Shown here one piece after another: positions 1 to 64,000 of a stretch of 64,000 nt of DNA (positions are counted from its first letter, which is position 1; each line of letters starts with the position of its first letter). This stretch comes from Thermoanaerobaculia bacterium (GTDB taxonomy: Bacteria; Acidobacteriota; Thermoanaerobaculia; Gp7-AA8), in assembly GCA_036488085.1 (NCBI GenBank), contig DASXHZ010000058.1, positions 69,468-133,467 of the forward strand, in the 5' to 3' direction. The notes beneath the pieces were generated by a model. That model was not told the DNA's origin, made no database searches, and saw only the letters and a list, made by a program, of their open reading frames with translations. A program made the translations under genes and the position numbers.

Positions 1-1384
1 GAAGAAGGACGACTTCGAGCTGTTCGTGAATGGGAAGCCGCAATCGATCGACTACTTCGATCCGATCGACTTCCGGGCACCGGCGAAGACCGAGGCGGCG
101 CCCACGCCCGAGGTTCCGCGCGACATCCGCGACCGGCGGCTCTTTCTTCTGATTCTCGACGCCGCGTTCACGCGCCCCGAGGCGCTCGACCGGGCACGTA
201 AGGCTGCCGCCGCGATGATCGACGCCTCCGCCCCGGCGGATTACTTCTCGGTGGCCACGTACAGCTCGCGGCACGGCCTGCAACTTCTCGTGCCTTTCAC
301 GAACGACCACGTGGTCGCAAAGCGTGCGGCGATGGCGCTGCAGCCGAGCTCCACCCACGATCCACTGGCGATCTCGATCTCCAACACGGAGCGCGAGAAC
401 ACGGAGATGATGGCGATCTTGGACAGTGCCGGTCCCAGCGGAGGCAGAGGCGGCAGCGACGCGGCGGAGGACGATACGATCATTCGGAGTCTCACCGGAG
501 GCGCGGCGGCCGATGCGGCCGCCATGTCCGCGATTCGCTTGATCCAGGACCAGGCCAACGACTTCAGCGCGATCGCCAGGCGCCTCGCGCCATTCGAAGG
601 CTACAAGCACGTCATCGTGATGTCGGAAGGCGTCTCGCCGAATACGACTTACACGGAATCAGGTCTGATGGACGCCTACAAGGCGATGGCGAACGCGTTT
701 CGCGCCGCCGGCGCGGTCGTCGACACGATCGACCTCGGGAAGACCATCACGGACACGGGCGGCTTCCGCGACTCTTTTGAGAGCGACGCCCTCCACATGG
801 TCGCTCGCGAGACCGGCGGCCAGTTTGTCACACATGAAAACAATCTCAAGAACGCCCTAAACCGCATCTCCACCGCATCCGCCGTCGGCTACCGCCTCGG
901 CTTCAACATGCCGGCGAACGCCCGGAAGGGCGACAACACGATCGACGTGCAGGTGCGGAACGTTCCCCGCGGGACGACGCTCTCGTTTCGTCGCGGCTTT
1001 TCGACGACCATCACCAAGCCCTCGCCGAGCGACGGCCTCCTGCTCGCCGACGTCCTCCTGAACGACGTGCCGCAGATCGGGATTGCGCCGCGAATTCGGT
1101 TCGCCGAGCGGCCGAACGTCGAGATCATCTTGCCGGTCCAGCAGCTCCTCGCCGTCAACGGCGGCAAGGCGGTGAACGCCGACGTCATGTTCTACGTCTT
1201 CGATGCGAAGCGGGCGGTGGTCGAGTTCAAGGAGAAGAAGATCGTGATTCCGTCCGACGCGAAGCAGGACATCGGTTTCCGCGACGTCCTTCACCTTCCG
1301 GCCGGCTCCTACGTCGCCAAAGCCCTCATCCGCGCCGGCGACTCGCTCGGTTTCGCGAAACAGGAGTTCGCGATTCCGAAGTGA
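1..1384 (+). CDS. Secreted von Willebrand factor A (VWA) domain protein, partial at 5' end (ORF continues upstream of window; track ORF 26..1384)
   Basis: Frame stays open to position 1. VWA-like blocks (RRLFLLILDAAF..., KHVIVMSEGVS). Paralog of the two large VWA proteins at 12456-17580. Confidence 0.6.
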   Translation, partial: KKDDFELFVNGKPQSIDYFDPIDFRAPAKTEAAPTPEVPRDIRDRRLFLLILDAAFTRPEALDRARKAAAAMIDASAPADYFSVATYSSRHGLQLLVPFTNDHVVAKRAAMALQPSSTHDPLAISISNTERENTEMMAILDSAGPSGGRGGSDAAEDDTIIRSLTGGAAADAAAMSAIRLIQDQANDFSAIARRLAPFEGYKHVIVMSEGVSPNTTYTESGLMDAYKAMANAFRAAGAVVDTIDLGKTITDTGGFRDSFESDALHMVARETGGQFVTHENNLKNALNRISTASAVGYRLGFNMPANARKGDNTIDVQVRNVPRGTTLSFRRGFSTTITKPSPSDGLLLADVLLNDVPQIGIAPRIRFAERPNVEIILPVQQLLAVNGGKAVNADVMFYVFDAKRAVVEFKEKKIVIPSDAKQDIGFRDVLHLPAGSYVAKALIRAGDSLGFAKQEFAIPK

Positions 1385-1387
1385 GGC

Positions 1388-2377
1388 TTAATGCTGCCAC
1401 GGCGGCGCGTTGGTGTCGCGCGTATTCGCCGCGTTCTTTGCCGGCTGATCGGCGCTGACGAGCTCCTTCCGGATCGTGCCGAGGATGCGCTGGTCGGTCG
1501 CACTGGCGAGGTCGATCAGCTTCTGGCGGTCGTTGTAGCCGCTGAAGGCGATCACGAACCGGTCGATCCGGAATGCGACGCAGCGTCCCAGGTACTTGTC
1601 CTCGCCGGTGAAGTTGTCTTCGCCGAGATTCGGGATCGGGTCCATCAGCTTGCCGTTCCGGATGTAGAGGTAGCGGTACGCCTCGAGGATCTTCGCCGCG
1701 GACTGCGCGTTCGCGGTGGGGACGATGAGGCCGTCGGCGACCGCGCCATTCACGTTGAACGTCGCCTGGAACGAGTTGCCGAGGAACGGCTGGCCGAAGC
1801 CCGACTGCGCCGAGTAGCGCTCGCTGTTCGGGACGCGAAAGGCGACCGGCAGGAAGTTGAACACCGCCGGCTTGCCGGCCGCGGGCGGCATCCGGTCGGC
1901 GACGAGCTGTGCGAGGCGCAGCAGTCCCTGATTTCCGTCCGGCGTGCCTCCGCCGGTGATCCGAACGTAGAAGGGACCGCGCCAGATGTTGATCGAGTGC
2001 TTCCCGACGAAGGCCTCGTTCTCGATGTTGACGTACTGCGCCGTCTGGATCTTGTGCAGCGAGTAGGCGCCGAACGCCTTGACGAAATCGGGGAAGCGGT
2101 AGATCTCGACGGTGGCGAACCCGTCGTTGCCCGCGCCGTTGTAGTTCCCGGCCGTCATGTCGATGACGCCGTAGCTGACGAACGTGTTCGCGTCGCGGTC
2201 GAGATACGTCGTCAGCTTGTTCCCCGGCACGACGATCGGATCCTCGGCGAGCTGCCAGCCGGCAGCCTCCTGCTGGCGCGGGAGGAACTGCAGGCTAGGC
2301 GATTCGTTCGCTGTGAAGGTCTCTTCCTGCTTCGTCGGGACGACGATCGTCGCATGCGTCGCGCGGTCGCGGCGCAT
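1388..2377 (-). CDS. Hypothetical protein (possible lipoprotein; start uncertain)
   Basis: Balanced amino-acid composition in the minus-strand frame of track ORF 1388..2686. First ATG downstream of the pepA stop is at ~2377. A lipobox-like LAFGC lies just upstream with no canonical start codon. The opposite-strand ORF 1391..2518 looks like a GC-frame artefact. Confidence 0.45.
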   Translation of the reverse strand: MRRDRATHATIVVPTKQEETFTANESPSLQFLPRQQEAAGWQLAEDPIVVPGNKLTTYLDRDANTFVSYGVIDMTAGNYNGAGNDGFATVEIYRFPDFVKAFGAYSLHKIQTAQYVNIENEAFVGKHSINIWRGPFYVRITGGGTPDGNQGLLRLAQLVADRMPPAAGKPAVFNFLPVAFRVPNSERYSAQSGFGQPFLGNSFQATFNVNGAVADGLIVPTANAQSAAKILEAYRYLYIRNGKLMDPIPNLGEDNFTGEDKYLGRCVAFRIDRFVIAFSGYNDRQKLIDLASATDQRILGTIRKELVSADQPAKNAANTRDTNAPPWQH

Positions 2378-2400
2378 CTCACAGCCGAACGCCAGCAGGA

Positions 2401-3852
2401 TCAGCGCGAGAGCGATTCGAGGAACGCGATGGTCACGCGGACGCCCGCGCCCGTCGCGCCGCGCGCCTCGCGCGAGTTCTCGTGTTCCGCATACGCCGTT
2501 CCGGCGATGTCGAGGTGAGCCCAGGAAGGACAATCGACGAACTCCTTCAGAAAGAGTGCCGCGGTCGTAGCGCCGGCCCATCGTCCGCCGGAGTTTTTGA
2601 TGTCGGCCCAGTCGCTGCGAATCAGCTCCTTGTAGTCGTCCCACTCCGGCAGGCGCCATAGGCGGTCGCCCATCCGCTCCCCGCACTCAATCAACTTCTG
2701 AGCCAGCTCGTCATTGTTCGAGAAAAGCCCCGCCGCTTCGCCGCCGAGGGCGACCACGCAGGCGCCGGTGAGGGTGGCGTAATCGATGATGTGATCGGGC
2801 CCGAGCTTCGACGCGTAATGGAGCGCGTCGGAGAGGATCACCCGCCCCTCGGCGTCGGTGTTCACGATCTCGATCGTCTTGCCCGACATCGTGGTGATGA
2901 TGTCGCCAGGCTTGTAGGCGCTCCCGCTCGGGAGGTTCTCCGTCGACGCGATCACGCCGGTGATCTTCACCGGCAACGCGAGCTTCGCCGCCGCCTCGAT
3001 GGTGCCGACCACGGCGGCGGCGCCGCACATGTCGAACTTCATCTCCTCCATCTTGTCGGCCGGCTTGATCGAGATGCCGCCGGAGTCGAAGGTGATGCCT
3101 TTGCCGACGAGCGCCACATGCGTTTTCGCCTTCCGCGGCGCGTACTCGAGGACGATGAACCGCGGCTCCTCGGCCGATCCTTTGTTGACCGCCAGGAGGC
3201 CGCCCATCTTCATCTTCTCGATGGCGCGTTTGTCGTAGACGGTGCACTTCACGCCGACGTCCTTCGCGACTTCCTCGGCGCGTTCGGCAATGCGCGTCGG
3301 CGTCATCACATTGCCCGGCGCGTTACCCATGTCGCGCACGGTCCGTATGCCGTCGGCGAGCGCCTGCGCCTCGGTCTGGATGCGCTTGCACTCCTTCGCA
3401 TCGAGGTCGGCGAGGAGCGTCGCGGTGATCGCGACCGGCTTGCCGTCGTCCTTTTTCTGCGTGATGTACGCGTCGTACTTGTAGTCCGCGCCGGCGAGGT
3501 AGTCGGCGATCACGCGGACGCTCTCCGCCTCGGAAAGATCGCGGATGCCGTACGGCACGGCCACGCCGATGTGCGCGCTACGGTGCTTCTTCGCCGTCTT
3601 CGCGATCGCGTAAAGGCCGCTCCGGATGCTCCGCAGCGTCACACCGTCTTCCTTCCCGAGGCCGATGAGCGTGATCTTCTTAGGCTCGTCCGCGAGAACC
3701 GTGATCGACTCTTCGGAACGTCCCGAGAACCCGGAGTCGACGATCGCCTTCCGAACAGCGTCGGGGAACTTGCCTTTGCCGCCCTCCGTGACGAGGGCGA
3801 AAACGTGATCGAGCTTTTGGAGCTTCGCGTCGCGCGAGACTTCGACTTTCAT
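2401..3852 (-). CDS. pepA: Leucyl aminopeptidase (M17 family)
   Basis: Full-length M17 signature including the NTDAEGRV motif and conserved C-terminal catalytic domain. Confidence 0.92.
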   Translation of the reverse strand: MKVEVSRDAKLQKLDHVFALVTEGGKGKFPDAVRKAIVDSGFSGRSEESITVLADEPKKITLIGLGKEDGVTLRSIRSGLYAIAKTAKKHRSAHIGVAVPYGIRDLSEAESVRVIADYLAGADYKYDAYITQKKDDGKPVAITATLLADLDAKECKRIQTEAQALADGIRTVRDMGNAPGNVMTPTRIAERAEEVAKDVGVKCTVYDKRAIEKMKMGGLLAVNKGSAEEPRFIVLEYAPRKAKTHVALVGKGITFDSGGISIKPADKMEEMKFDMCGAAAVVGTIEAAAKLALPVKITGVIASTENLPSGSAYKPGDIITTMSGKTIEIVNTDAEGRVILSDALHYASKLGPDHIIDYATLTGACVVALGGEAAGLFSNNDELAQKLIECGERMGDRLWRLPEWDDYKELIRSDWADIKNSGGRWAGATTAALFLKEFVDCPSWAHLDIAGTAYAEHENSREARGATGAGVRVTIAFLESLSR

Positions 3853-4163
3853 GCGGCGCGAATTGTACTGCGGGGTCGCCGACGACCGTCATGGAGCGGA
3901 AAAGTTCCCGGAGACGCGGTCCGGACACCTTATGCAGCGGCTGGGACACTCCGAGATGTAGCGCCCTGGCCGCGACACCGAGCGTCCGCGCTGCGTCTCG
4001 ATGTGTCCGGCGCGACGCACGTGGTGTCCGACGTGACACCCGCGGTGTCCGACGTGACGCACCAGGTGTCCCGCGCGCTCCCCGTGGCGTCCCGCGCGAC
4101 ACGCGATACGCCGCGCGACGGCGCGATACCATTGGCCAAGCTCATGCAGTGAAGGGGTTTGCG

Positions 4164-5564
4164 ATGCCGTATCGGGTGCTGGTGATTGATGACGAGACCG
4201 CGATTCGCGAGGCGATCCGGATGACGCTCGAGTACGAGGGGTACCGCGTCGACGAGGCCCGAGGCGGTCAGGACGGCCTGGACAAGGCCACCAAGACCGC
4301 CTACGACGCGATCCTGCTCGACATCAAGATGCCGGTGCTCGATGGGATGGAAGTCCTCGAAAACCTGAAAGAGCAGCGCGTCCAGGCGCCGGTGATCATG
4401 GTTTCGGGGCACGGCGACATCTCCACCGCCGTCGACTGCACGAAGCGCGGCGCCTACGACTTCCTCGAGAAGCCGCTCAACCGCGACAAGCTGCTCCTCA
4501 CCGTCCGCAACGCGGTCCGCGTCCAGAAGCTCGAAGAAGAGAACACGGAGCTGAAGGAGAAGGCGGAGAAGGAGTACCAGCTCGTCGGCGAGTCGCAGGT
4601 GATGCGCGACCTCAAATCGCAGGTCGAGCGCGCCGCGCCGACGAAGGCGACGGTCCTCATCACCGGCGAGTCGGGAACGGGGAAGGAGCTCGTGGCGCGC
4701 GAGATCCACCGCCGCTCCTCGCGCGTCAACCAGCCGTTCGTGCAAGTGAACTGCGCCGCGATCCCGGAGGAGCTGATCGAGTCGGAGCTGTTCGGCCACG
4801 AGAAGGGCTCGTTCACCGGCGCGGTGCGCAAGCAGACGGGGAAGTTCGTCGCGGCCGACGGCGGGACGATCTTCCTCGACGAAGTCGGCGACATGTCGCT
4901 GAGGACGCAGGCCAAAGTGCTGCGCGTCCTGCAGGAAGGCGAGGTCGAGCCGGTCGGCGCCGCGACGGTGATCAAGGTCGACGTCCGCGTGATCGCGGCT
5001 ACAAACAAGGAACTGACCGAAGAGATCCGCGCCGGTCGGTTTCGCGAGGATCTCTATTACCGTCTGAACGTCATTCCCATCCGGACGCCGCCGCTACGCG
5101 AGCGCCGCGACGACATTCCGGTCCTCGGGGAGCACTTCGCGAAGCTCTTCTCCGAGGAGCACAACTTCAAGGGGAAAGCGTTCACGACGTCTGCGAAGAA
5201 GGCGTTGCAGGACGCGCCGTGGCGCGGCAATGTCCGCGAGCTGCGCAACATGATCGAACGGCTCGTGATCATGGTGCCCGCGGACAAGATCGACATCACC
5301 GATCTGCCGGCGGAGTTCTTCCGTACCTCGGGGGACATCATCGCCTCCGCGATGCGGCTCGCAACGCTGCAGGAGTTCAAGGACGAGGCGGAGAAGGCGT
5401 TCATCATCGCGAAGCTCCGCGAGTTCGGATGGAACGTCTCGAAGACGGCGGACGCGATCGACACGCCGCGTTCGAATCTCTACAAGAAGATCGAGCAATA
5501 CAACATCCGGCGTGAGGCTGGGGCAGGGGCGGCCGCTGACGATGGCGGAGATACCAGCGCATAA
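4164..5564 (+). CDS. Sigma-54-dependent Fis-family response regulator (NtrC-like: REC + AAA+ + HTH)
   Basis: MPYRVLVIDDE receiver domain, GESGTGKELVAREIH Walker A, GSFTGA motif and a C-terminal Fis HTH. GAAGGGG ribosome-binding site 7 nt upstream of the ATG. The track ORF's N-terminal extension (from 3891) was rejected. Confidence 0.88.
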   Translation: MPYRVLVIDDETAIREAIRMTLEYEGYRVDEARGGQDGLDKATKTAYDAILLDIKMPVLDGMEVLENLKEQRVQAPVIMVSGHGDISTAVDCTKRGAYDFLEKPLNRDKLLLTVRNAVRVQKLEEENTELKEKAEKEYQLVGESQVMRDLKSQVERAAPTKATVLITGESGTGKELVAREIHRRSSRVNQPFVQVNCAAIPEELIESELFGHEKGSFTGAVRKQTGKFVAADGGTIFLDEVGDMSLRTQAKVLRVLQEGEVEPVGAATVIKVDVRVIAATNKELTEEIRAGRFREDLYYRLNVIPIRTPPLRERRDDIPVLGEHFAKLFSEEHNFKGKAFTTSAKKALQDAPWRGNVRELRNMIERLVIMVPADKIDITDLPAEFFRTSGDIIASAMRLATLQEFKDEAEKAFIIAKLREFGWNVSKTADAIDTPRSNLYKKIEQYNIRREAGAGAAADDGGDTSA

Positions 5565-6345
5565 CAGCGGCGCCATCGGCGTTTTCGATTCCGGCGTCGG
5601 TGGGCTCACCGTCTTCCGCTCGATCTCGCGCGCGCTGCCGCACGAGCCGCTCATCTACCTCGGCGATTCGGCGCGCGTGCCGTACGGTACGAAGTCGCCG
5701 CAGATCGTGACGCGCTATGCGATCGAAGCGGCGAATCACCTCCTCGGGCGCGGGATCAAGATGCTCGTCGTCGCCTGCAACACCGCGACGGCGGCGGCGC
5801 TGCCGGTACTGCAGGAGAAGCTCGGGATTCCGGTGATCGGCGTCATCGAGCCAGGCGCTCGTGCGGCCGTCGAGCGGACGCGCGGACGTGTCGGAGTCAT
5901 TGCGACCGAGGGAACGGTGCGGTCGCGCGCGTACACGAAGGCGATCCAGGCCATCGAGCCGAGCGTCGATGTCATTGAGTCGGCGGCGCCGCTGTTTGTG
6001 CCGCTCGCCGAGGAGGGGTGGGCGAACACGCACGTCGCGCGCGAGGTGGCGGAGGTCTACCTCGAGCCGCTGATCGATGCCGGCATCGACACGCTGGTCC
6101 TCGGCTGCACGCACTACCCGATCCTGCGGAACACCATCGAGCGCGTGGCCGGCGATCAGGTGCAGATCGTCGACAGCGCGGAGACGACCGCGGAATGTGT
6201 TCGTGCGGCGCTGAATGGCGCGGGGGTCACCGGCGGGAGGCCGGAGCACCAGTTCCTCGTGACGGATGCCGAGGAGCGGTTCCGGAGGATCGCGGCAGAG
6301 TTCCTGGAGCACGAAATCGCAAACCTCGAGCTCGTCACCCTGTAG
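5542..6345 (+). CDS. murI: Glutamate racemase
   Basis: IGVFDSGVGGLTV and VVACNTA...GCTHYP motifs. The start (MAEIP) overlaps the end of the response regulator gene. Confidence 0.9.
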   Translation: MAEIPAHNSGAIGVFDSGVGGLTVFRSISRALPHEPLIYLGDSARVPYGTKSPQIVTRYAIEAANHLLGRGIKMLVVACNTATAAALPVLQEKLGIPVIGVIEPGARAAVERTRGRVGVIATEGTVRSRAYTKAIQAIEPSVDVIESAAPLFVPLAEEGWANTHVAREVAEVYLEPLIDAGIDTLVLGCTHYPILRNTIERVAGDQVQIVDSAETTAECVRAALNGAGVTGGRPEHQFLVTDAEERFRRIAAEFLEHEIANLELVTL

Positions 6346-6357
6346 AGTCTTCGCTGC

Positions 6358-8271
6358 ATGGGCGAAACGCGGCCGGTCGTGCTCCTCGGCGGAGCGATCG
6401 CGATCCTCGCGATTTTTCTGTCGCGGTTCCGTCCGGCGTGGCTGCTGATCACGGAGACGGCGCAGCCGGCGCTGGTGGCGATGGTGATCGTGCTTGCGAT
6501 GCTCGCGACGGGCGTCGGCGCGCTTTTCGTGGCGACGAAGGTGTGGGGGTCAGGTCGAAACTTGAAACCGGAGGCCGGGGCCTCCGGTTTCAAGTTTCGA
6601 CCCGACCCCCTCGACGCTTTCATCGTCGGCTTCCCAACTTTCGGGACACTGATCGCGATCGTGGCGTGGATCGGGAGCGCGACGCACGTCGCGATCGCCG
6701 TCGTCACGTTCGCACTCGCGGGCGCCGGGCTGTTCATCCTGCTCAAACGCCCGATCTGCGCGCCGCGAATCCCGAAGCTGCTGATCATTCCGGTCGTATT
6801 GGCGATCGTCGAGGCGATCACGCCGGTGAACTCGCCGGATGAGCTGGTGTACAAGCTCGGTGTTCCGCACGCGTACGACATGGCGGGGCGGATGTTCGAG
6901 ATGCCGCTCAGCTCGCACTCGTACATCACGATGGCGCTGCAGCTCGCCGACCTCGCGGCGCTCATCCTCGGCGGCGGGATCGCGGCGAAGCTGGCGCATC
7001 TGGCGCTCTACTTCGCCGCGCTGGCGGTGATTCGCCGCCTGACGAATTCCGACTCGATCACGGCGATCGTGGCGTGGACGCCGGCGCTGATGCTGATCGC
7101 CGGATGGGGGTGGAGCGAGTGGGGAGTGATCGCGCTGCTGGTCTTATCGATCGACCGTTTCGACGAGAATCCTGCGATCGCGTTCGCGGCGCTCGGCGGC
7201 GCGGTCGCGTCAAAGTACACGGCGCTTCCGTGGCTACTCGCATTCGCCATCGTCGCCCTGGTCCGGACGCGTGATGTGAAGCTGTTGCTGCGCGGGGCGC
7301 TGCTGGTCGCGCTTTTCGGCGGGTTCTTTTACGTGCGGAACGCGGTCTGGACCGGCTCGCCGCTCGCGCCGCTCTTTCTGCCGAACGCGCCGGGCGTGTA
7401 CGGATACAAGGGCGGCGGTCTTTTCGGGGGATGGCGCGAATTGATCGCCGGCGCTGACATCTTCGACCCCCGCATCGTCGACGAGTCGCTCGGCATCGTG
7501 CTGCCGCTCGCCGCGATCTGCGGCCTCTTCGCCCTCGGCGTCGCCGATCGCAAACAACGCGACCTCGCATGGATCGGCGCGATCCAGATGCCGATCCTGA
7601 TCACCATCGCGCCGGGCTCGCGCAACATCATCAACGGTGTCGTGCCGCTCGCTCTCGCGGGGGGGATGAGTCTCTTGGAGTGGCGGACGCCCTCGTCCGC
7701 CGAGCCGCGCGACAGCGCGGCTGCGCCGCGCGGGCGGACGTGGGCGTCCGCCACTCCGATCCTCGGCGGCGTCATTGCGATTGCATTCGCGGCGCAGCTC
7801 GTCCTCGCGATCTACGTGCTCGACTCGTACGACATCGTCCCGTACCTCGCGGGCAAAGAGACGGCGCGGCAGTACGTTCATCGCGTCCGTGACTTCGCAC
7901 CGGTTTACGACTGGATCGAAACGCACACGCCGCCGGAGGCGAAGATCCTGTTCCTGGGCGAGAACCGGACGTACGACCTCGGCCGGCAGACACTCTCGGG
8001 CGGCAACCTCGACGGACCGCGCATCGCCGCATGGCTGGCGCGGTTTCCGAACGCCATGGCGCTACACGACGAACTGCGCCGGCAGCGGGTGACGCACATC
8101 CTCATTCATCCTGCGTGGCTTCGGCCGCCGAAGACGATGATGGAGCGCGAGTACATGCTGGAGCTCCCGCCGGGGGCGGAGGCGGCGTTGCGCGAATGCA
8201 CGATTCCCGTCTACCGCGACAACAGCTACATCCTGGTTGCGGTCACTCCCCTTCGTTCGGATCGACTGTAG
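6358..8271 (+). CDS. Polytopic membrane protein, putative GT-C-fold glycosyltransferase (ArnT/PMT-like); true start uncertain
   Basis: Many transmembrane helices. A periplasmic-loop PDELVY acidic motif follows a TM helix. A 70-bp palindrome is embedded in-frame at 6541-6612. Confidence 0.4.
   Translation: MGETRPVVLLGGAIAILAIFLSRFRPAWLLITETAQPALVAMVIVLAMLATGVGALFVATKVWGSGRNLKPEAGASGFKFRPDPLDAFIVGFPTFGTLIAIVAWIGSATHVAIAVVTFALAGAGLFILLKRPICAPRIPKLLIIPVVLAIVEAITPVNSPDELVYKLGVPHAYDMAGRMFEMPLSSHSYITMALQLADLAALILGGGIAAKLAHLALYFAALAVIRRLTNSDSITAIVAWTPALMLIAGWGWSEWGVIALLVLSIDRFDENPAIAFAALGGAVASKYTALPWLLAFAIVALVRTRDVKLLLRGALLVALFGGFFYVRNAVWTGSPLAPLFLPNAPGVYGYKGGGLFGGWRELIAGADIFDPRIVDESLGIVLPLAAICGLFALGVADRKQRDLAWIGAIQMPILITIAPGSRNIINGVVPLALAGGMSLLEWRTPSSAEPRDSAAAPRGRTWASATPILGGVIAIAFAAQLVLAIYVLDSYDIVPYLAGKETARQYVHRVRDFAPVYDWIETHTPPEAKILFLGENRTYDLGRQTLSGGNLDGPRIAAWLARFPNAMALHDELRRQRVTHILIHPAWLRPPKTMMEREYMLELPPGAEAALRECTIPVYRDNSYILVAVTPLRSDRL
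6541..6612. repeat. ~70-bp near-perfect palindrome (33-bp arms, 1 mismatch) inside a coding sequence
   Basis: GGGGGTCAGGTCGAAACTTGAAACCGGAGGCC | GGGGCCTCCGGTTTCAAGTTTCGACCCGACCCCC. Confidence 0.85.
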
Positions 8272-9583
8272 CGGCCGCGGTCAGTTCCGCGCTCGCGGCG
8301 GCGTACTCCGGGAGGTCGCTCGACGAAACGCGGACGTACTTGTTCACCACGTCCTTCGTGCCGAAGACGCCGAGCTTCTCCATGAGGAACTCGAACTTGT
8401 CCTCCAACGCCTGGACGATCGGTCCCTTCGCGCTCTCCGGCATCTCCCACATCCGCTGCTTGAATGGGCCGAGCGACTTCTTGCGCGTCTTGTAGACGAA
8501 CTGTTCGTCCGTCTCGCCGTCCTTCCGCTCGTCCTGGCAGTTCGCGAAGCAGAAGTCGCGGATCTGCTCCTTCATCTCCGCCGGGAACGACGGGGCATCG
8601 AGGATCATGTTCTGGAACTGCGTCGCGAGGTGGATCTCGACCGCGTGGCTCTGCGGGAAGAGGTGGAACACCGACTCGGGCAGTGTCGACGCGCCATGCT
8701 GCACGCTGCCGGCGACGCCGTACTCGTTACGGCAGATCTCCGTCACCTCGCGCAGGACGTCGAAATCGATCTTCGCCTGCGCGATCGAGCCGTCCGGCAG
8801 CGGCACCCCGCCGTGCGACGTCCCGGTCTGCACCGAGATCTTCGCGATGCCCGGCTCCCCGTCGAGGTGTTTCCGGAGCCCTTCCATGTACGCGCGGACC
8901 TCGTCAGGCTGGGTGTTGTACTTGCCGACCTCGCCGATCTCGCCGCCGACCGAGACGTGAATCCCCTTCGGCTGCCGCTCGCGGATGTACTTCGTGAGGT
9001 GGGCCGTGTACTCGTAATTCGCCCGCTGCTGCTCATCGCGCGTCGGGAAGTCGAGGTCGACGAGCGTCGAGGTGTCGATGTCGATGTTGTAGAACTCGGC
9101 GGCGAGCGCCTCGTCGATCAGCGATTCGAGCGCTTTCACTTCGCTCGCTTTTCCGTCCGGCGTCGCCCACTTTTTGGCGCTCGCCTGGAAGTGGTCGCCC
9201 TGGATGAACACCGCTCCGGCGAATCCTTCCTTGATCGCCGCCGCGAGAACGCACGCGGAGTACTCGCCCGGTCGTTGCTCGCTGTATCCGATCTCGGAGC
9301 GCGCGATCTCGAAGATGAACGCACCGACTTGATGCCGCATCGCCGCACGGAAGAGCGCGCGCGCGACGTCGTACGTGAGGGCGCGGATGTTGTGCGCCGG
9401 TACGGTGAACGCCGGCGTCAGCTCGCCGCGTCCGATCGCGTCGTACAGCGGGAAGATCGACGACGGAACGGCGCCCGCCTGTCTCGCGCGAAGGTGGATC
9501 TGTTTCCGCGCCTCCGCCTTCGACGCGGCGTCGCTGCCGAAGACGGCCGTCTTGACGAGATCGTCGATGCTGTCTTGAGTCAT
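8243..9583 (-). CDS. Class II fructose-bisphosphate aldolase family protein
   Basis: Blocks align to class II FBA (AHN...VGAFIFE, QGDHF, GGEIGEVG, SHGG, SVQHGAS). 446 aa. Confidence 0.55.
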   Translation of the reverse strand: MTQDSIDDLVKTAVFGSDAASKAEARKQIHLRARQAGAVPSSIFPLYDAIGRGELTPAFTVPAHNIRALTYDVARALFRAAMRHQVGAFIFEIARSEIGYSEQRPGEYSACVLAAAIKEGFAGAVFIQGDHFQASAKKWATPDGKASEVKALESLIDEALAAEFYNIDIDTSTLVDLDFPTRDEQQRANYEYTAHLTKYIRERQPKGIHVSVGGEIGEVGKYNTQPDEVRAYMEGLRKHLDGEPGIAKISVQTGTSHGGVPLPDGSIAQAKIDFDVLREVTEICRNEYGVAGSVQHGASTLPESVFHLFPQSHAVEIHLATQFQNMILDAPSFPAEMKEQIRDFCFANCQDERKDGETDEQFVYKTRKKSLGPFKQRMWEMPESAKGPIVQALEDKFEFLMEKLGVFGTKDVVNKYVRVSSSDLPEYAAASAELTAAATVDPNEGE

Positions 9584-9592
9584 GGGCGCGTT

Positions 9593-9964
9593 TTATAGCA
9601 CGCCCACATGCTCCCGGATCTTTTCCAGCAGGTCTTCCAGATCGAACGGTTTTTGCACCGTTCCGTTCGCACCAAGCTCGGCGATTTCGTCGGGTGCGAC
9701 CGGGTCTCCGGTGAGGAGGAGGATCGGTAGCCGTTCGAGGCCGGCTTCCGATCGCAAGGCCCGGATGACGTCCCCTCCCGACATCCCCGGCATGTTCTTG
9801 TCGAGCAGTACCAGATCCGGCGCCTCCGCGCGCGCCGCCTCGACCGCCGCCACGCCGCTGTTCGCCGTGCGCGCCTCGTAGCCGAACTCACGGAGGAGGC
9901 TTCGCATCAGCGTGATGATCGGGAGGTCGTCATCCACCACGAGGATGATCGGTTTGCGCGGCAT
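9593..9964 (-). CDS. Single-domain response regulator (CheY-like receiver)
   Basis: MPRKPIILVVDDD...LLDKNMPGMSGG...LTG receiver-domain motifs. The track ORF 9593..10180 has an unsupported N-terminal extension. Confidence 0.8.
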   Translation of the reverse strand: MPRKPIILVVDDDLPIITLMRSLLREFGYEARTANSGVAAVEAARAEAPDLVLLDKNMPGMSGGDVIRALRSEAGLERLPILLLTGDPVAPDEIAELGANGTVQKPFDLEDLLEKIREHVGVL

Positions 9965-10091
9965 GGGTATCACTCTATCCTGAGGAGCCGAAGGATCGGT
10001 TGCGTCTCGCGCGGTTTGCGTAGCTGGCGCGCAAGTTACGCAAGACCTGAACGCCACCCGCTCCGCGCTCAGGAGATAAACTGCGTGACCG

Positions 10092-10775
10092 ATGCCCGTT
10101 CGCCACGACCGCAAAGTGTCGATCCTCGATGTCATGGGCCCGGTGATGGTCGGACCTTCGTCTTCGCATACGGCCGGCACGGCGCGTCTTGGGCGCGTGG
10201 CGCGTGAGATCCTCGACGAGGAGCCGGTCGACGTTCACTTCTATCTCCACCCGCCGCTCGCCGCGACGTACCGCGGCCACGGCTCCGATTTCGCGCTCGC
10301 GGGCGGGTCGATCGGGCTCAACGTCGATGATCCCCGCATCCCGGAGGCGATCCGCATTGCGGAGCAGATGGGCGTCGAGATCGCCTTCTCGGAAGAGGAC
10401 CTCGGCGAGGTGCACCCGAACACGGTACGAATCGAGATCCGCGGGAAGACGCGCCAGGCAGAGATCGTTGGCTCGTCGATCGGCGGCGGGGTCATCGAGG
10501 TCTTCAACATCAATGGCTTCCAGACGAGGTTCAAGGGCGACTCGCCAACGCTCCTCCTCTTCTACCGAGACCGCCCCGGCATGATCTCGGAAGTCACGCG
10601 CATCATCGCCGAGGAGGGGATCAACATCGCGTCGCTGTACTGCTCGCGCAAACAGCGCGGCAAAGACGCCTTCATGCAGATCGACGTCGACTCGCCCCTC
10701 GGCAAGACCGCAATCGACCGCATCTGCGGCATCGGCGACGTCGCGGAGGCGAAGTACCTGGACCGGATACCGTAG
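10092..10775 (+). CDS. sdaAB: L-serine dehydratase, iron-sulfur-dependent, beta subunit
   Basis: SILDVMGPVMVGPSSSHTAG N-terminus plus a C-terminal ACT-like domain. Confidence 0.88.
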   Translation: MPVRHDRKVSILDVMGPVMVGPSSSHTAGTARLGRVAREILDEEPVDVHFYLHPPLAATYRGHGSDFALAGGSIGLNVDDPRIPEAIRIAEQMGVEIAFSEEDLGEVHPNTVRIEIRGKTRQAEIVGSSIGGGVIEVFNINGFQTRFKGDSPTLLLFYRDRPGMISEVTRIIAEEGINIASLYCSRKQRGKDAFMQIDVDSPLGKTAIDRICGIGDVAEAKYLDRIP

Positions 10776-10866
10776 CGTTACCCGTTATCCGTTATCGCCG
10801 GGGCTCTCCGATAACGGGTAACGGGTAACGGATAACGCCTCTGGAAGCCTTTCACCTCGCCCAGCG
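10776..10866. repeat. Imperfect hairpin built from YCCGTTA/TAACGGR heptamers between sdaAB and sdaAA
   Basis: GCGTTACCCGTTATCCGTTATCG...CGATAACGGGTAACGGGTAACGGATAACGC. Confidence 0.8.
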
Positions 10867-11817
10867 TTGACCCTACCGATGATCGAATCTTTCAAGCAGC
10901 TCGAAGAGGCCGGCCGCGATCGCGACATTGCGGATGTTTTTCTCGAGGTCGACGAACAGGAGCACGGGGTTCCGGGGGAGCAGATCCTCGCTTCGCTCGC
11001 GAAGCGGCGCGAAGTGATGCGCGACTGTGTGGAGCGCGGGAAGAGCGGCGGCATCTCGATGGGGAAACTCGTCGGGAACGAGGCGAAGAAGCTGAATGAA
11101 GCGTTCGCCGCCGGCAAGACCTTTCTCGACCCGCTGACCATTAAGGCCGAGCTCTACGCGCTCGCCGTGATGGGGGAGAACTCGCGGATGGGCGTCATCG
11201 TCGCGGCACCGACGGCAGGTGCGGGAGGCGTCGTTCCCGGCATGTTGCTGGCGCTCGAGGAAGAGCGGCACGTCGATCCGGAGAAGACCGTGCGCGCGCT
11301 CGTGGTCGCAGGCGGCATCGGCTCGATCGTGGCCCTATCGGCGAACATCAGCGGCGCTGCCGGCGGTTGCCAGAACGAAGTGGGCGTTGCCTCGGCCATG
11401 GGAGCGGCGGCGGTCGCATACATGATGGGCGGCGACACGCACACGTGCATTCACGCCGCGGCGCTGGCGCTCAAGAACACCCTCGGGCTCGTGTGCGATC
11501 CGGTCGGCGGCCTCGTCGAGGTGCCGTGCGTGAAGCGCAACGCGCTCTTCGCGGTGCACGGCCTGACGGCGGCGCAACTCGCCCTGGCGGGCGTCGACTC
11601 GGTCATCCCGATGGACGAAGTCGTCGAGGCGATGGTTCGCATCGGCCGCGCGTTGCCGCGCGGCCTCAAGGAGACGGCCGAAGGCGGTCTCGCGACGACG
11701 CCCACCGGCTGCGCGATCGGCCAGCGGTTGAAGGACGAAGCAAATCAGCGGCGTGCTGAACGCGCCGCCGAGCGCGAGCGCGTCGCCTTGGAGCGCAAGG
11801 AGCAAGTACATCCGTAG
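10867..11817 (+). CDS. sdaAA: L-serine dehydratase, iron-sulfur-dependent, alpha subunit
   Basis: Conserved alpha-chain blocks (AAPTAGAGGVVPG, GGCQNEVG, LVCDPVGG). Confidence 0.88.
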   Translation: MTLPMIESFKQLEEAGRDRDIADVFLEVDEQEHGVPGEQILASLAKRREVMRDCVERGKSGGISMGKLVGNEAKKLNEAFAAGKTFLDPLTIKAELYALAVMGENSRMGVIVAAPTAGAGGVVPGMLLALEEERHVDPEKTVRALVVAGGIGSIVALSANISGAAGGCQNEVGVASAMGAAAVAYMMGGDTHTCIHAAALALKNTLGLVCDPVGGLVEVPCVKRNALFAVHGLTAAQLALAGVDSVIPMDEVVEAMVRIGRALPRGLKETAEGGLATTPTGCAIGQRLKDEANQRRAERAAERERVALERKEQVHP

Positions 11818-11864
11818 ATGTGATCTGCATCGATCGATCGAGCAGTTCCGCTCGCGCGTCACGC

Positions 11865-12449
11865 CTACTTGAACGACGCCAGCCTCGTCCCGATGTAGAT
11901 CGAGTTCACATTCAGGCCGGGGTTCCGCTCCGCGATCACGCCGTTCGAGATGTGGAAGAAGCGCCAGCCGATGTGCAGCGGCGTCCTCGACTGCGGGAAG
12001 AAGACGGCGCCGATGGCGAGCTGCGACTGGAAGTTGACGTGTGACGTCGTCGCCGGAACCTCGCGCATCGACCACATCGGGCCGGAGCCGATCTCGAGGA
12101 ACGGTTGCGCGCGATTCGATCCGGTGCGCCAGAGGTGCCGCGCGTAGAGGCCGAGACCGAACGCCTTCACCTGGTTCGTCGCTGCGCCGAGGTGGTACGG
12201 GTCCCACTCGCGCGGCTGATCGACGTCGCTGAAGATGAACGTCGTGCCGATCTCGGTGTGCGAGATCCAGCGCTGCACCCGTTTCGAATCCCACACGAGC
12301 TCGAGCTGCGCCGACCCGATGCGGGCTTGGCCGTGCCAGTTCTGCATGCTCACCCCGCCGGAGAAATAGCCGTTGAGATCGCGTGGTCCGGCGAGAGAGG
12401 GAAGGGACAAAGCTGCCGCCAGCAGAAAGCTCGCGATCGATGTGCGCAT
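11865..12449 (-). CDS. Outer-membrane lipid A deacylase (PagL)-like acyloxyacyl hydrolase
   Basis: Signal peptide, beta-barrel-like composition, C-terminal HISNG...F (His/Ser dyad of the PagL family). Confidence 0.5.
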   Translation of the reverse strand: MRTSIASFLLAAALSLPSLAGPRDLNGYFSGGVSMQNWHGQARIGSAQLELVWDSKRVQRWISHTEIGTTFIFSDVDQPREWDPYHLGAATNQVKAFGLGLYARHLWRTGSNRAQPFLEIGSGPMWSMREVPATTSHVNFQSQLAIGAVFFPQSRTPLHIGWRFFHISNGVIAERNPGLNVNSIYIGTRLASFK

Positions 12450-12455
12450 GTTCGG

Positions 12456-14921
12456 CTAAGGATAATACCCGCGAATCGTCTTCGCGCGCCCTTCGGTGAC
12501 CTGCACGGTCACGTCGCGCCACTTGCCGCCTGGCTTGACGTCGTTGCCTGGGTAGAAGCCGAGGATGTACTGCGAGCGGAGCTCGTTATGGATGTCGTCG
12601 TAGATCTTCCCGAGCTGCGAGGCGGAATCGATCGCGTACATGTTTCCGCCGGTTTCGCCGCAGAAGGCGGCGAGTTGGTGCTTCACCTTGAGGTCCGCCC
12701 CCTTGAGGCCGACGGCGATCGCATAGATTGGGACCCCGGAGCGGCGCGCGTACTCCAATGCCTGATCGAACGTGTACTTCGAGGTGGTGTCGCGGCCGTC
12801 GGTGATGACCACCAGCGCCTTCGACCCCTTCACGCCGACGAAGTTGTAGAGCGAGTAGACGATCGCGTCGTACAGCGCCGTCGACTCCTCGGCGCGCAGC
12901 TTCGAGAGCGCGGTATTGAGCTCTTCGCGGCTCGACGACCACGTCTGCGCGACCTGCGGCTGCGAGTCGAACGAGACGAGGAACGCCTTGTCGCCCGGCC
13001 GCAGCACCTTCTCGAGGAACTCGGACGCCGAGGTCCGGGCCTCCGTCATGCGCGGCTGCATCGAGGCGGACGTGTCGATCGCGAGGCCGAGCGAGAGCGG
13101 GAGGTCCTTCACATGTTCGAACTTCGCGAGCTTGACCGGTTTTCCTTCGTCCAAGACTTTGAACGCGGATTGGTCGAGCGTGGTCACAGGACGTCCATGC
13201 GCCAGGACGGTCGTCGGCAACTCGACGAGGTGCACGTTCACTTCCTCGAGCTGTGAAGGTGCGTTCACGATCACCGTATCCTCGGACGTCGTGCCGTCGT
13301 CCAGCGTCGCTACCGCGCGGATGTAGCCGATCTGATCGCGGGAACCGACGTCGATCGTCTGCACGTACGGCGGATCGTGCAGCGTCGCGACCTTGTTCTC
13401 GTTCCAGAAGAGATCGACGCCTCGGAGAGCGTGTCCCTTCGGTACGCGGAGGTCGAGCAGGACGCGCGTTCGTCCCACGATTCGCGGCGGCGTCACACGC
13501 GGCGACGTGATGCGGACGCGAAACGGATCGGTGCCGGTGTTGACGAGGATCTCGTCGCCGCCGATCGGCTGTTCATGGGCGTCGATCGCGACCACGCGGA
13601 TGCGATGCGTCTGCGGAACGGCGCCGAGGTCGAGATCGAGCGAGAAGGGAGGCGAGCGGCGGACGGCGACCTTGCGGCCGTCGAGCCAGAACTCGACGCC
13701 CTTCGCGTCGTCACCCGCGAGAATCGTGTTGATCGTCTGCACGCCGCTGAGGAGCTCGTCGGGGAGCGGGACGATGCGGATGGCCGGAGTGTTCTCCGTT
13801 GCCGGTTGCTGGTTGGCGGCCTTCTTCTCATCCACTCCCGGCACTTCGAGGTCGCGTTCGATGATCGCCTCGGCTGCCGACGTTCGATCGGACACCTTGA
13901 TGCGGGCAGCGTAGGTACCGGGAGGCAGCATCCGGTCGACCACCAGCGGAAGCATCTCGCGCGCGGTCTCGACCGGGAAGTCGAACCGGTATCGGAAGTT
14001 CTCCCACATCCGGCCGTCGCGCGTCAGCTCGCCGACGAGATCGAGTGCGTATGTCTTCGACTGAGCGACGACCGCCGGCTGAATGGCGGAGCGCGGGATG
14101 TCGATCGACATCTGCACGTCCGTCTTGCCGTTCTCCGCGGCGGGGTAGGCGATGGTCACGCGCGGCTCGATTTTCGCGGCGTTCGGATTCGCGATGACGA
14201 CGCTATGCGCGATCCGTGCGATCAGCTCGGGGTCGACGGGCGGAGGCACGAAGAACTTGTAGAGCCGGTCGGCGTTGTCGGCGGACTGACGCAGGGCGCG
14301 AAGGAGATCGCCACTGGTCACACACTCCTCGTCGAACTTTAATTTGCCCGGTCCGTCGAAGATCTTGTCGTGTTTGAAGAGTTCACTCACGAGGCGGTTC
14401 CGAGGATCGAAGAGCACCCACTCGCGCTCGTCCTGCGGCAGAAAAAAGATCAGGCGCACGGGATGGCCGTACTCCGGCTCGTCGACGAATCCCGGATACG
14501 TCCAGATCTCGATCGGCCGGACGTAGCGCGGACAATCGACTTGCTGGACATCGGCCGGCTCGCCGCGCTGTAGAAAGGTCTTTCCGCGGTCGGTCGTGGC
14601 GCCGTGGTACTTCTCCTTCACGACTTCGAGCCGTTCATAATAGAGCTTGCGGAAAGAGTGGTTCGTCGTCCCTTGCGTCTTGTCGCGCCGCGTCCAGAAG
14701 TCGTCGATGAAGAGATCGCGCTGCGGGTCGGTCTCGAGCGTGAGGAAGGTGTTCAGCTCGGCCGGCGTGATGAGGGGCGTGACGTCGATGAGGAACTGCT
14801 GGTAGTCGTCGCCTAGCTTGGCGATGCGGTCTTTCTGCTCGCGCCGAGTGAGCTCGGACGCCGGCAGGATTGCCGGCGCCGCACAGAAGCTCAGCAGGAC
14901 GGCGAGAACGATCGCTTTCAC
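12456..14921 (-). CDS. Secreted 821-aa protein with C-terminal VWA domain (acidobacterial VWFA-related family)
   Basis: Signal peptide. N-terminal FWTRRDK block. C-terminal VWA domain (KAFLVSFDSQPQ...ALVVITDGRDTTSKY...PIYAIAVG). Paralog of the downstream gene. Confidence 0.75.
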   Translation of the reverse strand: MKAIVLAVLLSFCAAPAILPASELTRREQKDRIAKLGDDYQQFLIDVTPLITPAELNTFLTLETDPQRDLFIDDFWTRRDKTQGTTNHSFRKLYYERLEVVKEKYHGATTDRGKTFLQRGEPADVQQVDCPRYVRPIEIWTYPGFVDEPEYGHPVRLIFFLPQDEREWVLFDPRNRLVSELFKHDKIFDGPGKLKFDEECVTSGDLLRALRQSADNADRLYKFFVPPPVDPELIARIAHSVVIANPNAAKIEPRVTIAYPAAENGKTDVQMSIDIPRSAIQPAVVAQSKTYALDLVGELTRDGRMWENFRYRFDFPVETAREMLPLVVDRMLPPGTYAARIKVSDRTSAAEAIIERDLEVPGVDEKKAANQQPATENTPAIRIVPLPDELLSGVQTINTILAGDDAKGVEFWLDGRKVAVRRSPPFSLDLDLGAVPQTHRIRVVAIDAHEQPIGGDEILVNTGTDPFRVRITSPRVTPPRIVGRTRVLLDLRVPKGHALRGVDLFWNENKVATLHDPPYVQTIDVGSRDQIGYIRAVATLDDGTTSEDTVIVNAPSQLEEVNVHLVELPTTVLAHGRPVTTLDQSAFKVLDEGKPVKLAKFEHVKDLPLSLGLAIDTSASMQPRMTEARTSASEFLEKVLRPGDKAFLVSFDSQPQVAQTWSSSREELNTALSKLRAEESTALYDAIVYSLYNFVGVKGSKALVVITDGRDTTSKYTFDQALEYARRSGVPIYAIAVGLKGADLKVKHQLAAFCGETGGNMYAIDSASQLGKIYDDIHNELRSQYILGFYPGNDVKPGGKWRDVTVQVTEGRAKTIRGYYP

Positions 14922-14925
14922 GACA

Positions 14926-17580
14926 TCACGGATAGTAGCCGTGGATCGTCTTCGCGCGCCCTTCGCTCACCTGCACACTCACGTCATGCCACTTGCTCCC
15001 CGGTTTCACGCCGTCCGGCGGATAGAAGCCGAGGACGTATTGAGAGCGGAGCTCGTTCTGGATGTCGCGGTAGATGGCGCCGAGCTGGGACGCGTTCTCG
15101 ATCGTGTACATGTTGCCGCCGGTCTCGCTGCAGAACTTGGCGAGCTTGTACTTCACGTCGATCTCGGTCGGCTTCATGCCGATCCCGATGGCGTAGATCG
15201 GCACCGCCGCGCGCCGTGCGTACTCGACCGCCTGGTCGAACGAGAACTTCGATGACGTATCCGCGCCGTCGGTGATGACCACGAGCGCCTTCTGCCCCTT
15301 GACGCCGAGGAAGTTGTAGAGCGAGTAGACGATCGCGTCGTAGAGCGCGGTCGACTCCTCGGCGCGCAGTTTCGAGAGAGCCGCGTTCAGGTCGCCGAGC
15401 TTCGCCGACCACTTCTGGATGAGCTGCGGCTGCGTGTCGAAGGAGACGAGGAACGCCTTGTCGCCCGACTTCAGCACGTTCTTGAAGAACTCCGCCCCCG
15501 ACCTCTGCGCCTCCGCCATCCGCGGCTGCATCGAGCCGGAGGTGTCGACCGCCATACCGATTGACAGCGGCAGGTTCGCGACGTGCTCGAACTTCGCGAT
15601 CTTCACCGGCTTCCCTTCGTCGAGCACCTTGAACGACGACTGGCCGAGGGTGTTGATCGGGTGGCCGTTCGCGATGACCGTCGTCGGCAGCTCGACGAGG
15701 TGAACGTTCACCTCCTCCATGAACTGCGGCGTGTTGATCATCACGACGTCTTCGATCGGCGGCGTCGAATCGTCCTTCAGCGTCGCGACGGCGCGGAGGT
15801 ACGCGACGCCTTTGTTCTCCGGGATGTCGATCGTCTGGACGTACGGCGGACCATAGAGCGTCGCCACCGGCGTCTCGTTGTAGTAGAGCTGGAGCTTGTC
15901 GAGCTGCTTCCCGTCGGGCGTCCGCACCGACATCTCGACCTTCGTCTTCCCCTTGAGGTTCATCGCCACGCGCGGCGAGACGATGCGGACCCGGAAGGGA
16001 TCGGTGCCGGTGTTCACGACGATCTCGTCGCCGGTGATGATCTGCCCCTTGTCGTCGATCGCGACGGCGCGGACGTTGTGCACGCGCGGGACTTCGCCGA
16101 AGTCGAGGTCGAGCGTGTACGGCGGCTGCCGTTTCACCATGACTTTGCGGCCGTCGAGGTAGAACTCGACGCCTTTGATCCGGTCGCCGAACGCGATCGT
16201 CTCGATGTGCTGGAAACCCGAGAGGAGGTCTTCCGTGAGCGGGACGATGCGAAGACTCGTCTCGTTCGATTCCATCACGTCCTTGATGGACGTGAGCTGC
16301 GCAGTGGCGTCCGCCTTCTGCTGCTTCGCGACGGCGCTCTCGAAGATCTCCGGGACGTCGAGCTCGTTCTCGACGATCGCCTCGGCGCCGGAGTGCGCGT
16401 CGGTCACGCGGACGCGCGCTTTGTACTTGTTCGGACGGAGGAGCCGGTCGACGACCAGCGGGAACTTGTCGAGCTTTGAATCCGCCGGGAAGTCGAACCG
16501 GTAGCGGAAGTTCTCGAACATCTGGTCGTCTTTGAGGACCTCGCCGGTGACGTCGAAGCTGTAAACCGACGAGCCGCTGACCTCCTTCGCGGTCGCCTTG
16601 TCGCGCGGGATGAGAACCGTGATCTGCGCGTCGGTGCGGCTCCCCATCTTGGCGGGGTACTCGACCTTCATCTCGGCCGGAATCTTCGGCGCGTTCGGGT
16701 TCGCGATGACGATGGAGCGCAGCGTGTTGTGCATCGACTCCGGGTCGACCGGCGGCGGGTCCCAAACCTTCGTGACCAGGTCGGTGGAGTTGAGCTGGCT
16801 CTGCGCGATGGCGCGCATCAGCTCGTCGTAGGTGGTGCCGCACTCCATCTGCAACTGAGTCACGTTCATTTCGCCGGATACCCGGCTATTGAAGACTTTG
16901 TTCGACAGCGCCCCCGGGTCCTCAGTGGGGGTGGTCGCCTCTTCGTCCTGCGACACGAGCTCCGCGAGCGACTGATCGTTCGAGGTGATCGGCGCCCAGA
17001 GTCGGTAGTCGGACTGGCGGCGCGGGACGTAGAAGAGAAAACGGACGTCGTGGCCGAAGCTCGGGATGTAGAAGTACTTCCAGATCTCGATCGGCTGCAG
17101 CATGGTGCCGCAGTTCGGCACGACGATCTCGTTGGGCGGCCCTTGCAGCAGGAACATGTGGGCGCGGTCGTTGGAGAGCTGCTTGAACTTTGCGCGCGCT
17201 TCCTCGATGCGCGCGTAGTACGTATCGCGGAACGAGCTGTTGGTCGTGCCGGCCGCCTTGTCGCGGCGGCGCCAGAACTCGATGATCCAGGCATCGCGCT
17301 GCGGGTCGGTCTCGAGGATCAGGAACGTGTCGCGCTCCAGCGGCATGATGATCGGCTCGACGTCTTCGAGGAACTCCTGGTACTTCTCGGCGAGGTTCTT
17401 GATGCGGTCTTTTCGCTCGCGGCGCGAAAGTTTGCGGACGCCCGGATCCGCGGTGGGGTCCTTCTGTTTCGCCGCCGGCGCCGCATTCGGCTGCGGGTCT
17501 TGCTTCACCGGAGGGTCAGTCTGGGCGATGATGGGTAAAGCGAGAGCGACGGCAACAACTGCGACCGCGATCCTGTTCAT
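14926..17580 (-). CDS. Secreted 884-aa protein with C-terminal VWA domain (paralog of 12456-14921)
   Basis: Signal peptide MNRIAVAVVAVALALP. Same domain order as its neighbour. FWRRRDK block and a VWA MIDAS-like region. Confidence 0.75.
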   Translation of the reverse strand: MNRIAVAVVAVALALPIIAQTDPPVKQDPQPNAAPAAKQKDPTADPGVRKLSRRERKDRIKNLAEKYQEFLEDVEPIIMPLERDTFLILETDPQRDAWIIEFWRRRDKAAGTTNSSFRDTYYARIEEARAKFKQLSNDRAHMFLLQGPPNEIVVPNCGTMLQPIEIWKYFYIPSFGHDVRFLFYVPRRQSDYRLWAPITSNDQSLAELVSQDEEATTPTEDPGALSNKVFNSRVSGEMNVTQLQMECGTTYDELMRAIAQSQLNSTDLVTKVWDPPPVDPESMHNTLRSIVIANPNAPKIPAEMKVEYPAKMGSRTDAQITVLIPRDKATAKEVSGSSVYSFDVTGEVLKDDQMFENFRYRFDFPADSKLDKFPLVVDRLLRPNKYKARVRVTDAHSGAEAIVENELDVPEIFESAVAKQQKADATAQLTSIKDVMESNETSLRIVPLTEDLLSGFQHIETIAFGDRIKGVEFYLDGRKVMVKRQPPYTLDLDFGEVPRVHNVRAVAIDDKGQIITGDEIVVNTGTDPFRVRIVSPRVAMNLKGKTKVEMSVRTPDGKQLDKLQLYYNETPVATLYGPPYVQTIDIPENKGVAYLRAVATLKDDSTPPIEDVVMINTPQFMEEVNVHLVELPTTVIANGHPINTLGQSSFKVLDEGKPVKIAKFEHVANLPLSIGMAVDTSGSMQPRMAEAQRSGAEFFKNVLKSGDKAFLVSFDTQPQLIQKWSAKLGDLNAALSKLRAEESTALYDAIVYSLYNFLGVKGQKALVVITDGADTSSKFSFDQAVEYARRAAVPIYAIGIGMKPTEIDVKYKLAKFCSETGGNMYTIENASQLGAIYRDIQNELRSQYVLGFYPPDGVKPGSKWHDVSVQVSEGRAKTIHGYYP

Positions 17581-17591
17581 GAGTGTCCTCG

Positions 17592-18713
17592 ATGCGGATT
17601 TATCTGGATAACAACGCGACGACGGCGATCCACCCGGACGTGCTCATCACGCTCGACACGATGTTGCGGAACGTCTTTGGAAACGCCTCGTCCATTCATA
17701 AAGAAGGCCAGACCGCACGGCAGGTGATCGAGGACGCGCGCGAGTCGGTGGCGCGCTTGGTCGGCGCCGACGCACGCGAGATCGTCTTTACCAGCGGCGG
17801 TACCGAGTCTAACAACGCCGCGATTTTTGGCGCGGTCTCCACGCTCGGAATTCATCACATCGTGACAACCGCCATCGAGCATCCGTCGGTGCTCGAACCG
17901 GTGGAGGAGCTGCGCCGCCGCGGCCACGACGTCGTTCTCGTGCCGCCGTCACGAAACGGTGTCGTCGACGCGCAGCAAGTCATCGACGCGATTCGCAGCG
18001 ATACGCGGCTCGTCACGGTGATGCTCGCGAACAACGAGACGGGCGTCATTCAGCCGGTCGCGGAGATCGCGCGTGCCTGCCGCGAACGGGGAGTCCACTT
18101 CCACTGCGACGCGGTGCAGGCGGCGGGAAAGATCGGCCTCGACGTGCAGGCGCTCGGCGTCGACACGCTGTCGCTCTCGGCGCACAAGATACACGCGCCG
18201 AAGGGCATCGGCGCGCTCTACGTCCGGCGCGGAACGAAGATGCAGACGCATCTCTTCGGCGGCGCGCAGGAGCGGCGCCGCCGCGCGGGGACGGAGAACG
18301 TGCCGCTCGCCGCCGCGTTCGGCGTCGCCGCGGCGCTGGCGGGCGAATCGGAGTTCAAGCGCGAAGTCGCCGCTCTCCGCGATCGCTTCGAGTCGCTCAT
18401 CGCAGACCTGGGCGTCACGGTCAACGGAGCCGCCGTTCCGCGCGTCCCGAACACGTCCAGCGTCACGTTCCACGACGCGGACGGAGAGGGGATCGTGATC
18501 GGCCTCGATCTCAACGGCATCGCGACTTCCACAGGCTCCGCCTGTTCCTCCGGGCGCATCGAGCCGTCGCACGTGCTGGTCGCGATGGGGCTGCCGGCCG
18601 GGGACGCGAAAGGGACGGTCCGCTTTTCCCTGAGCCGCCTCACGACCGGCGGAGAGATCGACACTACGGTCGCGGTTTTACGGGAAGTTGTTTCGCGTGT
18701 GAGAAAAGTTTGA
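17592..18713 (+). CDS. Cysteine desulfurase (class V aminotransferase, NifS/IscS-like)
   Basis: MRIYLDNNATT N-terminus. PLP-lysine block SLSAHKIHAPKG. Active-site SACSSG. The track uses a GTG at 17583. Confidence 0.85.
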   Translation: MRIYLDNNATTAIHPDVLITLDTMLRNVFGNASSIHKEGQTARQVIEDARESVARLVGADAREIVFTSGGTESNNAAIFGAVSTLGIHHIVTTAIEHPSVLEPVEELRRRGHDVVLVPPSRNGVVDAQQVIDAIRSDTRLVTVMLANNETGVIQPVAEIARACRERGVHFHCDAVQAAGKIGLDVQALGVDTLSLSAHKIHAPKGIGALYVRRGTKMQTHLFGGAQERRRRAGTENVPLAAAFGVAAALAGESEFKREVAALRDRFESLIADLGVTVNGAAVPRVPNTSSVTFHDADGEGIVIGLDLNGIATSTGSACSSGRIEPSHVLVAMGLPAGDAKGTVRFSLSRLTTGGEIDTTVAVLREVVSRVRKV

Positions 18714-18740
18714 TCTCTCTGTGGTGAAATACCGCGTCCG

Positions 18741-19874
18741 ATGTCCGAGTCCCCCATTCTTCAGGGTGATTTGTCCCGCGTCCACCTCCCGGACGTCCTC
18801 AGCTTCGTCTCGATGATCCGCAGGAGCGGGAAGCTCGTACTGCGGAGCAGCGCGATGGAGCGCACCCTGGTTTGGAAGGACGGCGACATCGTCTTCGCTA
18901 CCTCGAACTCGCCCGAGGACTCGCTCGGGTTGTTCCTCCTCAGAAACGGCAAGATCAGTCAGCAGCAGTACGACGAGTCGAAGCGCCGCGTAACGGCGCA
19001 GGTCCGCCACGGAAAGCTGCTCGTCCAGATGGGCGCCATCTCACCGAAGGATCTCTGGTGGGGCGTCAAGAATCAGGCGCTCGACATCATCTACCAGCTC
19101 TTCCACTGGCAGTCGGGGACGTTCGAGTTCGTGGAGACCATGGAGGAGATCTCGAGCGAGAAGATCGTCCTGTCGCTCCACACTTCGAGCGTGATCATGG
19201 AGGGCATCCGCCGGCTCGACGAGTCGGCGCGCATCCGCGAGAAGGTCCCGAACCTCGATGTCGTCTTCATGAAGATCCCGGGAGTGACGCCAGACTTCGA
19301 CGCGCTCGAGATGAGCGATTCCGAGGTCGCGGTGTACAACGACATCGACGGCATGAGGAGCGTGCGCCACCTCATTGCACAGGCGAACGACCTGACGGAG
19401 TTCGACGTCACTCGCATCCTCTTCCAACTCGTATCCGCGCGGCTCATCGAGCCGGCGCCGGAGGAGAAGTCGTTCCGGCCGGTCTTCCTGGACGTCGAGG
19501 ACTCGCCGGAGCTGCTGAAGGTGATCTCCACCTACAACGACATGTTCGGCCGGCTCTATGACGCGCTCCAGCGCGCGGTCGGCGAGGATCAGGCGCGGGA
19601 CATCTTCATGACGGCGTTGCAGCAGGCGGAGGGCGACGACCTCTGGAGCGGCGTCTTCTTCGATCAGTACGGCCGCTTCGACGAGAATATGCTCATCGCG
19701 AACATCTCCGAGCTCCCGTTCGAGCGCCGGAAAGCCGCGCTCGACGAGGGGTTGAACACGCTCCTCTCGGTGGAGCTGTTCGAGGTCTCGCAGCACCTCG
19801 ACGCCGCCGGGAAGGTCGATGTCTTCCGCTTCATCAGCGATCAGAAGGCGAGCCTGGAACGCGTCGGAGCGTAG
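18741..19874 (+). CDS. DUF4388 domain-containing protein
   Basis: N-terminal GDLSRVHLPDVLSFVSMIRRSGKLVL...DGDIVFA pattern typical of DUF4388. Confidence 0.5.
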   Translation: MSESPILQGDLSRVHLPDVLSFVSMIRRSGKLVLRSSAMERTLVWKDGDIVFATSNSPEDSLGLFLLRNGKISQQQYDESKRRVTAQVRHGKLLVQMGAISPKDLWWGVKNQALDIIYQLFHWQSGTFEFVETMEEISSEKIVLSLHTSSVIMEGIRRLDESARIREKVPNLDVVFMKIPGVTPDFDALEMSDSEVAVYNDIDGMRSVRHLIAQANDLTEFDVTRILFQLVSARLIEPAPEEKSFRPVFLDVEDSPELLKVISTYNDMFGRLYDALQRAVGEDQARDIFMTALQQAEGDDLWSGVFFDQYGRFDENMLIANISELPFERRKAALDEGLNTLLSVELFEVSQHLDAAGKVDVFRFISDQKASLERVGA

Positions 19875-19893
19875 TTCCCACTATCATCCGCGT

Positions 19894-20697
19894 GTGTATC
19901 CGACACTCGTAAAGTTCGGCAACTTCGAAATCACCACGTTCGGCCTGATGATGTTCCTCGCGTTCGTCGCGGCCGGATGGGTGCTCACGCGCCAGTTCCG
20001 CCGCTACGGCCTCTCCGACGATCTCGCGTCGACGATGGTGATGGCGGCGGCGATCGGCGGGATCGTCGGCGCGAAGGTCTACTACGCGATCCTCTATCAC
20101 TCGTGGGCCGAGCTCTTCTCCCGCGCGGGGCTCGTCTGGTACGGAGGGCTCCTCGGCGGCGCGGTCGCCTGCTCGTTCGTCATCGTCCGCAACAAGGTCG
20201 ATTTCCTCGTCGCCGCCGACGCTGCCGCTCCCGCGCTCGCAATCGGCTATGCGTTGGGACGCATCGGATGCCTTCTCGTCGGCGACGACTACGGCGCACC
20301 GACGAACGGCTGGTGGGGCATCGCCTTCCCGAAAGGCTCGCCGCCGACGACTGCGTACTCGCTCCGCGAGTTCGGCGTGCACGTCAGTCCCGCGATTCCC
20401 GACAATGCGGTGCTGAGAGTGCATCCCACCCAGATCTACGAGTCGCTCTCCGCGTTCGTCATGTTCCTGATCCTGATGCGCGTCGAGTCGCGTCCGCACC
20501 GGAAGGGCACAGCCTTCGCGCTCTTCCTCATCCTCATGGGCATCGAACGCTTCCTCGTCGAAATCGTCCGCGCCAAAGACGACCGCTTCCTCGGCCCGTT
20601 CACCATCGCCCAACTGATCAGCGTTTTGATCGTGGTGATTGGGATTGTGTTGCTGTCTCGCTCTTCGCGCCGTGCTGACTCGTTTCCGTCATCCTGA
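19894..20697 (+). CDS. lgt: Prolipoprotein diacylglyceryl transferase
   Basis: GRIGCLLVGDDYG and HPTQIYES signature motifs. GTG start chosen just after the DUF4388 stop (track ORF begins at 19819). Confidence 0.85.
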   Translation: MYPTLVKFGNFEITTFGLMMFLAFVAAGWVLTRQFRRYGLSDDLASTMVMAAAIGGIVGAKVYYAILYHSWAELFSRAGLVWYGGLLGGAVACSFVIVRNKVDFLVAADAAAPALAIGYALGRIGCLLVGDDYGAPTNGWWGIAFPKGSPPTTAYSLREFGVHVSPAIPDNAVLRVHPTQIYESLSAFVMFLILMRVESRPHRKGTAFALFLILMGIERFLVEIVRAKDDRFLGPFTIAQLISVLIVVIGIVLLSRSSRRADSFPSS

Positions 20698-21063
20698 GCT
20701 TGGCGGAGCGGCGAAGCCCGTATGTAGGGTGCGGCTCTTAGCCGCACCACGGCCGGCTAAGAGCCGGCCCCTACACAACCCCGCAGCATCCGCGAAATCT
20801 CCCCTCGTCATCCTGAGTCGCCGAAGCCGCGAAGCGGCGCAGGACGGCGAAGGAACTCAAGATGTGAGGCAGGAGCCACATGCAGCGCATTCTGAGATCC
20901 TTCGCTGCGCTACGCGGCTTCGCCGCTCCGCCAAGCTCAGGATGACGGAACGAGATTTCTTCACAGCCTCTCAGGATGACGGAGTTGTTTGTGCATCGCC
21001 GTTTGGACTGACCCGCGCGGTGTAACCGGAGATCCTTCCGCTGCGCTGCGCTCCGCGTCAGGA
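20686..21063. repeat. Cluster of at least five direct and inverted copies of a REP/MITE-like element with core GTCATCCTGAG / CTCAGGATGAC (GCGAAGGA variants)
   Basis: 33-bp perfect inverted repeat at 20688-20720 vs 20913-20945. Nested palindrome at 20734-20786. Further copies at 20804, 20890, 20955 and 21018-21063. Confidence 0.8.
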
Positions 21064-22116
21064 TCGACTCTTGCGAGCCTTGGCGACGATCGCCTTCCCC
21101 CGCGCGTCGCTGACGCTGTTGTTCATCACCTCGGCCTGCTGGGCGTTGAGCTTCGCGCCTTTCGCGACGAGGGCGTCGGCGGCGTCGAAGCGGCTCATCA
21201 CAAGGGCGATCATGAGCGGCGTCATGCTGCTGCCGTTCATCGCGTTGACGTCGGCGCCTGCCGCGAGGAGGCGGTTCACGACTTTGGCGCCGCAGTACTG
21301 CGCCGCGGTGATGAGGGGCGTGTTGGCGTTGTCGTCTTTCCGCTTCACGTCGGCGCCTTTGGTGACGAGGAGGTCGACGACGTTGGCGATCAGGTCCGTC
21401 TCGCCTTCGCGCGAGCAGCCGGTCATCGCCGCGAGGAGCGGCGTATCGTTGCCGCCCTCGCCGTCGACCGGCACGCCGGCTTTGAGGAGCTGTTTCACGT
21501 CCTCGTAGTTCGCTTCGAACGCGGCTCGATGGAGCGAGTCGGCAGACACGTCGATCTCGCGGATGCGCAGGTACTCCAGCGCGTCTTTCTCTCCCTCGGC
21601 ACTCTTCGGCTTGAGGGTCGCCGCCGGCGAGTCGGTGCGCATCGACGAGATGTAGTTCTGCAGGATTTCGCCGCGGCTCTTCACGTAGTCGTCGGAGTCT
21701 TTGAGCGCCATCGCGGTGACCTGGTCCAGCGCGTCGCGCGACGCGCCCATGTCGCGTAACCCGAGAATCGCGTCGCCGCGGAGGAACGTCGAGTTCGAGC
21801 GGTTCGCGGCGATCGAGAGGAGGATCGGCGTCATCTGCGCGATGACGTACTCCTTCACGGCGGCCGGACTCGTGCCGTTCGCGCGTCCGAGGTCGATGAT
21901 CGCCGAGACCAGATGTTTCTGGTCGTCGTCATCTTTCGACGTGCGGAGCATCTCGATGAGCGGCCCGATGTCGCGCGCCGCATCGACGTTGCCGGCTTCG
22001 ATCGCCTCCTTCGCGCGGTCGGTGAGTTTGCCGACCTTCCCGGACTGATCCGCGAACGCGGAGTGGGCGAGGAGTGCTACGAGTCCGAGGATGCCGAGAG
22101 CCCGCATCGATCGCAT
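21058..22116 (-). CDS. Secreted ankyrin-repeat protein
   Basis: Signal peptide MRSMRALGILGLVALLAHSAFA. Several ANK repeats (TPLLAAM...GADV, TPLITAA...GADVNA, TPLMIA). Its stop codon lies inside a repeat element. Confidence 0.75.
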   Translation of the reverse strand: MRSMRALGILGLVALLAHSAFADQSGKVGKLTDRAKEAIEAGNVDAARDIGPLIEMLRTSKDDDDQKHLVSAIIDLGRANGTSPAAVKEYVIAQMTPILLSIAANRSNSTFLRGDAILGLRDMGASRDALDQVTAMALKDSDDYVKSRGEILQNYISSMRTDSPAATLKPKSAEGEKDALEYLRIREIDVSADSLHRAAFEANYEDVKQLLKAGVPVDGEGGNDTPLLAAMTGCSREGETDLIANVVDLLVTKGADVKRKDDNANTPLITAAQYCGAKVVNRLLAAGADVNAMNGSSMTPLMIALVMSRFDAADALVAKGAKLNAQQAEVMNNSVSDARGKAIVAKARKSRS

Positions 22117-22150
22117 GGTGACGCTCCTTTGTGTTTGTGCGTGAATCATA

Positions 22151-23326
22151 ATGGCTGCGATGTCGCGGTTCACCTTCGTTTCGGCCGGCGAGTCGCACGG
22201 CCCGCAGCTCACCGTCATCGTCACCGGAATGCCGGCGGGCGTGTGTCTCGATCGCGACCGGATCAATCTCGACCTGAAGCGCCGCCAGCATGGCTACGGG
22301 CGCGGCGGCCGGATGAAGATCGAGTCGGATGAGGTGGAGATCGCCGGCGGCGTGCGCGGAGGCGAGACGCTCGGATCGCCGATCGCGATCGTGGTCCGCA
22401 ATCGCGACTACGAAAACTGGCGCGGCGCGATGGATCCGTGGACGCTCGATGAAGCGGAGACGAAGAAACGCCGCGTGCACGCGCCGCGTCCCGGCCATGT
22501 CGATCTGATCGGCGGCATGAAGTACGACCGCCGCGACCTCCGCGACGTCCTCGAACGCGCGTCGGCTCGCGAGACCGCTTCCCGCGTTGCCGCCGGCGCG
22601 ATCGGGAAGGAGCTCCTGCGCCACTTCGGCATCGAGATCCGTTCGGGGGTCGTCTCGGTGGGTGACGCCGGCGATCCCGACTACGCACCAAGCTGGGACG
22701 AGCTGGCCGCAGTCGACGACGAGTCGCCGCTCCGCGCCGTCAACCGCGAACACGAGCCGGCAATGATCGCTGCCGTCGATCGCGCGCGCGAGCTCGGCGA
22801 GACGCTCGGCGGAACGATCGTCGCCGCCGCCCGCGGCGTTCCGATTGGTCTCGGGTCATACGTTCAATGGACGGAGAAGCTCGACGGCCGCATCGCGCAG
22901 GCGATTCTGTCGATCCACGCCGTGAAAGCCGTCTCGATCGGCGACGGCGTCGCGAACGCCCGCCGCCTCGGCTCCGAGGTGCACGACCCGATCGAGTTCG
23001 ACGGCGCGTACAAGCGGACCTCGAATCGCGCCGGCGGTCTCGAAGGCGGTGTCACGAACGGTGAGGACGTCGTCGTCCGTGCCTACATGAAGCCGATCTC
23101 CACGCTCCGCCGCGGCCTGCCGTCGGTCGACATCGAGACGCACGAGGCGCACCGCTCGCAGTGGGAGCGGAGCGACGTCACTGCCGTGCCGGCCTGCGGC
23201 GTCGTCTGCGAGGCGATGCTCGCGATCGCCCTGGCCGACGCCATGCGCGAGAAGTTCGGCGGCGACTCCCTCGCCGAGATGCGCCGCAACTACGACGCCT
23301 ACATCGCACAGCTCGCGCGCTTCTGA
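22151..23326 (+). CDS. aroC: Chorismate synthase
   Basis: RFTFVSAGESHGP N-terminus and conserved AroC blocks. An alternative start is at 22160. Confidence 0.9.
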   Translation: MAAMSRFTFVSAGESHGPQLTVIVTGMPAGVCLDRDRINLDLKRRQHGYGRGGRMKIESDEVEIAGGVRGGETLGSPIAIVVRNRDYENWRGAMDPWTLDEAETKKRRVHAPRPGHVDLIGGMKYDRRDLRDVLERASARETASRVAAGAIGKELLRHFGIEIRSGVVSVGDAGDPDYAPSWDELAAVDDESPLRAVNREHEPAMIAAVDRARELGETLGGTIVAAARGVPIGLGSYVQWTEKLDGRIAQAILSIHAVKAVSIGDGVANARRLGSEVHDPIEFDGAYKRTSNRAGGLEGGVTNGEDVVVRAYMKPISTLRRGLPSVDIETHEAHRSQWERSDVTAVPACGVVCEAMLAIALADAMREKFGGDSLAEMRRNYDAYIAQLARF

Positions 23327-23365
23327 TCCGCTCCTGGCGCTTCTGTGTGGTTCTGCCACACAGAA
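23327..23365 (+). terminator. 12-bp-stem hairpin (GCTTCTGTGTGG/CCACACAGAAGC) directly after the aroC stop
   Basis: Perfect inverted repeat with a 5-nt loop; no U-tract. Confidence 0.4.
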
Positions 23366-23760
23366 GCCAGTCTGCAGCCCGCAAACGCGGAGTTGCACCC
23401 TGCATCCGCCAGTCTGCAGCCCGCAAACCCGCAGTTGCAGCCTGCATACGGCGGTCTGCACCGCCGCACACACGGGGATGCAGCCTGCATACGGCGGTCT
23501 GCACCGCCGCGCACACCGGGATGCACCCTGCATACGGCGGTCTGCACCCCCGCACACACCGCGATGCGGCCTGCAACCGGCGGTCTGCGCCCCCGCACAC
23601 GCCGGGATGCAGCCTGCATACGGCGGTCTGCACCCCGCAGACACCGGGATGCGCCCTGCATACGGCGGTCTGCACCCCGCAGACACCGAGATGCACCCTT
23701 GCATACGGCGGTCTGCACCCCGCAGACACCGAGATGCACCCTGCATCCGGCGGGCGACGG
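23366..23760. repeat. Tandem array: two ~44-bp units followed by about eight 42-43-bp units (ATGCAGCCTGCATACGGCGGTCTGCACC...)
   Basis: Head-to-tail direct repeats read in the sequence. Each unit carries the dyad ATGCAGcCTGCAT and CGGCGG-TCTGCA-CCGCCG. Confidence 0.85.
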
Positions 23761-23887
23761 CGTGCATCGCGAGGTGTGCTCCGTGCAACTGGCGATTTCC
23801 CCGCCGCATCTGAGGTGTGGCGACGGCAATCTTGCCGGCGACGGTCGCCAGACAGAAGCGGCGGGTTCGGTCATACTCGTTCGCGGC

Positions 23888-24991
23888 ATGCGGCATCTGT
23901 TTCCGGTCACGAAAAACCTCGTCTACTTCAACCACGCGGCCGTTGGGCCGCTGTCGACGCGGGCGGCCGAGGCGATGGAGCGGTTCGTCCGCGACCAGCG
24001 CGACTACGGGGCCTTGCACTGGCGGGAGTGGTACGCCGAATACGACCGTTTCCGCGAGTCGGCGGCGCGGCTGTTGAACGCCGAGCCGGGCGAGATCGCG
24101 ATCCTGAAGAACACGAGCGAGGCGCTCTCGTTCGTGGCGCAGGGGATCCGCTGGCGCGCCGGAGACAACGTGGTCACGACCGCGCTGGAGTTCCCACCGA
24201 ACGTCTCGCCATGGCGCAGTCTCGAGCCGCGGGGAGTCGAGACGCGCGTCGCGAAGAATGCGACGGTCGCGGAGATCGCGCCGCTGGTCGACGAGCGGAC
24301 GCGTGTCGTCACGGTCGCATCGGTCGCGTTCCACAACGGCTTCGTGGCGGACCTCGACGCCATCGGCGATTTCTGCGCCGAACGTCAAATTCTCTTCTGT
24401 GTGGATGCCATCCAGTCCCTCGGCATGCTGCCGCTCGACGTCCGCCGCGCCAAGATCTCCTTCCTCGGCGCCGACTCGCACAAGTGGATCTGCGGTCCCG
24501 AGGGGGCGACCATCTTCTTCGTGGCGCGGGAGCAGATCGAGGAGCTGGACGTCTTCGAGCACGGCTGGACGAACGTGGTGCGTCGCGGCGCCAGCTTTCT
24601 CGATGCATCGACGCAACTTGTACCCGACGCGAAGCGCTTCGAGGCGGGATCGCTGAACAGCGGCGGCATCCACGCCGCCCGCGCCGCGATCGACCTCTTG
24701 CTGGAGGTGGGAATCGACGAGATCGCTCAGCGCGTCATCGCGGTGGCCACGTCCCTGGCAGACGGATTGGAGTCGATCGGCTACCGCGTCGTGCGCCCGA
24801 TCCGCTCCGGAATCGTCGCCGCCGCTCCACAGGGAGTAGACGGCCGCGAGTTGCTCCGCCTCCATGGCGAGCTCGAAAAAGAGCGTGTGATCTGCTCTCC
24901 GCGCGAAGGGATGCTGCGGTTTTCGCCGCATTTCTACAACACCACCGAAGAGGCGGAACGCGTCGTCGAGGTACTGAGCCGGTTACACTAG
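23888..24991 (+). CDS. PLP-dependent class V aminotransferase (cysteine desulfurase / selenocysteine lyase-like)
   Basis: GADSHKWICGPEG PLP-lysine block. The N-terminal 181 codons of the track ORF are translated tandem repeat and were rejected. Confidence 0.75.
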   Translation: MRHLFPVTKNLVYFNHAAVGPLSTRAAEAMERFVRDQRDYGALHWREWYAEYDRFRESAARLLNAEPGEIAILKNTSEALSFVAQGIRWRAGDNVVTTALEFPPNVSPWRSLEPRGVETRVAKNATVAEIAPLVDERTRVVTVASVAFHNGFVADLDAIGDFCAERQILFCVDAIQSLGMLPLDVRRAKISFLGADSHKWICGPEGATIFFVAREQIEELDVFEHGWTNVVRRGASFLDASTQLVPDAKRFEAGSLNSGGIHAARAAIDLLLEVGIDEIAQRVIAVATSLADGLESIGYRVVRPIRSGIVAAAPQGVDGRELLRLHGELEKERVICSPREGMLRFSPHFYNTTEEAERVVEVLSRLH

Positions 24992-24995
24992 TCGC

Positions 24996-26309
24996 ATGTT
25001 GACGACGATCGTTGTTCTCGTCGCCATCGTTGCGATGGCGGGTGTGTGGGTGTGGGCGCAGCGGGCGATTGCAGAGCGCGATCTGGCAGTCGTCGAACGA
25101 GCGAAGGCCGAAGCGCGCGCCCTGGAGCTCCAGAGGCGGCTCGACGAAGCGCAGCAGGCGCGCGTCGTGGCGGAATCGAAGGCGCAGCATCTCGAGTCGT
25201 CGCGCGAGCAGATCGAAAGCACGTTCGTGGCGCTCGCGCAGCGCGCGTTCCAGCAGGTCGGCGAGTCGCTCGTGACCACCAGCAAGACGCAGATCAACGG
25301 CTCGCTCGATACGAAGAAGGCGGAGATCGACGCCCTGCTCAAGCCGCTGCGCGAGATGATCGAGTCCTACCGCGGCGAGCTGACGAAGAGCGAGCACGTG
25401 CGGAACGAGGTCTACGGCGGACTGCAGGAGCAGATCCGCGCGCTGATGACGGCGAACGAGGCGTCCTACCGCGAGGCGTCGCGGCTCGCGAACGCGCTGC
25501 AGTCGCCGACCGTCCGCGGCTCGTGGGGCGAGTCGTCGCTCCGGCGCTGCATCGAGCTCGCCGGCATGAGCGAGTTCTGCGACTTCACCGTCCAGGAGAC
25601 GTTCTTCGACGACGAAGGACGCCGCCGCCGGCCCGACGTCGTCGTGCAGCTCCCGAACACGCGAATGATCGCGATCGACGCGAAGGTGCCGCTGGAGGAC
25701 TACACCCACGCCGCCAACGAGACGGACGACCTGCGCCGCCGTGAGTTTCTGGCGGCGCACGCCAAGACGGTGCGGCGCCACATCGACTCGCTCAGCAAGC
25801 GCGAATATCAGGCGGCCATCAGCGACACGCTCGACTTCGTCGTCCTCTTCGTGCCGGGCGAGCATTTCCTGTCCGCCGCACTGGTGACCGATCCGACCAT
25901 CTTCGACTACGCCGCCGACAAGAAGATCTACCTCGCGTCTCCGACCGTGCTCCTCCCGCTGCTCCGCGCGATCAACGCCGGATGGAAGGCGGAGCGGACG
26001 GAAGAGAACGCGAAGAAGATGCACGACGCGGGCGTGGAGCTGTTCAACCGCTTCGTGAAGGTGATGGAGCACATCCAGAACGTCGGCCGCGCGCTGGCGA
26101 GCACGGTCGAGAAGTACAACGGCGCCATCGGCTCGATCGACCGCATGCTCTGGCCGAAGGGCGAAGAGATGCAGCGGATGGCCGGCAGCGGCAAGGACCT
26201 CGGCGACCTCAAACAGCTCGAGGTCATTCCGCTGGAGTCGACGAAGCTGCGGCTCACGATGCAGGCGAGCGAGCCCGGCGAAGTCGTTCCTTTACGCAGC
26301 GCGGAATGA
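24996..26309 (+). CDS. rmuC: DNA recombination protein RmuC
   Basis: N-terminal TM helix, long coiled coil, GSWGESSLRRCIELAGM and the conserved C-terminal RmuC domain. Confidence 0.85.
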   Translation: MLTTIVVLVAIVAMAGVWVWAQRAIAERDLAVVERAKAEARALELQRRLDEAQQARVVAESKAQHLESSREQIESTFVALAQRAFQQVGESLVTTSKTQINGSLDTKKAEIDALLKPLREMIESYRGELTKSEHVRNEVYGGLQEQIRALMTANEASYREASRLANALQSPTVRGSWGESSLRRCIELAGMSEFCDFTVQETFFDDEGRRRRPDVVVQLPNTRMIAIDAKVPLEDYTHAANETDDLRRREFLAAHAKTVRRHIDSLSKREYQAAISDTLDFVVLFVPGEHFLSAALVTDPTIFDYAADKKIYLASPTVLLPLLRAINAGWKAERTEENAKKMHDAGVELFNRFVKVMEHIQNVGRALASTVEKYNGAIGSIDRMLWPKGEEMQRMAGSGKDLGDLKQLEVIPLESTKLRLTMQASEPGEVVPLRSAE

Positions 26310-26407
26310 CGTGTTACCCTCCGCCGCCATGATGACCAAGTCCCTTCCTCAGGAGAACGAGTCGATGACGGTCGACTCGCGTCTTTGGCTCTGCCGCTAG
26401 CCAAGCT

Positions 26408-26974
26408 ATTGTCGTAATCGACAACTACGATTCCTTCACCTACAACCTGGTCCAGCAGATCGAACGCCTCGCCGGCGTCTCGCTGACGGTCGTCCGCAAC
26501 GACGCGTTCGAGCCGGCAGCGCTTATCGAAAGCGCGCCGCGCGCGATCGTGATCTCGCCCGGACCAGGGACGCCATCGCGAGCGGGCCGCTGCATCGAGC
26601 TCGTGCGCGCCAATCAAAGCATTCCGCTCCTCGGGGTCTGCCTCGGGCATCAGGCGATCGCCGAGGCGTTCGGCGCGCGCGTTGTTCGCGGCAGCGTTCC
26701 GGTACATGGCAAGGTCACGGAGGTCGTCCATCGCGGTGATCGGCTGTTCGCGAACTGCGACTCGCCGATGAGCACCGCGCGGTACCACTCGCTGGTCATC
26801 GAGCACGAGTCGCTGCCGCCGGAACTGCTCGTCGACGCCGAAACGCCCGACGGCGTCGTCATGGCGGTCTCGCATCGCGATCGTCCACTCTTCGGCATTC
26901 AGTTTCATCCGGAGTCGTACGGCACGATCGGCGGCGATCAGTTGATCCGGAACTTCCTGGAGGTGGCGCGATGA
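26408..26974 (+). CDS. trpG: Anthranilate synthase component II (glutamine amidotransferase)
   Basis: IVVIDNYDSFTYNLVQ, GVCLGHQ and HPES motifs. No in-frame ATG/GTG/TTG between the upstream stop (26366) and the conserved N-terminus, so an ATT start at 26408 is inferred. Confidence 0.8.
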   Translation: MVVIDNYDSFTYNLVQQIERLAGVSLTVVRNDAFEPAALIESAPRAIVISPGPGTPSRAGRCIELVRANQSIPLLGVCLGHQAIAEAFGARVVRGSVPVHGKVTEVVHRGDRLFANCDSPMSTARYHSLVIEHESLPPELLVDAETPDGVVMAVSHRDRPLFGIQFHPESYGTIGGDQLIRNFLEVAR

Positions 26975-27990
26975 TCGACAAGGCGATCAAGCGGGTGGTG
27001 GATGGTCACGATCTCGATCGTGACGAGATGCACACAGTGTTCGGCGAGGTGATGGACGGGAAGGCGACCGACGTCCAGAAGGCGGCGCTTCTCATCGCAT
27101 TGCGGATGAAAGGGGAGACGCCGGAAGAGATCACCGGCGCGGCGCTCGCGATGCGCGAACGGGTGACGCCGCTGAACGTCGACCGCGAAGAGCTCGTAGA
27201 CACGTGCGGCACGGGCGGAGACGGCCGCGGGACGTTCAACATCTCCACCATCGCGGCGATCGTCGCGGCGGCGGCGGGAGCGAATGTCGCGAAACACGGC
27301 AACCGAGCCGTGTCGTCGGCGTGCGGAAGCGCGGATCTGCTCACCGCTCTCGGCGTTGACATCGACCTGGACGCGCCACGCATGTCGCGGGTGCTCGACG
27401 AGATCGGCATAGCATTCCTCTTTGCGCCGAAGCTTCATCCGGCGATGGGCGCCGTCGCGCCGATCCGCCGCGAGCTCGGCGTCCGGACGATCTTCAATGT
27501 CCTCGGTCCGCTCACGAATCCCGCTTTCGCGCGGCGGCAGGTCCTCGGCGTCTACGCGGAACACCTCGTCGCAGTGGTCGCGCGGGTGCTCCTCGCGCTC
27601 GGCACCGACCACGCCATGGTCGTGCACAGCCACGACGGACTCGACGAGATTTCGATCTCGGCGCCGACGCACGTCTGCGAAGTCGTTGACGGTGAGATTC
27701 GCGATTTCACGGTCGAGCCCGAGGCGCTCGGCGTCTCGCGGGCGTCGATCGAGGAGGTCGCCGGCGGCGACGCGGCCGAGAACGCGCGCATCGCGCTGGC
27801 GGTCCTCTCAGGCGAAACGGACGGCGCGCGACGCGACATCGTCGCGGTGAACGCGGGGGCGGCGCTGTACGTCAGCGGCGCGGTCTCGACGCTCCGTGAC
27901 GGCGTGGCCCTCGCGAGCAACACGATCGCGAGCGGCGCCGCCATGCGGAAGCTGGAGCAACTGGTGAGTGCCACGAAGGAGCGTGCGTGA
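26971..27990 (+). CDS. trpD: Anthranilate phosphoribosyltransferase
   Basis: GTGGDG and KHGNRAVSS motifs. Confidence 0.9.
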   Translation: MIDKAIKRVVDGHDLDRDEMHTVFGEVMDGKATDVQKAALLIALRMKGETPEEITGAALAMRERVTPLNVDREELVDTCGTGGDGRGTFNISTIAAIVAAAAGANVAKHGNRAVSSACGSADLLTALGVDIDLDAPRMSRVLDEIGIAFLFAPKLHPAMGAVAPIRRELGVRTIFNVLGPLTNPAFARRQVLGVYAEHLVAVVARVLLALGTDHAMVVHSHDGLDEISISAPTHVCEVVDGEIRDFTVEPEALGVSRASIEEVAGGDAAENARIALAVLSGETDGARRDIVAVNAGAALYVSGAVSTLRDGVALASNTIASGAAMRKLEQLVSATKERA

Positions 27991-28757
27991 ACGACGTACT
28001 GCAGAGAATCGTCGATCACACGAAGGCGCGCATTCCGAACGAGCCCGCCGACCGCGCGGCAGCGGAACGCGCGGCCGCAAGCCGCAAGCCGTTCGCGTTC
28101 ATCAAGGCGCTCGCACGCGAGGGCGTGAACGTCATCGCGGAGATCAAGTCGGCATCCCCCTCGGCCGGCGCGATCGTGGAGAACCCGCCGGTCGAGGCGA
28201 TCGCCTCCGACTATGCGCGCGGCGGCGCCGCTGCGATCTCGATCGTCACGGAGCCGGAGTTTTTCCGCGGCTCCCGAGCATGGATCGAACGCGCGAAAAC
28301 GGCCGGGCTCCCGGTCGTGATGAAAGACTTCGTCGTCTCGCCGTCGCAGATCACGAACGGCGTCGCGGCGGGGGCGGACGCGATGCTGCTGCTCGCCTCG
28401 CTCCTCGACGCACGCCGCATCGCCGAGTTCATCGGACTGCTCGACGCCTACGGCTGCGATGCTCTCGTCGAGGTCCATGACGAGGAGGAGCTGACGCGTG
28501 CCATCGACGGCGGTGCGCGCATCATCGGCGTCAACAACCGCAACCTCCGCGATTTCAGCGTCGATCTCTCGACCTCCGAGCGACTCTCCGCATTGATGCC
28601 GCCGGATGCGATCCGCGTGGCGGAGAGCGGCATCAAGACACGAGACGACATCGAACGCCTCCGCGGTGCGCACTTCCATGCGTTCCTGGTCGGTGAATCA
28701 CTCCTGCGGCAGAATGACCGCGCCGCGGCAGTCGCGGCGCTCGTGAACGAATCATGA
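27987..28757 (+). CDS. trpC: Indole-3-glycerol phosphate synthase
   Basis: IAEIKSASPSAG block and conserved TIM-barrel residues. Confidence 0.9.
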   Translation: MNDVLQRIVDHTKARIPNEPADRAAAERAAASRKPFAFIKALAREGVNVIAEIKSASPSAGAIVENPPVEAIASDYARGGAAAISIVTEPEFFRGSRAWIERAKTAGLPVVMKDFVVSPSQITNGVAAGADAMLLLASLLDARRIAEFIGLLDAYGCDALVEVHDEEELTRAIDGGARIIGVNNRNLRDFSVDLSTSERLSALMPPDAIRVAESGIKTRDDIERLRGAHFHAFLVGESLLRQNDRAAAVAALVNES

Positions 28758-29361
28758 AAGTGAAAATCTGTGGTCTGACTCGCGAGGAAGACGCGCTCTT
28801 TGCCGCCGAGTGCGGCGCCGACTTCCTCGGTTTCATCTTCGTGGAAGACTCGCCGCGCTTCGTCGACGCCGATCATGTGGCGCAGATCGCAGACGCCGTC
28901 CGCGGGCGATCGAATCCACCGAAGATCGTCGGCGTCTTCCGCAATGCCTCGCACGAGCGGATGCGCGACGTCGCCGCCCGCTCCACGCTCGATCTCATCC
29001 AGCTTCACGGCACGGAGCGCGACGACGACATCCCGGCGCTCGGCATTCCAGCGATCAAGACACTCCACGTCGGCGCCGCGCTGCCCGACACGTCCGCGCA
29101 CGCAAACGCGTCGTGGCTTCTGTTCGACACCTACAACGACCGCCTCGCCGGCGGGATGGGGAAGCGCTTCGACTGGTCGCTGCTGACGCAGTTTGAACGC
29201 GCGAAACCGTTCTTCCTCTCGGGCGGCATCACACCGGAGAACGCTGCGGTCGCGATCAGCACGGTGCGGCCCGACGCCATCGATCTCGCCAGCGGCGTCG
29301 AGTCGTCGCCCGGTGTCAAGGACCACGCGAAGATCGCGCAGCTCTTCGAGCGGGTGAAACG

Positions 29362-29365
<4 letters not shown>
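28754..29365 (+). CDS. trpF: Phosphoribosylanthranilate isomerase
   Basis: [10 protein letters not shown]-terminus, PRAI fold. Confidence 0.88.
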
Positions 29366-30532
<1,167 letters not shown>

Positions 30533-30555
<23 letters not shown>

Positions 30556-31333
30556 AAAACTCTTCAAACGACTGCGCGCCGAGGGGCGCTGCGGCGTGAT
30601 CGCGTACGTCACTTGCGGCGATCCCGACGTCGCGGCGACCCCGCGAATCGTCGAAGAGCTCGTGCGCGCCGGTGCCGATGCGATCGAGCTCGGTATCCCG
30701 TTCTCCGATCCGATCGCGGACGGCCCCGTCATTCAAGCCGCCTCTCACCGCGCGTTGGAGCGCGGCGCGACCATTCGCGACCTCTTCGCGATCGCGCGCA
30801 CGATTCGGGAGCAGAGCGAAGTGCCTCTGATCGCGTTCTCCTACCTGAATCCCGTGATGCGCTATGGGATGGAACGCTTCGCGGCCGATGCGGCGGAAGC
30901 GGGCATCGACGGCATCCTGCTCACCGACCTGCCGCCGGAAGAGGCCGACGACACGTTCCGCGACAAGGGACTGGCGTCGACCTTCCTGCTCGCCCCGACG
31001 TCGAGCGACAAGAGGATCGCCGCGGTGGACCGTGCGAGCGACGCATTCGTCTACTACGTCTCGACGACCGGCGTGACCGGCGCACGCCGCGAGCTCGATC
31101 CGATGCTGCTGGAGCGTCTGGTCGAGGTTCGCGGGAAGTTGAGAAAGCCGATCGCCGTCGGTTTCGGCATCTCGCGGCACGAGCACTACGAGCTCCTGCG
31201 CGACAAGTGCGACGCGATCGTGGTCGGCAGCGCGATCGTGCGCGCGATCGACGACGGCGATCCCGTCGAAGCTCCACAACGCGCGGGCGACGTCGTGCGC
31301 GCCATCCTTGACAACGCGCCGATGCCCGCCTAA
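30533..31333 (+). CDS. trpA: Tryptophan synthase alpha chain
   Basis: Conserved TrpA blocks ([21 protein letters not shown]). Confidence 0.9.
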
Positions 31334-31348
31334 CCTCCGCACCCAGTG

Positions 31349-31396
31349 ATGAACACGTTCGCCCCCCGCTACTTTTATTACGGCTACTACAGCTAG
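31349..31396 (+). CDS. Putative attenuation leader peptide MNTFAPRYFYYGYYS (5 Tyr + 2 Phe in 15 codons)
   Basis: 15-codon ORF 16 nt after the trpA stop. Stem-loops follow and a factor-independent terminator sits immediately before the chorismate mutase start. Confidence 0.55.
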   Translation: MNTFAPRYFYYGYYS

Positions 31397-31488
31397 CGCG
31401 GGGCATACGCCCCGACGCAAGGAGGGGCGCTCGATCCGATAAACAATCCAAACCCCTTCTCACGTCGCGACGAGAAGGGGTTTTGTTT
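31397..31488 (+). promoter_or_regulatory. Attenuator RNA. Hairpin GCGGGGC-ATAC-GCCCCG, alternative pairing of GCCCCCCGC with GCGGGGC, and a terminator CCCCTTCTCaCGTCG/CGACGAGAAGGGG followed by TTTTGTTT.
   Basis: Structures read directly from the sequence. The terminator 3' arm contains the GAAGGGG ribosome-binding site of the downstream gene. Confidence 0.55.
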
Positions 31489-31791
31489 ATGAACAGGGTC
31501 GATGCAGAAGTCGAACTGACGCGCCTTCGCGATGCGATCGATCGCGTCGACGAAGTGATCGTCAAGCTCCTCAACCAGCGCGCGAAATACGCGTGCGAGA
31601 TCGGCGAGATCAAGGCCATCCTCGACCTCCCGATCTACGTCCCCGAGCGCGAGAAGCAGGTGCTCGCGCATGCGGAAGAGGTGAGTGCCGGACCGCTCGA
31701 CCCGAGCGCCGTCCGGCGCCTTTTCGAACGCATCATCGACGAGTCGCGCCGCGTCGAGCGCGAATCCGCAGCCACCAAGGAGAACGCGTAA
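31489..31791 (+). CDS. Chorismate mutase (AroQ class)
   Basis: ~100-aa AroQ helical-bundle signature (RLRDAIDRVDEVIVKLLNQRAKYACEIGEIK). The track starts it at a TTG at 31483. Confidence 0.8.
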   Translation: MNRVDAEVELTRLRDAIDRVDEVIVKLLNQRAKYACEIGEIKAILDLPIYVPEREKQVLAHAEEVSAGPLDPSAVRRLFERIIDESRRVERESAATKENA

Positions 31792-32804
31792 TGGTCATCG
31801 TCATGGAAAAACACACCGCTGAAGACAACATCGAGCGGGTCACCGGAGTGCTCATCGAGCGCGGCTTCGACGTCCATCGTTCCACCGGCTCCGAACAGAC
31901 GGTCCTCGGCGTCGTCGGCAATGTCGCCGAGATCGACACGCGCGAGTTCGAGCTGTTCGACGGCGTCCAGGAAGTCGTCCGTATCAGCGAGCCGTACAAG
32001 CTCACCAGCCGGACCTGGAAGAAGGAGAAGAGCGTCGTCCGCGCGCGCGGCGTTGACATCGGCGGCGATCACGTGGTCGTCATGGCCGGCCCGTGCACGA
32101 TCGAAAATGAGCACCAGCTTTTCGAGACGGCAAAGCGCATCGCGCGCGCCGGTGCGCGCGTCCTGCGCGGCGGCGCCTACAAGCCGCGGACCTCGCCGTA
32201 CGCCTTCCAGGGGATGGGCGTCGAGGGTCTGAAGCTCCTGCGGGCCGCGGGCGACGAGTTCGAGATGGCAGTGGTCTCCGAGGTGATGGAGATTTCCCAG
32301 ATCGAAAAGATGCTCGAGTACGTCGACATCCTGCAGGTCGGCGCGCGCAACATGCAGAACTACAACCTGCTGTCGGCGCTGGGGCAGGTGAGGAGACCGA
32401 TCCTCCTCAAGCGCGGGATGTCGGCGACCATTCAGGAGTGGCTGCTCGCGGCCGAGTACATCATGAGCGGCGGCAACTACGACATCATCCTCTGCGAGCG
32501 CGGAATCCGGACGTTCGAGACCTACACGCGCAACACCTTCGACATCTCGGCGATCCCGGTCATCGACAAACTCTCGCACCTTCCGATCGTGGGCGATCCG
32601 TCGCATGCGACCGGCCGGCGCGACAAAGTGGCGCCGGTGGCTCGCGCGGTCGTCGCGGCGGGCGCGGACGGACTTCTCATCGAAGTGCATCACGATCCGG
32701 AGAAGGCGGTATGCGATGGTCCGCAGTCGCTCTATCCCGACCAGTTCGCGCGACTCATGGACGAGTTGCGTATCATCGTCCCCGCCGTGGGTCGCACTAT
32801 TTGA
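31791..32804 (+). CDS. 3-deoxy-7-phosphoheptulonate (DAHP) synthase, type I-beta, with N-terminal ferredoxin-like regulatory domain
   Basis: GPCTIENE, KPRTSPY and IVGDPSH motifs of the KDO8PS/DAHPS I-beta family. Its ATG overlaps the chorismate mutase stop (TAATG). Confidence 0.88.
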   Translation: MVIVMEKHTAEDNIERVTGVLIERGFDVHRSTGSEQTVLGVVGNVAEIDTREFELFDGVQEVVRISEPYKLTSRTWKKEKSVVRARGVDIGGDHVVVMAGPCTIENEHQLFETAKRIARAGARVLRGGAYKPRTSPYAFQGMGVEGLKLLRAAGDEFEMAVVSEVMEISQIEKMLEYVDILQVGARNMQNYNLLSALGQVRRPILLKRGMSATIQEWLLAAEYIMSGGNYDIILCERGIRTFETYTRNTFDISAIPVIDKLSHLPIVGDPSHATGRRDKVAPVARAVVAAGADGLLIEVHHDPEKAVCDGPQSLYPDQFARLMDELRIIVPAVGRTI

Positions 32805-33391
32805 AGACGCTCTTGCCCGCGCTGGTGCTGTTCGCGTTCGCGTGCGGTTCCTCGACGACGACCGTCGAGGCGCCGCCGCCGGCGCCGGCTCCCGCTCCCG
32901 CTCAAGCTGCTACGGCGACGGGGACCGTCTACGTCACGGCCAGCTCGGTGAACGTGCGCCGCGACCCGTCGATGGCGGGCGACGTGTTGAAACAGGCGAA
33001 AAAGAACGACCCGCTCACGCTCCTCTCATCGACCGAGGAGTGGACGAAAGTGCAGTTGGCGGACGGTACCGTGGGCTGGGTCGCTTCCCGATTCGTGGCG
33101 CAATCGCGCTCCGCACAGGCGCCAAAGGCGGGATGCAATACCGATTTTGCGTTCGTGAAGACACCGAAGCCGGCGTTCGCCGAGGGGGAGACGAAGCATG
33201 GACTCGTCGTGGTCGACGCCTACGTAAGTCCTGATGGGAATGTCACTTCCACGTCCGTCATCAAGAACGAGACTGGCGATGAGAAGTTGGCGACGCTCGC
33301 CCGGGACGAGATCAAGTCCGCCAAGTTCGAGGCACCGAAGCGGAATTGCGTCGCCCGCGCGTTCATTTTCACCTACAAACGTAGCTTCTAG
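32801..33391 (+). CDS. Lipoprotein with bacterial SH3 domain and TonB-C-like domain
   Basis: TTG start gives MKTLLPALVLFAFACGSS (lipobox). Middle SH3b-like segment (TVYVTASSVNVRRDPS...GTVGWVASRFV). C-terminal TonB_C-like block. Confidence 0.5.
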   Translation: MKTLLPALVLFAFACGSSTTTVEAPPPAPAPAPAQAATATGTVYVTASSVNVRRDPSMAGDVLKQAKKNDPLTLLSSTEEWTKVQLADGTVGWVASRFVAQSRSAQAPKAGCNTDFAFVKTPKPAFAEGETKHGLVVVDAYVSPDGNVTSTSVIKNETGDEKLATLARDEIKSAKFEAPKRNCVARAFIFTYKRSF

Positions 33392-33522
33392 GTGCGAAAA
33401 CCCAATGCTATACTTAAGCGTTGGCCGTCCTGGTTCGACGGTTCAATCAGAATAAAGAGAACGTCACGGACGTCACAGCTCGTCGCCGCATCGCTGCGGG
33501 CGCGTGAAATTTTGGAGGAAAG

Positions 33523-34407
33523 ATGACTGGTCGGTTTTCGCGCGTTATCGTCGCAGTTACTCTCGGGCTCTTCGCCCTCGTGCTTCCTGCATCGGCCCAG
33601 CAGTGGACGACGAATAGCTCGACGATGTACGCGGATCCGGCGGTCTCGTTCGTTGGAATCGGCACGACGTCGCCGGCGCCTTACGGGATGCAGATCTTCA
33701 GCAGCACGGGGAACTCGTTCTTCGGCGTAAAGTCGACGTTTGGGCTCGCCGGCTTCATCATGGACCGGAAGGACACGACGGTAGCCTCTTCGCTGAACTA
33801 CCGCACCGGTGGGACTGACACCTTCATCGAGGGAATCGGCGTCTACGGCAGCGGAAGCAACTGGCAGATTGGCAACAACGTTGCCCCTTTCCTGACAATG
33901 ACAACGTCTGGCAACATCGGCATCGGGACGGCGAGTCCGGCGTATGCGCTCGACGTCGCGGGAGCGATCCACGCTTCCAACGTGATCGGCGCGTCCTACC
34001 AGGACGTGGCCGAATGGGTTCCGGCATCGACCGAAATGAGCGCCGGCACGGTCGTCATCCTGAGCCGTGACAAGAGCAACGAAGTGACGCCGTCGTCCAC
34101 CTCGTACGATTCGACGGTTGCCGGTGTCGTCTCGGCGAAGCCCGGAATCATCCTCGGCGTTGCGTCGCCCGATAAGGCGCAGGTTGCGACGACCGGTCGC
34201 GTGCGCGTGAAGGTCGATGCCACCAAGGAGCCGATCAAGATCGGTGACCTCCTCGTAACCAGCGATAAGCCGGGAACCGCGATGAAGTCCATTCCGGTCA
34301 ACGTCGCCGGCATTTCGTTGCACCGGCCGGGCACCATCATCGGCAAGGCGCTCGAGCCCCTCAATTCCGGCGAGGGCGAGATCTTGGTCCTCCTCTCCCT
34401 CCAGTAA
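33523..34407 (+). CDS. Secreted protein with tail-fibre-like GN(I/V)GIGTxSPxYxLDV repeats
   Basis: Signal peptide. Two copies of the NVGIGT(A/T)SPAY.LDV motif. GGAGGAAAG ribosome-binding site. Confidence 0.55.
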   Translation: MTGRFSRVIVAVTLGLFALVLPASAQQWTTNSSTMYADPAVSFVGIGTTSPAPYGMQIFSSTGNSFFGVKSTFGLAGFIMDRKDTTVASSLNYRTGGTDTFIEGIGVYGSGSNWQIGNNVAPFLTMTTSGNIGIGTASPAYALDVAGAIHASNVIGASYQDVAEWVPASTEMSAGTVVILSRDKSNEVTPSSTSYDSTVAGVVSAKPGIILGVASPDKAQVATTGRVRVKVDATKEPIKIGDLLVTSDKPGTAMKSIPVNVAGISLHRPGTIIGKALEPLNSGEGEILVLLSLQ

Positions 34408-34427
34408 ACGCCTCCCGCAAACTACCG

Positions 34428-34460
34428 AGCGCGCGCCGCGAAAGCGGCGCGCGCTTTTTT
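34428..34460 (+). terminator. Rho-independent terminator (GAGCGCGCGCCGC-GAAA-GCGGCGCGCGCT + TTTTTT)
   Basis: Perfect 12-13 bp GC stem with a T6 tract, read directly. Confidence 0.85.
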
Positions 34461-34510
34461 ATTGACAAGCGCTTTCGCTCCCTGGCAGGAGAGTGATCGG
34501 TGTGAGAACC

Positions 34511-34600
34511 GGCTGGATTCTCGAATCCGCGCCGCGGATTCTGGAGAAGCCACCGTGGATTCTGGCGACGCATCGCTGGAACCCGGATTGCGCGCCGTCC
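34511..34600. repeat. Four 21-bp tandem repeats (consensus GYGGATTCTGGNGAAGCNNCC), plus a fifth degenerate copy near 34636
   Basis: Direct repeats at exact 21-bp phasing. They lie inside candidate small ORF 34499..34723 (WIL heptad repeats). Confidence 0.7.
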
Positions 34601-34709
34601 CCGACGCGCCGGCCCGCGAAGATTTTGGAGGAGCCGCGCTGGATTACGTGCTGCGCGCCGAGGATCCCGGGCTCGTACAGAGACGGCGAGTTCCCGCACT
34701 CGCGTGCCC

Positions 34710-35933
34710 CTACTCGATCGTGATGTTCCCGTTGGCTGTCTCGAGATCCAGGCGACAGCCGCCGCCGTTGATCGTGCCCGTGATGTTCTCCTGTGAGAGC
34801 GAGCCGCGAGCGGTGATCGGGAGCTCGGAGCGGATGGAGCCGAAGCTCGTGCCGGCGTGGACGTTGTAGCCGGTCCCGCTGCGCAACGCGACTCGGATGT
34901 TAGAGAAGTTCGTCTTGAGCGAGATGTCGCGGCACTTCCCGGGCGGCAGTTCGCCGACGCTGATCGCGCCGTTGGTGTTCTCGACCGAAATCGAGCCGTC
35001 AATATCCTTGAGGAAGGCGGACCCGAACGTCGTTCGCACCTTGGCCGAGCCATCGACGCCGGCCAGCGTCACATTACCGTTCTCGTCATGCACCTCGGCG
35101 TCGCCGTGGATCGTCGTTGCCCGCACGGAACCGAACGACGTCCGGATTGAGGCACGGCCGGTTTCGGTCACGACGATGTTGCCGTTCGCTCCGGTGAGAT
35201 CGAGCGTTCCGCGGATGTTCGACACCGTGGCGGTCGCGAACGAGGTCGAGATCGTGGCATTGCCGCCGACGTTCCGCACGTCGACGCTCCCGTTCTCGTT
35301 CCGCAGTGCGAGGGCGTGGTCGACGTCTTCCACGCTGACGCTGCCGAAGCGGTCGGACACGTCGAGCGAGCCGCCAATGTGCGTCGCAGTGACCGATCCG
35401 TTGGCGTTACGAACGACCGTGTCGCCGGCGCTGTTCGTGACCGTCACCGATCCGAACGAGTTCTCGATCTGCTGCGATCCACGAAGATCGCTCACCGTGA
35501 CCGACCCCTGCGCGTTCGTGAACTCGCTCGGTGCATGCACGCCGCTGGCGTAGATGCCTCCGAAGCGGTTGCGGATCGAGAGCGGCGCATTCGCCGGAAC
35601 GCTCACCTCGATGTCGATCGAGTACGAGAGATTGCCGCCGTGGTTGTGAATCTCCGGGACATCGGTCCGGATCGTGATGCCGCCGCCCCCCTCGGAGACG
35701 TTGAAATGGATCTCCCGGCCGATATCGGGATCGGAGCACTTCACGACGCCCTGCACGTTCACCTGGTTGCCGCTGGTCGTGTGCAGGTCGAGCTTTCCGA
35801 AGCGATGGTCGATCGTCACCTTGCCGCCCCGCCACGCGAGCGACGCGTGAATCGGTTTCTCGAAGCGCTCCGCGTACGCGACGGGTGCGGTGATGATGAG
35901 CGCGGCGAGGATGATGCTACTGATTCGTGCCAT
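34710..35933 (-). CDS. DUF4097-domain putative adhesin/beta-helix protein (YvlB/LiaG-like)
   Basis: Signal peptide MARISSIILAALIITAPVAYA then repetitive beta-strand pattern (GSVTV.., NGNV..). The arginine-rich upstream part of the track ORF was rejected. Confidence 0.65.
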   Translation of the reverse strand: MARISSIILAALIITAPVAYAERFEKPIHASLAWRGGKVTIDHRFGKLDLHTTSGNQVNVQGVVKCSDPDIGREIHFNVSEGGGGITIRTDVPEIHNHGGNLSYSIDIEVSVPANAPLSIRNRFGGIYASGVHAPSEFTNAQGSVTVSDLRGSQQIENSFGSVTVTNSAGDTVVRNANGSVTATHIGGSLDVSDRFGSVSVEDVDHALALRNENGSVDVRNVGGNATISTSFATATVSNIRGTLDLTGANGNIVVTETGRASIRTSFGSVRATTIHGDAEVHDENGNVTLAGVDGSAKVRTTFGSAFLKDIDGSISVENTNGAISVGELPPGKCRDISLKTNFSNIRVALRSGTGYNVHAGTSFGSIRSELPITARGSLSQENITGTINGGGCRLDLETANGNITIE

Positions 35934-36543
35934 GAGGTTCCTCCCGCGACACCTCTTCCAGCGTCCTCTGTTTTTCCGAGTACATGGCGAGGAGCTGTTT
36001 GCGGAGGTGTGCGTTATTTCGGTTTTGTTGGATGACGGTCTCGCATTCGGCGATGGCGTCGTCGAGGAGCAGTATTTTTTCTTTGTAACTGACCAGAAGC
36101 GGCGACCGCGGGTCTTCGAGCTTCGGCGACGTGACCTTCTCGAGCTCGTTGATCGCCGCGATGTGCGCCCGTTCCGCGTCTTCGACTTTTTGCAGCGCCT
36201 GATCGCGGAGGATGACGCGGTCGAACGCTTGCTGTTCGGAGCGTTCATGAACAGCGAACCATGCGCCGCCGCCGATGCCGGCGGTGAGTAAGACCGCCGC
36301 GGCGATTTGCCAGAAGCGCGCTTGCGCCGGACGGCTTTCGGTTCGCAGTGCGCGGTCGATCCGCGGCCACAGCATGTCGTTGCGCCACGTCGCATGCAGC
36401 GTCTTCGCGGTGGCCGAGATGTCGAGCCAGTCGTCGAGGCGCTCGCGGCAGGCGGCGCAGTCTTGCGCGTGGCGCGTGGCCGCGGCCATCGACGCCTCAT
36501 CGCCCTCGAGCAGCAGTCCGTCGAGCTCTTCGCAGGTGTTCAT
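35917..36543 (-). CDS. Anti-sigma factor (zf-HC2 zinc finger + single TM)
   Basis: MNTCEEL...H..C..C motif and TM helix IAAAVLLTAGIGGGAWF. Start overlaps the sigma factor stop (ATGA). Confidence 0.7.
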   Translation of the reverse strand: MNTCEELDGLLLEGDEASMAAATRHAQDCAACRERLDDWLDISATAKTLHATWRNDMLWPRIDRALRTESRPAQARFWQIAAAVLLTAGIGGGAWFAVHERSEQQAFDRVILRDQALQKVEDAERAHIAAINELEKVTSPKLEDPRSPLLVSYKEKILLLDDAIAECETVIQQNRNNAHLRKQLLAMYSEKQRTLEEVSREEPHGTNQ

Positions 36544-37139
36544 CGTGATTTCCACATTTCCTGGAGCTGTTTCTTGGTCGAAAAGAGAATCCACTTGGAG
36601 TTCCCTTCGGTGATGCCGAGGATCGAGGCGATCTCCGCATGCGAGAGCCCCTCGATCTCGAAGAGGGTGAAGACGGAGCGGCGTTGCTCGGTGAGCTTGC
36701 CGAGGAGCTTCCGGAGGGTGATGCGTTTCGCGTCGTCGATGCCCGGGGTGCTCCGCTCCAGCGGCATCTCGTCCATCGCCGTCTCTTCCGGCCGCCGCTT
36801 GCGGCGGCGCAGGGCGTCGTAGCAGGTGTTGATGAGGATGCGGTACATCCACGTGCTGAATGACGCTTCGCCCGAGAAGCTCGTAGCGGCGCGGTGGACC
36901 TTCAGCAGCGTCTCCTGGATCGCGTCTTCCGCGTCGCTGACGTTGCCGAGGTGGTTGAAAGCGATCGATTTCATCCGTTCACCGTGAGTCCGATAGATCC
37001 GCTCGAACGCCGCCGAGTCACCCATGGCGCACGCGGCAGCGAGACGACGATCCTCATCCGGCGATGCCGTTTGCGGCGGCGGACCATGGAGGATCTGTGC
37101 TGCGGCGGCCGTGGCGCTGAGCATGTCGTCTGTTGGCAT
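36540..37139 (-). CDS. ECF-family RNA polymerase sigma-70 factor
   Basis: Sigma region 2 (FERIYRTHGERMKSIAFNHL...AEDAIQETLLKV) and region 4 HTH (LSHAEIASILGITEGNSK). Confidence 0.85.
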   Translation of the reverse strand: MPTDDMLSATAAAAQILHGPPPQTASPDEDRRLAAACAMGDSAAFERIYRTHGERMKSIAFNHLGNVSDAEDAIQETLLKVHRAATSFSGEASFSTWMYRILINTCYDALRRRKRRPEETAMDEMPLERSTPGIDDAKRITLRKLLGKLTEQRRSVFTLFEIEGLSHAEIASILGITEGNSKWILFSTKKQLQEMWKSR

Positions 37140-37161
37140 AGACGTACGGGACGGGGGTACG

Positions 37162-39570
37162 TTAGAAGGCCTGAGGTTTCAATCCGTGCTCCCGCCGCAC
37201 GAAGTCGTGAATGAACTTCAGGTGTTGCAACGTGATCGCGTCGCGCTTCCGTTGCGCCGCATCGAGCGTCGCCGGATCGGCGCCGCTGAAAGCAGTGCGG
37301 AGCGGCGTCATCGAGTGGGCGAGCAGGTTGAAGGTCTGATACCACGGGAGGTCGCGGTCAATGAGCCGTCCGCTCTCGTATTCGACCGACGGCAGATCGT
37401 CGACATGGGGCGGTACGTTGCGCGTGATCTTCTCGACCTCGTCGGGCCCGAGCAACAACGCCGTCAGCAGATCCCCCGGTTCGTACATCCCGATCCCCGC
37501 GAGATCCGCGGCAACGGAAGGCGTCCAGTTCGCGGCGACGCGATCGAACGGCAGCGGCCCCTCCTCCATTCGCCCGATGACGATCGTGAATGAGTTCGGC
37601 GTGTTTGGGACCGACCAGATGGTAGTGTTCGGAAAGACGTCGCGAAACGCGCGGACGATCTGCAGGTAGTTGCGCGGCGTGAGCGAATACATCGGCAGCC
37701 ACATCGACATCACGCCCGCCCCGGTGAGGTGGCGCCTGCAGATCTCGAAGTAGTCCTTCGTGTACAGCGACCCGTTCCCCGCATACCTCGGGTGGATTGA
37801 ATCGGAGAGGATGACGTCGAACGTCTCGCGCGACCCGAGGATGAAGTTCCGGCCGTCGTTGATCTCGACGTGAACACGCGGATCGTGCAGGACGCCGTGA
37901 TTCACCGCCGTCAAACGCGTTCCCGACACCTGTAGGACCTCGGGGGAGATCTCCGCGATGGTGATGTTCGAGACGGGATGCCGCGATACGGCCCATGCCG
38001 TACCGCCGCTTCCGAATCCGATATGGAGCACGCGCTGCGCATGCGGGTGAAGGAGCAGTGGGATGTGTCCCTGCAGCTTCTGCGTCCCCATCAGCTCCCC
38101 CGAAGTGCCGGCGACGTTGACGCCGTTCAGCTCGAGCGAGAGATAGTCGGGGCCGAGTTTCCGGAGCGTCACGGTGGCCGTGACGTCTTCGCGGAAGAGC
38201 AGGATCGGCGCGCGTTGGTCGGTGAACAGGCCGGCGGATAGGATGACCTGATCCGGTTTCGCGAAGATGAACGCGCCGGCGACAACCAGCAAAGCAACGA
38301 TGGCTGGTTTTCGCAGGAAGTAAACGCCGATCGCGAGGTTTATGCACGCCATGAGGAATAGCCCGTTCTGCGAGCCGAACAGGCGGATGAGAACGAATCC
38401 AGCGAGGAGCGAGCCGGTGATGCTGCCGATCGTGTTGGCGAGATAGACGTTCCCGACCGATCGCGTCTCGCTCTGTGTCGCGCTGATCTCGTAGAGCCGC
38501 ACGGTGAGCGGGAACGCCGCTCCCATGAGCGCGGTCGGGATGAGCAATGCCACGAGCGTCGCGGAGAGAAGGGCAGGGAACGGAGACGCCACGTGAATCG
38601 CGATCCAGGGCCGGACCGCGGCTTCGAGGAGGTCAGCGAAGTGCGCGAAGAGGTGCACCTGCAGCGCGAGTACCGCGGCGAGCGTGAGCTCGATGGCGCC
38701 GAGCACTCTTGCGATGTCGATGTGCGCGACGTAGCGCTCGATGACCGCGCTCCCGATGCCGATGCCGATGAGAAACGAGAAGAGCATCAAGGAGTAGGCG
38801 TAGACACTGCTGCCGAGGTGCAGGACGAGGATGCGCGACCAGAAGACTTCGTCGGCGATCGCGGCTAGGCCCATCAGCGCCGAGGCGATCAAGATGAGTG
38901 TTGGATTGACCGCGCCCGGTGATATCGCGCTTGTCGGTTGGGAGGTTACGAAGTCGCCGGGTCGGCGGGTGAGCAGCACCGCAATGATCGCCAGCGTGAA
39001 GTTGAGGATGACAGCGGCGAAGATTGTTGAAAGCAAGCCGACCCGCGGAATCAGGACGAAGCCGGCGAGCGCGACGCCGGCCGTTGCGCCGAGGGTGTTG
39101 ACCGCGTACAGCGCCGAGATGGCGGTACCCGTTCCTTCGAGCTCGCCGGTGAACCAGCGGACGAGGAGCGGCAGCGTGCCGCCCATCAGGATCGTCGGCG
39201 GGAGGAGGAACGCCGCTGCGAGAATTCCGCGGACCAGCGTCATCGCTAGCGCGCTCTGATGCACCGCGGGAAACGCAGCGACGTATGCGCGGTTCAGCAG
39301 CTCGAATCCGTTCGGCGAGAAGGCCCCGATCAATCCGATCAGCGCCTCGGTCCCCGCATAGACGAGCAGAGCAGGCTTTGCGCGAAACGCCCGGCTGAAG
39401 AGGAACGCGCCGACCCCGAGACCGCCGAGGAAGACGGCGATGAGGGTGGCGGCGGCGTAAACCGTGTTGCCGAAGATCAGGCCGAGGTACTTCAGCCAAA
39501 CGATCTGATAGAGCAACGCGCTGATGCCGGACGCGAAGAAGACCGCGAGGAGGACGCGACGACCCTTCAC
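37162..39570 (-). CDS. Fused polytopic membrane domain / spermidine synthase-like aminopropyltransferase
   Basis: ~480-aa N-terminal multi-TM region plus C-terminal spermidine synthase fold (VLHIGFGSGGTAW...ISPEV...DGRNF). Confidence 0.75.
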   Translation of the reverse strand: MKGRRVLLAVFFASGISALLYQIVWLKYLGLIFGNTVYAAATLIAVFLGGLGVGAFLFSRAFRAKPALLVYAGTEALIGLIGAFSPNGFELLNRAYVAAFPAVHQSALAMTLVRGILAAAFLLPPTILMGGTLPLLVRWFTGELEGTGTAISALYAVNTLGATAGVALAGFVLIPRVGLLSTIFAAVILNFTLAIIAVLLTRRPGDFVTSQPTSAISPGAVNPTLILIASALMGLAAIADEVFWSRILVLHLGSSVYAYSLMLFSFLIGIGIGSAVIERYVAHIDIARVLGAIELTLAAVLALQVHLFAHFADLLEAAVRPWIAIHVASPFPALLSATLVALLIPTALMGAAFPLTVRLYEISATQSETRSVGNVYLANTIGSITGSLLAGFVLIRLFGSQNGLFLMACINLAIGVYFLRKPAIVALLVVAGAFIFAKPDQVILSAGLFTDQRAPILLFREDVTATVTLRKLGPDYLSLELNGVNVAGTSGELMGTQKLQGHIPLLLHPHAQRVLHIGFGSGGTAWAVSRHPVSNITIAEISPEVLQVSGTRLTAVNHGVLHDPRVHVEINDGRNFILGSRETFDVILSDSIHPRYAGNGSLYTKDYFEICRRHLTGAGVMSMWLPMYSLTPRNYLQIVRAFRDVFPNTTIWSVPNTPNSFTIVIGRMEEGPLPFDRVAANWTPSVAADLAGIGMYEPGDLLTALLLGPDEVEKITRNVPPHVDDLPSVEYESGRLIDRDLPWYQTFNLLAHSMTPLRTAFSGADPATLDAAQRKRDAITLQHLKFIHDFVRREHGLKPQAF

Positions 39571-39586
39571 CTGGTCCGGAAGAGTA

Positions 39587-40468
39587 CTAGAGATCGTCGA
39601 TCGACTTTGGCCAGTCCTCGTGCAGGAGGCGGGAGAGGGAACGGTCGGCGAGGAGCTTTCCGCCGGTCTGGCAGCGGGCGCAGTAGTTCGTCTCGTTCTC
39701 GGCGTAGACGATGTGTTGCACCGGCGTGCCGCAGGCGGGGCAGGGCTTTCCGTAGCGGCCGTGCACCGCCATCTCGGGGCGAAATGCCGTCACCTTCTCG
39801 GGGAACTTGTCGCCGGCGTCTTTGCGTAGGCGATCGATCCAGTCGCGGAGCGTGGACTGCGTCGCTTCGTAGAGGCGCGCGATCTCGCCCTCGTCGAGGT
39901 TCGTCGTCATCTGTACGGGCGAGAGACGAGCGCGATGGAGGATCTCGTCGGAGTACGCGTTGCCGATTCCGGCGAAGACGTGCGGGTCGGTGAGTGTCCG
40001 CTTGAGCGTGTGTCGCTCGCGCGTGAGCGCCGCCTTGAACTGATCGAGCGCGATATCCAACGGCTCGATGCCGCCGGCGTCGTGCTCGCGCACCGCCTCC
40101 CACCCTTGAACGATATGAATGGACGCGCGCCGTTTCGATCCTGCCTCGGTGAGCAGCAGCGTCCCGTCATCGAAGTCGAATGCCGCGAGGCCGAGTTTCG
40201 CCGGGATCTTGGCGTTCGGCGGCAGCCAGCGAAAACGGCCGGCGATCATGAGGTGGATGACGATGAAGAGATCGTCTTCCATGCCGAGGACGATTCGCTT
40301 TCCGACGCGGCGGACGGTGATGACTCGTTTCCCTGCGACGTCTCGCGGGGATGGATCGACGGTGCGCAGTACGAACGGATTGGCGAGCCGGACTTTAAGG
40401 AGCGTGTGACCGACGATTCGGCGCTCGATCGCTTCTATATAGACGGTCACGTCGGGAAGTTCCGGCAC
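39587..40468 (-). CDS. fpg: Formamidopyrimidine-DNA glycosylase (Fpg/Nei family)
   Basis: (M)PELPDV N-terminus (GTG start), H2TH region and C-terminal zinc finger CPACGTPV...CARCQ. Confidence 0.85.
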
Positions 40469-40488
40469 AGTCTGGCCATTATCGACGG

Positions 40489-41071
40489 TGTGAAGACGCT
40501 TCTCACGCTCGCGGTCGGTTGGTGCCTCGGCGCACTCGTCGTGTTTGCGATGGACAAAATGAGTCCTCGGGCCTCAGTCCTCGGGCCTCGGATGACGTCA
40601 TCTGAGGTCCGAGGTCCGGGGTCCGAGGTCTCCGCGAATGGCCTGCTCATCCCGGTCGCCGGCGTGAACGCCCACCAGCTCACGGACACCTTCACGCAGG
40701 CGCGGAGCGGCGGGCGGTCGCACGACGCGATCGACATTCTCGCGCCGCGAGGAACACCGGTCGTCGCCGCGGTGGACGGGACGATCCGGAAGCTTTTCTT
40801 CTCTCGCGCGGGCGGCATCACCATCTACGAGTTCGACGCCTCGCAACGCCGCGTCTATTACTACGCGCACCTCGACCGTTATGCCGACGTGCGCGAGGGG
40901 ATGCCGGTCCGGCGCGGCCAGGTGATCGGCTATGTCGGAACCACCGGCAACGCCCCGGCGTCGACGCCTCATCTTCACTTCGCAATAGAGGACCTGCCTG
41001 CTACAAAAGAATGGTGGAAGGGAAGCGCGATCAATCCGTACCCGCTCTTGACGGCATCGAAGTTTCATTAG
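40489..41071 (+). CDS. M23 family metallopeptidase (LytM domain) with N-terminal membrane anchor
   Basis: [20 protein letters not shown] and HLHFAI motifs. GTG start gives [20 protein letters not shown]. Confidence 0.75.
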
Positions 41072-41085
41072 AATTCGCGCGCCCG

Positions 41086-43035
41086 ATGACAGAAACCTTA
41101 GCGATGCCCCCCCGGAGTCGGGAGAGTGCGCTGATTCCGATCCTCTCTGCCGACGACGTCCGCAGTGCCTCCGAGCGCGCCCTCGCGGACGCCCAACAGT
41201 GCATCGCCGAGATCGAGACGGTGCCGCTGGATGCCGTGACGCCGGAGAACATCCTCGATGCCTGGGACCGCGCCGCGATCGTCCTCGAGGACGCGTTTGG
41301 GCCGGTGTCGATCCTCAATAGCGTCGATCCCGACAAGGCCGTTCGCGACGCCGGCGACGACGCGCTCCTCGCCGAGTCGAGCTTCCTGACGGACCTCTTC
41401 CAGAACGAGCGCTTCTATGAACGCGTCCGCGCGGTTGCGCCGCGGACAAAAGCCCAGAAGCAGCTCCGGAAGGATCTGTTGGAGGCGTTCGAAGACAGCG
41501 GCGTCGCGCTTCCGCCGGAGAAACGCGACCGGTTCAAGGTGATCTCCGACCGGCTGACCGAGCTCGGACAGGAGTTCGCGAAGAACATCCGCGAGAACAC
41601 GACGCGTCTCACGTTCACCCCCGCCGAATGCGAGGGCCTGCCGCAAACGTGGCTCGACCGCGTACCGCGCGACGAGGGGGGGAACGTCGTCGTCGGATTC
41701 GACTATCCCGACTACGTGCCGTTCATGATGAGCGCGCGCGACGAAGAGGCGCGAAAGCGCTACTACGTCGGGAACACGAACCGCGGCACCGACGCGAACA
41801 TCAAGATCCTCGACGAGATCGTCGCGCTGCGGAAAGAGATCGCCGATCTCTACGACGTCCCGAGTTTTGCGCACTACGTGACGAAACGGCGGATGGTGGA
41901 GAATCCCGAGACGGTTCGCCGCTTTCTCGATGAAGTACGGAGCCGCGTCACGGAGGCGGAGATCCGCGACGTCGCGCAGCTCGCCGCGGTGAAGTCAGAG
42001 CTGTCTGGCATTCCGGTCGAGAACGCGTCCATCAACCGCTGGGATGTCAGTTTCTACCGCGAGCGCCTTCGCGAACAACGCTTCGCGATCGATCAGGAAG
42101 AGCTGCGAAAGTACTTCCCGACTGCGATCTCGATCGACTGGATGCTGGATGTGAGCGAGCGGCTGTACGGCATCCGCTTCGAGCGCAACGAAGTGCCGGT
42201 GTGGCACGAGTCGGTGATCTATCTCGACGTCCTCGACGCGTCCGACGGTTCGCATATCGGCGGCATCTACCTCGACCTCTATCCGCGCGACGGCAAGTAC
42301 AAGCACGCTGCGGCGTGGCCGGTGCGCGGCGTCAGCCTGCGATCGAACCGGCAGCCGATCAGCGTCCTCGTCACGAACCTCAGTTCGGTGGGGCTGACGC
42401 ATGACGAGATCGAGACGCTGCTGCACGAGTTCGGACACGTGCTGCATGGTGTGCTCTCGAAGACGGAATACCTGCAGCACTCGGGCACCAGCGTCGAGCG
42501 CGACTTCGTCGAGGCGCCGTCGCAGATGTACGAAGAGTGGGCGAGCCGGATGGAGAGCCTCACGTTGATACGCGAGCACTGCGGCGATTGCCCTGCGATC
42601 GAGCAGGAGCTCGTCGACCGTCTCGTCGCCGCCGCGAAGTTCGGCGCCGGCATCGACTACGGGCGGCAGCTCCTCTACGCGTCGTTCGATATGGAGCTGT
42701 CGAGCGAGAACCCGGGCGAGTGCATCGAAGTGTGGAAGCGGATGGAAGGCGCGACGCCCCTCGGCTACGTCGAAGGGACCGCGTTCCCCGCAACGTTCGA
42801 GCACATCGCGAGCGGCTACGCCGCCGGGTATTACGGCTATATGTGGGCAAAGGTGATCGCGCTCGACATGGTTTCCGCGTTCGGCGCGGACCTGATGAAT
42901 GGCGAGACGGGCCGCCGCTTCCGCGAGCTGATCCTCTCCCGCGGTTCCGAGGAGCCGGCGCGAGAGCTCGTCGAAAAGTTCCTCGGGCGGCCCGTGTCGA
43001 GCGACGCCTTCTTCGCTCGCATTCAGGGCGAATAG
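41086..43035 (+). CDS. M3 family zinc metallopeptidase (oligopeptidase A / Dcp-like)
   Basis: HEFGHVLH zinc site plus downstream E. ~650 aa. Confidence 0.85.
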   Translation: MTETLAMPPRSRESALIPILSADDVRSASERALADAQQCIAEIETVPLDAVTPENILDAWDRAAIVLEDAFGPVSILNSVDPDKAVRDAGDDALLAESSFLTDLFQNERFYERVRAVAPRTKAQKQLRKDLLEAFEDSGVALPPEKRDRFKVISDRLTELGQEFAKNIRENTTRLTFTPAECEGLPQTWLDRVPRDEGGNVVVGFDYPDYVPFMMSARDEEARKRYYVGNTNRGTDANIKILDEIVALRKEIADLYDVPSFAHYVTKRRMVENPETVRRFLDEVRSRVTEAEIRDVAQLAAVKSELSGIPVENASINRWDVSFYRERLREQRFAIDQEELRKYFPTAISIDWMLDVSERLYGIRFERNEVPVWHESVIYLDVLDASDGSHIGGIYLDLYPRDGKYKHAAAWPVRGVSLRSNRQPISVLVTNLSSVGLTHDEIETLLHEFGHVLHGVLSKTEYLQHSGTSVERDFVEAPSQMYEEWASRMESLTLIREHCGDCPAIEQELVDRLVAAAKFGAGIDYGRQLLYASFDMELSSENPGECIEVWKRMEGATPLGYVEGTAFPATFEHIASGYAAGYYGYMWAKVIALDMVSAFGADLMNGETGRRFRELILSRGSEEPARELVEKFLGRPVSSDAFFARIQGE

Positions 43036-43051
43036 GCGACAATCCGCTCAC

Positions 43052-44002
43052 TTGCGGTTCTACGAAGTCGTCGCAGCGGTCTTCTGCATTTGCGGAGTCG
43101 TGCTCCTCGAGCGGATGCCGGTGACGTATCCGCGGAGCGCGTTGCTGGTGACGTATGCGTCACCGATCACGGTCATCTTCGGCATCTCCGTCGCGGTCGC
43201 GGCGATCCGACGGCGCAACCGCGCGCTTCTCGTCAAAGACGCCAAGGAGATCGCGCGCTGCTGCCTGACGCTTGCACTCGTCTTCGCCGTCTCGTTCCTG
43301 CTGAAGTCCTTCATCTACCTGATCAATCCGCACGTCTACGACCGGCAGCTCTTCGCCCTCGACCGCGCCGTCCATTTCGGCTACTCGCCGACGCTCTTTT
43401 TCGTGGCGCTCTTCAACCAGCCGCGATTTCTGACGTTCATGGACGTCTATTACACGGTCGTCGACTACATGCTGTTCGTCTTCGGCACGTCGACGATCTT
43501 CGCGCTGCTCGACTCGCGGCGGCGGGTGCAGTTCGGCGGCGCGTTCGTGTTCATGTGGATCACGGCGACCGTCTGCTACCTCGCGACGCCGTCGTGGGGA
43601 CCGGCATTCAGCGCCACGTCACTCGTCGAGCCGGCGCTCCGGCACATGCCGAGAACCGTCTGGCTGCAGTCGCGCCTTTACGGGGAGCTGTCGTCGCTGA
43701 TCCGCGCGCCGCTTGGGCCGCGCGTGGCGTATTTCGGCGGCGTGGCGGCATTTCCGAGCCTCCACGTCGCCTACATCGCGCTTCTCGCCATCGCCGCCCG
43801 TCACGTCGCGCGTTTCGGTTTCGCGATCGCGATCATCGCCGTCGTGCTGATGCAGGTCGGCTCGGTGATTACCGGCTATCACTTCATGATCGACGGTTAC
43901 GGCGGGATCCTGATCGCGGCCGGCTCGTGGTGGCTCGCTCGCGCTACCGAAGCTACTTCACTTCCACCTCGGCGCTCCCGACCGCAACCGCTCGAATCGT
44001 GA
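43052..44002 (+). CDS. PAP2-superfamily integral membrane protein (PAP2_C-like)
   Basis: Six TM helices. FPSLHVAY and a later H/D motif resemble sphingomyelin-synthase-like PAP2_C. Confidence 0.45.
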   Translation: MRFYEVVAAVFCICGVVLLERMPVTYPRSALLVTYASPITVIFGISVAVAAIRRRNRALLVKDAKEIARCCLTLALVFAVSFLLKSFIYLINPHVYDRQLFALDRAVHFGYSPTLFFVALFNQPRFLTFMDVYYTVVDYMLFVFGTSTIFALLDSRRRVQFGGAFVFMWITATVCYLATPSWGPAFSATSLVEPALRHMPRTVWLQSRLYGELSSLIRAPLGPRVAYFGGVAAFPSLHVAYIALLAIAARHVARFGFAIAIIAVVLMQVGSVITGYHFMIDGYGGILIAAGSWWLARATEATSLPPRRSRPQPLES

Positions 44003-45344
44003 AGCCTTCCGGCCTGACGGTCACCGCGGCCGGCTGAATCGAGTCGACGTGCCCGTGGAGCACGACGTTCGACGCCAGCTTCCGCGTCATACCGCGCTCG
44101 ATCTCCTTCTTCATCGTCGCGATGCTCTCGCCGACCGGCCAGCGAGCGCCGGCGCGGAGTTGCGTGCGGACGTTGTCGTGCGCCATGCGATTCGCGGCGC
44201 GGAGAAATGGGTTGTGCCGTTTCGGATCGAGCGAGTAGTCGACGTCACTCAAGACGACGTTTCCGGTCGCGGCATCGAATGACGGGACACCTTCCAGGTA
44301 GACCAGGCCGTTGTAGTGCTTCAGTCCTCCGCCGCGGTAGTCGATCGAGGCCTCGATGTTCGTCTTTCCGCCGGTTCCGGCGGAGAGGCGGATCGAGTCG
44401 ATGGTCAGCGTTGCGCCGCCGCCGAGGCTGTACTTCTGCTTTCCGAATTGCTCGTTGATGAGACGCGAAGCCTCGGCGTAGGGAAGATCGACGTCGAACG
44501 GAACGCGGACGCCGCTATCGGTGCCGGCGGCAACGCGCAGGGGCGGTAGCGGCTTCTGCGCGATGACCGGCTTCGCGCCGACGATCACACGTGTCCTCGC
44601 ACGCAGCTCGATCGCGCTCGCGATGTTGACGCCGGAACCGTGGATCGGAACGAGCGAGACGTCGGCCGGTTCGAGCACGAGCCACGTATTCGTCGCGATC
44701 GAGTACGGCTGCTGCAGCGACGTCCACACCTGCTGCGCATCGGACTTCATCGACGCGAGGCGCGGCGTCTGGGAGTCGATCATCTTCGCGGCGGTGGTGA
44801 GCTGCTCCTCGAGGATCGGCCGGAGAATGCGGTCGGTGACGTCGACGCCGAGGAATGTGCAGCGGCGGCCGAAGTCGAGGGGCTGGATTGCGGTGCGGGA
44901 GCGGAGCGTCCACGCTTCGCCCCAGTCGAGCCGCGACTGCACGGAGATCGTCATGTCGCGCATCGGCTCGCCGAAGCCGCAGGAGACGCAGGCATTGCGG
45001 ATCGAACCGTTGACGTAAGGGCAAGCCTCGAGCGCGTAGCGGACCTTCGCGGACGCGTGCAGCCCGGCGCCAATCATGTTCACGCTCACCGGCTCGCGCG
45101 CTACCTGGTACTTGAACGCCAAGTGGCGCGGTGCGTCGATCTGATACGACGGCGACTGGAGCGTTCTCGGGATCTGCTTTTCGAGGTCCGGCAACAGCGG
45201 AGCGAGTGACGCGTGGATCGGGATGACGATCGTGGAGAGCTCGGGCGGCGGGGGAGGGGCCTGCGCGGGCACGGCCGTCGCCTGCGGCTCCGGAGGCGCG
45301 GCGCAGGCCGCAAGCAGGAGTGTCGTGATGACGAGAGTTTTCAT
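43953..45344 (-). CDS. Lipoprotein of unknown function (DUF4403-like)
   Basis: MKTLVITTLLLAACAAP lipobox. ~460-aa mature protein with no recognisable catalytic motif. Confidence 0.45.
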   Translation of the reverse strand: MKTLVITTLLLAACAAPPEPQATAVPAQAPPPPPELSTIVIPIHASLAPLLPDLEKQIPRTLQSPSYQIDAPRHLAFKYQVAREPVSVNMIGAGLHASAKVRYALEACPYVNGSIRNACVSCGFGEPMRDMTISVQSRLDWGEAWTLRSRTAIQPLDFGRRCTFLGVDVTDRILRPILEEQLTTAAKMIDSQTPRLASMKSDAQQVWTSLQQPYSIATNTWLVLEPADVSLVPIHGSGVNIASAIELRARTRVIVGAKPVIAQKPLPPLRVAAGTDSGVRVPFDVDLPYAEASRLINEQFGKQKYSLGGGATLTIDSIRLSAGTGGKTNIEASIDYRGGGLKHYNGLVYLEGVPSFDAATGNVVLSDVDYSLDPKRHNPFLRAANRMAHDNVRTQLRAGARWPVGESIATMKKEIERGMTRKLASNVVLHGHVDSIQPAAVTVRPEGFTIRAVAVGSAEVEVK

Positions 45345-45357
45345 ATGCTTGTCGCCG

Positions 45358-46338
45358 ATGAAGTATCTCAATCTCGGCAATAGCGGCCTCAAAGTCTCCC
45401 GCCTCTGCCTCGGCACGATGACCTACGGGTCGAAGCAGTGGCGTCCGTGGATCCTCGACGAGGCCGAGGCACGGCCCTTCTTCAAGCGTGCCATCGAAGG
45501 AGGCATCAACTTCTTCGATACCGCGGACATGTACTCCAACGGCGTGAGCGAGGAAGTCACGGGACGTGCGCTACACGAGCTCGCGCCGCGCGACGAGGTC
45601 GTCATCGCGACGAAGGTCTTCTTCCCGCACAACGACAAGCCGAACATGGGCGGCCTGTCGCGGAAGCACATCTTCTCGGCGATCGATCTCTCGCTCGGCC
45701 GTCTCGGCGTCGACTACGTCGACCTCTATCAGATCCATCGCTTCGACTACCAGACGCCGATCGAGGAGACGATTGACGCGCTGGACGACGTCGTGCGCTC
45801 TGGGAAGGCGCGATACATCGGAGCGTCGAGCATGTATGCGTGGCAGTTCGCGAAGATGCTGCACACGCAGGAGGAGCGTAGCCGCACGCGTTTCGTTTCC
45901 ATGCAGCCGCACTACAACCTGATCTACCGCGAGGAGGAGCGGGAGATGATCCCGCTTTGCATCGACGAAGGGATCGGCGTGATCCCGTGGAGCCCGCTCG
46001 CGCGCGGATTCCTCGCGGGCAACCGCAAGCGGGACGGCAGCGGGGAGACGGCGCGGTCGAAGTCGGACGACTACGCGCAGCAGATGTACGACTCGCCTGC
46101 CGACTTCGACGTGGTGGACCGGATTGGCGAGGTCGCGAAGGAGCGCGGCGTCAACAACGTCCAGATCGCACTCGCCTGGATGCTCCACAAACCGGGCATT
46201 ACCGCTCCGATCATAGGAGCCTCGAAGTCGCACCATCTCGACGACGCCCTCGCCGCGCTCGACGTCACCCTATCCGAGGATGAGATCAGGCGCCTCGAGG
46301 AACCGTATGTCCCGCATCGCGTGCTCGGACACCGGTAA
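45358..46338 (+). CDS. Aldo/keto reductase family oxidoreductase
   Basis: MKYLNLGNSGLKVSRLCLGTMTYG, FDTADMY and IGASSM blocks. Confidence 0.85.
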   Translation: MKYLNLGNSGLKVSRLCLGTMTYGSKQWRPWILDEAEARPFFKRAIEGGINFFDTADMYSNGVSEEVTGRALHELAPRDEVVIATKVFFPHNDKPNMGGLSRKHIFSAIDLSLGRLGVDYVDLYQIHRFDYQTPIEETIDALDDVVRSGKARYIGASSMYAWQFAKMLHTQEERSRTRFVSMQPHYNLIYREEEREMIPLCIDEGIGVIPWSPLARGFLAGNRKRDGSGETARSKSDDYAQQMYDSPADFDVVDRIGEVAKERGVNNVQIALAWMLHKPGITAPIIGASKSHHLDDALAALDVTLSEDEIRRLEEPYVPHRVLGHR

Positions 46339-46347
46339 GATACTCTC

Positions 46348-46734
46348 GTGAGCGACACCACGACCGCGGGTATCCGGGTAGAGGTCGATAGCGCGTACGT
46401 CCCGGAGCGGAGCGAGCCGACCGAGAGTTACTTTTTCTTCGCCTACCACGTCCGAATCAGTAACGTGGGGACGGAGACGGCGCAGCTCCTCAGCCGCGAG
46501 TGGACGATCACTGACTCGGATGGCAACAGCGAGCGGGTGAGCGGACCTGGTGTCGTCGGCGAGCAGCCGACCCTCCGCCCCGGCGAAGTCTTTGAGTACA
46601 CGAGCTTTTGTCCCCTTCGGACGAACGTCGGGATGATGCAGGGCGCCTACACGATGAAACAGTTTCCCGGTGGAGAAACCTTCGAAGCGCGGATTGATCC
46701 GTTCACTTTGGCTGTTCCGGGGACTGTCAACTAA
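46348..46734 (+). CDS. apaG: ApaG domain protein
   Basis: YFFFAYHVRISN...REWTITDSDG...GVVGEQPTLRPGEVFEYTS match over the whole 128 aa. Confidence 0.8.
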   Translation: MSDTTTAGIRVEVDSAYVPERSEPTESYFFFAYHVRISNVGTETAQLLSREWTITDSDGNSERVSGPGVVGEQPTLRPGEVFEYTSFCPLRTNVGMMQGAYTMKQFPGGETFEARIDPFTLAVPGTVN

Positions 46735-48353
46735 TGCGCCGGCTCCGCTTCCTTCCCGCGTTTTTCACGGTTCTGATCGCCACGTTCGCGTTCGCGGTGG
46801 TGTGGAAGGTCCGTACGCAGTCGACGGCCACGACGCGGATCAACGCCGAGGATGAGCGGACTTCGTCGTCGCTCAGTGGGACGCAAGGGTCTTCGGCGGC
46901 GCGGGTTGCGACGGACAGCGACGCCGCCGTAGCCGCCCCATTGAACACCGTGGACGCAGTCACTGCCACGCAGGCGGCGACGACTTCGCGGATCTCGGCG
47001 GAGCGGGACGCGCGGTATCGCGAGCTCCTGAATACGCCTCCCTCGGGCCCCAAGGCCGCCGCGAAAGTCCTTCCAACCAACGCCTCAGCGTCGGCGCCTA
47101 TCAAGGCACCCCCGAAGCCGTCGCTCTTCGCTCGCGTGGTCGCACCGATCGTGAACGCGTTCTCCGGCGGCGGAGGGGCGCAACGTCCGCCGGTTCCGAG
47201 CACACAGCAGCCGCTGAAGAACAACAATTCGGCCAGCACCTCCACCGACGCGACGAACCAGAAGTCCGATCCCAAAGACCCGAACTCCGACGTTACGGCG
47301 CCACAGCTCGCCGGCGTCGAATTCGCTCCGAACTCGATCCAGGACGGCGAGGAAACGCTCCTGGCGATCACGGCGACGGACGACATCAGCGGCGTTCGGA
47401 CGATCTCCGGCAACATCGTGTCGCCGAGCGGAGCGCTTCAGGGGTTCGCCCTTCAGCGCGAAGGCGAAGGCTCGAATCGCTTCCTCTCGAAGGTCCTCGT
47501 ACCGAAAGACGCGGCCTCCGGTTCGTGGCACATCAACTATTTGAATCTGACCGACAACGCCAGCAACAGCGTCACGCTGAGCTGGCAGCAGGGGGCCATC
47601 CCGCAGACGGCCTCTTTCACGGTCACCTCGTCTCGCAGCGACACGACGCCGCCGACTCTCAAGGCGGTGTGGCTCGATAAGCCGTCGATGAAAATCGGCG
47701 ACAAGAACGTCGTCATGGTCCAGGCGGATGACGACAAGTCGGGCGTGAACCAGGTCAGCGGCGTGTTCCTCAGCCCCTCCGGCTTCGCGCGCGTCGGCTT
47801 CGGCTGCCGCAACCAGGACGGGACGAACATGTGGCAGTGCGACCTGACGCCGCCGGGGAACGCCGACTGCGGCGACTGGAAGCTCGAACAGGTGCAGCTC
47901 CAGGACAAGGCGAACAACATGACGGCGATCCGGACCGACAACCCGATCGTCGCCGCCGTCCGCCTCAGCATCACGAGCGACATGTGCGACAACAAACAGC
48001 CGGTCGTTCAGAGCGTCAGGCTCGACACGAATGCCGTCGGCATCCCCGGAACCATCAACGTGACGATTCTCGCCACGGACGAGGGCTCCGGCATCTCGAG
48101 TATCAGTGGACAGTTCAACTACGTCGACAAGGTCTCGCCGGGAACGCAGCCGCCGCGCTTCTTCTTCTCATGCCGCCCCGCCGGCGATCCGTCGCAGAAC
48201 ATGTGGACCGGCCCGATCGCGATCACCGACAAGAATCAGGCGCGCGGGACCTATCGCCTCGGGTCACTCCAGGTGATCGACAAGGCGAACAACGTGAAGC
48301 TCTACGCGCCGACCGACCCAGTGATCGCGAACATCGCGTTCAGAGTCCAGTAG
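46734..48353 (+). CDS. Membrane-anchored protein with low-complexity linker and three tandem ~110-aa Ig-like repeat domains
   Basis: N-terminal TM, Ala/Ser/Thr/Pro linker, then three repeats beginning D(D/E)xSG(V/I)...SG.F.SPSG. Start overlaps the apaG stop (TAATG). Confidence 0.55.
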   Translation: MRRLRFLPAFFTVLIATFAFAVVWKVRTQSTATTRINAEDERTSSSLSGTQGSSAARVATDSDAAVAAPLNTVDAVTATQAATTSRISAERDARYRELLNTPPSGPKAAAKVLPTNASASAPIKAPPKPSLFARVVAPIVNAFSGGGGAQRPPVPSTQQPLKNNNSASTSTDATNQKSDPKDPNSDVTAPQLAGVEFAPNSIQDGEETLLAITATDDISGVRTISGNIVSPSGALQGFALQREGEGSNRFLSKVLVPKDAASGSWHINYLNLTDNASNSVTLSWQQGAIPQTASFTVTSSRSDTTPPTLKAVWLDKPSMKIGDKNVVMVQADDDKSGVNQVSGVFLSPSGFARVGFGCRNQDGTNMWQCDLTPPGNADCGDWKLEQVQLQDKANNMTAIRTDNPIVAAVRLSITSDMCDNKQPVVQSVRLDTNAVGIPGTINVTILATDEGSGISSISGQFNYVDKVSPGTQPPRFFFSCRPAGDPSQNMWTGPIAITDKNQARGTYRLGSLQVIDKANNVKLYAPTDPVIANIAFRVQ

Positions 48354-48369
48354 ACCGATAGTCCCTAGC

Positions 48370-49044
48370 TCACGACCACGTTTTCGACAACCGTGCGCGC
48401 GGCATATCGGGGACGGCGCAGCCCTCAACGTCGGCGTAGTGGGAGATGTCGTTGAAGAGTGTCAGGCGCGCGTGGGCCACGTCCTTGAAGTCGAGCACGT
48501 TGAGCGCCGCGGGACTTTGGTCGAGCCGGTCGCGGTAGCGCCGCGGATCGAACCCCAGGAGCGACGACAGGAGCAAGCGGATCGTCGCCTTGTGGGAGAC
48601 GACCACGAAGCGGTCTCCATCATGACGCTGTACGAGGTCGAGCAACGCCGGCAGAGCGCGTGCGGTGACCCGCAGGCCGCTTTCGCCGTCCCGCGGTGCG
48701 AAGGTGTACGGGTCCTCCTCCCACTTGGCGTACTCGTCGGCGAATTCGTGCTCCACCTCGGCGCGCGTCTTTCCCTCCCACCGGCCGTGGGCGATCTCCC
48801 GCACCGCGGCCACCGTCGCGACGTCGAGGCCGAGCGGCTCCGCGAGCAGGTGAGCTGTCTCGACGGTTCGTTTGAGCGGACTGGCGTACACGGCCGCGAC
48901 CTTTTCGTGCGCGAGCCGATGCCCGAGCATCCGCGCCTGCTCGCGGCCGGTATCAGAGAGGAGAACATCGACCGCCCCGGCAAAGCGATCCTCGGCGGAG
49001 AGCTCGGTGGAACCGTGGCGCACGAGGAAGACACGAGTCGTCAT
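48370..49044 (-). CDS. Histidine phosphatase family protein (phosphoglycerate mutase-like)
   Basis: VFLVRHGSTE (RHG motif) and conserved downstream H. Confidence 0.8.
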   Translation of the reverse strand: MTTRVFLVRHGSTELSAEDRFAGAVDVLLSDTGREQARMLGHRLAHEKVAAVYASPLKRTVETAHLLAEPLGLDVATVAAVREIAHGRWEGKTRAEVEHEFADEYAKWEEDPYTFAPRDGESGLRVTARALPALLDLVQRHDGDRFVVVSHKATIRLLLSSLLGFDPRRYRDRLDQSPAALNVLDFKDVAHARLTLFNDISHYADVEGCAVPDMPRARLSKTWS

Positions 49045-49393
49045 GCGGGGAGTTTAAGTGGAAAAAGAAAGAGGCTCGCGGTTCCTGGTTCCGCGAGCCC
49101 AGCCTCGGTCCGTTGACAGCCACCAGAAGGCATTCGAACCGACATCTGTCTCGACGAGCCTTAGCCTCTCGAGACTCATGCGAACCGTTGAACATCCGCC
49201 AAGGGGCATTCGGTTCGCCCGCTCCGGCATCCTCGCATCCCGGCGCGACCCTTCAGTCCGTTGACACCCACGAGGAGGATCCAAACTGAAGGTAAACGTC
49301 AATATGGGCTCGCATTTTTCATCGCGCAAGGGGGTCGAGAAAATATTTTCGGGTGCGATGACGAGCCGGGTTTTGGCGTCGTCATGTGTCATC

Positions 49394-49509
49394 CGTGACT
49401 CGTGATTCGTGACTCGTTATTCGAAGGACGGTCCCTGAGATGACGGATAACGGATAACGGATAACGGCCGTCCATGACGCCGAATAACGAGTCACGAATC
49501 ACGAGTCAC
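49394..49509. repeat. 116-bp palindromic element. Perfect 30-bp arms made of CGTGAYT heptamers flank an inner GGACGG/CCGTCC stem and (ATAACGG)x3
   Basis: Read directly. It shares the GGATAAC/GTTATCC heptamer with the element at 10776-10866. Confidence 0.85.
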
Positions 49510-49629
49510 GACATCGGAACAACTCCCGTACACCCGCTGTTGCCCTGTATCCAATACCGCGAGTAACATACGCGGTCCCACCGTCCTCGTGGACCGAGTG
49601 ACAATCTCTGAAAGGTAATAACGACCCAC

Positions 49630-51021
49630 ATGAGCCAGTCGAGAGAAAGCGCCGAAGCGACGTTCGCTGAGGCGTTCGAAGCGAGTCTGAATTTCAAAAC
49701 TCCAGAGCAGGGTGAGCTGCTTCGCGGAACGATCGTGTCGATCTCCGGGGACGACGCGTTCGTATCGTACGGCGGCCCCTCTGAGGCCGTCATGGCCGCG
49801 GCGGAGCTGGACGGACTCGACATCGGCGATTCGGTCGAAGGGACGGTCGTCAAGACCGCTCCTGAAATGCGCATCTCCCGGAAGCTCGCGCGCGGCAAGG
49901 CCTCGCTCGAAGTGTTACGGCAGATGTATGAGAACCGCCTCCCCGTCGAAGGGAAGGTCACCGCCCGCAACAAGGGAGGCTTCGAGGTCAACGTCTCCGG
50001 TCTCCGCGCGTTCTGCCCGCTCTCGCAGATCGCCCTCGGCAAGATCGAGAACCCCGACTCGTTCGTCAACCAGAACTACGAGTTCCGCGTCACCGAGCTG
50101 TCGGATGACGGCCGCCGTATCGTCGTGTCCCGCGCGGCGCTTCTGAAGGAAGCCGCGCAGGTGCGTGCCGAGGAAGCGCGGCAACGCGTCGTTCCCGGAG
50201 CCGAGCTCACCGGCCGCGTCAAGACGCTCACGCCGTTCGGCGCATTCGTCGACCTCGGGGGCGTCGACGGCTTGCTCCACGTCTCGGAGATGAGCCGCCG
50301 CCGCGTCAGCGATCCGAAAGAGCTGGTCGAGATCGGACAGGAAGTCCGCGTCCGCGTCATCAAGGTCGAGAACGACGGCAAGCGCATTTCGCTCTCGATG
50401 AAGGAATTCGAATCCGATCCGTGGAGCGACGTCGTCGACCGATACGCGCCGGGAACGCAGTTCAGCGGCCGCATTCTTCGCTCGACGGACTTCGGCTTCT
50501 TCGTTGAAGTCGAGCCGGGCCTCGATGGTCTCGTCCACGTGTCGCAGCTTCCGCTCGGCGTGAAGGCGACCGACATGGAGATCGGTCAAACGGTCAGCGG
50601 CTGGGTGCGTGAGGTCGACCCGTCGAAGAAGCGTCTCTCGCTCTCGCTCCGCGAGATCGCCACGAGCGATCCATGGGAGACGGCGAGCCAGCGCTACGCG
50701 GTCGGGAAGGTCGTCGAGGGGACGGTCGATCACATCGCCGGTCCCGGCGTCTTCGTCCAGCTCGAGCCGGGCCTGGTGGGTCTCGTTCCGAACTCCGAGA
50801 TCGCGCAGGAAGTCTCGGGTGCCATTCGCGCCGCCGACAAGCTGGTCGTGCGCGTGATGAGCGTCGACCCGACCCGCAAGCGCATCTCGCTCAGCTACGA
50901 CGCCGCGAAGGCGGCCGCCGAGCGCGAGGAGTATTCGAAGTTCATGGACGAGCAGCGCGAGTCGGAAGGGGAGAGCGCCATGGCGCTCGCGTTCCGCCGC
51001 GCCATGGAAAAGAAGCGCTAG
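49630..51021 (+). CDS. Multi-S1-domain RNA-binding protein (ribosomal protein S1-like)
   Basis: Five successive S1-like OB repeats (G..V.G.V......G.FV.L). Preceded by a 585-bp leader. Confidence 0.6.
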   Translation: MSQSRESAEATFAEAFEASLNFKTPEQGELLRGTIVSISGDDAFVSYGGPSEAVMAAAELDGLDIGDSVEGTVVKTAPEMRISRKLARGKASLEVLRQMYENRLPVEGKVTARNKGGFEVNVSGLRAFCPLSQIALGKIENPDSFVNQNYEFRVTELSDDGRRIVVSRAALLKEAAQVRAEEARQRVVPGAELTGRVKTLTPFGAFVDLGGVDGLLHVSEMSRRRVSDPKELVEIGQEVRVRVIKVENDGKRISLSMKEFESDPWSDVVDRYAPGTQFSGRILRSTDFGFFVEVEPGLDGLVHVSQLPLGVKATDMEIGQTVSGWVREVDPSKKRLSLSLREIATSDPWETASQRYAVGKVVEGTVDHIAGPGVFVQLEPGLVGLVPNSEIAQEVSGAIRAADKLVVRVMSVDPTRKRISLSYDAAKAAAEREEYSKFMDEQRESEGESAMALAFRRAMEKKR

Positions 51022-51867
51022 TTGCGAGTCTTCCTCACTGGCGCGACCGGCTATATAGGTGCCGCAGTCGCCGAGGCGTTGCGGGAGCGCGGCCACGACG
51101 TGGCGGCGCTCGTGCGGCCGGAATCGGATGACGGTCACCTCCGGGAGATCGGCGCCGTCGTCATCGCCGGCGATCTGGATTCGCTTCCGTCTCTCGGCGA
51201 GACGCTCGCGCAGTACGACACGATCGTCCACACCGCGCAGTCGAATGCGCGTACCGCGGAGCTGGCGCAGAAGGCGCTCGACGCCTATTCCGCCCAGCGC
51301 GCGCACCTGGTCTGGACCTCCGGCTGCTGGGTCCTCGGCAACACCACGAACGCGAACGAGCGCTCGCCGGTGAACCCGCTGGAGATCGTCTCCTGGCGTC
51401 CCGAAACCGAGGAGCGGGCGCTGGCCGCCAACGGCTGCGTCCTCCGTCCCGGCTGCGTGTACGGTGGGAAGCAGAGCCTCGTGAGAGATTGGTTCGCCGC
51501 CGTGGAGCAGAATCGGCCGATCCAGATCGTCGGCGACGGCCGGAACCACTGGGCGATGGTCGATCTCCACGAGCTCGCGAAGCTCTACGTCCGCGTCGTG
51601 GAGCTGCGGACGACCGGGATCCTCCACGCCATCGACGACACGCGCGCGCCGCTCGAGCAGTGCGCCCGCGCGGTCGGGCCGAGCTCCCGGCTCGAGTTCC
51701 TCCCGGCCGACGCCATGCGCGCGAAGCTTGGCGCCTTCACCGACGCCCTCGTCGTCGATCAGGTCGTCGACAGCAGCGAGACCCGCCAGCGTACCGGCTG
51801 GAATCCGAAGCGCACGTTCACCTCATCCGTCACCGAGCAGTGGGAAGAGTGGCGGGCGCTGAGCTGA
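51022..51867 (+). CDS. NAD(P)-dependent epimerase/dehydratase (NmrA/SDR-like)
   Basis: TTG start. VFLTGATGYIGAAV Rossmann motif. Confidence 0.75.
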   Translation: MRVFLTGATGYIGAAVAEALRERGHDVAALVRPESDDGHLREIGAVVIAGDLDSLPSLGETLAQYDTIVHTAQSNARTAELAQKALDAYSAQRAHLVWTSGCWVLGNTTNANERSPVNPLEIVSWRPETEERALAANGCVLRPGCVYGGKQSLVRDWFAAVEQNRPIQIVGDGRNHWAMVDLHELAKLYVRVVELRTTGILHAIDDTRAPLEQCARAVGPSSRLEFLPADAMRAKLGAFTDALVVDQVVDSSETRQRTGWNPKRTFTSSVTEQWEEWRALS

Positions 51868-51877
51868 AGCCGGTCCC

Positions 51878-52693
51878 CTACACCAGGAAATCCAGGATCA
51901 GGCGGTTCACGATCTCCGGCGCGTCGGTCTGGACGAAGTGGCCAGCTGAGGGGATGCGTTCCACGCGTAGATCCGGTACGTCGGCGTCGACGCCATAGAG
52001 CGTCGGTAGGGTGAAGACCGGATCGCGCTCGCCGAAGATCAGGAGCGTGGGGACGTCGATCCGAGACAGAAGGCTCCGCATCTTCGCGCGCGAGCGGAAG
52101 AGCGCCCGGTAGTAGGCGAGCATCGCCCAGACAGCGTGGGGCTCGCGCCACACTTTGCGATACTCGCGGATCTCGCCGTCCGTGAACTTCCCCGCGCGGC
52201 GCATGAAGGCGGGGAGGCCGAGGCGGACGAGTGCATCGCTCACCAGCGGAATGTTGAAGAAGACCTGATACGAGAGGCGGAGCTTCTGCTCGATTGAGTG
52301 GTGCATCTCCCGCGCGAGCCCCTTCGGATGGGGAGCATTGAGGATGATGAGGCGCTCGACGAGCGAGGGATGGAGCATGGTCAGATACCACGCTGCATAG
52401 CCGCCCCAGTCGTGGCCGACGACAGTGGCCCGCCCTCCGCTGCGCAGGATGAGTCCTGCGATGTCTCCAACGACCTCGGACATCTTGTACGCATCGACGT
52501 CGAGCGGGCGCGTCGAGAGGTTGTAGCCGCGCAAGTCGGGGGCGATGACACGGAAGCCTGCCGCGGCCAGCGCCGGAATCTGTTTTCGCCACGAGTACCA
52601 GAACTCCGGGAAGCCGTGCAGCATCACGACGAGCGGGCCGGTGCCCTCCTCGACGTAATGGAGCCTAGTGTTGCCGGTGTCCGCGAACGGCAT
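51878..52693 (-). CDS. Alpha/beta hydrolase (epoxide hydrolase-like)
   Basis: HGFPEFWYSWR and nucleophile elbow GHDWGG. Start chosen at MPFADTG. Confidence 0.75.
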   Translation of the reverse strand: MPFADTGNTRLHYVEEGTGPLVVMLHGFPEFWYSWRKQIPALAAAGFRVIAPDLRGYNLSTRPLDVDAYKMSEVVGDIAGLILRSGGRATVVGHDWGGYAAWYLTMLHPSLVERLIILNAPHPKGLAREMHHSIEQKLRLSYQVFFNIPLVSDALVRLGLPAFMRRAGKFTDGEIREYRKVWREPHAVWAMLAYYRALFRSRAKMRSLLSRIDVPTLLIFGERDPVFTLPTLYGVDADVPDLRVERIPSAGHFVQTDAPEIVNRLILDFLV

Positions 52694-52764
52694 GGCGGCA
52701 GTGTAGTCGCGGCTCGGTTGCAGTTGGGCTCGCTCTTTGCTGCGCGCCGGGCGGAGGTGCAGCA

Positions 52765-53493
52765 ATGCAGAAGTGGGCTGTTCTCGCGGGACTCGTGTTT
52801 CTCGCGACAGTTGCATTCGGCGAAGAGGCGAAACCGCCGGAGAAAGTATGGGCGAGCAGCATCGGGGCGGGGCTCGCGATCACGAGCGGAAACACGGATA
52901 CGAAGAACTACAACCTCTCGTTCACGACGAAGTACGACCCGAAGGCCAAGGTCGTGTTCAAGGCCGACGCGCTCTTCTTGCGCGGAGAGTCGGACGGGCT
53001 GGTGAACGTCGACAAGGCGACGGCGGACGCGCGGTACGAGTACAACGTCTCCGATCGGACTTTCGCGTTCGCGGAGGTGAACTACCTGCGCGACCCGTTC
53101 AAGGACATCGACTACTTCGTGGCGCCGCTGGCGGGCGGTGGTTACCGGGTCATCAAGAGCGACACGAAGAACCTGACGGTCGACGGCGCGGCGGGCGCCG
53201 AGGTCGAGAGGGGAGTTCTGGGGCGATCGTCGGGCGGTGCTCTCAAGGCCGGCGAAAACTTCGACTGGGCACTCTCGCCGACGAGCAAGTTCACGCAGAA
53301 GCTCACCGGGATCTGGAAGACGAAGGACTTCGGCGACGCGCTCTACCACTTCGACGCGGGGCTGACGATGGCCGTCGCCGGCCGGCTCGAGCTGAAGCTG
53401 GCGTATGCATACGACTACAAGTCGCGGCCCGAGCTGATCACAGTCAAGAAGGGGGACAGCGCCCTCTTTGCAGCGCTGCTGTACAAGTTCTGA
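52765..53493 (+). CDS. DUF481 outer-membrane beta-barrel protein (YdiY-like)
   Basis: Signal peptide, alternating beta-strand pattern and C-terminal ...LLYKF. Confidence 0.55.
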   Translation: MQKWAVLAGLVFLATVAFGEEAKPPEKVWASSIGAGLAITSGNTDTKNYNLSFTTKYDPKAKVVFKADALFLRGESDGLVNVDKATADARYEYNVSDRTFAFAEVNYLRDPFKDIDYFVAPLAGGGYRVIKSDTKNLTVDGAAGAEVERGVLGRSSGGALKAGENFDWALSPTSKFTQKLTGIWKTKDFGDALYHFDAGLTMAVAGRLELKLAYAYDYKSRPELITVKKGDSALFAALLYKF

Positions 53494-53508
53494 ACTGTTA
53501 CGCGGGGC

Positions 53509-54111
53509 GTGCGACAGATCGTCGCTCCACTCGCCGTCTTGGCGCTCCTGATCGCGCCGACCATCGGGGATCTCCTCGCGAGACGCGGAGACCCCTGTCT
53601 CGTCTCGCCGTGCTGCATCGGAAAGATGATCAAGTCGTGCGATGCATCCGCACGGATCGCAGAGTGGGGAAGGCATCCGTTCGACTTTGGCGACGCGTCG
53701 CTCCAGGCACGCTGGCGTGCATGGCGCGGCGATTCTCCCGTAGGTTCCTCGTTCTGGCTCTGCGGCGGCGTGAAGGTTCCGACCGGCAATGCGCATGAAT
53801 TGAGCCGCGGTCCCGATCCGGAGGAAGGCGAAGTCCCCATCCAGCCGGGCAGCGGCTCGACCGATGTCCTCCTCGGCGCGACCTGGCAGAGTGGGATTCT
53901 TCGCGAGACCTCGTTGCAGGGGATGATGGGTAAGACGACCCTCATTCCGTTCTTGACCTCGGTGTCGTACCGCTTCAACGGACGCGGCACGCACGACTAT
54001 CGGCTCGGCAACGAGCTTCAGCTCAACGCCGGGTCCGAGTACCCGATTTCGGAAGGGCTCCACCTTCTCGGACAGGTGAATCTCCGCCATCGCGAGAAGG
54101 ACTCGGTCTGA
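53509..54111 (+). CDS. Hypothetical secreted protein, possibly a truncated outer-membrane barrel
   Basis: Signal-peptide-like N-terminus and beta-rich C-terminal half, but it ends ...HREKDSV without a terminal aromatic residue. Confidence 0.3.
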   Translation: MRQIVAPLAVLALLIAPTIGDLLARRGDPCLVSPCCIGKMIKSCDASARIAEWGRHPFDFGDASLQARWRAWRGDSPVGSSFWLCGGVKVPTGNAHELSRGPDPEEGEVPIQPGSGSTDVLLGATWQSGILRETSLQGMMGKTTLIPFLTSVSYRFNGRGTHDYRLGNELQLNAGSEYPISEGLHLLGQVNLRHREKDSV

Positions 54112-54191
54112 CGAAAAGTCCGATGCGCCATCGGGATCGCCCGATAGGCCATCGGACAAACCTGATCCATGGATTTGATCAGGAGGCTCGC

Positions 54192-55268
54192 CTACTCGCG
54201 AATGCCTTCCGCTTGCAGGACGTCCTTGAACTGCTCCTTGTCGATCGCTTTGTCGTACGCGGAGCGGGCGGAGATCTTCTTGTCTTCGTAGAGCCGCTTG
54301 ATCGAGGTGTCCATGTCGATCATCCCTTCCTTGACGCCCGTCTGGATGGCTGACGTGATCTGCGGCGTTTTTCCCTCGCGGATCATGTTGCCGATGGCGG
54401 GGGAGGCGAAGAGGATCTCGATGGCGGCGACGCGGCCGCCGCCGAGCTTCGGCATGAGTTGCTGCGCGACGACGGCGCGGATCGTCTCGCCCAGGACGCC
54501 GCGGATACCGTCCTGCTCGGGGGCGGGGAAGACGCTGATAATGCGGTCCATCGTCTTGGCCGCATTGTTCGTGTGCAGCGTTCCGAAGACGAGGGTGCCG
54601 CGCTCGGCGGCGTTGAGCGCCATTTGGATGGTCTCGAGGTCGCGCATCTCGCCGACGAGGACGATGTCGGGGTCTTCGCGACCGGCGGCTTTCAGCGCCT
54701 CGGCGAACGATTTCGCGTGCGTCCCGATCTCGCGCTGGTGGATGAGACACTTCTTGTTCGGATGGACGAACTCGATCGGGTCTTCGATCGTGATGATGTG
54801 CTGTGAGCGCGTATCGTTGATTAGATCGATGATCGCGGCGAGCGTGGTCGACTTGCCGGAGCCGGTCGGTCCCGTGACGAGAACGAGTCCGCTGCGGAGC
54901 GCCGCGATCCGCCGGAGCTGATCGGGGAGGCCGAGCTGCTCGAGCGTCATGATCTTCGACGGGATGATGCGGAAGACCGCGCCGGCGCCGCGCTGCTGCC
55001 GGAAGAGGTTGACGCGGTAGCGCGCCACGTTCGGAATCTCGTAGGCCCAGTCGGTGTCGCCGCCCTCGAGGAACTCCTCCCAGTTGCGCCTCGGCGTCAC
55101 CGCCGAGAGCATCTCGTTGAAGTCGCCCTCGGTGACGATGCGATAGCGGATCGGCTCCATCGCGCCGGAGGCGCGGAGCATCGGCGGGCGGCCGACGGTC
55201 AGATGAAAGTCCGACGCCCCGCGGTCGTTCATCAGTCGGAGGAAGCGGTCGATCTTGTTGGAGGGCAT
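54192..55268 (-). CDS. pilT: Type IV pilus retraction ATPase PilT
   Basis: 358-aa protein with Walker A GPTGSGKST, Asp box, Walker B DIVLVGEMRD and His box GTLVFGTLHT. The upstream ~300 aa of the track ORF were rejected. Confidence 0.88.
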   Translation of the reverse strand: MPSNKIDRFLRLMNDRGASDFHLTVGRPPMLRASGAMEPIRYRIVTEGDFNEMLSAVTPRRNWEEFLEGGDTDWAYEIPNVARYRVNLFRQQRGAGAVFRIIPSKIMTLEQLGLPDQLRRIAALRSGLVLVTGPTGSGKSTTLAAIIDLINDTRSQHIITIEDPIEFVHPNKKCLIHQREIGTHAKSFAEALKAAGREDPDIVLVGEMRDLETIQMALNAAERGTLVFGTLHTNNAAKTMDRIISVFPAPEQDGIRGVLGETIRAVVAQQLMPKLGGGRVAAIEILFASPAIGNMIREGKTPQITSAIQTGVKEGMIDMDTSIKRLYEDKKISARSAYDKAIDKEQFKDVLQAEGIRE

Positions 55269-55273
55269 GGCTG

Positions 55274-57781
55274 TCAGACCGTCTTGGTGCCGGCGATGAA
55301 CGCGGGCGTGACCATCGGCTCGAATTCTTCTTTCTTCTGGGCGGCGAGATACGCGGTTTCGGCGGTGATCTGGTCGCGCTTGACGAGGTCCTTCAACGCG
55401 TCGTCGAACGTCTGCATGCCGAAGCTGCGGCCGATTTGCATGGCGGAGTAGATCTGGTACGTCTTCTCGTCGCGGATCATGTTCGCGATGTTGCTCGTTC
55501 CCTTGAGGACCTCGAAGGCGGCGACCTGCTTGCGGGCTTCCTTCGCTGGCAGAAGGCGCTGCGCGATGCAGTACTTCATCGACTCGGAAAGCGAGGCGCG
55601 GATCTGCGGCTGCTCGTCGGCGGGAAAGCTCGAGAGGATGCGGTCGATCGCCTTCGGCGCGCTTGTCGAATTGAGAGTGCCGAGGACGATGTGGCCGGTC
55701 TCGGCCGCGGTGAGCGCCAGCGTGATTGACTCGTTGTCGCGCAGCTCGCCGATCACGATGACGTCGGGATCTTCGCGGAGGGCGGCGCGGAGCGCGCGGG
55801 CGAACGACTGCGTGTGCGATCCGACCTCGCGCTGGTTGACGAGGCAGCTCTTGAACGGATGGACGAACTCGACCGGGTCCTCCATCGTGAGGACGTGATC
55901 GGAACGCGTCTCGTTGAAGAGATTCACGAGCGCCGCGAGGGTCGTCGACTTCCCGGAGCCCGACGGGCCGCAGACGAGGACGAGTCCCTGGTGGTAGTCG
56001 GAGATCTCGGCGAGCTGCGCCGGAAGGCCGAGATCGAGGATCGTCGGCGGCTTCTCCGGGATGACGCGGAAGACGGCGTTGTAGCCGCTCTGGTCGTAGA
56101 AGACGTTCCCGCGATAGCGGCCCGCCTGCGGGATGTAGTAGCAGAAGTCGAGCTGGTGCTCTTTCTGGATCGTCTCCCACTGCGCCGGCGTCAGGATCTC
56201 GCGCAGCATCTCTTCCGTCTGTTCCGGTGTGAAGGGATCCGCCTGCGCGCGGAGCAGGTCGGCCGAGATCCGGAGGATGGGCGGCTGTCCGACGGAGAGA
56301 TGGAAATCCGATGCGCCCTGATTGCGCGTGGCGATCAGGAGGGTGTTCAGCTTCGCGTCGCCCGACTTGCCGGTGACGGTTAGCGCCTGCTTCCGTACGG
56401 CGTCGATCTGCGACTGTGTTTTTTGCTCCGTGATCGCGATCTCGTCGAGGATGTCGATGGCGCGCGCGCGGACGTTGCGCTCCGGATCGTTCGCCGCCAT
56501 CTGCAGCAACGCGTTTTGTACCTGCGGGTGTTTGAAGTGCCGCAGCGCCTGCATCACCTCGATGCGGATGTCGGGCGATGGATCGGCGAGCATCTTGCCG
56601 AGGGCGGGGAGGGAGCGCGGGTCGCCGATGCGGCCGAGCGACTCGACCGCGGCCCAGCGGACGTCGGCATCGGCGAGCGCCGCCATGAGCGGCTCGACGG
56701 CACGGGAGTCCTTCAGGCGGCCGAGCGTGTCAGCGGCGGCGATGCGGATCCACCAGTCGGGATCCTTCAGCAGCGCGATGGTCGACGGGACGATGCGCGG
56801 ATCGTCGAAGGCGCTCGCGACGGCGATGGCCGCCGCGCGCACGTCGTCGTCGGGATCGCGCAGCAGCTCGATGGCCGGCTCGATGAGCTGGTCGCCGAAG
56901 GCGCGGAGGGAGTCGAGCGCGCGGTCGCGTACGAATCCGGCGAGCGATTTCGAGAAGAGGATGAAGCGTTTGACGATCTCGTGCGGATCGCCGACGCCGA
57001 CCAGGATCTTCAGCACGGCGCTGCGCGTGGCCGCGTCGCCCGAGGCGACCAGCGGCAGGAGCTTCTCGGCAAACTCGACGCCCCGGCCGGCCGCGACGCG
57101 CGTGAGCGCCTCGACGATCGCCTGCTGTGTCGCGTAGCCGACACGCGGCAGCTCTTTCACGAGGATGTCGACTGCGGGCGCAGGCGCGCGTTCCGCGAGG
57201 ACGTGTACCGCCTTTTCGCGGATCGACCGGTCCTCGTCCCCGGCGATCTGGCGCCAGCGCGCAACGACGCGGTCGTCCATCTCGCTCGAGGCGAGCTTGT
57301 TGAGGTACGGCAGCCGCTCCTCGGGCCATCCCTGCATCGCCAGTTGCCAGATCAGCGGGGCGATCGCGCCGTTCAGCGGCGCTTCGAGAAGAACGCGCTT
57401 CGCCGACTCCTGCATCTCGCGCGTCTCTTTCGTTTCCTTCGCCGGGACGGCGAGGATCTGCGCCGCGCGTTGGTCGATGCCGGGAAGGTTGAGCGCGAAG
57501 AAGGTGCTGACCGCGGCGCGGATCGCCGCTTCCGGCTTTCCCTTCGCCTCGACTAGGAAGACGTCGAACGACTCCGGATCGCGTGTCCGCAGAAGCACCT
57601 TCCCCGCCGTGTCGCGGAAGGTCCGGTCAGGTCGGAAAAACATCCATGTAATGTCGCGCGCGCGGATGTTCTCCGCGGTCGCGATGCGCACGAGCAGTTC
57701 GTCGCGCTCCTCGTTCGTCTGGAACTCTTTGTTCGACAGACGACGGACGGTGTCCTTGAGGTCGGATTGGAAGAGGGCCAT
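55274..57781 (-). CDS. HEAT-repeat N-terminal domain fused to a PilT/PilU-family ATPase
   Basis: N-terminal ~480 aa of HEAT/PBS-lyase-like repeats (DPDWWIRIAAADTLGRLKD, ADVRWAAVESLGRIGD, PDIRIEVMQAL). C-terminal PilT domain with GPSGSGKST, DVIVIGELRD and GHIVLGTLNS. Confidence 0.8.
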   Translation of the reverse strand: MALFQSDLKDTVRRLSNKEFQTNEERDELLVRIATAENIRARDITWMFFRPDRTFRDTAGKVLLRTRDPESFDVFLVEAKGKPEAAIRAAVSTFFALNLPGIDQRAAQILAVPAKETKETREMQESAKRVLLEAPLNGAIAPLIWQLAMQGWPEERLPYLNKLASSEMDDRVVARWRQIAGDEDRSIREKAVHVLAERAPAPAVDILVKELPRVGYATQQAIVEALTRVAAGRGVEFAEKLLPLVASGDAATRSAVLKILVGVGDPHEIVKRFILFSKSLAGFVRDRALDSLRAFGDQLIEPAIELLRDPDDDVRAAAIAVASAFDDPRIVPSTIALLKDPDWWIRIAAADTLGRLKDSRAVEPLMAALADADVRWAAVESLGRIGDPRSLPALGKMLADPSPDIRIEVMQALRHFKHPQVQNALLQMAANDPERNVRARAIDILDEIAITEQKTQSQIDAVRKQALTVTGKSGDAKLNTLLIATRNQGASDFHLSVGQPPILRISADLLRAQADPFTPEQTEEMLREILTPAQWETIQKEHQLDFCYYIPQAGRYRGNVFYDQSGYNAVFRVIPEKPPTILDLGLPAQLAEISDYHQGLVLVCGPSGSGKSTTLAALVNLFNETRSDHVLTMEDPVEFVHPFKSCLVNQREVGSHTQSFARALRAALREDPDVIVIGELRDNESITLALTAAETGHIVLGTLNSTSAPKAIDRILSSFPADEQPQIRASLSESMKYCIAQRLLPAKEARKQVAAFEVLKGTSNIANMIRDEKTYQIYSAMQIGRSFGMQTFDDALKDLVKRDQITAETAYLAAQKKEEFEPMVTPAFIAGTKTV

Positions 57782-57867
57782 TCTGTGGCCCGAATTGTAG
57801 GTGGTCAGGTTGCCCGGTTGCCAGGTTGCCGACTCGGCCACCCGGCAACCTGGCTACCCTTGTCTCA

Positions 57868-58236
57868 CTAATCTCTGTTCAAAGTGCTGATCAGCAGCCC
57901 CGCTCCCAGCGCCAGCGCGGCCACTCCTGCCGCCACCTTCCCTGGGTTCTCCTTGGCGTACTCCGTTGCCTTCGTCGTCCCCTGGTTCAGGTAGTCGCGC
58001 GCGGTGTTGAGGTACTGCTCCATATCGACGCTTTGCATCTGCGTCTTGAGGTTGTCGATCATCTCCTCGGAGACGCCGAGGCGCCCGAGGAACTGCTCCA
58101 GTCCGCGGTTCTGAGCGCGCGACTGCCCACAGGTCGGACAGAGGTCGGTGCCGGTCGTCGTGCCTGCGCCGAAACGCGACGTATCGCTCGCGCTCGTCGT
58201 TCCGATTCCGCTGGTGAGTGGTGTGTCTTGGGCCAT
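57868..58236 (-). CDS. Small protein with CPTCGQ zinc-ribbon-like motif and C-terminal TM helix
   Basis: 122-aa ORF co-directional with the PilT genes. TM segment VAAGVAALALGAGLLISTL. Confidence 0.4.
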   Translation of the reverse strand: MAQDTPLTSGIGTTSASDTSRFGAGTTTGTDLCPTCGQSRAQNRGLEQFLGRLGVSEEMIDNLKTQMQSVDMEQYLNTARDYLNQGTTKATEYAKENPGKVAAGVAALALGAGLLISTLNRD

Positions 58237-58244
58237 GCTCCCTC

Positions 58245-58679
58245 CTATTTCTTGCCGGCGCGCGTGTCGCGCTCGCCCGGCTCGTAACTGCGGCGGTGTG
58301 TTCCGATACGAGGATCTCCCGACTTGTTCGTGTAGTGGTCCTCGTCGTTCCAGCGATCAGCGCCGGCGCCTGTCGCGAACTCCTGATCGCGTTGCTGGTC
58401 CGCTCCGCTGGCGCGGAAGGGGCCTTTCAGGCTTGTCTGGGTCGGCGAATACGACTGGTTGAGCTCCTCGAGCGAAATGTCGGGCTCTCGTCGGACTGGG
58501 CGGGCGGTGTGCGGTTGCTCGCGCTCGGTACGAATGGGCGTCGCGACGTCGTCGCGCCCGCTTTGCGCCGTGCGCGGTTCACTGTTCTGGTTGCGGGAAA
58601 AGAGGCGTTTCACGCTGCCGGTCATACTCTCCGTCAGGCGCGCGATACGGCCTCGTCGGTTGGTTTTTTCTTCTGCCAT
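58245..58679 (-). CDS. Hydrophilic, highly charged hypothetical protein
   Basis: ~145 aa, rich in R/E/D/T with no hydrophobic segment. Start taken at MAEEKT. Confidence 0.3.
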   Translation of the reverse strand: MAEEKTNRRGRIARLTESMTGSVKRLFSRNQNSEPRTAQSGRDDVATPIRTEREQPHTARPVRREPDISLEELNQSYSPTQTSLKGPFRASGADQQRDQEFATGAGADRWNDEDHYTNKSGDPRIGTHRRSYEPGERDTRAGKK

Positions 58680-58721
58680 TTGGTTTCCCCCGGGATACAG
58701 AGAGTGCAAACGGCAAACCCA

Positions 58722-61121
58722 TTATTTGGAGTACGTAACGCGCCAGATGACATTCGCTCCGTCATCCGAGACGAGGAGTGAACCGTCGCCGAGGACGAGC
58801 AGCCCGACGGGGCGCCCCCAGACGCTGTTCGAGGCAGGATCGGGCATCCATCCGATGACGAAATCGTCGTAGCCGCCGGCCGGCTTGCCGTCGCGGAACG
58901 GGACGGAAATGACGCTGTAGCCGGTGCGCCGCGATCGGTTCCAGGAGCCGTGCAACGCGACGAACGCGCGGCCGCGGTATTCGGGCGGGAACATCGTGCC
59001 GTTGTAGAAGACGAGACCGAGAGGCGCGGAGTGCGCCTGAATGAGAAGCGCCGGAACGACCGCTTTCGAGACGAGGTCGGGACGTTCGCCGCGGCGCCGC
59101 GGATCTTCGTGCGCACCGAGGTACGCGTACGGCCAGCCGTAGAACGCGTTGGCGCGGACGCCGGTAATGTAGTCGGGGACGAGATCGTCGCCGAGGCCAT
59201 CGCGCTCGTTCACCGACGTCCAGAGCTCGTGGGTCGTCGGGTTCCACGCGAGGCCGACTGGATTACGGAGGCCGAACGCGAAGACACGGGCGTTCTTGCC
59301 GTTCGCGTCATACGCCATGATCGCCGCGCGCGGCGGATCCTCGCGCGAGATGTTCGACGCCGAGCCGATGGCGACGAAGAGCTGCGTGCCGTCGGCGCTG
59401 AAGACGATGTTGCGGGTCGAGTGGCCGCCGCCCGGCAGCGGCGCGAGCTTCTGCACGCCGCCGCGCGACGCCGTCTCGCCGGCGCGGTACGGCATCCGGT
59501 AGATTCCGTCCTCGGCGCCGACGTAGAGCCACTCGTCATGGATCGCGAGGCCGAACGGATCGGCGATCTGGGTGGTGAAGGTGTAGCGTTTGCTGTTCCG
59601 CAGAATGCTGATCTGGCTGGCGCCGCTCTGCGCCACGATGATGTCGCCATTCGGCGCGAGGATCATGTTGCGCGGATCGTCGATGCCGGTGGCATAGGCC
59701 GCGATGTGAAAGCCGGGCGGAAGGTGGAGTTGTGCATTCGCCGGACGCTTCCGCGTCCACGGCGCGTTCGCGGCACTCGGGGTCGCGTACGGCGCCGGAA
59801 GCTGGTCGAGCCGGATCTCGTGGTGTCCGAGGCCGGTGCTCGTCGTGGTGACCGGCTGGGCGTCGCCGCCGCACGCGGCCAGCGACAGGAGAAGAGTCGC
59901 GAATGCAATCCGGCGCACGACGTAAAGCCTATGCAACGTCGTCGCCGCGGCGATCGCCATGATCGGAACGACCGGAACGCGAAACCGCGCCTCTGCTTCG
60001 CTGCCGGCGGAGATCAGGACGAAGTACGCGATGGTCAGTGCGACTAGGAGCGACAGGGTGCGATCGCGTTGCCACAGGAGGTAGGTGCCGAAAAGGGCGA
60101 GCAGCGTGATGGCGTGCGTCCAGACATCGAGGACAATGGCGAGGAGCGTCGGTGGGACGCTGCTGACCATCTCCATCGCCTCGGAATCGCTATCGAAGAG
60201 GTTCACGCAGACACCGCGAACGAGGACGGTCGTGAGGCCGAGCGGGTGCTGCAACGCGATCCGGCGTCCGATCTTGCCGAACCACATCGCATGTTGCGCC
60301 GGATTGAGATCGCCGGCGCTCGCGGTGTGGAGCGTCCGCTCGATCTCGGTGTCCGCGTCGGACGCGAGCTCCTCCTGTCGGTCTCTCAACGCCTCGTAGA
60401 AGTCGTAGTCGTCGAAGATCGCGAGCGAAGGTGCGGCACGGTGGTCGAGCATGTTGATCCCCGCGACGTCCGCGATCGCGAAGACGCCCGTCCGCGCCTT
60501 GTTCCGCGCCATCCACGCGATCGGCAGAATCAGCGACGCGATCACGAAGACGATGACGTGCTTGCGGCGAATCATCACGATCGCGAGCACCGCGAAGTAG
60601 AGAATTGATGCGGGCCGGATCAGCACAAGCGCGCCGGTTAGAAGCCCCATCACGATCATGTTCGCGGCCCTCCCGCGCAACACGAGCCAGATGAGCGCGA
60701 AGAGTCCGACGGTGAAAAGCGTCTCGGTGAGCACCTTGTTCGCGTAGTGGATCGACGGCGTGTCGAGCGCGAAGATCAGTCCCGCGATGAAAGCGATTCC
60801 GCGCGAGAGGCGCTGCCGCGCAAAGAGGTAGATCGCCATCGCGAGGGCTACGTTCATCAGGTGCTGGACGAGGACGACGGCGGTGAAGGTGCGGAACGCC
60901 ATCAGGAACAGCGGATAGCCCGGCGTGCGAAACGTCTCGATGACTCCGTTCGCGCGGAGGAAACCGTGCCCGGCGAGCATCGACCGCGCCGGCTCGATGT
61001 AGGTCCTCGAGTCAGGGAAGAAGAAGTCTCCGTTGCTTGCGGCGAAGTAGAGGAGATTGGTGAGCAGCGTCAACGCGGCGAGGATCGCCAGATCGATCGG
61101 TGCGCGCCGCATCGAGCGCAT
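58722..61121 (-). CDS. Fusion protein: GT-C-fold membrane glycosyltransferase (ArnT/PMT-like) + periplasmic PQQ-type sugar dehydrogenase (SGDH) beta-propeller
   Basis: N-terminal ~400 aa with many TM helices and FFPDSRTYIEPARSMLAGHGF. A TM/lipobox-like segment RRIAFATLLLSLAACGG, then GLAWNP...ELWTSVNERDGLGDDLVPDYI...FYGWPY. One continuous 799-codon ORF. Confidence 0.6.
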   Translation of the reverse strand: MRSMRRAPIDLAILAALTLLTNLLYFAASNGDFFFPDSRTYIEPARSMLAGHGFLRANGVIETFRTPGYPLFLMAFRTFTAVVLVQHLMNVALAMAIYLFARQRLSRGIAFIAGLIFALDTPSIHYANKVLTETLFTVGLFALIWLVLRGRAANMIVMGLLTGALVLIRPASILYFAVLAIVMIRRKHVIVFVIASLILPIAWMARNKARTGVFAIADVAGINMLDHRAAPSLAIFDDYDFYEALRDRQEELASDADTEIERTLHTASAGDLNPAQHAMWFGKIGRRIALQHPLGLTTVLVRGVCVNLFDSDSEAMEMVSSVPPTLLAIVLDVWTHAITLLALFGTYLLWQRDRTLSLLVALTIAYFVLISAGSEAEARFRVPVVPIMAIAAATTLHRLYVVRRIAFATLLLSLAACGGDAQPVTTTSTGLGHHEIRLDQLPAPYATPSAANAPWTRKRPANAQLHLPPGFHIAAYATGIDDPRNMILAPNGDIIVAQSGASQISILRNSKRYTFTTQIADPFGLAIHDEWLYVGAEDGIYRMPYRAGETASRGGVQKLAPLPGGGHSTRNIVFSADGTQLFVAIGSASNISREDPPRAAIMAYDANGKNARVFAFGLRNPVGLAWNPTTHELWTSVNERDGLGDDLVPDYITGVRANAFYGWPYAYLGAHEDPRRRGERPDLVSKAVVPALLIQAHSAPLGLVFYNGTMFPPEYRGRAFVALHGSWNRSRRTGYSVISVPFRDGKPAGGYDDFVIGWMPDPASNSVWGRPVGLLVLGDGSLLVSDDGANVIWRVTYSK

Positions 61122-61122
61122 T

Positions 61123-62286
61123 TTATGCGCGAAGCAGGCTCTCCAATTCGTCCAGCCGCGAGGCGCGATTGCGCGCGTCGTCGAGCGTGATCAGCCCCTG
61201 CCGCAGCAGCGCTACGAGCGAGTCTTCGAAGGAGATCATCCCCTGTCGTTTCCCCATCGTGATCTCCGTCGCGAACTGCTGCAGCTTGTTGCCCCGAATG
61301 TGGTTTCGCACCGGCTGATTGGCGAGTACGACCTCCACCGCCACGGCCCGCCCCGCGTTGTCGGCGCGCGGGATCAACTGTTGGATGACGATGGCATTCA
61401 ACGACAACGCGAGTTGCTGGCGGATCTGGTTCTGCTGCTGCGGCGGAAAGACGTCGATGATGCGGTGGATTGCCTGCGCCGCGTCGCTGGTGTGGAGCGT
61501 CGAGAGGATCAAGTGCCCCGTCTCCGCCGCCGTCAGCGCGATCGACACCGTCTCCAGATCGCGCATCTCGCCGACCAGGATGACGTCGGGGTCCTGCCGC
61601 AGCGCCGCGCGGAGCGCCGCCGCGAAAGACGGTGCGTCGCGCCCGATCTCGATCTGTTCGATGACCGACTTTGCGTTCCGGTGCTCGTACTCCACCGGGT
61701 CCTCGATGCTGACGATGTGGCGCTGCTCGCTGTGATTGATGATCTCGACGAGCGACGCGAGAGTCGTTGTTTTTCCCGACCCGGTCGGCCCGCAGACCAG
61801 GACCAGGCCGCGTGTCGGCTTCACGAGGTCGGCGAGCGACGGCGGGAGATGGAGCTGCGAGAGCGTCGGCACATCGGTCGGCAAGGCACGGATGGCCGCG
61901 GCGAGTGTCCCGCGCTGCCGGTGTACGTTGACCCTGAACCGGTACCGGTTCAGGTACACGGAGAAGTCGGCCGCGCCGTTCTCGCGGAGCTGCTCCTGTA
62001 GCCGCGGGGTGAGGAAGCCGGCGAAGTAGGTCGTCACGTCGTCGCCGTCGAGGAGCTGCTCGTCGATCCGGATCAGCCGTCCGCCGAGGCGTGCGATCGG
62101 CGGGTTGCCGGCGATGAGGAGGAGATCGCTGGCACCCCGCTGGGTCATCTCGCTCAGCAGCCGCTCCAGCGGGTTCCCCTCCGGTACCGCCTGCGGCGCA
62201 GCCTGCAGCGCCTGCCGCCGCTCGCCCCCCTCATTCAGCTCGCGAACGAGCTGCTCTAGTTCTTCGTCACGTGTCAGTCTGCCCAT
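61123..62286 (-). CDS. PilT/PilU-family ATPase (third paralog)
   Basis: GPTGSGKTT, DVILVGEMRD and GHLILSTLHT. Its stop lies 1 nt from the downstream gene's start. Confidence 0.85.
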   Translation of the reverse strand: MGRLTRDEELEQLVRELNEGGERRQALQAAPQAVPEGNPLERLLSEMTQRGASDLLLIAGNPPIARLGGRLIRIDEQLLDGDDVTTYFAGFLTPRLQEQLRENGAADFSVYLNRYRFRVNVHRQRGTLAAAIRALPTDVPTLSQLHLPPSLADLVKPTRGLVLVCGPTGSGKTTTLASLVEIINHSEQRHIVSIEDPVEYEHRNAKSVIEQIEIGRDAPSFAAALRAALRQDPDVILVGEMRDLETVSIALTAAETGHLILSTLHTSDAAQAIHRIIDVFPPQQQNQIRQQLALSLNAIVIQQLIPRADNAGRAVAVEVVLANQPVRNHIRGNKLQQFATEITMGKRQGMISFEDSLVALLRQGLITLDDARNRASRLDELESLLRA

Positions 62287-62345
62287 CGGTGAATATTGAC
62301 GAACGAAGCGTGCCAGGAGTTACGAACCGCTAATATCGCGCCTGC

Positions 62346-63881
62346 ATGCGGCTCTCGCTGCGCATCCTCCAGGCCGGCGCGATCGCCGTGGTCGTCGCCG
62401 TCTCGACGTTCCACGCCTTCGAGCTCGATCGCTTCTTCGTCGCGAAGGAGCTGGTGCTGCACGTCGTGGCGGTCCTGGCGGCGCTCTTCGCGTGGCGAGG
62501 GCTCCGTAACCTAGAGACCACGCGGCTCGACTGGCTGCTCACCGCCTTCCTTGGCCTCAGCGCGCTCTCGGCACTCTTCGCCACGAATCGCTGGCTCGGC
62601 CTCCGAGGTCTGGCGGTCAGCGTTTCGAGCGTGCTGATTTTCTGGGCGGCGCGGACGCACGGCCGCGCCCTCGCCGGTGCGCTCGCATTCGCGGTCATCG
62701 TGGCCGCGGTGACGTCGCTGCTGCAGACCTACGGCCTCGACATGGAGCTCTTTTCCGAGAACCGCGCTCCCGGTGGGACCCTGGGCAACCGCAACTTCAT
62801 CGCACACGTCGCCGCGTTCGGGATGCCGCTGCTGCTCTTCATGACGATCACCGCGCAGCGCTACCGCACGTTTCTCTGGAATGCGATCGGGACCGCGCTC
62901 GTGACGGCGTCGCTGGTGATCACGCGCTCGCGCGCGGCGTGGCTGGCGTTCGCCGCGATGCTGGTGGTGCTGCTCTTCGCGCTCCTTGCCGCGCGATCTC
63001 TGCGCCGCGATGGCCGTACTTGGCGGCGCCTCGGGTTCACGATCGTGGTTGCGGTGATTGCGACCGGCGCTGTGCTCGTTCTTCCGAACGCGCTCCACTG
63101 GCGCAGCAAGAACCCGTACCTGGAGTCGATCCACAAGGTCGCCGACTATCAGGGGGGGAGCGGGCGGGGACGCCTCATCCAATATGAGCGCACCCTCGGG
63201 CTGGCTCTGCGGCATCCAGTGTTCGGCGTCGGCCCCGGCAACTGGGCGGTCGAGTATCCAACGCGCGCACCCGGAAGCGATCCCTCGATGAACGAGTCGG
63301 AGCCGGGGATGACGATGAATCCGTGGCCGAGTAGCGACTGGGTGGCCTTCGTCGCCGAGCGAGGACCCATCGCCGCGGTGCTTCTCGGACTCTTCTTCCT
63401 CGGCGTCATCCGTCTCGGATTCCGGCAGCTGTTCTCCGCGTCCGACGCCGACTCTGCACTCGCCGCGGTTGCGCTCCTCGGCGTGGTCGCGGGCGCACTC
63501 GTCTCCGGCCTCTTCGACGCCGTACTCCTCACCGCCGTCCCCGCCTACATCGTCTTCGCATCCATCGGCGCGCTTCTAAGTGTGGCGCCGGCAGTCCTGC
63601 CGGCGACTCCGTCATCTAAATCCAGCGTCTTCATCTTCCTCATCGTGATCTCCGCCGTGGGTGCCTGGCGCAGCGGATCGCAGCTCGTCGCGATGGACAT
63701 CTACACGACCGCCGGCACGCGCGCTCAACTCGAGCGGGCGTCGCAGATCGATCCCGGCAACTTCCGTCTCCACCTCCGACTCGCACGCGGCGGAAAGCAG
63801 CGGTGCGCTCACGCGCGGGCCGCCCACGCGCTCTACCCGTCGGCGCAGGTCGCGAAGCAGTTGGCGCGCGGCTGCGGCTAA
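62346..63881 (+). CDS. O-antigen ligase family (Wzy_C) membrane protein
   Basis: About 10 TM helices. ITRSRAAWLAF and GVGPGNW motifs of Wzy_C. Short TPR-like C-terminal tail. Confidence 0.6.
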   Translation: MRLSLRILQAGAIAVVVAVSTFHAFELDRFFVAKELVLHVVAVLAALFAWRGLRNLETTRLDWLLTAFLGLSALSALFATNRWLGLRGLAVSVSSVLIFWAARTHGRALAGALAFAVIVAAVTSLLQTYGLDMELFSENRAPGGTLGNRNFIAHVAAFGMPLLLFMTITAQRYRTFLWNAIGTALVTASLVITRSRAAWLAFAAMLVVLLFALLAARSLRRDGRTWRRLGFTIVVAVIATGAVLVLPNALHWRSKNPYLESIHKVADYQGGSGRGRLIQYERTLGLALRHPVFGVGPGNWAVEYPTRAPGSDPSMNESEPGMTMNPWPSSDWVAFVAERGPIAAVLLGLFFLGVIRLGFRQLFSASDADSALAAVALLGVVAGALVSGLFDAVLLTAVPAYIVFASIGALLSVAPAVLPATPSSKSSVFIFLIVISAVGAWRSGSQLVAMDIYTTAGTRAQLERASQIDPGNFRLHLRLARGGKQRCAHARAAHALYPSAQVAKQLARGCG

Positions 63882-64000
63882 CGCACCAGGCGCCGGCGCG
63901 CGAATACGTCGACGCGGAACTGGACGTTCGACGTGGAGCAGGTCGTTGCGGCCTCGGCCCAGACGTAGGTGCTTCCGTAGGCGGTGGCGGCGAACGGAAG

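Follow-up and report, generated by a model that had tools for sequence, protein, structure and literature searches.

In the Ssn/SRM system, the NTS repeats of Neisseria occur together with single-domain GIY-YIG endonucleases that act on ssDNA (Chenal et al. 2025, Nat Commun 16:2388, PMC11893778). In experiments with the Neisseria and Wolbachia Ssn homologues, Ssn bound an ssDNA hairpin together with the C that follows it and cut the strand that carries the tag, a few nucleotides 5' of GTC; neither dsDNA nor RNA nor the complementary strand served as substrate, and the SRM loops were dispensable or extendable (PMC11893778). The insertion and decay of hairpin-ssn-hairpin cassettes stands in the same paper as a hypothesis only.

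A second described group, the CGTC-tagged REP superfamily, includes dRS3 of Neisseria and RPE-4/-6 of Rickettsia (Di Nocera, De Gregorio & Rocco 2013, BMC Genomics 14:522, PMC3733652). In these repeats, an unpaired CGTC or TGTC tag is combined with a stem of 8-9 bp that opens with AT, a short loop of 4-5 nt, and a 3-nt tail with the consensus CCA; they form mostly head-to-head dimers and sit 3' of coding regions, where the neighboring ORFs converge or run in one direction, and occasionally within genes. No dedicated enzyme was reported for them. Repeats with more than one stem mismatch were discarded in that survey; therefore, the tandem-G.A form considered here would fall outside it.

Here, we analysed a 64,000-nt stretch of DNA (the window) in which a repeat cluster separates the convergent genes lgt and an ankyrin-repeat gene. 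In the reading we favor, to which we give a probability of roughly 0.78, positions 20684-21068 hold five Ssn-related hairpin units of the CGTC/TGTC-tagged REP superfamily, belonging to a subfamily with a tandem-G.A stem. Together, they would be the gene-less and partly decayed skeleton of at least one hairpin-ssn-hairpin cassette at the 3' end of lgt, with a GTAG-type REP doublet nested in the first unit.

Anatomy of the cluster and the ends of its neighboring genes

A preliminary description of this DNA had counted at least five copies of a core, some of them inverted, and this count holds: exact GTCATCCTGAG cores start at 20688 (+), 20807 (+), 20936 (-), and 20970 (-), and a degenerate fifth core, GTCGATCCTGAC, occupies 21068-21057 (-). 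With up to one mismatch, GTCATCCTGAG has 5 matches in the 64 kb against 1.13 expected, a number reached in 0 of 100 shuffles; the match at 34054, a fifth exact core, lies inside a coding ORF without the 3' half of the unit and is thus a chance match. The perfect inverted pair, first given as 33 nt (20688-20720 / 20913-20945, off by 2-3 nt at the inner end), is real and extends over 35 nt (20684-20718 / 20916-20950, 100% reverse complement). Folding of the whole region is far more stable than that of its shuffled versions (z = -11.4 for the + strand, -9.1 for the - strand); taken singly, the units have nearest-neighbor energies that are unremarkable against shuffles (z = -0.4 to -1.9). The CGTC tag is present in units c1 to c4, and c5 has GTC with an extra G. 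Units c1 and c5 are the outermost, and their tags point outward, c1 toward lgt (+) and c5 toward the ankyrin gene (-).

Unit c1 is in two parts. Its 5' part (20684-20722, +) runs from a TTC-CGTC tag through ATCCT-GA-GC and a long loop insert to ..GAAGCC-CGTA, and it contains an exact core, one arm of the 35-nt pair, and the lgt stop codon TGA. Its degenerate 3' part, ..CGCAGCATCCGCGAAATCTCC (20776-20802, +), can, as we read it, no longer form the basal helix, and GAAATCTCCCCTCGTCATCCTGAG (20794-20817) mirrors 20936-20959 at 83%. Unit c2 (20806-20858, +) is a long-loop unit, found by the fuzzy family scan, that consists of CGTCATCCTGAGT, 29 nt with a CCGCGAAGCGG mini-hairpin, and CGAAGGAACTC, and its DNA fold is the expected hairpin at -13.5 kcal/mol. 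It forms a convergent pair with c3 across a spacer (20859-20893) with a small palindrome of its own, ATGTGAGGCAGGAGCCACAT; the symmetry center of the cluster lies here, at ~20876, and the arms 20822-20871 and 20881-20930, with 9 nt between them, are 74% complementary. The best-preserved long-loop unit is c3 (20894-20950, -), which reads TTC-CGTC-ATCCT-GA-GC, 30 nt, and CGAAGGAT-CTC, matches both exact search patterns as well as the structural regex, and folds as DNA into the expected hairpin.

The two remaining units are more degenerate. Unit c4 (20951-20983, -) is short (TC-CGTC-ATCCTGAG-AGGCTGT-GAAGAAATCTCG) and holds the exact core at 20970-20980 and a covariance model match of 10.1 bits; formation of its basal helix is not predicted by DNA folding. 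Unit c5 (21029-21068, -) reads GTC-G-ATCCT-GA-CGC..GCG-GA-AGGAT-CTC, is matched by the structural regex at 21032-21064 and by the covariance model at 11.4 bits, and holds the stop codon of the ankyrin gene. The basal helix cannot form in c4 or with the 3' half of c1, and c5 has an extra G after its tag; the degenerate units of the window may be inert relics.

Both neighboring genes end within this cluster. The lgt gene, for prolipoprotein diacylglyceryl transferase (19894-20697, +; PF01790, E = 2e-56), takes its last four codons (F P S S) and its stop from c1, and the ankyrin-repeat gene (21058-22107, -; PF12796, E = 2e-22) takes its last three codons (S R S) and its stop from c5. The two stops, TGA at 20695-20697 and TGA at 21060-21058 (-), occupy the identical register of ATCCTGA, and the JGI gene calls agree with them. 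That both stops lie inside element copies and that the element shapes both C-termini had already been claimed, and the closest relatives bear this out: no units occur in L135 or L136, where both gene tails are intact and longer. Lgt ends in ...SRREKTIAPAP* in these relatives and in ...SFPSS* in the window, with the change falling exactly at the start of c1; the ankyrin protein ends in ...AIVAKATSKPAAKKK in the relatives and in ...RKSRS in the window, with the change exactly at the start of c5. The ankyrin orthologues are otherwise 86% (L135) and 81% (L136) identical, and their tails diverge after ..AIVAKA. Of the unit's three frames, just one contains a stop codon, and 6 of 84 comparable family copies likewise supply the stop of a gene. 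The supply of stop codons is probably an incidental by-product rather than a function.

A dispersed hairpin family with the marks of Ssn targets

The same unit is found far beyond this cluster. Its form is Y-GTC-AT-CCT-GA-GC, a GNA loop or an inserted hairpin, and GC-GA-AGG-AT-C-T, in which the stem ATCCTGAGC/GCGAAGGAT has nine positions, two of them G.A. The REP/MITE-like nature suggested in the preliminary description is well founded, as the core belongs to a dispersed hairpin family with matches in 13 IMG/VR contigs and the tandem-G.A unit occurs in at least 120 genome loci of more than 12 phyla, including, among the matches listed, Acidobacteriota, Chloroflexota, Bacteroidota, Firmicutes, and CPR. 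A fuzzy family scan returned 323 units, against 1 in the reversed-sequence control. Conservation is limited to ~28 nt, and the flanks are random; loop inserts range from 3 to 33 nt, the loop of the short form is GNA, and the tail is CT(C). The stem covaries (CG 250, TA 49, and GC 10 at one pair; TA 291 and CG 18 at another), and in alignment A1 pairing is seen in 96.4% of cells, with 5 of 7 pairs changing on both sides and the shuffled and slid controls far lower. Given this covariation and the spread over loci and phyla, the repeat of the cluster is not a local one. In the literature, the literal string GTCATCCTGAG was found in primers only.

Almost no variation is seen among the 323 units at the tandem G.A positions or in the GTC tag, whose G1, T2, and C3 are kept in 321, 316, and 323 of them; the C after the palindrome is kept in 319. 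Among 158 units, GTC is preceded by T 117 times and by C 33 times. The most conserved positions of the family, the trailing C and G1/T2/C3, are thus those reported as critical for Ssn (PMC11893778). Like SRM/NTS, the family consists of oriented hairpins with an unpaired upstream GTC, a conserved C right after the palindrome, an AT-starting stem, and a variable or extendable loop. What sets it apart from the published SRM is a tandem G.A mismatch, invariant in the stem, and an apical GC-GNA-GC mini-hairpin. None of the 323 family units, and no sequence in the window, is matched by the published SRM pattern, HGTCWYN(0-2)YYVSBRHN(0-5)WNVSBRGN(0-2)RNCYNB, a search tool derived from 29 genomes rather than a definition of the class; the pattern does match the NTS, A. 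lipoferum, and Sphingobium forms. Therefore, we take the tandem-G.A form as a probably new subfamily within the known Ssn/SRM class, and a large cross-phylum subfamily is missed by the published pattern. A very common but rarely annotated 28-nt motif is thereby placed in the mechanistic frame of the Ssn/SRM system.

The family also resembles the CGTC-tagged REPs, in its CGTC/TGTC tag, its AT-starting stem of nine positions, its short loop and 3-nt tail, its predominantly head-to-head dimers (14 convergent doublets against 1 divergent), and its placement in the genome (PMC3733652). It deviates from them in the tandem mismatch, the loop of 3 nt rather than 4-5 nt, the existence of long-loop forms, and the tail, which is CTC here.

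By homology with the characterized enzymes, a unit of the window would fold into a hairpin once the DNA is single-stranded, and an Ssn of ~93 aa would bind it and cut a few nucleotides upstream of the GTC tag. Since the outermost tags face outward, the predicted cuts at c1 (+) and c5 (-) would fall in the last codons of lgt and of the ankyrin gene.

It appears unlikely that the hairpins act instead mainly at the RNA level, as a host-useful 3' element, that is, a bidirectional terminator or a 3'-end stabilizer for the convergent lgt and ankyrin transcripts, as has been proposed for REPs. The setting would suit such a role: the cluster lies between convergent genes and folds strongly on both strands, ~79 family clusters occupy convergent or tandem gaps against 10 in divergent gaps, often 5-60 nt past a stop codon, and many REPs are transcribed, as Di Nocera et al. 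(2013) have argued (PMC3733652). However, 20684-21068 contains no terminator-like site with a T-run, and the orientation of units relative to transcription is only weakly biased (30 versus 19). Moreover, the best-conserved features, the unpaired tag and the trailing C, are explained by Ssn recognition and not by an RNA stabilizer, and SsnA does not bind RNA (PMC11893778). In Rfam, neither the window nor a canonical doublet had a match at the gathering score, and the E-value matches were spurious miRNA-like hairpins; an intrinsic terminator or a known RNA family was rejected accordingly. A role at the RNA level is compatible with Ssn-related hairpins as a side effect, not as their origin. Resemblances to ribozymes, K-turns, SECIS elements, and MOBP-nic (YATCCTG) were dropped: the helix runs on unbroken, T8 of the TGA changes to C by covariation, Rfam lends no support, and the 6-nt likeness to nic has no relaxase context.

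The ssn gene and a proposed history of the cassette at lgt

In relatives, the same position at the 3' end of lgt is occupied by single-domain GIY-YIG genes of ~93 aa with one unit on each side and the GTC tags outward, as in NTS-ssn-NTS loci, where, as in this family, units far outnumber genes and are rarely intragenic. This partner gene, a small Ssn-type nuclease, had escaped the preliminary description. With the strict structural regex, 15 of the 28 GIY-YIG ORFs in the fetched loci are preceded at 30-60 nt by a (+) unit and followed at ~20 nt by a (-) unit, and the remaining ones have mostly variant hairpins; units flank the gene on both sides in L215 and L227 and are found only downstream in L226. 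The flanked arrangement also occurs in cultured S. meliloti, Sphingobium, A. lipoferum, Planktothrix, Spirosoma, and N. gonorrhoeae. The assignment of the gene to ssn is supported by PF01541 and by 42% identity of its product to the gonococcal SsnA homologue (E = 2e-23), the published type being cd10448 of about 94 aa; NCBIfam has no model for the cassette protein. Unlike SRM/NTS loci with ssn, the window holds only gene-less, partly degenerate units and a 3' remnant of the cassette. No ssn gene is present in 80.7 kb of the 92-kb source contig.

In the relatives, lgt and aroC are at most 16 nt apart at empty sites, 341-404 nt apart with one cassette, and ~800 nt apart with two; a further class, at 70-205 nt, includes gaps with ORF remnants (L143, L190) and others with unrelated hairpin repeats. 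This series of empty, one-cassette, two-cassette, ORF-decayed, and gene-less states is direct sequence evidence for the insertion and decay of hairpin-ssn-hairpin cassettes. The window shares end sequences with the cassettes of the relatives: the putative remnant at 21009-21031 (+) comprises a nuclease stop codon TGA (21009-21011) and a subterminal CCCGCGCGGTGTAACCGGAG, and TGA-(T/C)CCGCGCGGTGTAACCGGAG is found both in the window and, in L205 and L166, at the stop of ssn and the right end. In 1.43 Mb of loci, the 16-mer CTCCGGTTACACCGCG (- strand) has no occurrence away from cassette hairpins, which it adjoins in L166, L205 (both ends), and L214. Judging from these matches, the window retains the right end of the cassette, including the stop codon of the nuclease, and c5 is the right-end hairpin.

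Close relatives have two other genes between lgt and the ankyrin gene. The history that we propose is that (i) a cassette landed at, or replaced, the segment between the two genes, (ii) its ORF would then have been lost by internal deletion, of which L143 and L190 may represent the half-way stage, and (iii) it would have clipped both gene ends, so that the genes now stop at the only in-frame stop of the unit, ATCC-TGA.

More tentatively, and as a possibility that we would not back at even odds, the tandem-G.A units and small GIY-YIG genes might make up a distinct cassette that spreads horizontally and is still mobile; a GIY-YIG ssDNA nuclease would then drive a bacterial transposable element, with a DNA specificity of its own that goes beyond the published SRM pattern. 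Such an element would favor the 3' ends of genes, leave behind MITE-like doublets that lack the gene, and reshape genes of the host, here with two genes lost and two C-termini rewritten. The subfamily is also a candidate source of new Ssn/target pairs for biotechnology.

The nested GTAG doublet and transposase-based readings

The internal palindrome reported earlier is present, with arms at 20723-20744 and 20754-20775 that are 91% complementary and a fold of -22.9 kcal/mol (z = -6.3). Its nature had been overlooked: it is probably a different, GTAG-tagged REP doublet (20723-20775) nested in unit c1. Each arm consists of GTAG and its own hairpin, TGTAGGG-TGCGGCT-CTT-AGCCGCA-CC (+, 20723-20748) and TGTAGGG-GCCGGCT-CTT-AGCCGGC-C (- strand, 20775-20751), and the inverted orientation of the two is the REPIN architecture. 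By comparison with c3, which reads CGTA-GCGCAGC uninterrupted at the corresponding place, the doublet appears to have been inserted into c1 after ..CGTA. No second copy was found in 81 kb of the source contig, and a generic GTAG-plus-hairpin scan was unspecific, with more matches in the reversed-sequence control than in the real sequence.

GTAG REPs and REPIN/RAYT systems were reportedly described by Nunvar in 2010 and by Bertels and Rainey in 2011. The tandem-G.A family is like them in that hairpin doublets far outnumber a small nuclease gene flanked by inverted units (REPtron-like) and in the recognition of an ssDNA hairpin; it is unlike them in its enzyme, GIY-YIG instead of HUH/Y1, and in its tag, GTC instead of GTAG. 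We consider it very improbable that the cluster as a whole consists of REP/REPIN elements mobilized by a RAYT (IS200/IS605-type Y1 transposase), as in the classical GTAG REPs. The nested doublet and the REPIN-like organization of the convergent doublets would fit this origin, but the five main units have GTC tags, the units of relatives and cultured strains flank GIY-YIG genes and not Y1 transposases, and no RAYT is flanked by CGTC units in the survey of Di Nocera et al. (PMC3733652). Nor is any transposase family enriched near the 120 loci listed, in a comparison of neighboring ORFs of at least 90 aa, a cut-off at which the short ssn gene itself was nearly missed. RAYT mobilization may apply to the nested GTAG doublet alone.

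Copies elsewhere in the genome were the test that the preliminary description had set for itself, and 80.7 kb of the 92-kb source contig hold a single untagged hairpin of the same family, ATCCTGAGGAGCCGAAGGAT (9977-9996, +), and no tagged units outside the cluster. This hairpin matches the structural regex and is the best covariance model match in the window (14.5 bits, E = 0.11), although model R1 is too short to discriminate at the 65% GC of the window. It is scarcely credible that the cluster is a local duplication, a palindrome that arose by chance, or a classical MITE of a DDE transposase, bounded by terminal inverted repeats and a target-site duplication. Tagged units are confined to the cluster within 81 kb of contig, and the perfect 35-nt pair is suggestive of gene conversion or of recent copying on the spot. 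Against this, the 28-nt unit recurs at hundreds of unrelated loci across phyla with covarying stems, its conservation ends exactly at the tag, no direct repeat was seen at the few cassette ends read by eye (L147), no transposase is linked to the units, and the full-length relative encodes a GIY-YIG nuclease. The filled and empty sites belong to genomes of only ~70% identity, which limits how finely an insertion site or a target-site duplication can be read.

Annotators of genomes can meet tandem-G.A units as the source of a gene's stop codon and short C-terminal tail, or of a spurious ORF. The unit translates as VILSEAKDL or ILRCAQDD, which we take to be the peptides familiar from spurious ORF calls across many phyla.

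Architecture of the hairpin cluster and the ends of its flanking genes

Five hairpin units (c1 to c5) occupy 20684-21068, between lgt (+) and the convergent ankyrin-repeat gene (−). The preliminary description had reported at least five copies of a core motif, some of them inverted, and this holds: GTCATCCTGAG occurs exactly at 20688 (+), 20807 (+), 20936 (−), and 20970 (−), besides a degenerate copy, GTCGATCCTGAC, at 21068-21057 on the minus strand. With up to one mismatch allowed, the core has five matches in the window against 1.13 expected, and five are reached in 0 of 100 shuffles. A further exact GTCATCCTGAG at 34054-34064 lies within a coding ORF (..VVILSRDK..) and lacks the 3' half; therefore, it is regarded as a chance match and not as a unit. 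On either strand, the cluster region folds far more stably than shuffled sequence (z = −11.4, plus; −9.1, minus).

The units are arranged + + / − − − around a symmetry centre near 20876, and the outer tags each point toward the adjacent gene. Unit c1 (20684-20802, +) is a long-loop form, interrupted after ..CGTA by a palindrome, and is followed by c2 (20806-20858, +), c3 (20894-20950, −; the best preserved of the five), c4 (20951-20983, −; short and degenerate), and c5 (21029-21068, −; with a degenerate tag). The perfect inverted pair claimed earlier exists, its coordinates having been slightly off: it is 35 nt long and joins 20684-20718 to 20916-20950. These first 35 nt of c1 are thus identical to c3 while the 3' parts of the two units have diverged, which would be better explained by recent gene conversion, or by templated repair between inverted units, than by common descent alone.

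The palindrome within c1 (20723-20775), likewise noticed earlier, has arms at 20723-20744 and 20754-20775 that are 91% complementary. It is another kind of element than the GTC-tagged units, consisting of two inverted GTAG-plus-hairpin units (TGTAGGG-TGCGGCT-CTT-AGCCGCA and, on the other strand, TGTAGGG-GCCGGCT-CTT-AGCCGGC), the same architecture as the GTAG REP doublets (REPINs). No second copy was found in the 81 kb of the source contig that were read.

Both flanking stop codons lie inside element copies, as had been proposed (lgt TGA, 20695-20697, +; ankyrin stop, 21060-21058, −). They share one register, ATCC-TGA, and the gene calls made by JGI for the source contig give the same ends. The proposal that the element shapes both C-termini is also supported, since the tails differ from those of the closest relatives (L135, with 92% identity in Lgt and 86% in the ankyrin protein, and L136, with 87% and 81%) exactly from the starts of c1 and c5: Lgt ends in ..SRREKTIAPAP* in the relatives versus ..SFPSS* in the window, and the ankyrin protein in ..AIVAKATSKPAAKKK* versus ..RKSRS*. 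Among 84 comparable family copies, 6 resemble the window in that the upstream ORF terminates at the TGA of the unit itself. This supply of stop codons looks incidental because just one of the three reading frames of a unit holds a stop, so that a gene end overlapping a unit would stop there about one time in three.

A dispersed family of tandem-G.A hairpins

The unit extends from GTCATCCTGAG to ..GAAGGATCTC, with CGTCATCCTGAGCGAAGCGAAGGATCTC as its short canonical form. In IMG/VR, the two-part pattern (GTCATCCTGAG plus GAAGGATCTC) was found on 13 contigs, and at least 120 stretches with a unit were found in a scan of one genome per GTDB species; the matches listed include Acidobacteriota, Chloroflexota, Bacteroidota, Firmicutes, CPR, Omnitrophota, Planctomycetota, Proteobacteria, Gemmatimonadota, Nitrospirota, Cyanobacteria, Verrucomicrobiota, and Fibrobacterota. 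That the family is dispersed across genomes is established. A fuzzy scan yielded 323 units versus 1 in reversed-sequence controls. The conserved part is about 28 nt, Y-GTC-AT-CCT-GA-GC-[loop]-GC-GA-AGG-AT-C-T, with random flanks and a loop that is mostly GNA (GCA 32, GAA 20, GTA 9, GGA 5) or, alternatively, an inserted hairpin of up to 33 nt. Stem positions covary (CG 250/TA 49/GC 10; TA 291/CG 18; GC 293/AT 15); in the family alignment, 96.4% of cells pair and both-sided changes occur in five of seven pairs, with shuffled and slid controls far lower. The early description of a REP/MITE-like cluster is thus borne out by a dispersed family of covarying hairpins.

Near-invariant in the units are the two G.A positions, the GTC tag, and the C that follows the stem. 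Doublets are convergent in 14 cases versus 1, and units sit mainly between convergent or tandem genes, frequently 5-60 nt past a stop. The hairpins may, as a by-product, also serve at the RNA level as a terminator or 3' stabiliser, although a T-run is absent from the cluster, the orientation bias of the units is weak, and the best-conserved bases are the unpaired ones, those that the nuclease Ssn would read.

No Rfam family matches the unit, and its closest counterparts are published repeats. The class of CGTC-tagged REPs goes back to Di Nocera et al. 2013 (PMC3733652). Its hallmarks are a CGTC/TGTC tag, a stem of 8-9 bp that opens with AT, a short loop, and a 3-nt tail; the units form head-to-head dimers and lie downstream of genes. 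The authors stated that a dedicated transposase is absent, and their pipeline kept no stem with two or more mismatches. In Chenal et al. 2025 (PMC11893778), the partner of these repeats turned out to be Ssn, a single-domain GIY-YIG protein (cd10448, ~94 aa) that binds the hairpins (Neisseria NTS repeats and Ssn-related motifs, SRM) solely as ssDNA and cuts a few nucleotides upstream. Cleavage is governed by the three nucleotides before the palindrome, the C after it is the most important base for binding, and the loop is dispensable. At least one SRM accompanies 71% of ssn loci and 42% have SRM on both sides; the NTS-ssn-NTS layout was remarked to resemble an IS, and the system acts as a barrier to transformation with NTS-bearing DNA in N. 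meningitidis (PMC11893778). In sequence and layout, the tandem-G.A family agrees with this picture throughout, and its units are candidate Ssn targets. There is one measurable difference: the degenerate search pattern published for SRM picks up the NTS form and those of A. lipoferum and Sphingobium, but it finds none among the 323 tandem-G.A units and none in the window. The cluster is a member of the CGTC-tagged REPs/Ssn-related motifs, in a tandem-G.A subfamily missed by the published search pattern.

The probable nuclease partner and the proposed history of the locus

Gene-family enrichment among ORFs of at least 90 aa beside the motif gave no transposase. The lead to a partner gene came from a metagenome scan with Lgt (80 loci, 67-92% identity), in which many loci carry a ~93-aa ORF directly 3' of lgt with one unit on either side. 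This ORF has a GIY-YIG domain (PF01541, E = 2.7e-10), and the family protein shares 42% identity with the gonococcal SsnA homologue (E = 2e-23). By a strict structural regex (259 matches versus 4 in controls), 15 of the 28 GIY-YIG ORFs in all fetched loci lie between a (+) unit 30-60 nt upstream and a (−) unit ~20 nt downstream; most others have variant hairpins in the identical layout. A protein-first search found flanking units at two homologues, P0063 and P0111 (L215, L227), and units downstream of the gene only at P0081 (L226).

The pattern recurs among tblastn matches in cultured strains. Host-specific CGTC hairpins accompany the homologue in Sphingobium, in S. meliloti (L229; gltA/ssn/lpxB), and on A. 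lipoferum 4B plasmid p3 (L230; sufB/ssn/sufC), and TGTCATTCTGAGTGAAACGAAGAATCTC units do so on a Planktothrix plasmid (L231; MmeI/ssn/DrmA); the Spirosoma homologue is likewise unit-flanked, and that of N. gonorrhoeae is flanked by dRS3-type units. The settings in L229, L230, and L231 are housekeeping operons or defence islands. A tentative proposal for the subfamily is that the GIY-YIG nuclease drives an active cassette that moves horizontally; we consider this somewhat less probable than its opposite.

Relatives can be sorted by the spacing between the lgt stop and the aroC start: ≤16 nt or overlapping (empty site), 341-404 nt (one cassette), and ~800 nt (two cassettes), while gaps of 70-205 nt hold in some cases hairpins with nuclease ORF remnants (L143, L190) and in others unrelated hairpin repeats. 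In several loci (L165, L159, L201, L143, L169), lgt runs into or through the left hairpin. No direct target repeats were seen at the few cassette ends read by eye. The lgt-aroC gap of L154, L162, and L159 contains another repeat family, GTTCACCACAGAG...CTCTGTGGTGAA; therefore, the lgt 3' end would be a general landing site for small palindromic repeats.

The locus of L135 and L136 has no units and reads lgt, a TauE-like gene, a second membrane-protein gene, and then the convergent ankyrin gene, whose stop is 3 nt from that of its convergent neighbour. Given these differences in tails and gene content, the cluster stands where the nearest relatives have ~1.27 kb of other sequence, with both gene ends rewritten. 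A cassette end survives in the window: TGA-CCCGCGCGGTGTAACCGGAG together with the c5 hairpin behind it (21009-21068) corresponds to the ssn stop codon, the subterminal sequence, and the right hairpin of the L205 and L166 cassettes in equal orientation and post-lgt position. The 16-mer CTCCGGTTACACCGCG is confined to such ends within 1.43 Mb of loci. Neither an ssn gene nor a further tagged unit was found in 80.7 of the 92.2 kb of the source contig; checked against that stretch, the preliminary description's condition for refutation (no core elsewhere in the genome) yielded a single untagged hairpin, at 9977-9996. Overall, the cluster is probably what is left of a hairpin-ssn-hairpin cassette that has lost its gene, and a putative GTAG REP doublet is nested in it.

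Other repeats in the window

A solo tandem-G.A hairpin lacking the GTC tag, ATCCTGAGGAGCCGAAGGAT, lies at 9977-9996 in the divergent gap between a response-regulator gene (−) and an SDH_beta gene (+); it is the only extra copy in 80.7 of 92.2 kb, and a half-site-like CTCAGGAGATAAAC is found ~70 nt away (10069-10083). Directly past the stop of the SDH_beta-like gene is a long palindrome built from GTTACCCGTTATCCGTTATCG/CGATAACGGGTAACGGGTAACGGATAAC (10776-10836), unrelated to the GTC-tagged units. Finally, a tandem array at 23370-23753 (period 43, two ~21-nt half-units; 9 copies, 87% matches, consensus GTCTGCACCCCGCACACACCGAGATGCACCCTGCATACGGCG) occupies the 415-nt interval from aroC to the next aminotransferase gene.

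What the first reader, a model, noticed from the sequence alone, without database searches (positions are those of the whole stretch)
23366..23887. Tandem array of 42-43-bp repeats with internal dyad symmetry in front of a PLP-dependent enzyme gene
The 42-43-bp unit ATGCAGCCTGCATACGGCGGTCTGCACC(G/C)CCGCACACACCGGG repeats about 8 times, preceded by two related 44-bp units. Every unit contains two dyad elements, ATGCAG-C-CTGCAT and CGGCGG-TCTGCA-CCGCCG, which suits binding by a dimeric protein. The array ends ~90 bp before the ATG at 23888. This is not a CRISPR array because it has no unique spacers. It could be a phase-variable or copy-number-variable promoter, a multi-site operator or a structured RNA leader.
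Basis: seen in the sequence. Interest (0 to 1): 0.6.

Follow-up and report, generated by a model that had tools for sequence, protein, structure and literature searches.

The report
Strain-variable intergenic minisatellite, 42-43 bp units
A real, non-coding run of nine 42-43-bp repeats lies between two housekeeping genes of an uncultured acidobacterium; near-identical strains carry 7, 9 or 10 copies and more distant relatives carry none, so it is most likely an ordinary young minisatellite rather than a regulatory device.

Summary
The array is real: window 23370-23753 holds 9.0 head-to-tail units of 42-43 bp (TRF score 483). Each unit is two ~21-bp half-units with the core TGCAnCCnGCAnAC. The divergent leading units are 42 bp, not 44. 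Its second dyad, CGGCGG/CCGCCG, is perfect in only 2 of 9 units. The array ends 134 bp before the ATG, not ~90.

The organism is an uncultured Thermoanaerobaculia (Acidobacteriota). The array lies in a 561-bp spacer between aroC and a class-V aminotransferase gene. Three near-identical assemblies carry 9 (window), 10 (100% identical flanks, unit 1 duplicated) and 7 units (about 98% identical, interior units replaced). In relatives at 85-91% nucleotide identity the array is absent. In three of those lineages the aroC stop overlaps the aminotransferase start (TGATG).

The array is non-coding. It matches no Rfam family, plasmid or phage, and it has no second copy in the 64-kb window or in any collection I could scan. 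The units do not share one RNA fold, and the dyad arms are not significantly better conserved than the linkers.

Best reading: a young, lineage-specific, copy-number-variable minisatellite in a recently acquired spacer. A protein-binding array in the style of sopC, or a BOX-like mobile element, is not excluded. Interest is low.

The parts
22151..23326 (+). aroC (chorismate synthase), the upstream gene; its stop codon TGA is at 23324-23326
   Evidence: Pfam PF01264, E 1.3e-108. The exact protein is found on JGI contig Ga0376664_0000053.
23327..23887 (+). 561-bp lineage-specific spacer that holds the array. It is absent in relatives, where the aroC stop and the aminotransferase ATG overlap (TGATG).
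   Evidence: It is unique within the window.
23339..23367 (+). Perfect 12-bp-stem hairpin (GCTTCTGTGTGG ttctg CCACACAGAAGC) just after the aroC stop. No T-run follows it, so it is not a canonical intrinsic terminator.
   Evidence: the repeat finder I22. The terminator scan found nothing here. L127 keeps the arms with a 12-nt larger loop.
23370..23753 (+). The tandem array: 9 units of 42-43 bp, starting at 23370, 23412, 23454, 23497, 23540, 23583, 23626, 23668 and 23711. Each unit is two ~21-bp half-units with core TGCAnCCnGCAnAC. The + strand is C-rich (C 157, G 112 of 384).
23762..23787 (-). Inverted (reverse-complement) partial copy of a unit directly after the array. It could pair with the last unit.
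   Evidence: the repeat finder I5 (26 nt, 73%) and I13 (16 nt, 88%).
23328..23350 (+). Left arm of a terminal-inverted-repeat-like pair that bounds the spacer.
   Evidence: the repeat finder I6: 23 nt, 78% complementary to 23848-23870. This is only suggestive.
23848..23870 (+). Right arm of the same pair. It contains GCCAGACAGAAGC, a direct copy (12 of 13) of the right arm of the hairpin.
   Evidence: the repeat finder I6 and D4.
23849..23877 (+). Promoter-like element: CAGACA (23849-23854), a 17-nt spacer, then CATACT (23872-23877), ending 10 nt before the ATG. The -10-like motif (G/C)ATACTCGT is shared at the same distance by relatives that also have a spacer.
   Evidence: Read from the sequence and from alignment A2. 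It falls below the tool's sigma-70 threshold, so this is an inference.
23888..24991 (+). Class-V aminotransferase / cysteine-desulfurase-like gene (367 aa), the downstream gene. The JGI gene calls of 409 and 430 aa that start inside the spacer or array are over-extensions.
   Evidence: Pfam PF00266. Most orthologues are 365-385 aa and align from the same start residue. GC1/2/3 of the extension is flat.

Best explanation
The array is a young, lineage-specific minisatellite (a variable-number tandem repeat) with no dedicated partner protein.

Shown:
- A 561-bp spacer separates aroC from a class-V aminotransferase gene in this lineage. In three related lineages these two genes overlap (TGATG).
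- The spacer holds 9 units of 42-43 bp.
- Near-identical strains carry 7, 9 or 10 units.

Inferred:
- A ~21-bp motif containing a dyad (TGCA-N3-TGCA / GTCTGC-N5-GCAGAC) first doubled into a 42-43-bp unit. That unit then multiplied head to tail, by slipped-strand mispairing in replication or by unequal recombination. The same processes now add, remove and replace units.
- The dyads and the ~21.5-bp (two-turn) phasing are inherited from the seed, not maintained by a binding protein.
- The main consequence is passive. About 560 nt of untranslated, C-rich, hairpin-rich sequence breaks the ancestral translational coupling. The aminotransferase gene is then probably expressed from the promoter-like CAGACA-17-CATACT element that ends 10 nt before its ATG.
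For: 1. The array is real and far beyond chance.
2. Copy number differs between near-identical strains. L001 is 100% identical to the window over 9.1 kb except for an exact 42-bp duplication of unit 1, giving 10 units. L127, at 95-98% nucleotide identity, has 7 units: the first three and the last are kept and the interior ones are replaced. Conserved edges with a variable interior are typical of minisatellites.
3. It is lineage-restricted. Relatives at 85-91% nucleotide identity lack it. L128, L136 and L133/134/135 have aroC TGA overlapping the ATG. L137 has a 25-bp spacer. L129/L130 have an unrelated 175-bp spacer containing a roughly 30-bp-stem palindrome.
4. It is non-coding. GC1/2/3 is 0.70/0.71/0.68, against 0.68/0.45/0.86 in the flanking genes. 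ORFs across it match no Pfam family at or above its cut-off.
5. I found no evidence of constraint. Variable columns number 6 of 22 in the dyad arms and 12 of 22 elsewhere (Fisher p = 0.12). In the GTCTGC/GCAnAC dyad only one arm varies.
6. I found no relatives or second copies. There is no Rfam hit, no plasmid or phage match and none in viral contigs. The 185,579 GTDB representative genomes gave only 5 isolated single 19-mer matches and no array (one search confirms this for 4 of the 5 loci, L005 was not inspected). The 64-kb window has no other copy. Translating the array on both strands found no spurious ORF from a sister array among 5.8 billion proteins.
Against: - All 18 half-unit dyads are phased at 21-22 bp, which puts them on one face of the helix. 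That is also what a protein-binding array would look like, for example sopC of plasmid F, which has 12 units of 43 bp (PMC3177203).
- The spacer has TIR-like ends (23 nt, 78%), which hints at a composite mobile element rather than purely local growth.
- The rest of this organism's genome could not be searched, so 'unique' rests on 64 kb plus exact-match scans.
- The metagenome scan was wasted on chance hits.
- Copy numbers come from short-read assemblies, not from spanning reads.
- No expression data exist, so the promoter and the loss of coupling are inferences.
Confidence: 0.65

Rival explanations
1. Protein-binding array. The 18-20 dyads (TGCA-N3-TGCA and GTCTGC-N5-GCAGAC), phased every ~21.5 bp on one face of the DNA, would be sites for a dimeric DNA-binding protein. 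The array would act as a multi-site operator, an upstream activating platform, a decoy for that protein, or a sopC-like centromere.
For: - The dyads are real and phased at 21-22 bp, with a unit of 42-43 bp, about 4 helical turns.
- This is the same geometry as F sopC: 12 units of 43 bp, each with an inverted repeat bound by a SopB dimer. sopC-like arrays also vary from 3 to 17 units (PMC3177203).
- 26 of 44 unit columns are invariant, including GTCTG and CC-TGCA.
Against: - There is no parA/parB, rep or regulator gene next to it. The neighbours are lgt, an ankyrin-repeat gene, aroC, the aminotransferase, rmuC and trpG-D-C-F.
- It is absent from all relatives that share those neighbours, so no conserved protein can depend on it.
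- The dyads are imperfect, differ between unit types, and are not significantly better conserved than the linkers.
- No plasmid matches it.
- It lies on housekeeping chromosomal DNA.
Confidence: 0.1
2. Composite mobile element of the pneumococcal BOX type. The whole 561-bp spacer would be a non-autonomous element with inverted-repeat ends (left module 23327-23369, right module 23754-23870) and an expandable central module, the 42-43-bp unit. It would have inserted between aroC and the aminotransferase gene, and further copies would exist elsewhere in the genome.
For: - The ends are 23 nt long and 78% complementary (I6). A third copy of the hairpin arm lies near the right end (D4). An inverted partial unit closes the array (I5, I13).
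- The architecture is the same as boxA-(boxB)n-boxC, where the number of boxB units varies between strains and long arrays vary most (PMC3049150).
- The aroC/aminotransferase junction has acquired unrelated palindromic inserts in other lineages (L129, L131). This suggests the junction is prone to such insertions.
Against: - No second copy of any module occurs in the 64-kb window or in any scanned collection.
- No clear target-site duplication is visible (TGAT on one side, TCAT on the other).
- The TIR-like match partly just reflects the local hairpin sequence.
- No transposase gene is nearby.
Confidence: 0.15
3. RNA-level element. Transcribed with aroC, the array would form a string of hairpins. 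These would protect the aroC mRNA from 3' exonucleases, attenuate or terminate read-through into the aminotransferase gene (possibly through Rho on the C-rich RNA), or sequester an RNA-binding protein in the manner of CsrB/RsmZ.
For: - Both flanking genes are on the + strand, so read-through transcription is plausible.
- The RNA folds much better than shuffles (z = -7.3 on +, -6.5 on -).
- The + strand is C-rich and G-poor (GC skew -0.14 to -0.18; C 157 against G 112).
- BIME and BOX elements are reported to attenuate or stabilise transcripts (PMC3049150).
Against: - Both strands fold equally well, as any dyad-rich DNA would.
- The MFE structure has about zero frequency in the ensemble, and units 1-2, 3-6 and 7-9 fold differently, so there is no shared fold.
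- No Rfam match exists, even in permissive mode.
- GGA motifs occur in only 5 of 9 units (read from the unit sequences).
- Relatives have no counterpart.
- No compensatory changes are seen; only one arm of the GTCTGC/GCAnAC dyad varies.
Confidence: 0.08
4. Assembly artefact. The array or its copy-number differences would come from mis-assembly of short reads.
For: Tandem arrays of about 400 bp with 85-100% similar units are hard for short-read assemblers. Two related contigs end close to this junction (L131, L132).
Against: - The array appears with the same flanks and the same unit order in three independent assemblies, drawn from at least two samples (window; 3300036793; 3300036797).
- Almost every unit carries its own substitutions, which gives a unique assembly path.
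- The 10-unit allele differs by one clean 42-bp duplication, and that duplicated pair (84 bp) should fit within one typical short read (read lengths for these samples were not checked).
Confidence: 0.03

Closest known systems
Bacterial intergenic minisatellites / VNTRs such as MIRU of Mycobacterium tuberculosis
   Same: Units of tens of bp (MIRU units are about 40-100 bp) repeated head to tail between genes of one operon, with copy number differing between closely related strains.
   Different: MIRUs form a dispersed family of about 40 loci, and they carry small ORFs that keep translational coupling with the flanking genes. Here only one locus is known, the 42/43-bp mix cannot keep a reading frame, and coupling is lost.
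Pneumococcal BOX elements, boxA-(boxB)n-boxC (PMC3049150)
   Same: An intergenic composite: partly complementary end modules around a tandemly repeated central module whose copy number varies between strains. Predicted to form stem-loops if transcribed.
   Different: BOX is a dispersed family in a low-GC firmicute, with proposed TIRs and target-site duplications. Here there is no sequence similarity, no second copy was found, and no clear target duplication is visible.
sopC centromere of plasmid F (PMC3177203)
   Same: Direct tandem repeats of 43 bp (about four helical turns), each with an internal inverted repeat. Copy number is variable (3-17) among sopC-like arrays.
   Different: sopC has one well-conserved 16-bp inverted repeat per unit, lies next to sopA/sopB on plasmids of Enterobacteriaceae, and is bound by SopB. 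Here there are two imperfect dyads per unit of unrelated sequence, on chromosomal housekeeping DNA, with no par genes within about 5 kb on either side.
REP/BIME clusters of enterobacteria and plasmid iterons (stated from my own knowledge)
   Same: Imperfect palindromes repeated in intergenic regions of operons (BIME), and about 20-22-bp directly repeated protein sites phased by two helical turns (iterons).
   Different: In BIMEs the REPs alternate in orientation and occur at hundreds of loci. Iterons lie in replication origins next to a rep gene. Neither applies here.

Membership tests
Variable-number tandem repeat (minisatellite) | Head-to-tail copies of a unit of roughly 10-100 bp | tested here: met
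   TRF gives period 43, 9.0 copies, 87% matches and score 483. Unit lengths are 42-43 bp.
Variable-number tandem repeat (minisatellite) | Copy number differs between closely related genomes | tested here: met
   9 units in the window, 10 in L001 (flanks 100% identical) and 7 in L127 (95-98% identical). These are assemblies, not spanning reads.
CRISPR array | Conserved repeats separated by unique spacers of similar length | tested here: not met
   The units abut one another with no unique spacers.
sopC / ParB-type plasmid centromere | Tandem units of about 43 bp | tested here: met
   Units are 42-43 bp. sopC has 12 units of 43 bp (PMC3177203).
sopC / ParB-type plasmid centromere | One conserved 16-bp inverted repeat in each unit | tested here: not met
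   The dyads are 11-17 bp, there are two per unit, and they are perfect in only 2-4 of 9 units.
sopC / ParB-type plasmid centromere | Adjacent parA/parB (sopA/sopB) genes on a plasmid or near an origin | tested here: not met
   The neighbours are lgt, an ankyrin-repeat gene, aroC, the aminotransferase, rmuC and trpG-D-C-F. No plasmid matches the array.
BOX-like composite repeat / MITE | End modules with inverted-repeat complementarity around a repeated central module | tested here: inconclusive
   The ends are 23 nt long and 78% complementary (I6), but this overlaps a local hairpin sequence.
BOX-like composite repeat / MITE | Many dispersed copies in the same genome | tested here: inconclusive
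   There are none in the 64-kb window and none in the scanned collections. The rest of this genome was not available.
BOX-like composite repeat / MITE | Target-site duplication at the insertion | tested here: inconclusive
   The flanks read TGAT and TCAT (3 of 4 matching) against the empty site TTCTGATGCG.
Any Rfam RNA family | Score at or above the family's gathering threshold | tested here: not met
   There are 0 hits at gathering thresholds. The best permissive hit scores 23 bits against a 70-bit threshold.
CsrB/RsmZ-type protein-sponge RNA | A GGA motif in every repeat, exposed in a loop or linker | tested here: not met
   GGA is present in 5 of 9 units (read from the unit sequences), and no common fold exposes it.
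Plasmid iterons | About 20-bp direct repeats at a replication origin beside a rep gene | tested here: not met
   A ~21-bp half-unit period is present, but there is no rep gene within about 5 kb on either side and no plasmid match.

The most novel reading that the evidence does not exclude
The array is a newly evolved functional protein-binding platform. Its 18-20 dyads lie on one face of the helix in 43-bp (four-turn) units, as in the F-plasmid centromere sopC. They would be bound cooperatively by a dimeric protein of this lineage, as a decoy, a nucleoid-organising site or an upstream regulatory array, and copy number would tune the dose. That would be a chromosomal, recently born analogue of a plasmid centromere or operator array in an uncultured acidobacterium.
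Probability: 0.07. Interest if true: 0.6.

Novelty: new member of a known kind. Interest (0 to 1): 0.22.

Why it matters
As it stands, little: it adds one more example of a strain-variable intergenic minisatellite, in a poorly studied class (Thermoanaerobaculia).

It has two modest uses. First, it is a ready strain marker for this population across the related metagenome samples, which carry 7, 9 and 10 copies. Second, it gives a clean before-and-after view of an operon junction. Ancestrally overlapping genes (TGATG) are split by a 561-bp insert, with a promoter-like element just before the downstream gene.

It also warns annotators. Gene callers extended the aminotransferase by 42 or 63 spurious residues into the spacer and array.

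If the phased dyads did turn out to bind a protein, it would be a rare case of a multi-site array caught at birth.

Tried and rejected
- **Metagenome scan.** The gapped pattern CGGCGGTCTGC-N28-36-CGGCGGTCTGC was too permissive.
- **Genome scan.** The exact 19-mer gave 5 isolated single matches in unrelated MAGs, about what chance predicts by my rough estimate, and no array.
- **Exact-protein look-ups.** The 367-aa window protein and P0123 are not on record. The rmuC look-up returned only the two contigs already known.
- **Translated-array searches.** I translated the array on both strands, as a proxy for finding sister arrays mis-called as genes. There were no hits.
- **CsrB-like sponge idea.** Rejected: only 5 of 9 units have GGA, and there is no common loop.
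- **G-quadruplex on the G-rich strand.** Rejected by reading the unit sequence, with no computation: the G-runs are about 17-21 nt apart, too far for canonical quadruplexes.
- **Coding repeat.** Rejected: a 42/43-bp period cannot keep a frame, GC1/2/3 is flat and there is no Pfam hit.
- **Constraint on the dyad arms.** Tested and not significant (p = 0.12).
- **Possible proto-unit in the L129 spacer.** TGCATGCCGCAAACG resembles TGCAGCCCGCAAACG (13 of 15). By my own rough estimate this is borderline chance (p about 0.07), and blastn did not report it. It remains an untested lead.
- **Plasmid and phage collections.** No match.

Full report

Yes in substance. Tandem Repeats Finder reports an array at window 23370-23753 with period 43, 9.0 copies, 87% matches and score 483, by far the strongest array in the window. 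It also reports a sub-period of 21. Splitting on the anchor GTCTGC gives nine units starting at 23370, 23412, 23454, 23497, 23540, 23583, 23626, 23668 and 23711, each 42 or 43 bp long.

A 26-mer from the unit occurs 5 times (up to 3 mismatches) against 0.00 expected. The half-unit core TGCANCCNGCANAC occurs 12 times in the array against 0.55 expected for the whole window, with one chance-level hit elsewhere.

- There are 9 units in all, not about 8 plus 2.
- The two divergent leading units are 42 bp, not 44.
- ATGCAG-C-CTGCAT is perfect in 2 units. The 5+5 form is in 4, and TGCA-N3/4-TGCA is in 7 of 9.
- CGGCGG-N6-CCGCCG is perfect in only 2 of 9 units.
- A better second dyad is GTCTGC-N4-6-GCAGAC, which is perfect in units 7-9 and 5/6 in 8 units.
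- The array ends 134 bp before the ATG, not about 90.

**2. Anatomy**

Each unit is two related ~21-bp half-units, and each half-unit carries a short dyad (GTCTGC-ACCCC-GCAGAC and ATGCA-CCC-TGCAT). That gives 18 dyads with centres 21-22 bp apart, about two helical turns.

An alignment of the 12 distinct units from two strains has 26 invariant columns out of 44.

The array lies inside a 561-bp intergenic spacer (23327-23887), which also contains the following.
- A perfect 12-bp-stem hairpin lies just after the aroC stop (23339-23367, I22). No T-run follows it.
- An inverted partial unit lies just after the array (23762-23787, I5 and I13).
- The ends are 23 nt long and 78% complementary (23328-23350 and 23848-23870, I6).
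- A promoter-like CAGACA-17 nt-CATACT (23849-23877) ends 10 nt before the ATG. I read this from the sequence. It falls below the scan's sigma-70 threshold.

The + strand of the array is C-rich (C 157, G 112 of 384; GC skew about -0.14 to -0.18). It is non-coding: GC at codon positions 1/2/3 is 0.70/0.71/0.68, against 0.68/0.45/0.86 in the flanking genes. ORFs that cross it match no Pfam family at or above its cut-off.

**3. Context**

The upstream gene is chorismate synthase, aroC (22151-23326). Downstream lie a class-V aminotransferase / cysteine-desulfurase-like gene (23888-24991), then rmuC, then trpG, trpD, trpC and trpF. Further upstream are lgt and an ankyrin-repeat gene. This is ordinary chromosomal housekeeping DNA. 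No tRNA gene and no Rfam family is present in the window.

Named homologues of the aminotransferase are all from Thermoanaerobaculia / Acidobacteriota MAGs.

**4. Comparison with relatives, the decisive evidence**

Exact-protein look-ups recovered the same locus in other assemblies.

| Locus | Similarity to window | State of the aroC / aminotransferase junction |
|---|---|---|
| L001 (JGI 3300036793, 92-kb contig) | 100% over 9.1 kb | 10 units; exact 42-bp duplication of unit 1 |
| L127 (JGI 3300036797) | 95-98% | 7 units; first three and last kept, interior replaced; hairpin loop 12 nt longer |
| L128, L136, L133/L134/L135 | 86-91% | No array; aroC TGA overlaps the ATG (TGATG) |
| L137 | about 90% | No array; 25-bp spacer |
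| L129/L130 | about 88% | No array; unrelated 175-bp spacer with a roughly 30-bp-stem palindrome |
| L131, L132 | 84-89% | No array in the 60 or 163 bp of upstream sequence held; a hairpin (L131) or what reads as a divergent gene start (L132) lies upstream |

The overlapping state occurs in three separate lineages, so it is most simply the ancestral one. The array-bearing spacer is therefore a recent acquisition of one narrow lineage, and within that lineage the copy number varies (7, 9, 10).

Lineages that have any spacer share a motif, (G/C)ATACTCGT(A/T)C, 10-11 nt before the ATG. In three of them it reads TGTGATACT, which looks like an extended -10. I infer that this is the gene's own promoter once coupling to aroC is lost.

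**5. Searches for relatives of the repeat**

Nothing was found.
- Rfam gave nothing at gathering thresholds. In permissive mode it gave only chance-level hits.
- blastn against 72,556 plasmids and 50,697 phage records found no match.
- The most conserved 19-mer gave 0 hits in viral contigs. In 185,579 representative genomes it gave 5 isolated single matches and no array (one search confirms this for 4 of the 5 loci, L005 was not inspected).
- The window holds no second copy of any part of the spacer.
- As a proxy for sister arrays mis-called as genes, I searched translations of the array on both strands against 5.8 billion proteins. There were no hits.
- My one metagenome scan used too loose a pattern. 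That test failed and cannot be repeated.

**6. How it most likely works**

The pattern is that of a young minisatellite. It is restricted to one lineage. One allele differs by an exact unit duplication. The interior turns over while the edges stay conserved. Runs of adjacent near-identical units (1-2, 3-6, 7-9) point to local duplications.

I infer that it grew by slipped-strand mispairing or unequal recombination from a ~21-bp seed containing a dyad.

I found no sign that the dyads are maintained by selection. Variable columns number 6 of 22 in the arms and 12 of 22 elsewhere (p = 0.12). In the GTCTGC/GCAnAC dyad only one arm varies. Units of different types adopt different predicted folds.

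Both strands fold far better than shuffles (z = -7.3 and -6.5). This is expected of any dyad-rich repeat and does not single out a strand or a structure.

The likely consequence is passive. The ancestral translational coupling is broken by about 560 nt of untranslated, hairpin-rich sequence, and the downstream gene relies on the promoter-like element next to its start.

**7. Rivals**

- **Protein-binding array** (operator, decoy or sopC-like centromere). The geometry is close to F sopC, which has 12 units of 43 bp, each with an inverted repeat bound by SopB, and sopC-like arrays vary from 3 to 17 units (PMC3177203). Against it: there are no par or rep genes or regulator nearby, the array is absent in relatives with the same neighbours, and the dyads are imperfect. 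I give it about 0.1.
- **BOX-like composite mobile element.** BOX elements are boxA-(boxB)n-boxC, with the number of boxB units varying between strains (PMC3049150). This fits the TIR-like ends and the expandable centre, but no second copy is known. I give it about 0.15. It is compatible with the VNTR behaviour.
- **RNA-level role** (mRNA stabiliser, attenuator, Rho entry site or protein sponge). This has no specific support: there is no common fold, GGA occurs in only 5 of 9 units, and no Rfam family matches. I give it about 0.08.
- **Assembly artefact.** This is unlikely, because three assemblies from at least two samples agree on the flanks and the unit order. I give it about 0.03.

**8. 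Verdict**

The promoter, operator and RNA-leader readings are not.

It is a new member of a known kind, a bacterial intergenic VNTR, and of low interest. The main residual curiosity is the sopC-like four-turn phasing of the dyads.

Noticed in passing
window 10776-10837, 40562-40630, 49394-49511: Three intergenic long inverted repeats have arms that are themselves tandem heptads. Examples are (CGTTATC)3 ... (GATAACG/GGTAACG)4 and (CCTCGGG)4 ... (GAGGTCC)4. The third is a near-perfect ~30-bp inverted repeat of CGTGACT/CGTGATT-type heptads that encloses (GGATAAC)3. GATAACG-type heptads recur at two of the loci. By my own GC3-based gene map (ORFs not confirmed by homology), one locus lies right after a stop codon and two lie between divergent genes. 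This may be a family of heptad-periodic hairpin elements or operator sites. The sequences are unrelated to the 43-bp array.
   Followed up: partly
window 23699-23887; L001 5591-6883; L127 2979-4208: The JGI gene calls extend the aminotransferase by 63 aa (430 aa, TTG start inside the array) or by 42 aa (409 aa, start in the spacer just after the array). Most orthologues are 365-385 aa, and the extension has flat codon-position GC. These are annotation artefacts caused by an open frame across the repeat.
   Followed up: yes
L129 2828-2912 (also L130): In a relative at 86% protein identity, the aroC/aminotransferase junction instead carries an unrelated, nearly perfect palindrome with a stem of about 30 bp (GGGGAGCGGACGTCTCGTCCGCTCATGCCGCGCG...CGCGCGGCATGAGCGGACGAGACGTCCGCTCCCC). 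L131 has yet another hairpin there. The junction seems to collect palindromic inserts repeatedly.
   Followed up: partly
window 23870-23887; L129 2982-3000; L131 42-60; L132 145-163: A conserved motif, TGTGATACTCGTAC (GGTCATACTCGTTC in the window), lies 10-11 nt before the aminotransferase ATG in all lineages where the gene does not overlap aroC. In L132 I read the opposite strand as starting a divergent gene (ATGCAA...) only about 20 bp upstream of the ATG. The motif looks like an extended -10 that would give a very short leader, and no Shine-Dalgarno sequence is visible.
   Followed up: partly
window 4003-4129: A 21-bp tandem repeat (4.7 copies, 72% matches) is followed by a 19-bp repeat. 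Both lie inside the ORF at 3891-5564 (GC3-selected), so this is probably a coding repeat. I did not examine it further.
   Followed up: no
window 23815-23842 and 63580-63607: A 28-nt stretch of the spacer (GTGTGGCGACGGCAATCTTGCCGGCGAC) matches a site inside an ORF 40 kb away at 89% identity (E 0.007 within the window). This is probably chance.
   Followed up: no

Follow-up and report, generated by a model that had tools for sequence, protein, structure and literature searches.

A candidate Tyr/Phe-sensing transcription attenuator upstream of aroQ and DAHP synthase in Thermoanaerobaculia

Between trpA and aroQ, a Thermoanaerobaculia bacterium has a short spacer with a tyrosine-rich open reading frame and a hairpin. 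Does this spacer control the genes behind it, and which amino acid would it sense? The locus was studied within a 64,000 nt stretch of DNA (the window), and all parts of the locus lie on its plus strand. An initial annotation had proposed a Tyr/Phe attenuator of aroQ and DAHP synthase. Comparison with relatives supported this: orthologous leaders keep the ORF and the Tyr/Phe codons, and the terminator shows compensatory changes. From these we infer the regulation.

The leader ORF and its genomic setting

The trpA gene (30533-31333, TAA stop at 31331-31333; Pfam Trp_syntA, 5.9e-78) is the last of trpG-D-C-F-B-A. It is context and lies outside the device; its 3' end contains the predicted leader promoter. 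The first gene under the proposed control, aroQ (31489-31791, ATG at 31489), encodes a chorismate mutase of 100 aa (Pfam CM_2, 1.6e-24, and NCBIfam chorismate mutase models). Its stop overlaps the start (TAATG) of a type I-beta DAHP synthase gene (31791-32804; NF006421, 7e-145; PF00793 and PF18152), whose product has an N-terminal ferredoxin-like regulatory domain. Family models confirmed the identities of TrpD, TrpC, TrpF, TrpB, TrpA, TrpG, CM_2 and the type I-beta DAHP synthase.

Orthologous loci were fetched through DAHPS, all from uncultured MAGs, and gave 53 aligned leaders. Most related aroQ-DAHPS loci had no trpA upstream, including those of the two closest relatives (98% and 97% DAHPS identity). 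This was judged by tblastn, as ORF calling upstream was too noisy at such GC content. The annotated setting at the end of trpGDCFBA is right for the position of aroQ, whereas a functional link to trp did not hold up, the neighbourhood being incidental to the device. trpA and aroQ resemble one operon, yet a predicted promoter and a predicted terminator lie between them. In L060, L075 and L080 (Terriglobia-type) and in L033, aroQ comes straight after trpA and has no leader, which indicates that the neighbourhood is old.

The leader ORF, MNTFAPRYFYYGYYS plus stop (31349-31396), starts at the 16th base past the trpA stop. Its 15 codons include five Tyr (codons 8, 10, 11, 13 and 14) and two Phe (codons 4 and 9), exactly as annotated, so that 7/15 are aromatic. 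Shuffling the 155-nt spacer 20,000 times gave such an ORF (8-30 codons, at least seven of them aromatic) once. When the window was cut into 2,554 tiles and both strands were read, it was found only in the two tiles over the leader locus.

Model R1, representing the 53 aligned leaders, matched 56 Thermoanaerobaculia aroQ-DAHPS loci (DAHPS 74-98% identical), and the window scored 114.9 bits against it (E 1e-32). No match was obtained at 19 loci labelled Terriglobia, Terriglobales or Acidobacteriaceae, or at L076, an unclassified Acidobacteriota locus grouping with the Terriglobia type by DAHPS identity and gene order. Related leaders had 12-21 codons, each with 2-6 Tyr and 0-4 Phe (medians of 4 and 2), and eight also contained Trp. 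Given these Tyr numbers, Tyr is expected to be the main signal. Across the 53 leaders, Tyr made up 27.4% of codons, compared with 1.7% in the window genes, and Phe 11.2%, compared with 3.2%. In the other two frames of the leader DNA, 4.5% of codons were aromatic. Rare codons were enriched as well, with TAT at 28% of the leader Tyr codons (13% in genes) and TTT at 55% of the Phe codons (9% in genes). The last aromatic codon was 1-2 codons ahead of the stop in 51/53 leaders.

The comparative alignment proposed as a check on the Tyr codons found the leader ORF kept, along with the Tyr/Phe codons in it. N-terminal residues drift across orthologous loci, with the reading frame and the run of aromatic codons retained. 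A functional small protein was rejected as an explanation, because conservation extends to the aromatic codons and to the nucleotides of one pairing segment (segment 0, below), not to a peptide sequence.

The leader probably has its own promoter. A predicted -35 box, TTGACA (31308-31313), lies within the trpA coding sequence, 17 nt ahead of a predicted -10 box, TAACCT (31331-31336), which overlaps the trpA stop TAA. The assignment comes from comparison with relatives: 49/51 had a TANNNT hexamer ending 8-12 nt ahead of the leader ATG, most commonly TACCCT or TACTCT. A -35-like hexamer at 16-18 nt spacing was seen in 33/51 related loci, and 46/51 had either this or a TGn extended -10. A general promoter scan of 24-36 kb found no promoter. 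The leader promoter was not flagged because the rule wants at least 4/6 matches per hexamer and TAACCT has three, and it was recognised solely through the relatives. The aroQ-DAHPS unit thus appears to have a conserved promoter of its own, with a predicted start site.

No Shine-Dalgarno sequence precedes the leader ATG in the window, and none of the 51 relatives (0/51) has an SD-like tetramer there. This would follow if transcripts began only a few bases upstream of the start codon. The predicted 5' UTR is 2-6 nt long and has no SD, and we assume that such a leader would be translated efficiently in this phylum.

RNA segments and a proposed mechanism

The scaffold shared by the relatives reads, in order, leader ORF, stop, GGGG(C), GCGCCCC, GAAGGGGCGC, a spacer, ACCUCUUC, a loop, GGGAAGAGG, a U-tract and the first gene's start codon. 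Six segments, 0 and A to E, can be told apart in the window. Segment 0, GCCCCCCGC (31361-31369), covers codons 5-7 (Ala-Pro-Arg) and can pair with A or C in the untranslated leader, as judged by minimum free energy (MFE) folding. The duplex of the ORF with A had a mean of -15.1 kcal/mol, compared with -11.4 for shuffles (z < -1 in 33/53 sequences), and segment 0 pairing was clear in just ~60% of members. Segment A, GCGCGGGGC (31396-31404), starts with the stop codon's final base; 89% of A:B alignment cells were paired. In 42/53 sequences, 3 nt separate the stop from the GGG of A, and A would be covered by a ribosome sitting on the stop codon.

Segment B, CGCCCCGACGC (31408-31418), holds GCCCCG at 31409-31414 and pairs with A or C. 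Segment C, AAGGAGGGGCGC (31419-31430), also has two partners. Its GGGGCG pairs with B as an anti-antiterminator (96% paired; UA and UG occur as variants), and its AGGAGGGG (31420-31427) pairs with CCCCUUCU (31453-31460) of D as an antiterminator. C:D was 91.5% paired, compared with 50-65% when the partner was slid. The C-D spacer (31431-31449) would be the antiterminator loop; it sometimes forms a small hairpin of its own and is little conserved in the leader alignment. Segment D, AAACCCCUUCUC (31450-31461), was identified by folding and comparative pairing as the 5' arm of the terminator, and segment E, GAGAAGGGGUUU (31472-31483), as its 3' arm, with D:E 95.5% paired.

Compensatory pairs in D:E were UA30/UG15/CG8 and CG28/UG19/UA3. 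The hairpin had -21.7 kcal/mol (z = -5.1; 0/200 shuffles as good), and the whole leader folded with z = -5.2. Straight after the GC-rich stem, all 53 leaders have a run of 5-8 T. In the window this is the U-tract UUUUGUUU (31481-31488), a predicted premature 3' end that abuts the aroQ ATG. Hairpin and T-tract together span 31450-31488 and end at the aroQ start, as the annotation had described. A terminator scan listed the D:E hairpin on the minus strand only. The annotated placement of the aroQ ribosome-binding site in the 3' arm also agrees with the sequence, since E contains a purine-rich predicted RBS that ends 8 nt ahead of the ATG.

These pairs combine into two conformers. The termination conformer (B:C + D:E) was 95.8% paired with compensatory changes, a score reached by 0/500 shuffles, and RNAalifold predicted B:C, as well as B:C and D:E together, independently. 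Covariation was observed in both B:C and D:E. The antitermination conformer (A:B + C:D) was 90.5% paired, compared with 50-65% in slid controls. A:B and C:D showed no covariation beyond shuffles, because their segments are nearly invariant, and conserved pairing potential is what points to them. The competing hairpins of the annotation, 0:A and A:B, are present. They are one part of the proposed switch; the predicted antiterminator C:D and anti-antiterminator B:C had been missed.

Folding with ribosome masks, the check suggested at the outset for alternative folds, gave the expected conformers. With segment A masked, B:C formed in 48/53 sequences and the terminator in 45/53. When a ribosome was placed at the aromatic codons and the nascent RNA ended at D, A:B + C:D was the MFE structure at 210/298 stall sites (41/53 sequences), and C:D alone at 228/298. 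In the window's own leader, A:B + C:D formed at all seven aromatic codons. The leader geometry therefore fits a model in which the position of the ribosome, on the regulatory codons or at the stop, would select the fold. At equilibrium, the terminator of the window was more stable than the antiterminator (-40.4 vs -32.6 kcal/mol), and A:B was able to coexist with D:E. Read-through would thus depend on kinetic trapping.

We propose that aroQ-DAHPS expression is set by a ribosome-mediated transcription attenuator, which would respond to how far tRNA-Tyr, and secondarily tRNA-Phe, is charged. Based on sequence and comparison, we put the probability of this reading at about 80%. RNA polymerase would initiate from the promoter of the unit itself (-35 at 31308, -10 at 31331), a few bases ahead of the leader AUG, and produce a his-like chain 0/A/B/C/D/E in which every segment could pair with either neighbour. 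With Tyr and Phe plentiful, the ribosome would reach the UAG stop, 3 nt ahead of the GGG of A, and cover A. B:C would then form, and D:E with the U-tract would terminate transcription just before the aroQ AUG. If Tyr-tRNA or Phe-tRNA were scarce, the ribosome would stall at codons 8-11 (or up to 13), covering segment 0 and leaving A free. A:B would form, and C, now freed, would pair with D once D was made; without a terminator, RNA polymerase would enter aroQ-DAHPS. We infer the ribosome geometry, the kinetic trapping of C:D and a response in vivo. In an untranslated leader, such as one carried on a transcript reading through from trpA, segment 0 would pair with A or C and the terminator would form, so that the D:E hairpin may also end the trp operon. 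Because the predicted aroQ RBS lies within E, any transcript folded as D:E would also be silenced translationally.

His-type copies and competing explanations

In the clade, hisZ-hisG is also preceded by this RNA scaffold, there combined with a His-rich leader (e.g. MNTTLAHRHHHHHHHVM). The His-type arrangement was first revealed by a metagenome scan for the pattern GAAGGGGCGC-N(18-45)-ACCTCTTC, which hit at least 80 loci, with two genuine ones among the matches listed, and which is no measure of abundance. Seven His-type copies were found, compared with 56 of the Tyr/Phe type, with scaffold matches of 48-61 bits (E 1e-12 to 1e-16). One MAG carries a Tyr-type and a His-type copy, with 78/89 aligned scaffold bases identical. 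In the stall simulation, A:B + C:D was the MFE structure in only 3/6 His-type leaders; this test used per-sequence folding, as the R1-based alignment puts segment A out of register. The codon bias of the leader tracks the product of the downstream operon (Tyr/Phe or His) while the scaffold stays constant, which fits the prediction of ribosome sensing.

We lean slightly towards a single modular attenuator chassis in Thermoanaerobaculia. Its parts would be the promoter, a leader without an SD, five pairing segments that hardly vary and a terminator that also serves as RBS. Leaders would plug in for Tyr/Phe (aroQ-DAHPS), His (hisZG) and possibly other specificities. If so, specificity would evolve by swapping the codon run, with the expression platform inherited intact. 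Such modularity is otherwise associated with riboswitches and T-boxes, not with leader-peptide attenuators. The device would also be the first attenuator with tyrosine as its primary signal. One scaffold with two leader-codon specificities, once within a single genome, is a rare natural experiment, which supports ribosome sensing and shows how attenuators can diversify.

Could the locus be explained in another way? The near invariance of B, C, D and E, common to operons of unrelated pathways, is unusual among classical attenuators, and would suit a site bound by one trans-acting factor common to them, be it protein, ligand or uncharged tRNA, with the small ORF secondary or incidental. We regard this as very improbable: where the downstream operon changes, the leader codon bias changes exactly with it, from Tyr/Phe to His, and the invariance is explained by two pairing partners per segment and by E doubling as RBS. 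The window also had no T-box, riboswitch or other Rfam match. None of the 4227 Rfam models, among them those of the described leader families, matched anywhere in it at gathering score. At E <= 10, the region 31250-31560 gave noise only, with no match to a T-box model, and a T-box or riboswitch was therefore rejected. For a His-type relative, the E <= 10 search likewise returned no family, the Thr_leader model scoring 28.7 bits, below its gathering score of 55.

A simpler idea is that the hairpin does no more than end the trp operon, with the Tyr-rich ORF a chance frame in the spacer. D:E is indeed the first terminator after trpA, and the four loci where aroQ directly follows trpA have no leader. 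But the ORF, the aromatic codons and the hairpins are kept at loci without a nearby trpA, an ORF of this kind arose in just one of the 20,000 spacer shuffles, and a plain terminator has no need of segments A, B and C. The comparative data contradict this explanation, which was rejected and keeps hardly any probability. Purely or mainly translational control has somewhat more in its favour. Here D:E would hide the aroQ RBS, leader translation would open or close it, and little termination would occur. E holds the only purine-rich RBS-like stretch, 8-10 nt ahead of the aroQ start, the U-tract abuts the aroQ ATG, and D:E forms at equilibrium in nearly all sequences. We still consider it unlikely, since the T-run conserved after the GC-rich stem is unneeded for masking an RBS and is the signature of an intrinsic terminator, and since canonical hairpin and T-tract terminators occur elsewhere in the genome (e.g. 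34427-34456). Under the attenuator reading, the transcriptional and translational layers are compatible, and both are expected.

Relation to known attenuators

The proposed mechanism is classical. New are the dominance of Tyr in its specificity, the operon it targets, the phylum and a modular scaffold that is shared. The proposed stall, antiterminator and read-through logic is that of E. coli trpL, which has four segments and an SD-led leader with Trp codons, compared with five or six segments here. The trp terminator of E. coli is thermodynamically stronger than its antiterminator, so that the decision is kinetic, and the window terminator likewise outweighs its antiterminator in stability. 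The chain of segments resembles that of the his attenuator of Salmonella and E. coli, reportedly described by Johnston et al. in 1980 as a hisL leader with six segments, A-F. Both devices have a run of cognate codons, a chain of more than four segments (A:B, C:D, E:F vs B:C, D:E) and, as predicted for the window, termination when untranslated. Unlike hisL, the present leader is Tyr/Phe-rich, lacks an SD and lies beside its predicted promoter, and one arm of its terminator also provides the first gene's RBS. The window leader has no sequence or Rfam-model similarity to the enterobacterial his attenuator, and the clade's own his attenuator uses the Thermoanaerobaculia scaffold instead. Tyr-specific T-box leaders of aromatic genes in Firmicutes read the same variable, the charging of tRNA-Tyr, through the choice between terminator and antiterminator. 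Unlike the window device, they act by direct binding of uncharged tRNA and do not depend on translation.

Aromatic amino acids are sensed by ribosome-mediated attenuators in E. coli pheL (pheA) and pheM (pheST) (PMC11802643, PMC3082878). As is proposed for the window device, the pheA attenuator controls an enzyme that contains a chorismate mutase. pheL has a Phe run, whereas the window leader is Tyr-dominated; the pheA target is a chorismate mutase-prephenate dehydratase, whereas here it is a stand-alone AroQ and a type I-beta DAHP synthase. By analogy, the closest functional precedent is aroR-aroF of C. glutamicum (Neshat et al. 2014). As a review describes it, a leader with Phe-Tyr-Phe precedes the DAHP synthase operon, stalling raises transcription, and aroR responds to limitation of Phe, not of Tyr (PMC11802643). 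It belongs to a different phylum, and the likeness is one of function alone, drawn from that description. Unlike in aroR-aroF, the first gene under the proposed control here is a chorismate mutase.

A full-text literature search turned up no account of a Tyr-rich leader or any leader-peptide attenuator in Acidobacteria or Thermoanaerobaculia. According to Naville and Gautheret, hardly any of the attenuators predicted in Acidobacteriota has been given a function (PMC2965389). The regulation of amino-acid biosynthesis is essentially uncharted in this phylum. In this widespread soil class, the leader is a candidate regulator both of DAHP synthase, where the pathway is entered, and of chorismate mutase, where Phe and Tyr branch off. 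With the covariance model, annotators can mark such leaders and correct operon boundaries. Tyr/Phe feedback at the RNA level would add to an enzyme that already carries a ferredoxin-like regulatory domain, which in Thermotoga-type DAHP synthases mediates Tyr/Phe feedback inhibition.

An aromatic leader between trpA and aroQ

The source of the window is an uncultured Acidobacteriota of the class Thermoanaerobaculia, with a DAHP synthase (DAHPS) 98% identical to that of MAG DASXIH01. Its trp genes, trpG (from an ATT codon at 26408), trpD (26971-27990), trpC (27987-28757), trpF (28754-29365), trpB (29362-30555) and trpA (30533-31333), were followed by a 155-nt spacer. Downstream were aroQ, encoding chorismate mutase (31489-31791), and the gene for a type I-beta DAHPS with a ferredoxin-like regulatory domain (31791-32804), its start overlapping the aroQ stop. 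The elements of the initial annotation were all present in the spacer: the leader ORF MNTFAPRYFYYGYYS (31349-31396, with stop codon), the C-rich and G-rich segments, the terminator hairpin AAACCCCUUCUC/GAGAAGGGGUUU and a U-tract ending at 31488, adjoining the aroQ AUG. Folding gave -21.7 kcal/mol (z = -5.1) for the hairpin and z = -5.2 for the whole leader. An equally aromatic ORF arose in 1 of 20,000 spacer shuffles, and no second ORF as aromatic was found elsewhere in the window on either strand.

For comparison, 80 genomic loci were retrieved via DAHPS, and aroQ and trpA were located in each. Nearly all Thermoanaerobaculia loci with sufficient upstream DNA had a Tyr/Phe-rich ORF of 12-21 codons, ending ~90-100 nt upstream of aroQ; the leader ORF and its Tyr/Phe codons, whose conservation had been proposed as a test, are thus retained in relatives. 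A covariance model trained on 53 leaders matched 56 loci. No match came from the 19 loci labelled as Terriglobia, Terriglobales or Acidobacteriaceae, or from L076, which is unclassified within Acidobacteriota and groups with these 19. Tyr codons made up 27.4% of the leaders vs 1.7% of the window genes, and Phe codons 11.2% vs 3.2%; aromatic codons reached only 4.5% in the other two frames of leader DNA. The shares of TAT among Tyr codons (28% vs 13%) and of TTT among Phe codons (55% vs 9%) were also higher in the leaders. The leaders kept their aromatic run, reading frame and stop position but varied in the N-terminal residues.

The string TTTTATTACGGCTACTAC (Phe-Tyr-Tyr-Gly-Tyr-Tyr; window 31376-31390, columns 35-55 of the 53-leader alignment) was kept at the DNA level, down to the rare codons TTT and TAT and a middle codon that is GGC or CGC. 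Its nucleotide conservation exceeds the need of the amino-acid pattern alone, and could reflect a small hairpin at this site or tuning of stalling through codon choice.

A few loci deviated. L005 (~2560-2700) and L020 (~600-745) had 140-230 nt extra between the U-tract and the predicted aroQ start, and L001 (2258-2419) had a ~22-nt insertion with its own small hairpin in the terminator loop. L013 (DASVSS010000327.1) was filed under a Tepidisphaeraceae (Planctomycetota) MAG, probably a binning error; this 2-kb contig has a Tyr-type leader typical of Thermoanaerobaculia and a DAHPS 86% identical.

Upstream of the leader ATG, relatives had cTTGACa, a gap of 17-18 nt and commonly TAyyCT, or TGnTAyyCT where the -35 was poor. 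Of 51 loci, 49 had a TANNNT hexamer ending 8-12 nt ahead of the ATG, 46 had a -35 or an extended -10 with it, and none had an SD-like tetramer before the ATG. In the window, the predicted -35 (TTGACA, 31308-31313) lies 17 nt from the predicted -10 (TAACCT, 31331-31336), which overlaps the trpA stop codon. This geometry would leave a 5' UTR of a few bases only. The earlier reading was amended accordingly, to a leader unit with its own predicted promoter.

The device had also been described as sitting at the end of a trp operon. This position is true in the window. However, trpA was absent upstream in most leader-bearing loci, including the closest relatives L001 and L002, and the device therefore belongs to aroQ-DAHPS, independently of trp. 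Among the loci examined, aroQ directly followed trpA without a leader in the Terriglobia-type L060, L075 and L080 and in the Thermoanaerobaculia locus L033 (~2590-2630). The gap in these four was a few to a few tens of bases, with no leader ORF, promoter or terminator in it, which argues that trpA-aroQ-DAHPS is the older gene order. The attenuator may have been inserted into this order in one clade, or it may have been lost from the leaderless loci.

RNA segments and the proposed switch

In the alignment, five segments with variable loops between them followed the stop codon in all leaders: A (CGYGGGGC), B (GCGCCCCG), C (GAGAAGGGGCGC; AAGGAGGGGCGC in the window), D (ACCUCUUCYC; AAACCCCUUCUC in the window) and E (GGGAAGAGG plus U-tract). 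Each could pair with the segment on either side. B:C plus D:E, the termination conformer, was 95.8% paired; none of 500 shuffles reached its score, and RNAalifold predicted it independently. Compensatory changes occurred in the terminator (UA30/UG15/CG8 and CG28/UG19/UA3) and in B:C (CG43/UG6/UA2). The antitermination conformer, A:B plus C:D, was 90.5% paired, vs 50-65% for slid partners. It showed no covariation beyond shuffles because its segments are nearly invariant, as is to be expected when each must fit two partners; conserved pairing potential is what points to A:B and C:D. Segment 0 (GCCCCCCGC, Ala-Pro-Arg codons inside the ORF) could pair with A or C, and the ORF:A duplex was stronger than shuffles in ~60% of members. 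The hairpins initially proposed required correction to the full segment scheme, whose exact pairings we consider reasonably probable as described, though with less confidence than attenuation itself.

In 42 of 53 leaders, 3 nt separated the stop codon from the G-run of A, and in 51 the last aromatic codon stood 1-2 codons before the stop. In the ribosome simulations, the masked RNA extended to 12 nt beyond the codon in the A site. When this was the stop codon, B:C formed in 48 and the terminator in 45 of the 53 sequences. When it was an aromatic codon and synthesis had reached only D, A:B and C:D both formed in 41 of the 53, at 210 of the 298 stall sites. The window leader gave A:B and C:D at all seven aromatic codons (-29.8 kcal/mol) and B:C plus terminator under the stop-codon mask. 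Untranslated, it formed the terminator, with segment 0 pairing with C around the A:B hairpin. Once E was present, the terminator conformer was the more stable (-40.4 vs -32.6 kcal/mol), so read-through must be decided kinetically, like that of the E. coli trp attenuator.

E contained the only RBS-like purine stretch before aroQ, in keeping with the RBS originally noted in the 3' arm of the terminator; D:E should therefore block translation too. On transcripts reading through from trpA, the window's leader would be internal, lack an SD and probably go untranslated; such transcripts would terminate by default, so that the hairpin may double as a trp terminator. Conservation, pairing and masking geometry uphold the original interpretation of a functional, ribosome-mediated attenuator responsive to Tyr/Phe, to which we assign a probability of about 0.8; all function is read here from sequence.

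A His-type scaffold before hisZ and known systems

In a metagenome pattern scan, the matches listed were mostly due to chance. At least two were real: L107 (1054-1201, minus strand) and L159 (1519-1670) had the same scaffold behind the His-rich leaders MNITRAHRHHHHHRQR and MNTDFAPVHGHHHHHH, before a hisZ-like gene. Retrieval of hisZ relatives from Thermoanaerobaculia then yielded five further loci with four distinct sequences: L201 (1350-1498), L202 (1340-1499), L203 (744-903, identical to L202 over the region compared), L204 (1257-1407) and L205 (1346-1498). All five had a promoter-like element, a His-rich leader lacking an SD, the same A-E scaffold with U-tract and hisZ downstream, followed by hisG where the contig was long enough (L204, L205). 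The His-type scaffold read GGGG / GCGCCCC / GAAGGGGCGC / ACCTCTTC / GGGAAGAGG-Tn, directly upstream of hisZ, and its leaders include MNTTLAHRHHHHHHHVM and MFSVPAQHHHHHHHQR.

His-type loci scored 48-61 bits (E 1e-12 to 1e-16) against the Tyr-trained model. The Tyr-type L010 and the His-type L202 came from the same MAG, DATFUW01, and their post-stop scaffolds were identical at 78 of 89 aligned bases (alignment score 94.5 vs a shuffled mean of 41 and maximum of 66.5). In replete simulations, B:C and the terminator formed in 6/6 His-type sequences; stalling gave A:B plus C:D in only 3/6. Judged from these loci, the codons favoured in a leader match what the downstream pathway makes, on an unchanging RNA platform. 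This match is the strongest available argument for the ORF as the sensor, and the sharing of one scaffold by Tyr and His leaders is an unusual modularity among leader-peptide attenuators.

The mechanism is that of a classical attenuator, and the enterobacterial his leader is the nearest parallel to its chain of segments. E. coli pheL-pheA has a similar physiological role; closest of all in this respect is Corynebacterium glutamicum aroR-aroF. In the latter, a leader with Phe-Tyr-Phe precedes an operon for DAHP synthase and reportedly responds to Phe, not Tyr (PMC11802643). Rfam searches with the window, the locus and a His-type relative placed the attenuator in no family, and a full-text literature search returned no Tyr-dominated leader, nor any leader-peptide attenuator, described for Acidobacteria. 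According to Naville and Gautheret, the attenuators predicted in Acidobacteria almost all lack an assigned function (PMC2965389). Specialists should find two things fresh, the Tyr-dominated specificity and the sharing of a modular scaffold.

Other elements in the window

A very strong canonical terminator (34427-34456, plus strand; 13-bp GC-rich stem, GAAA loop, T-run) followed an ORF without Pfam match (33523-34407), which shows that this genome uses terminators of the hairpin-plus-T-tract kind.

TrpG matched its family models from residue 1 at the ATT codon (26408), with no in-frame ATG, GTG or TTG before 26549. Just upstream was an extended -10-like TGTTACCCT (26312-26320) and, 8 nt after it, a 23-codon ORF MMTKSLPQENESMTVDSRLWLCR (ATG at 26329, one Trp codon) with its stop 7 nt before the ATT. 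This region (26311-26410) had no terminator and no match to the scaffold model. The ATT could be a non-canonical start coupled to the upstream ORF, or an assembly error.
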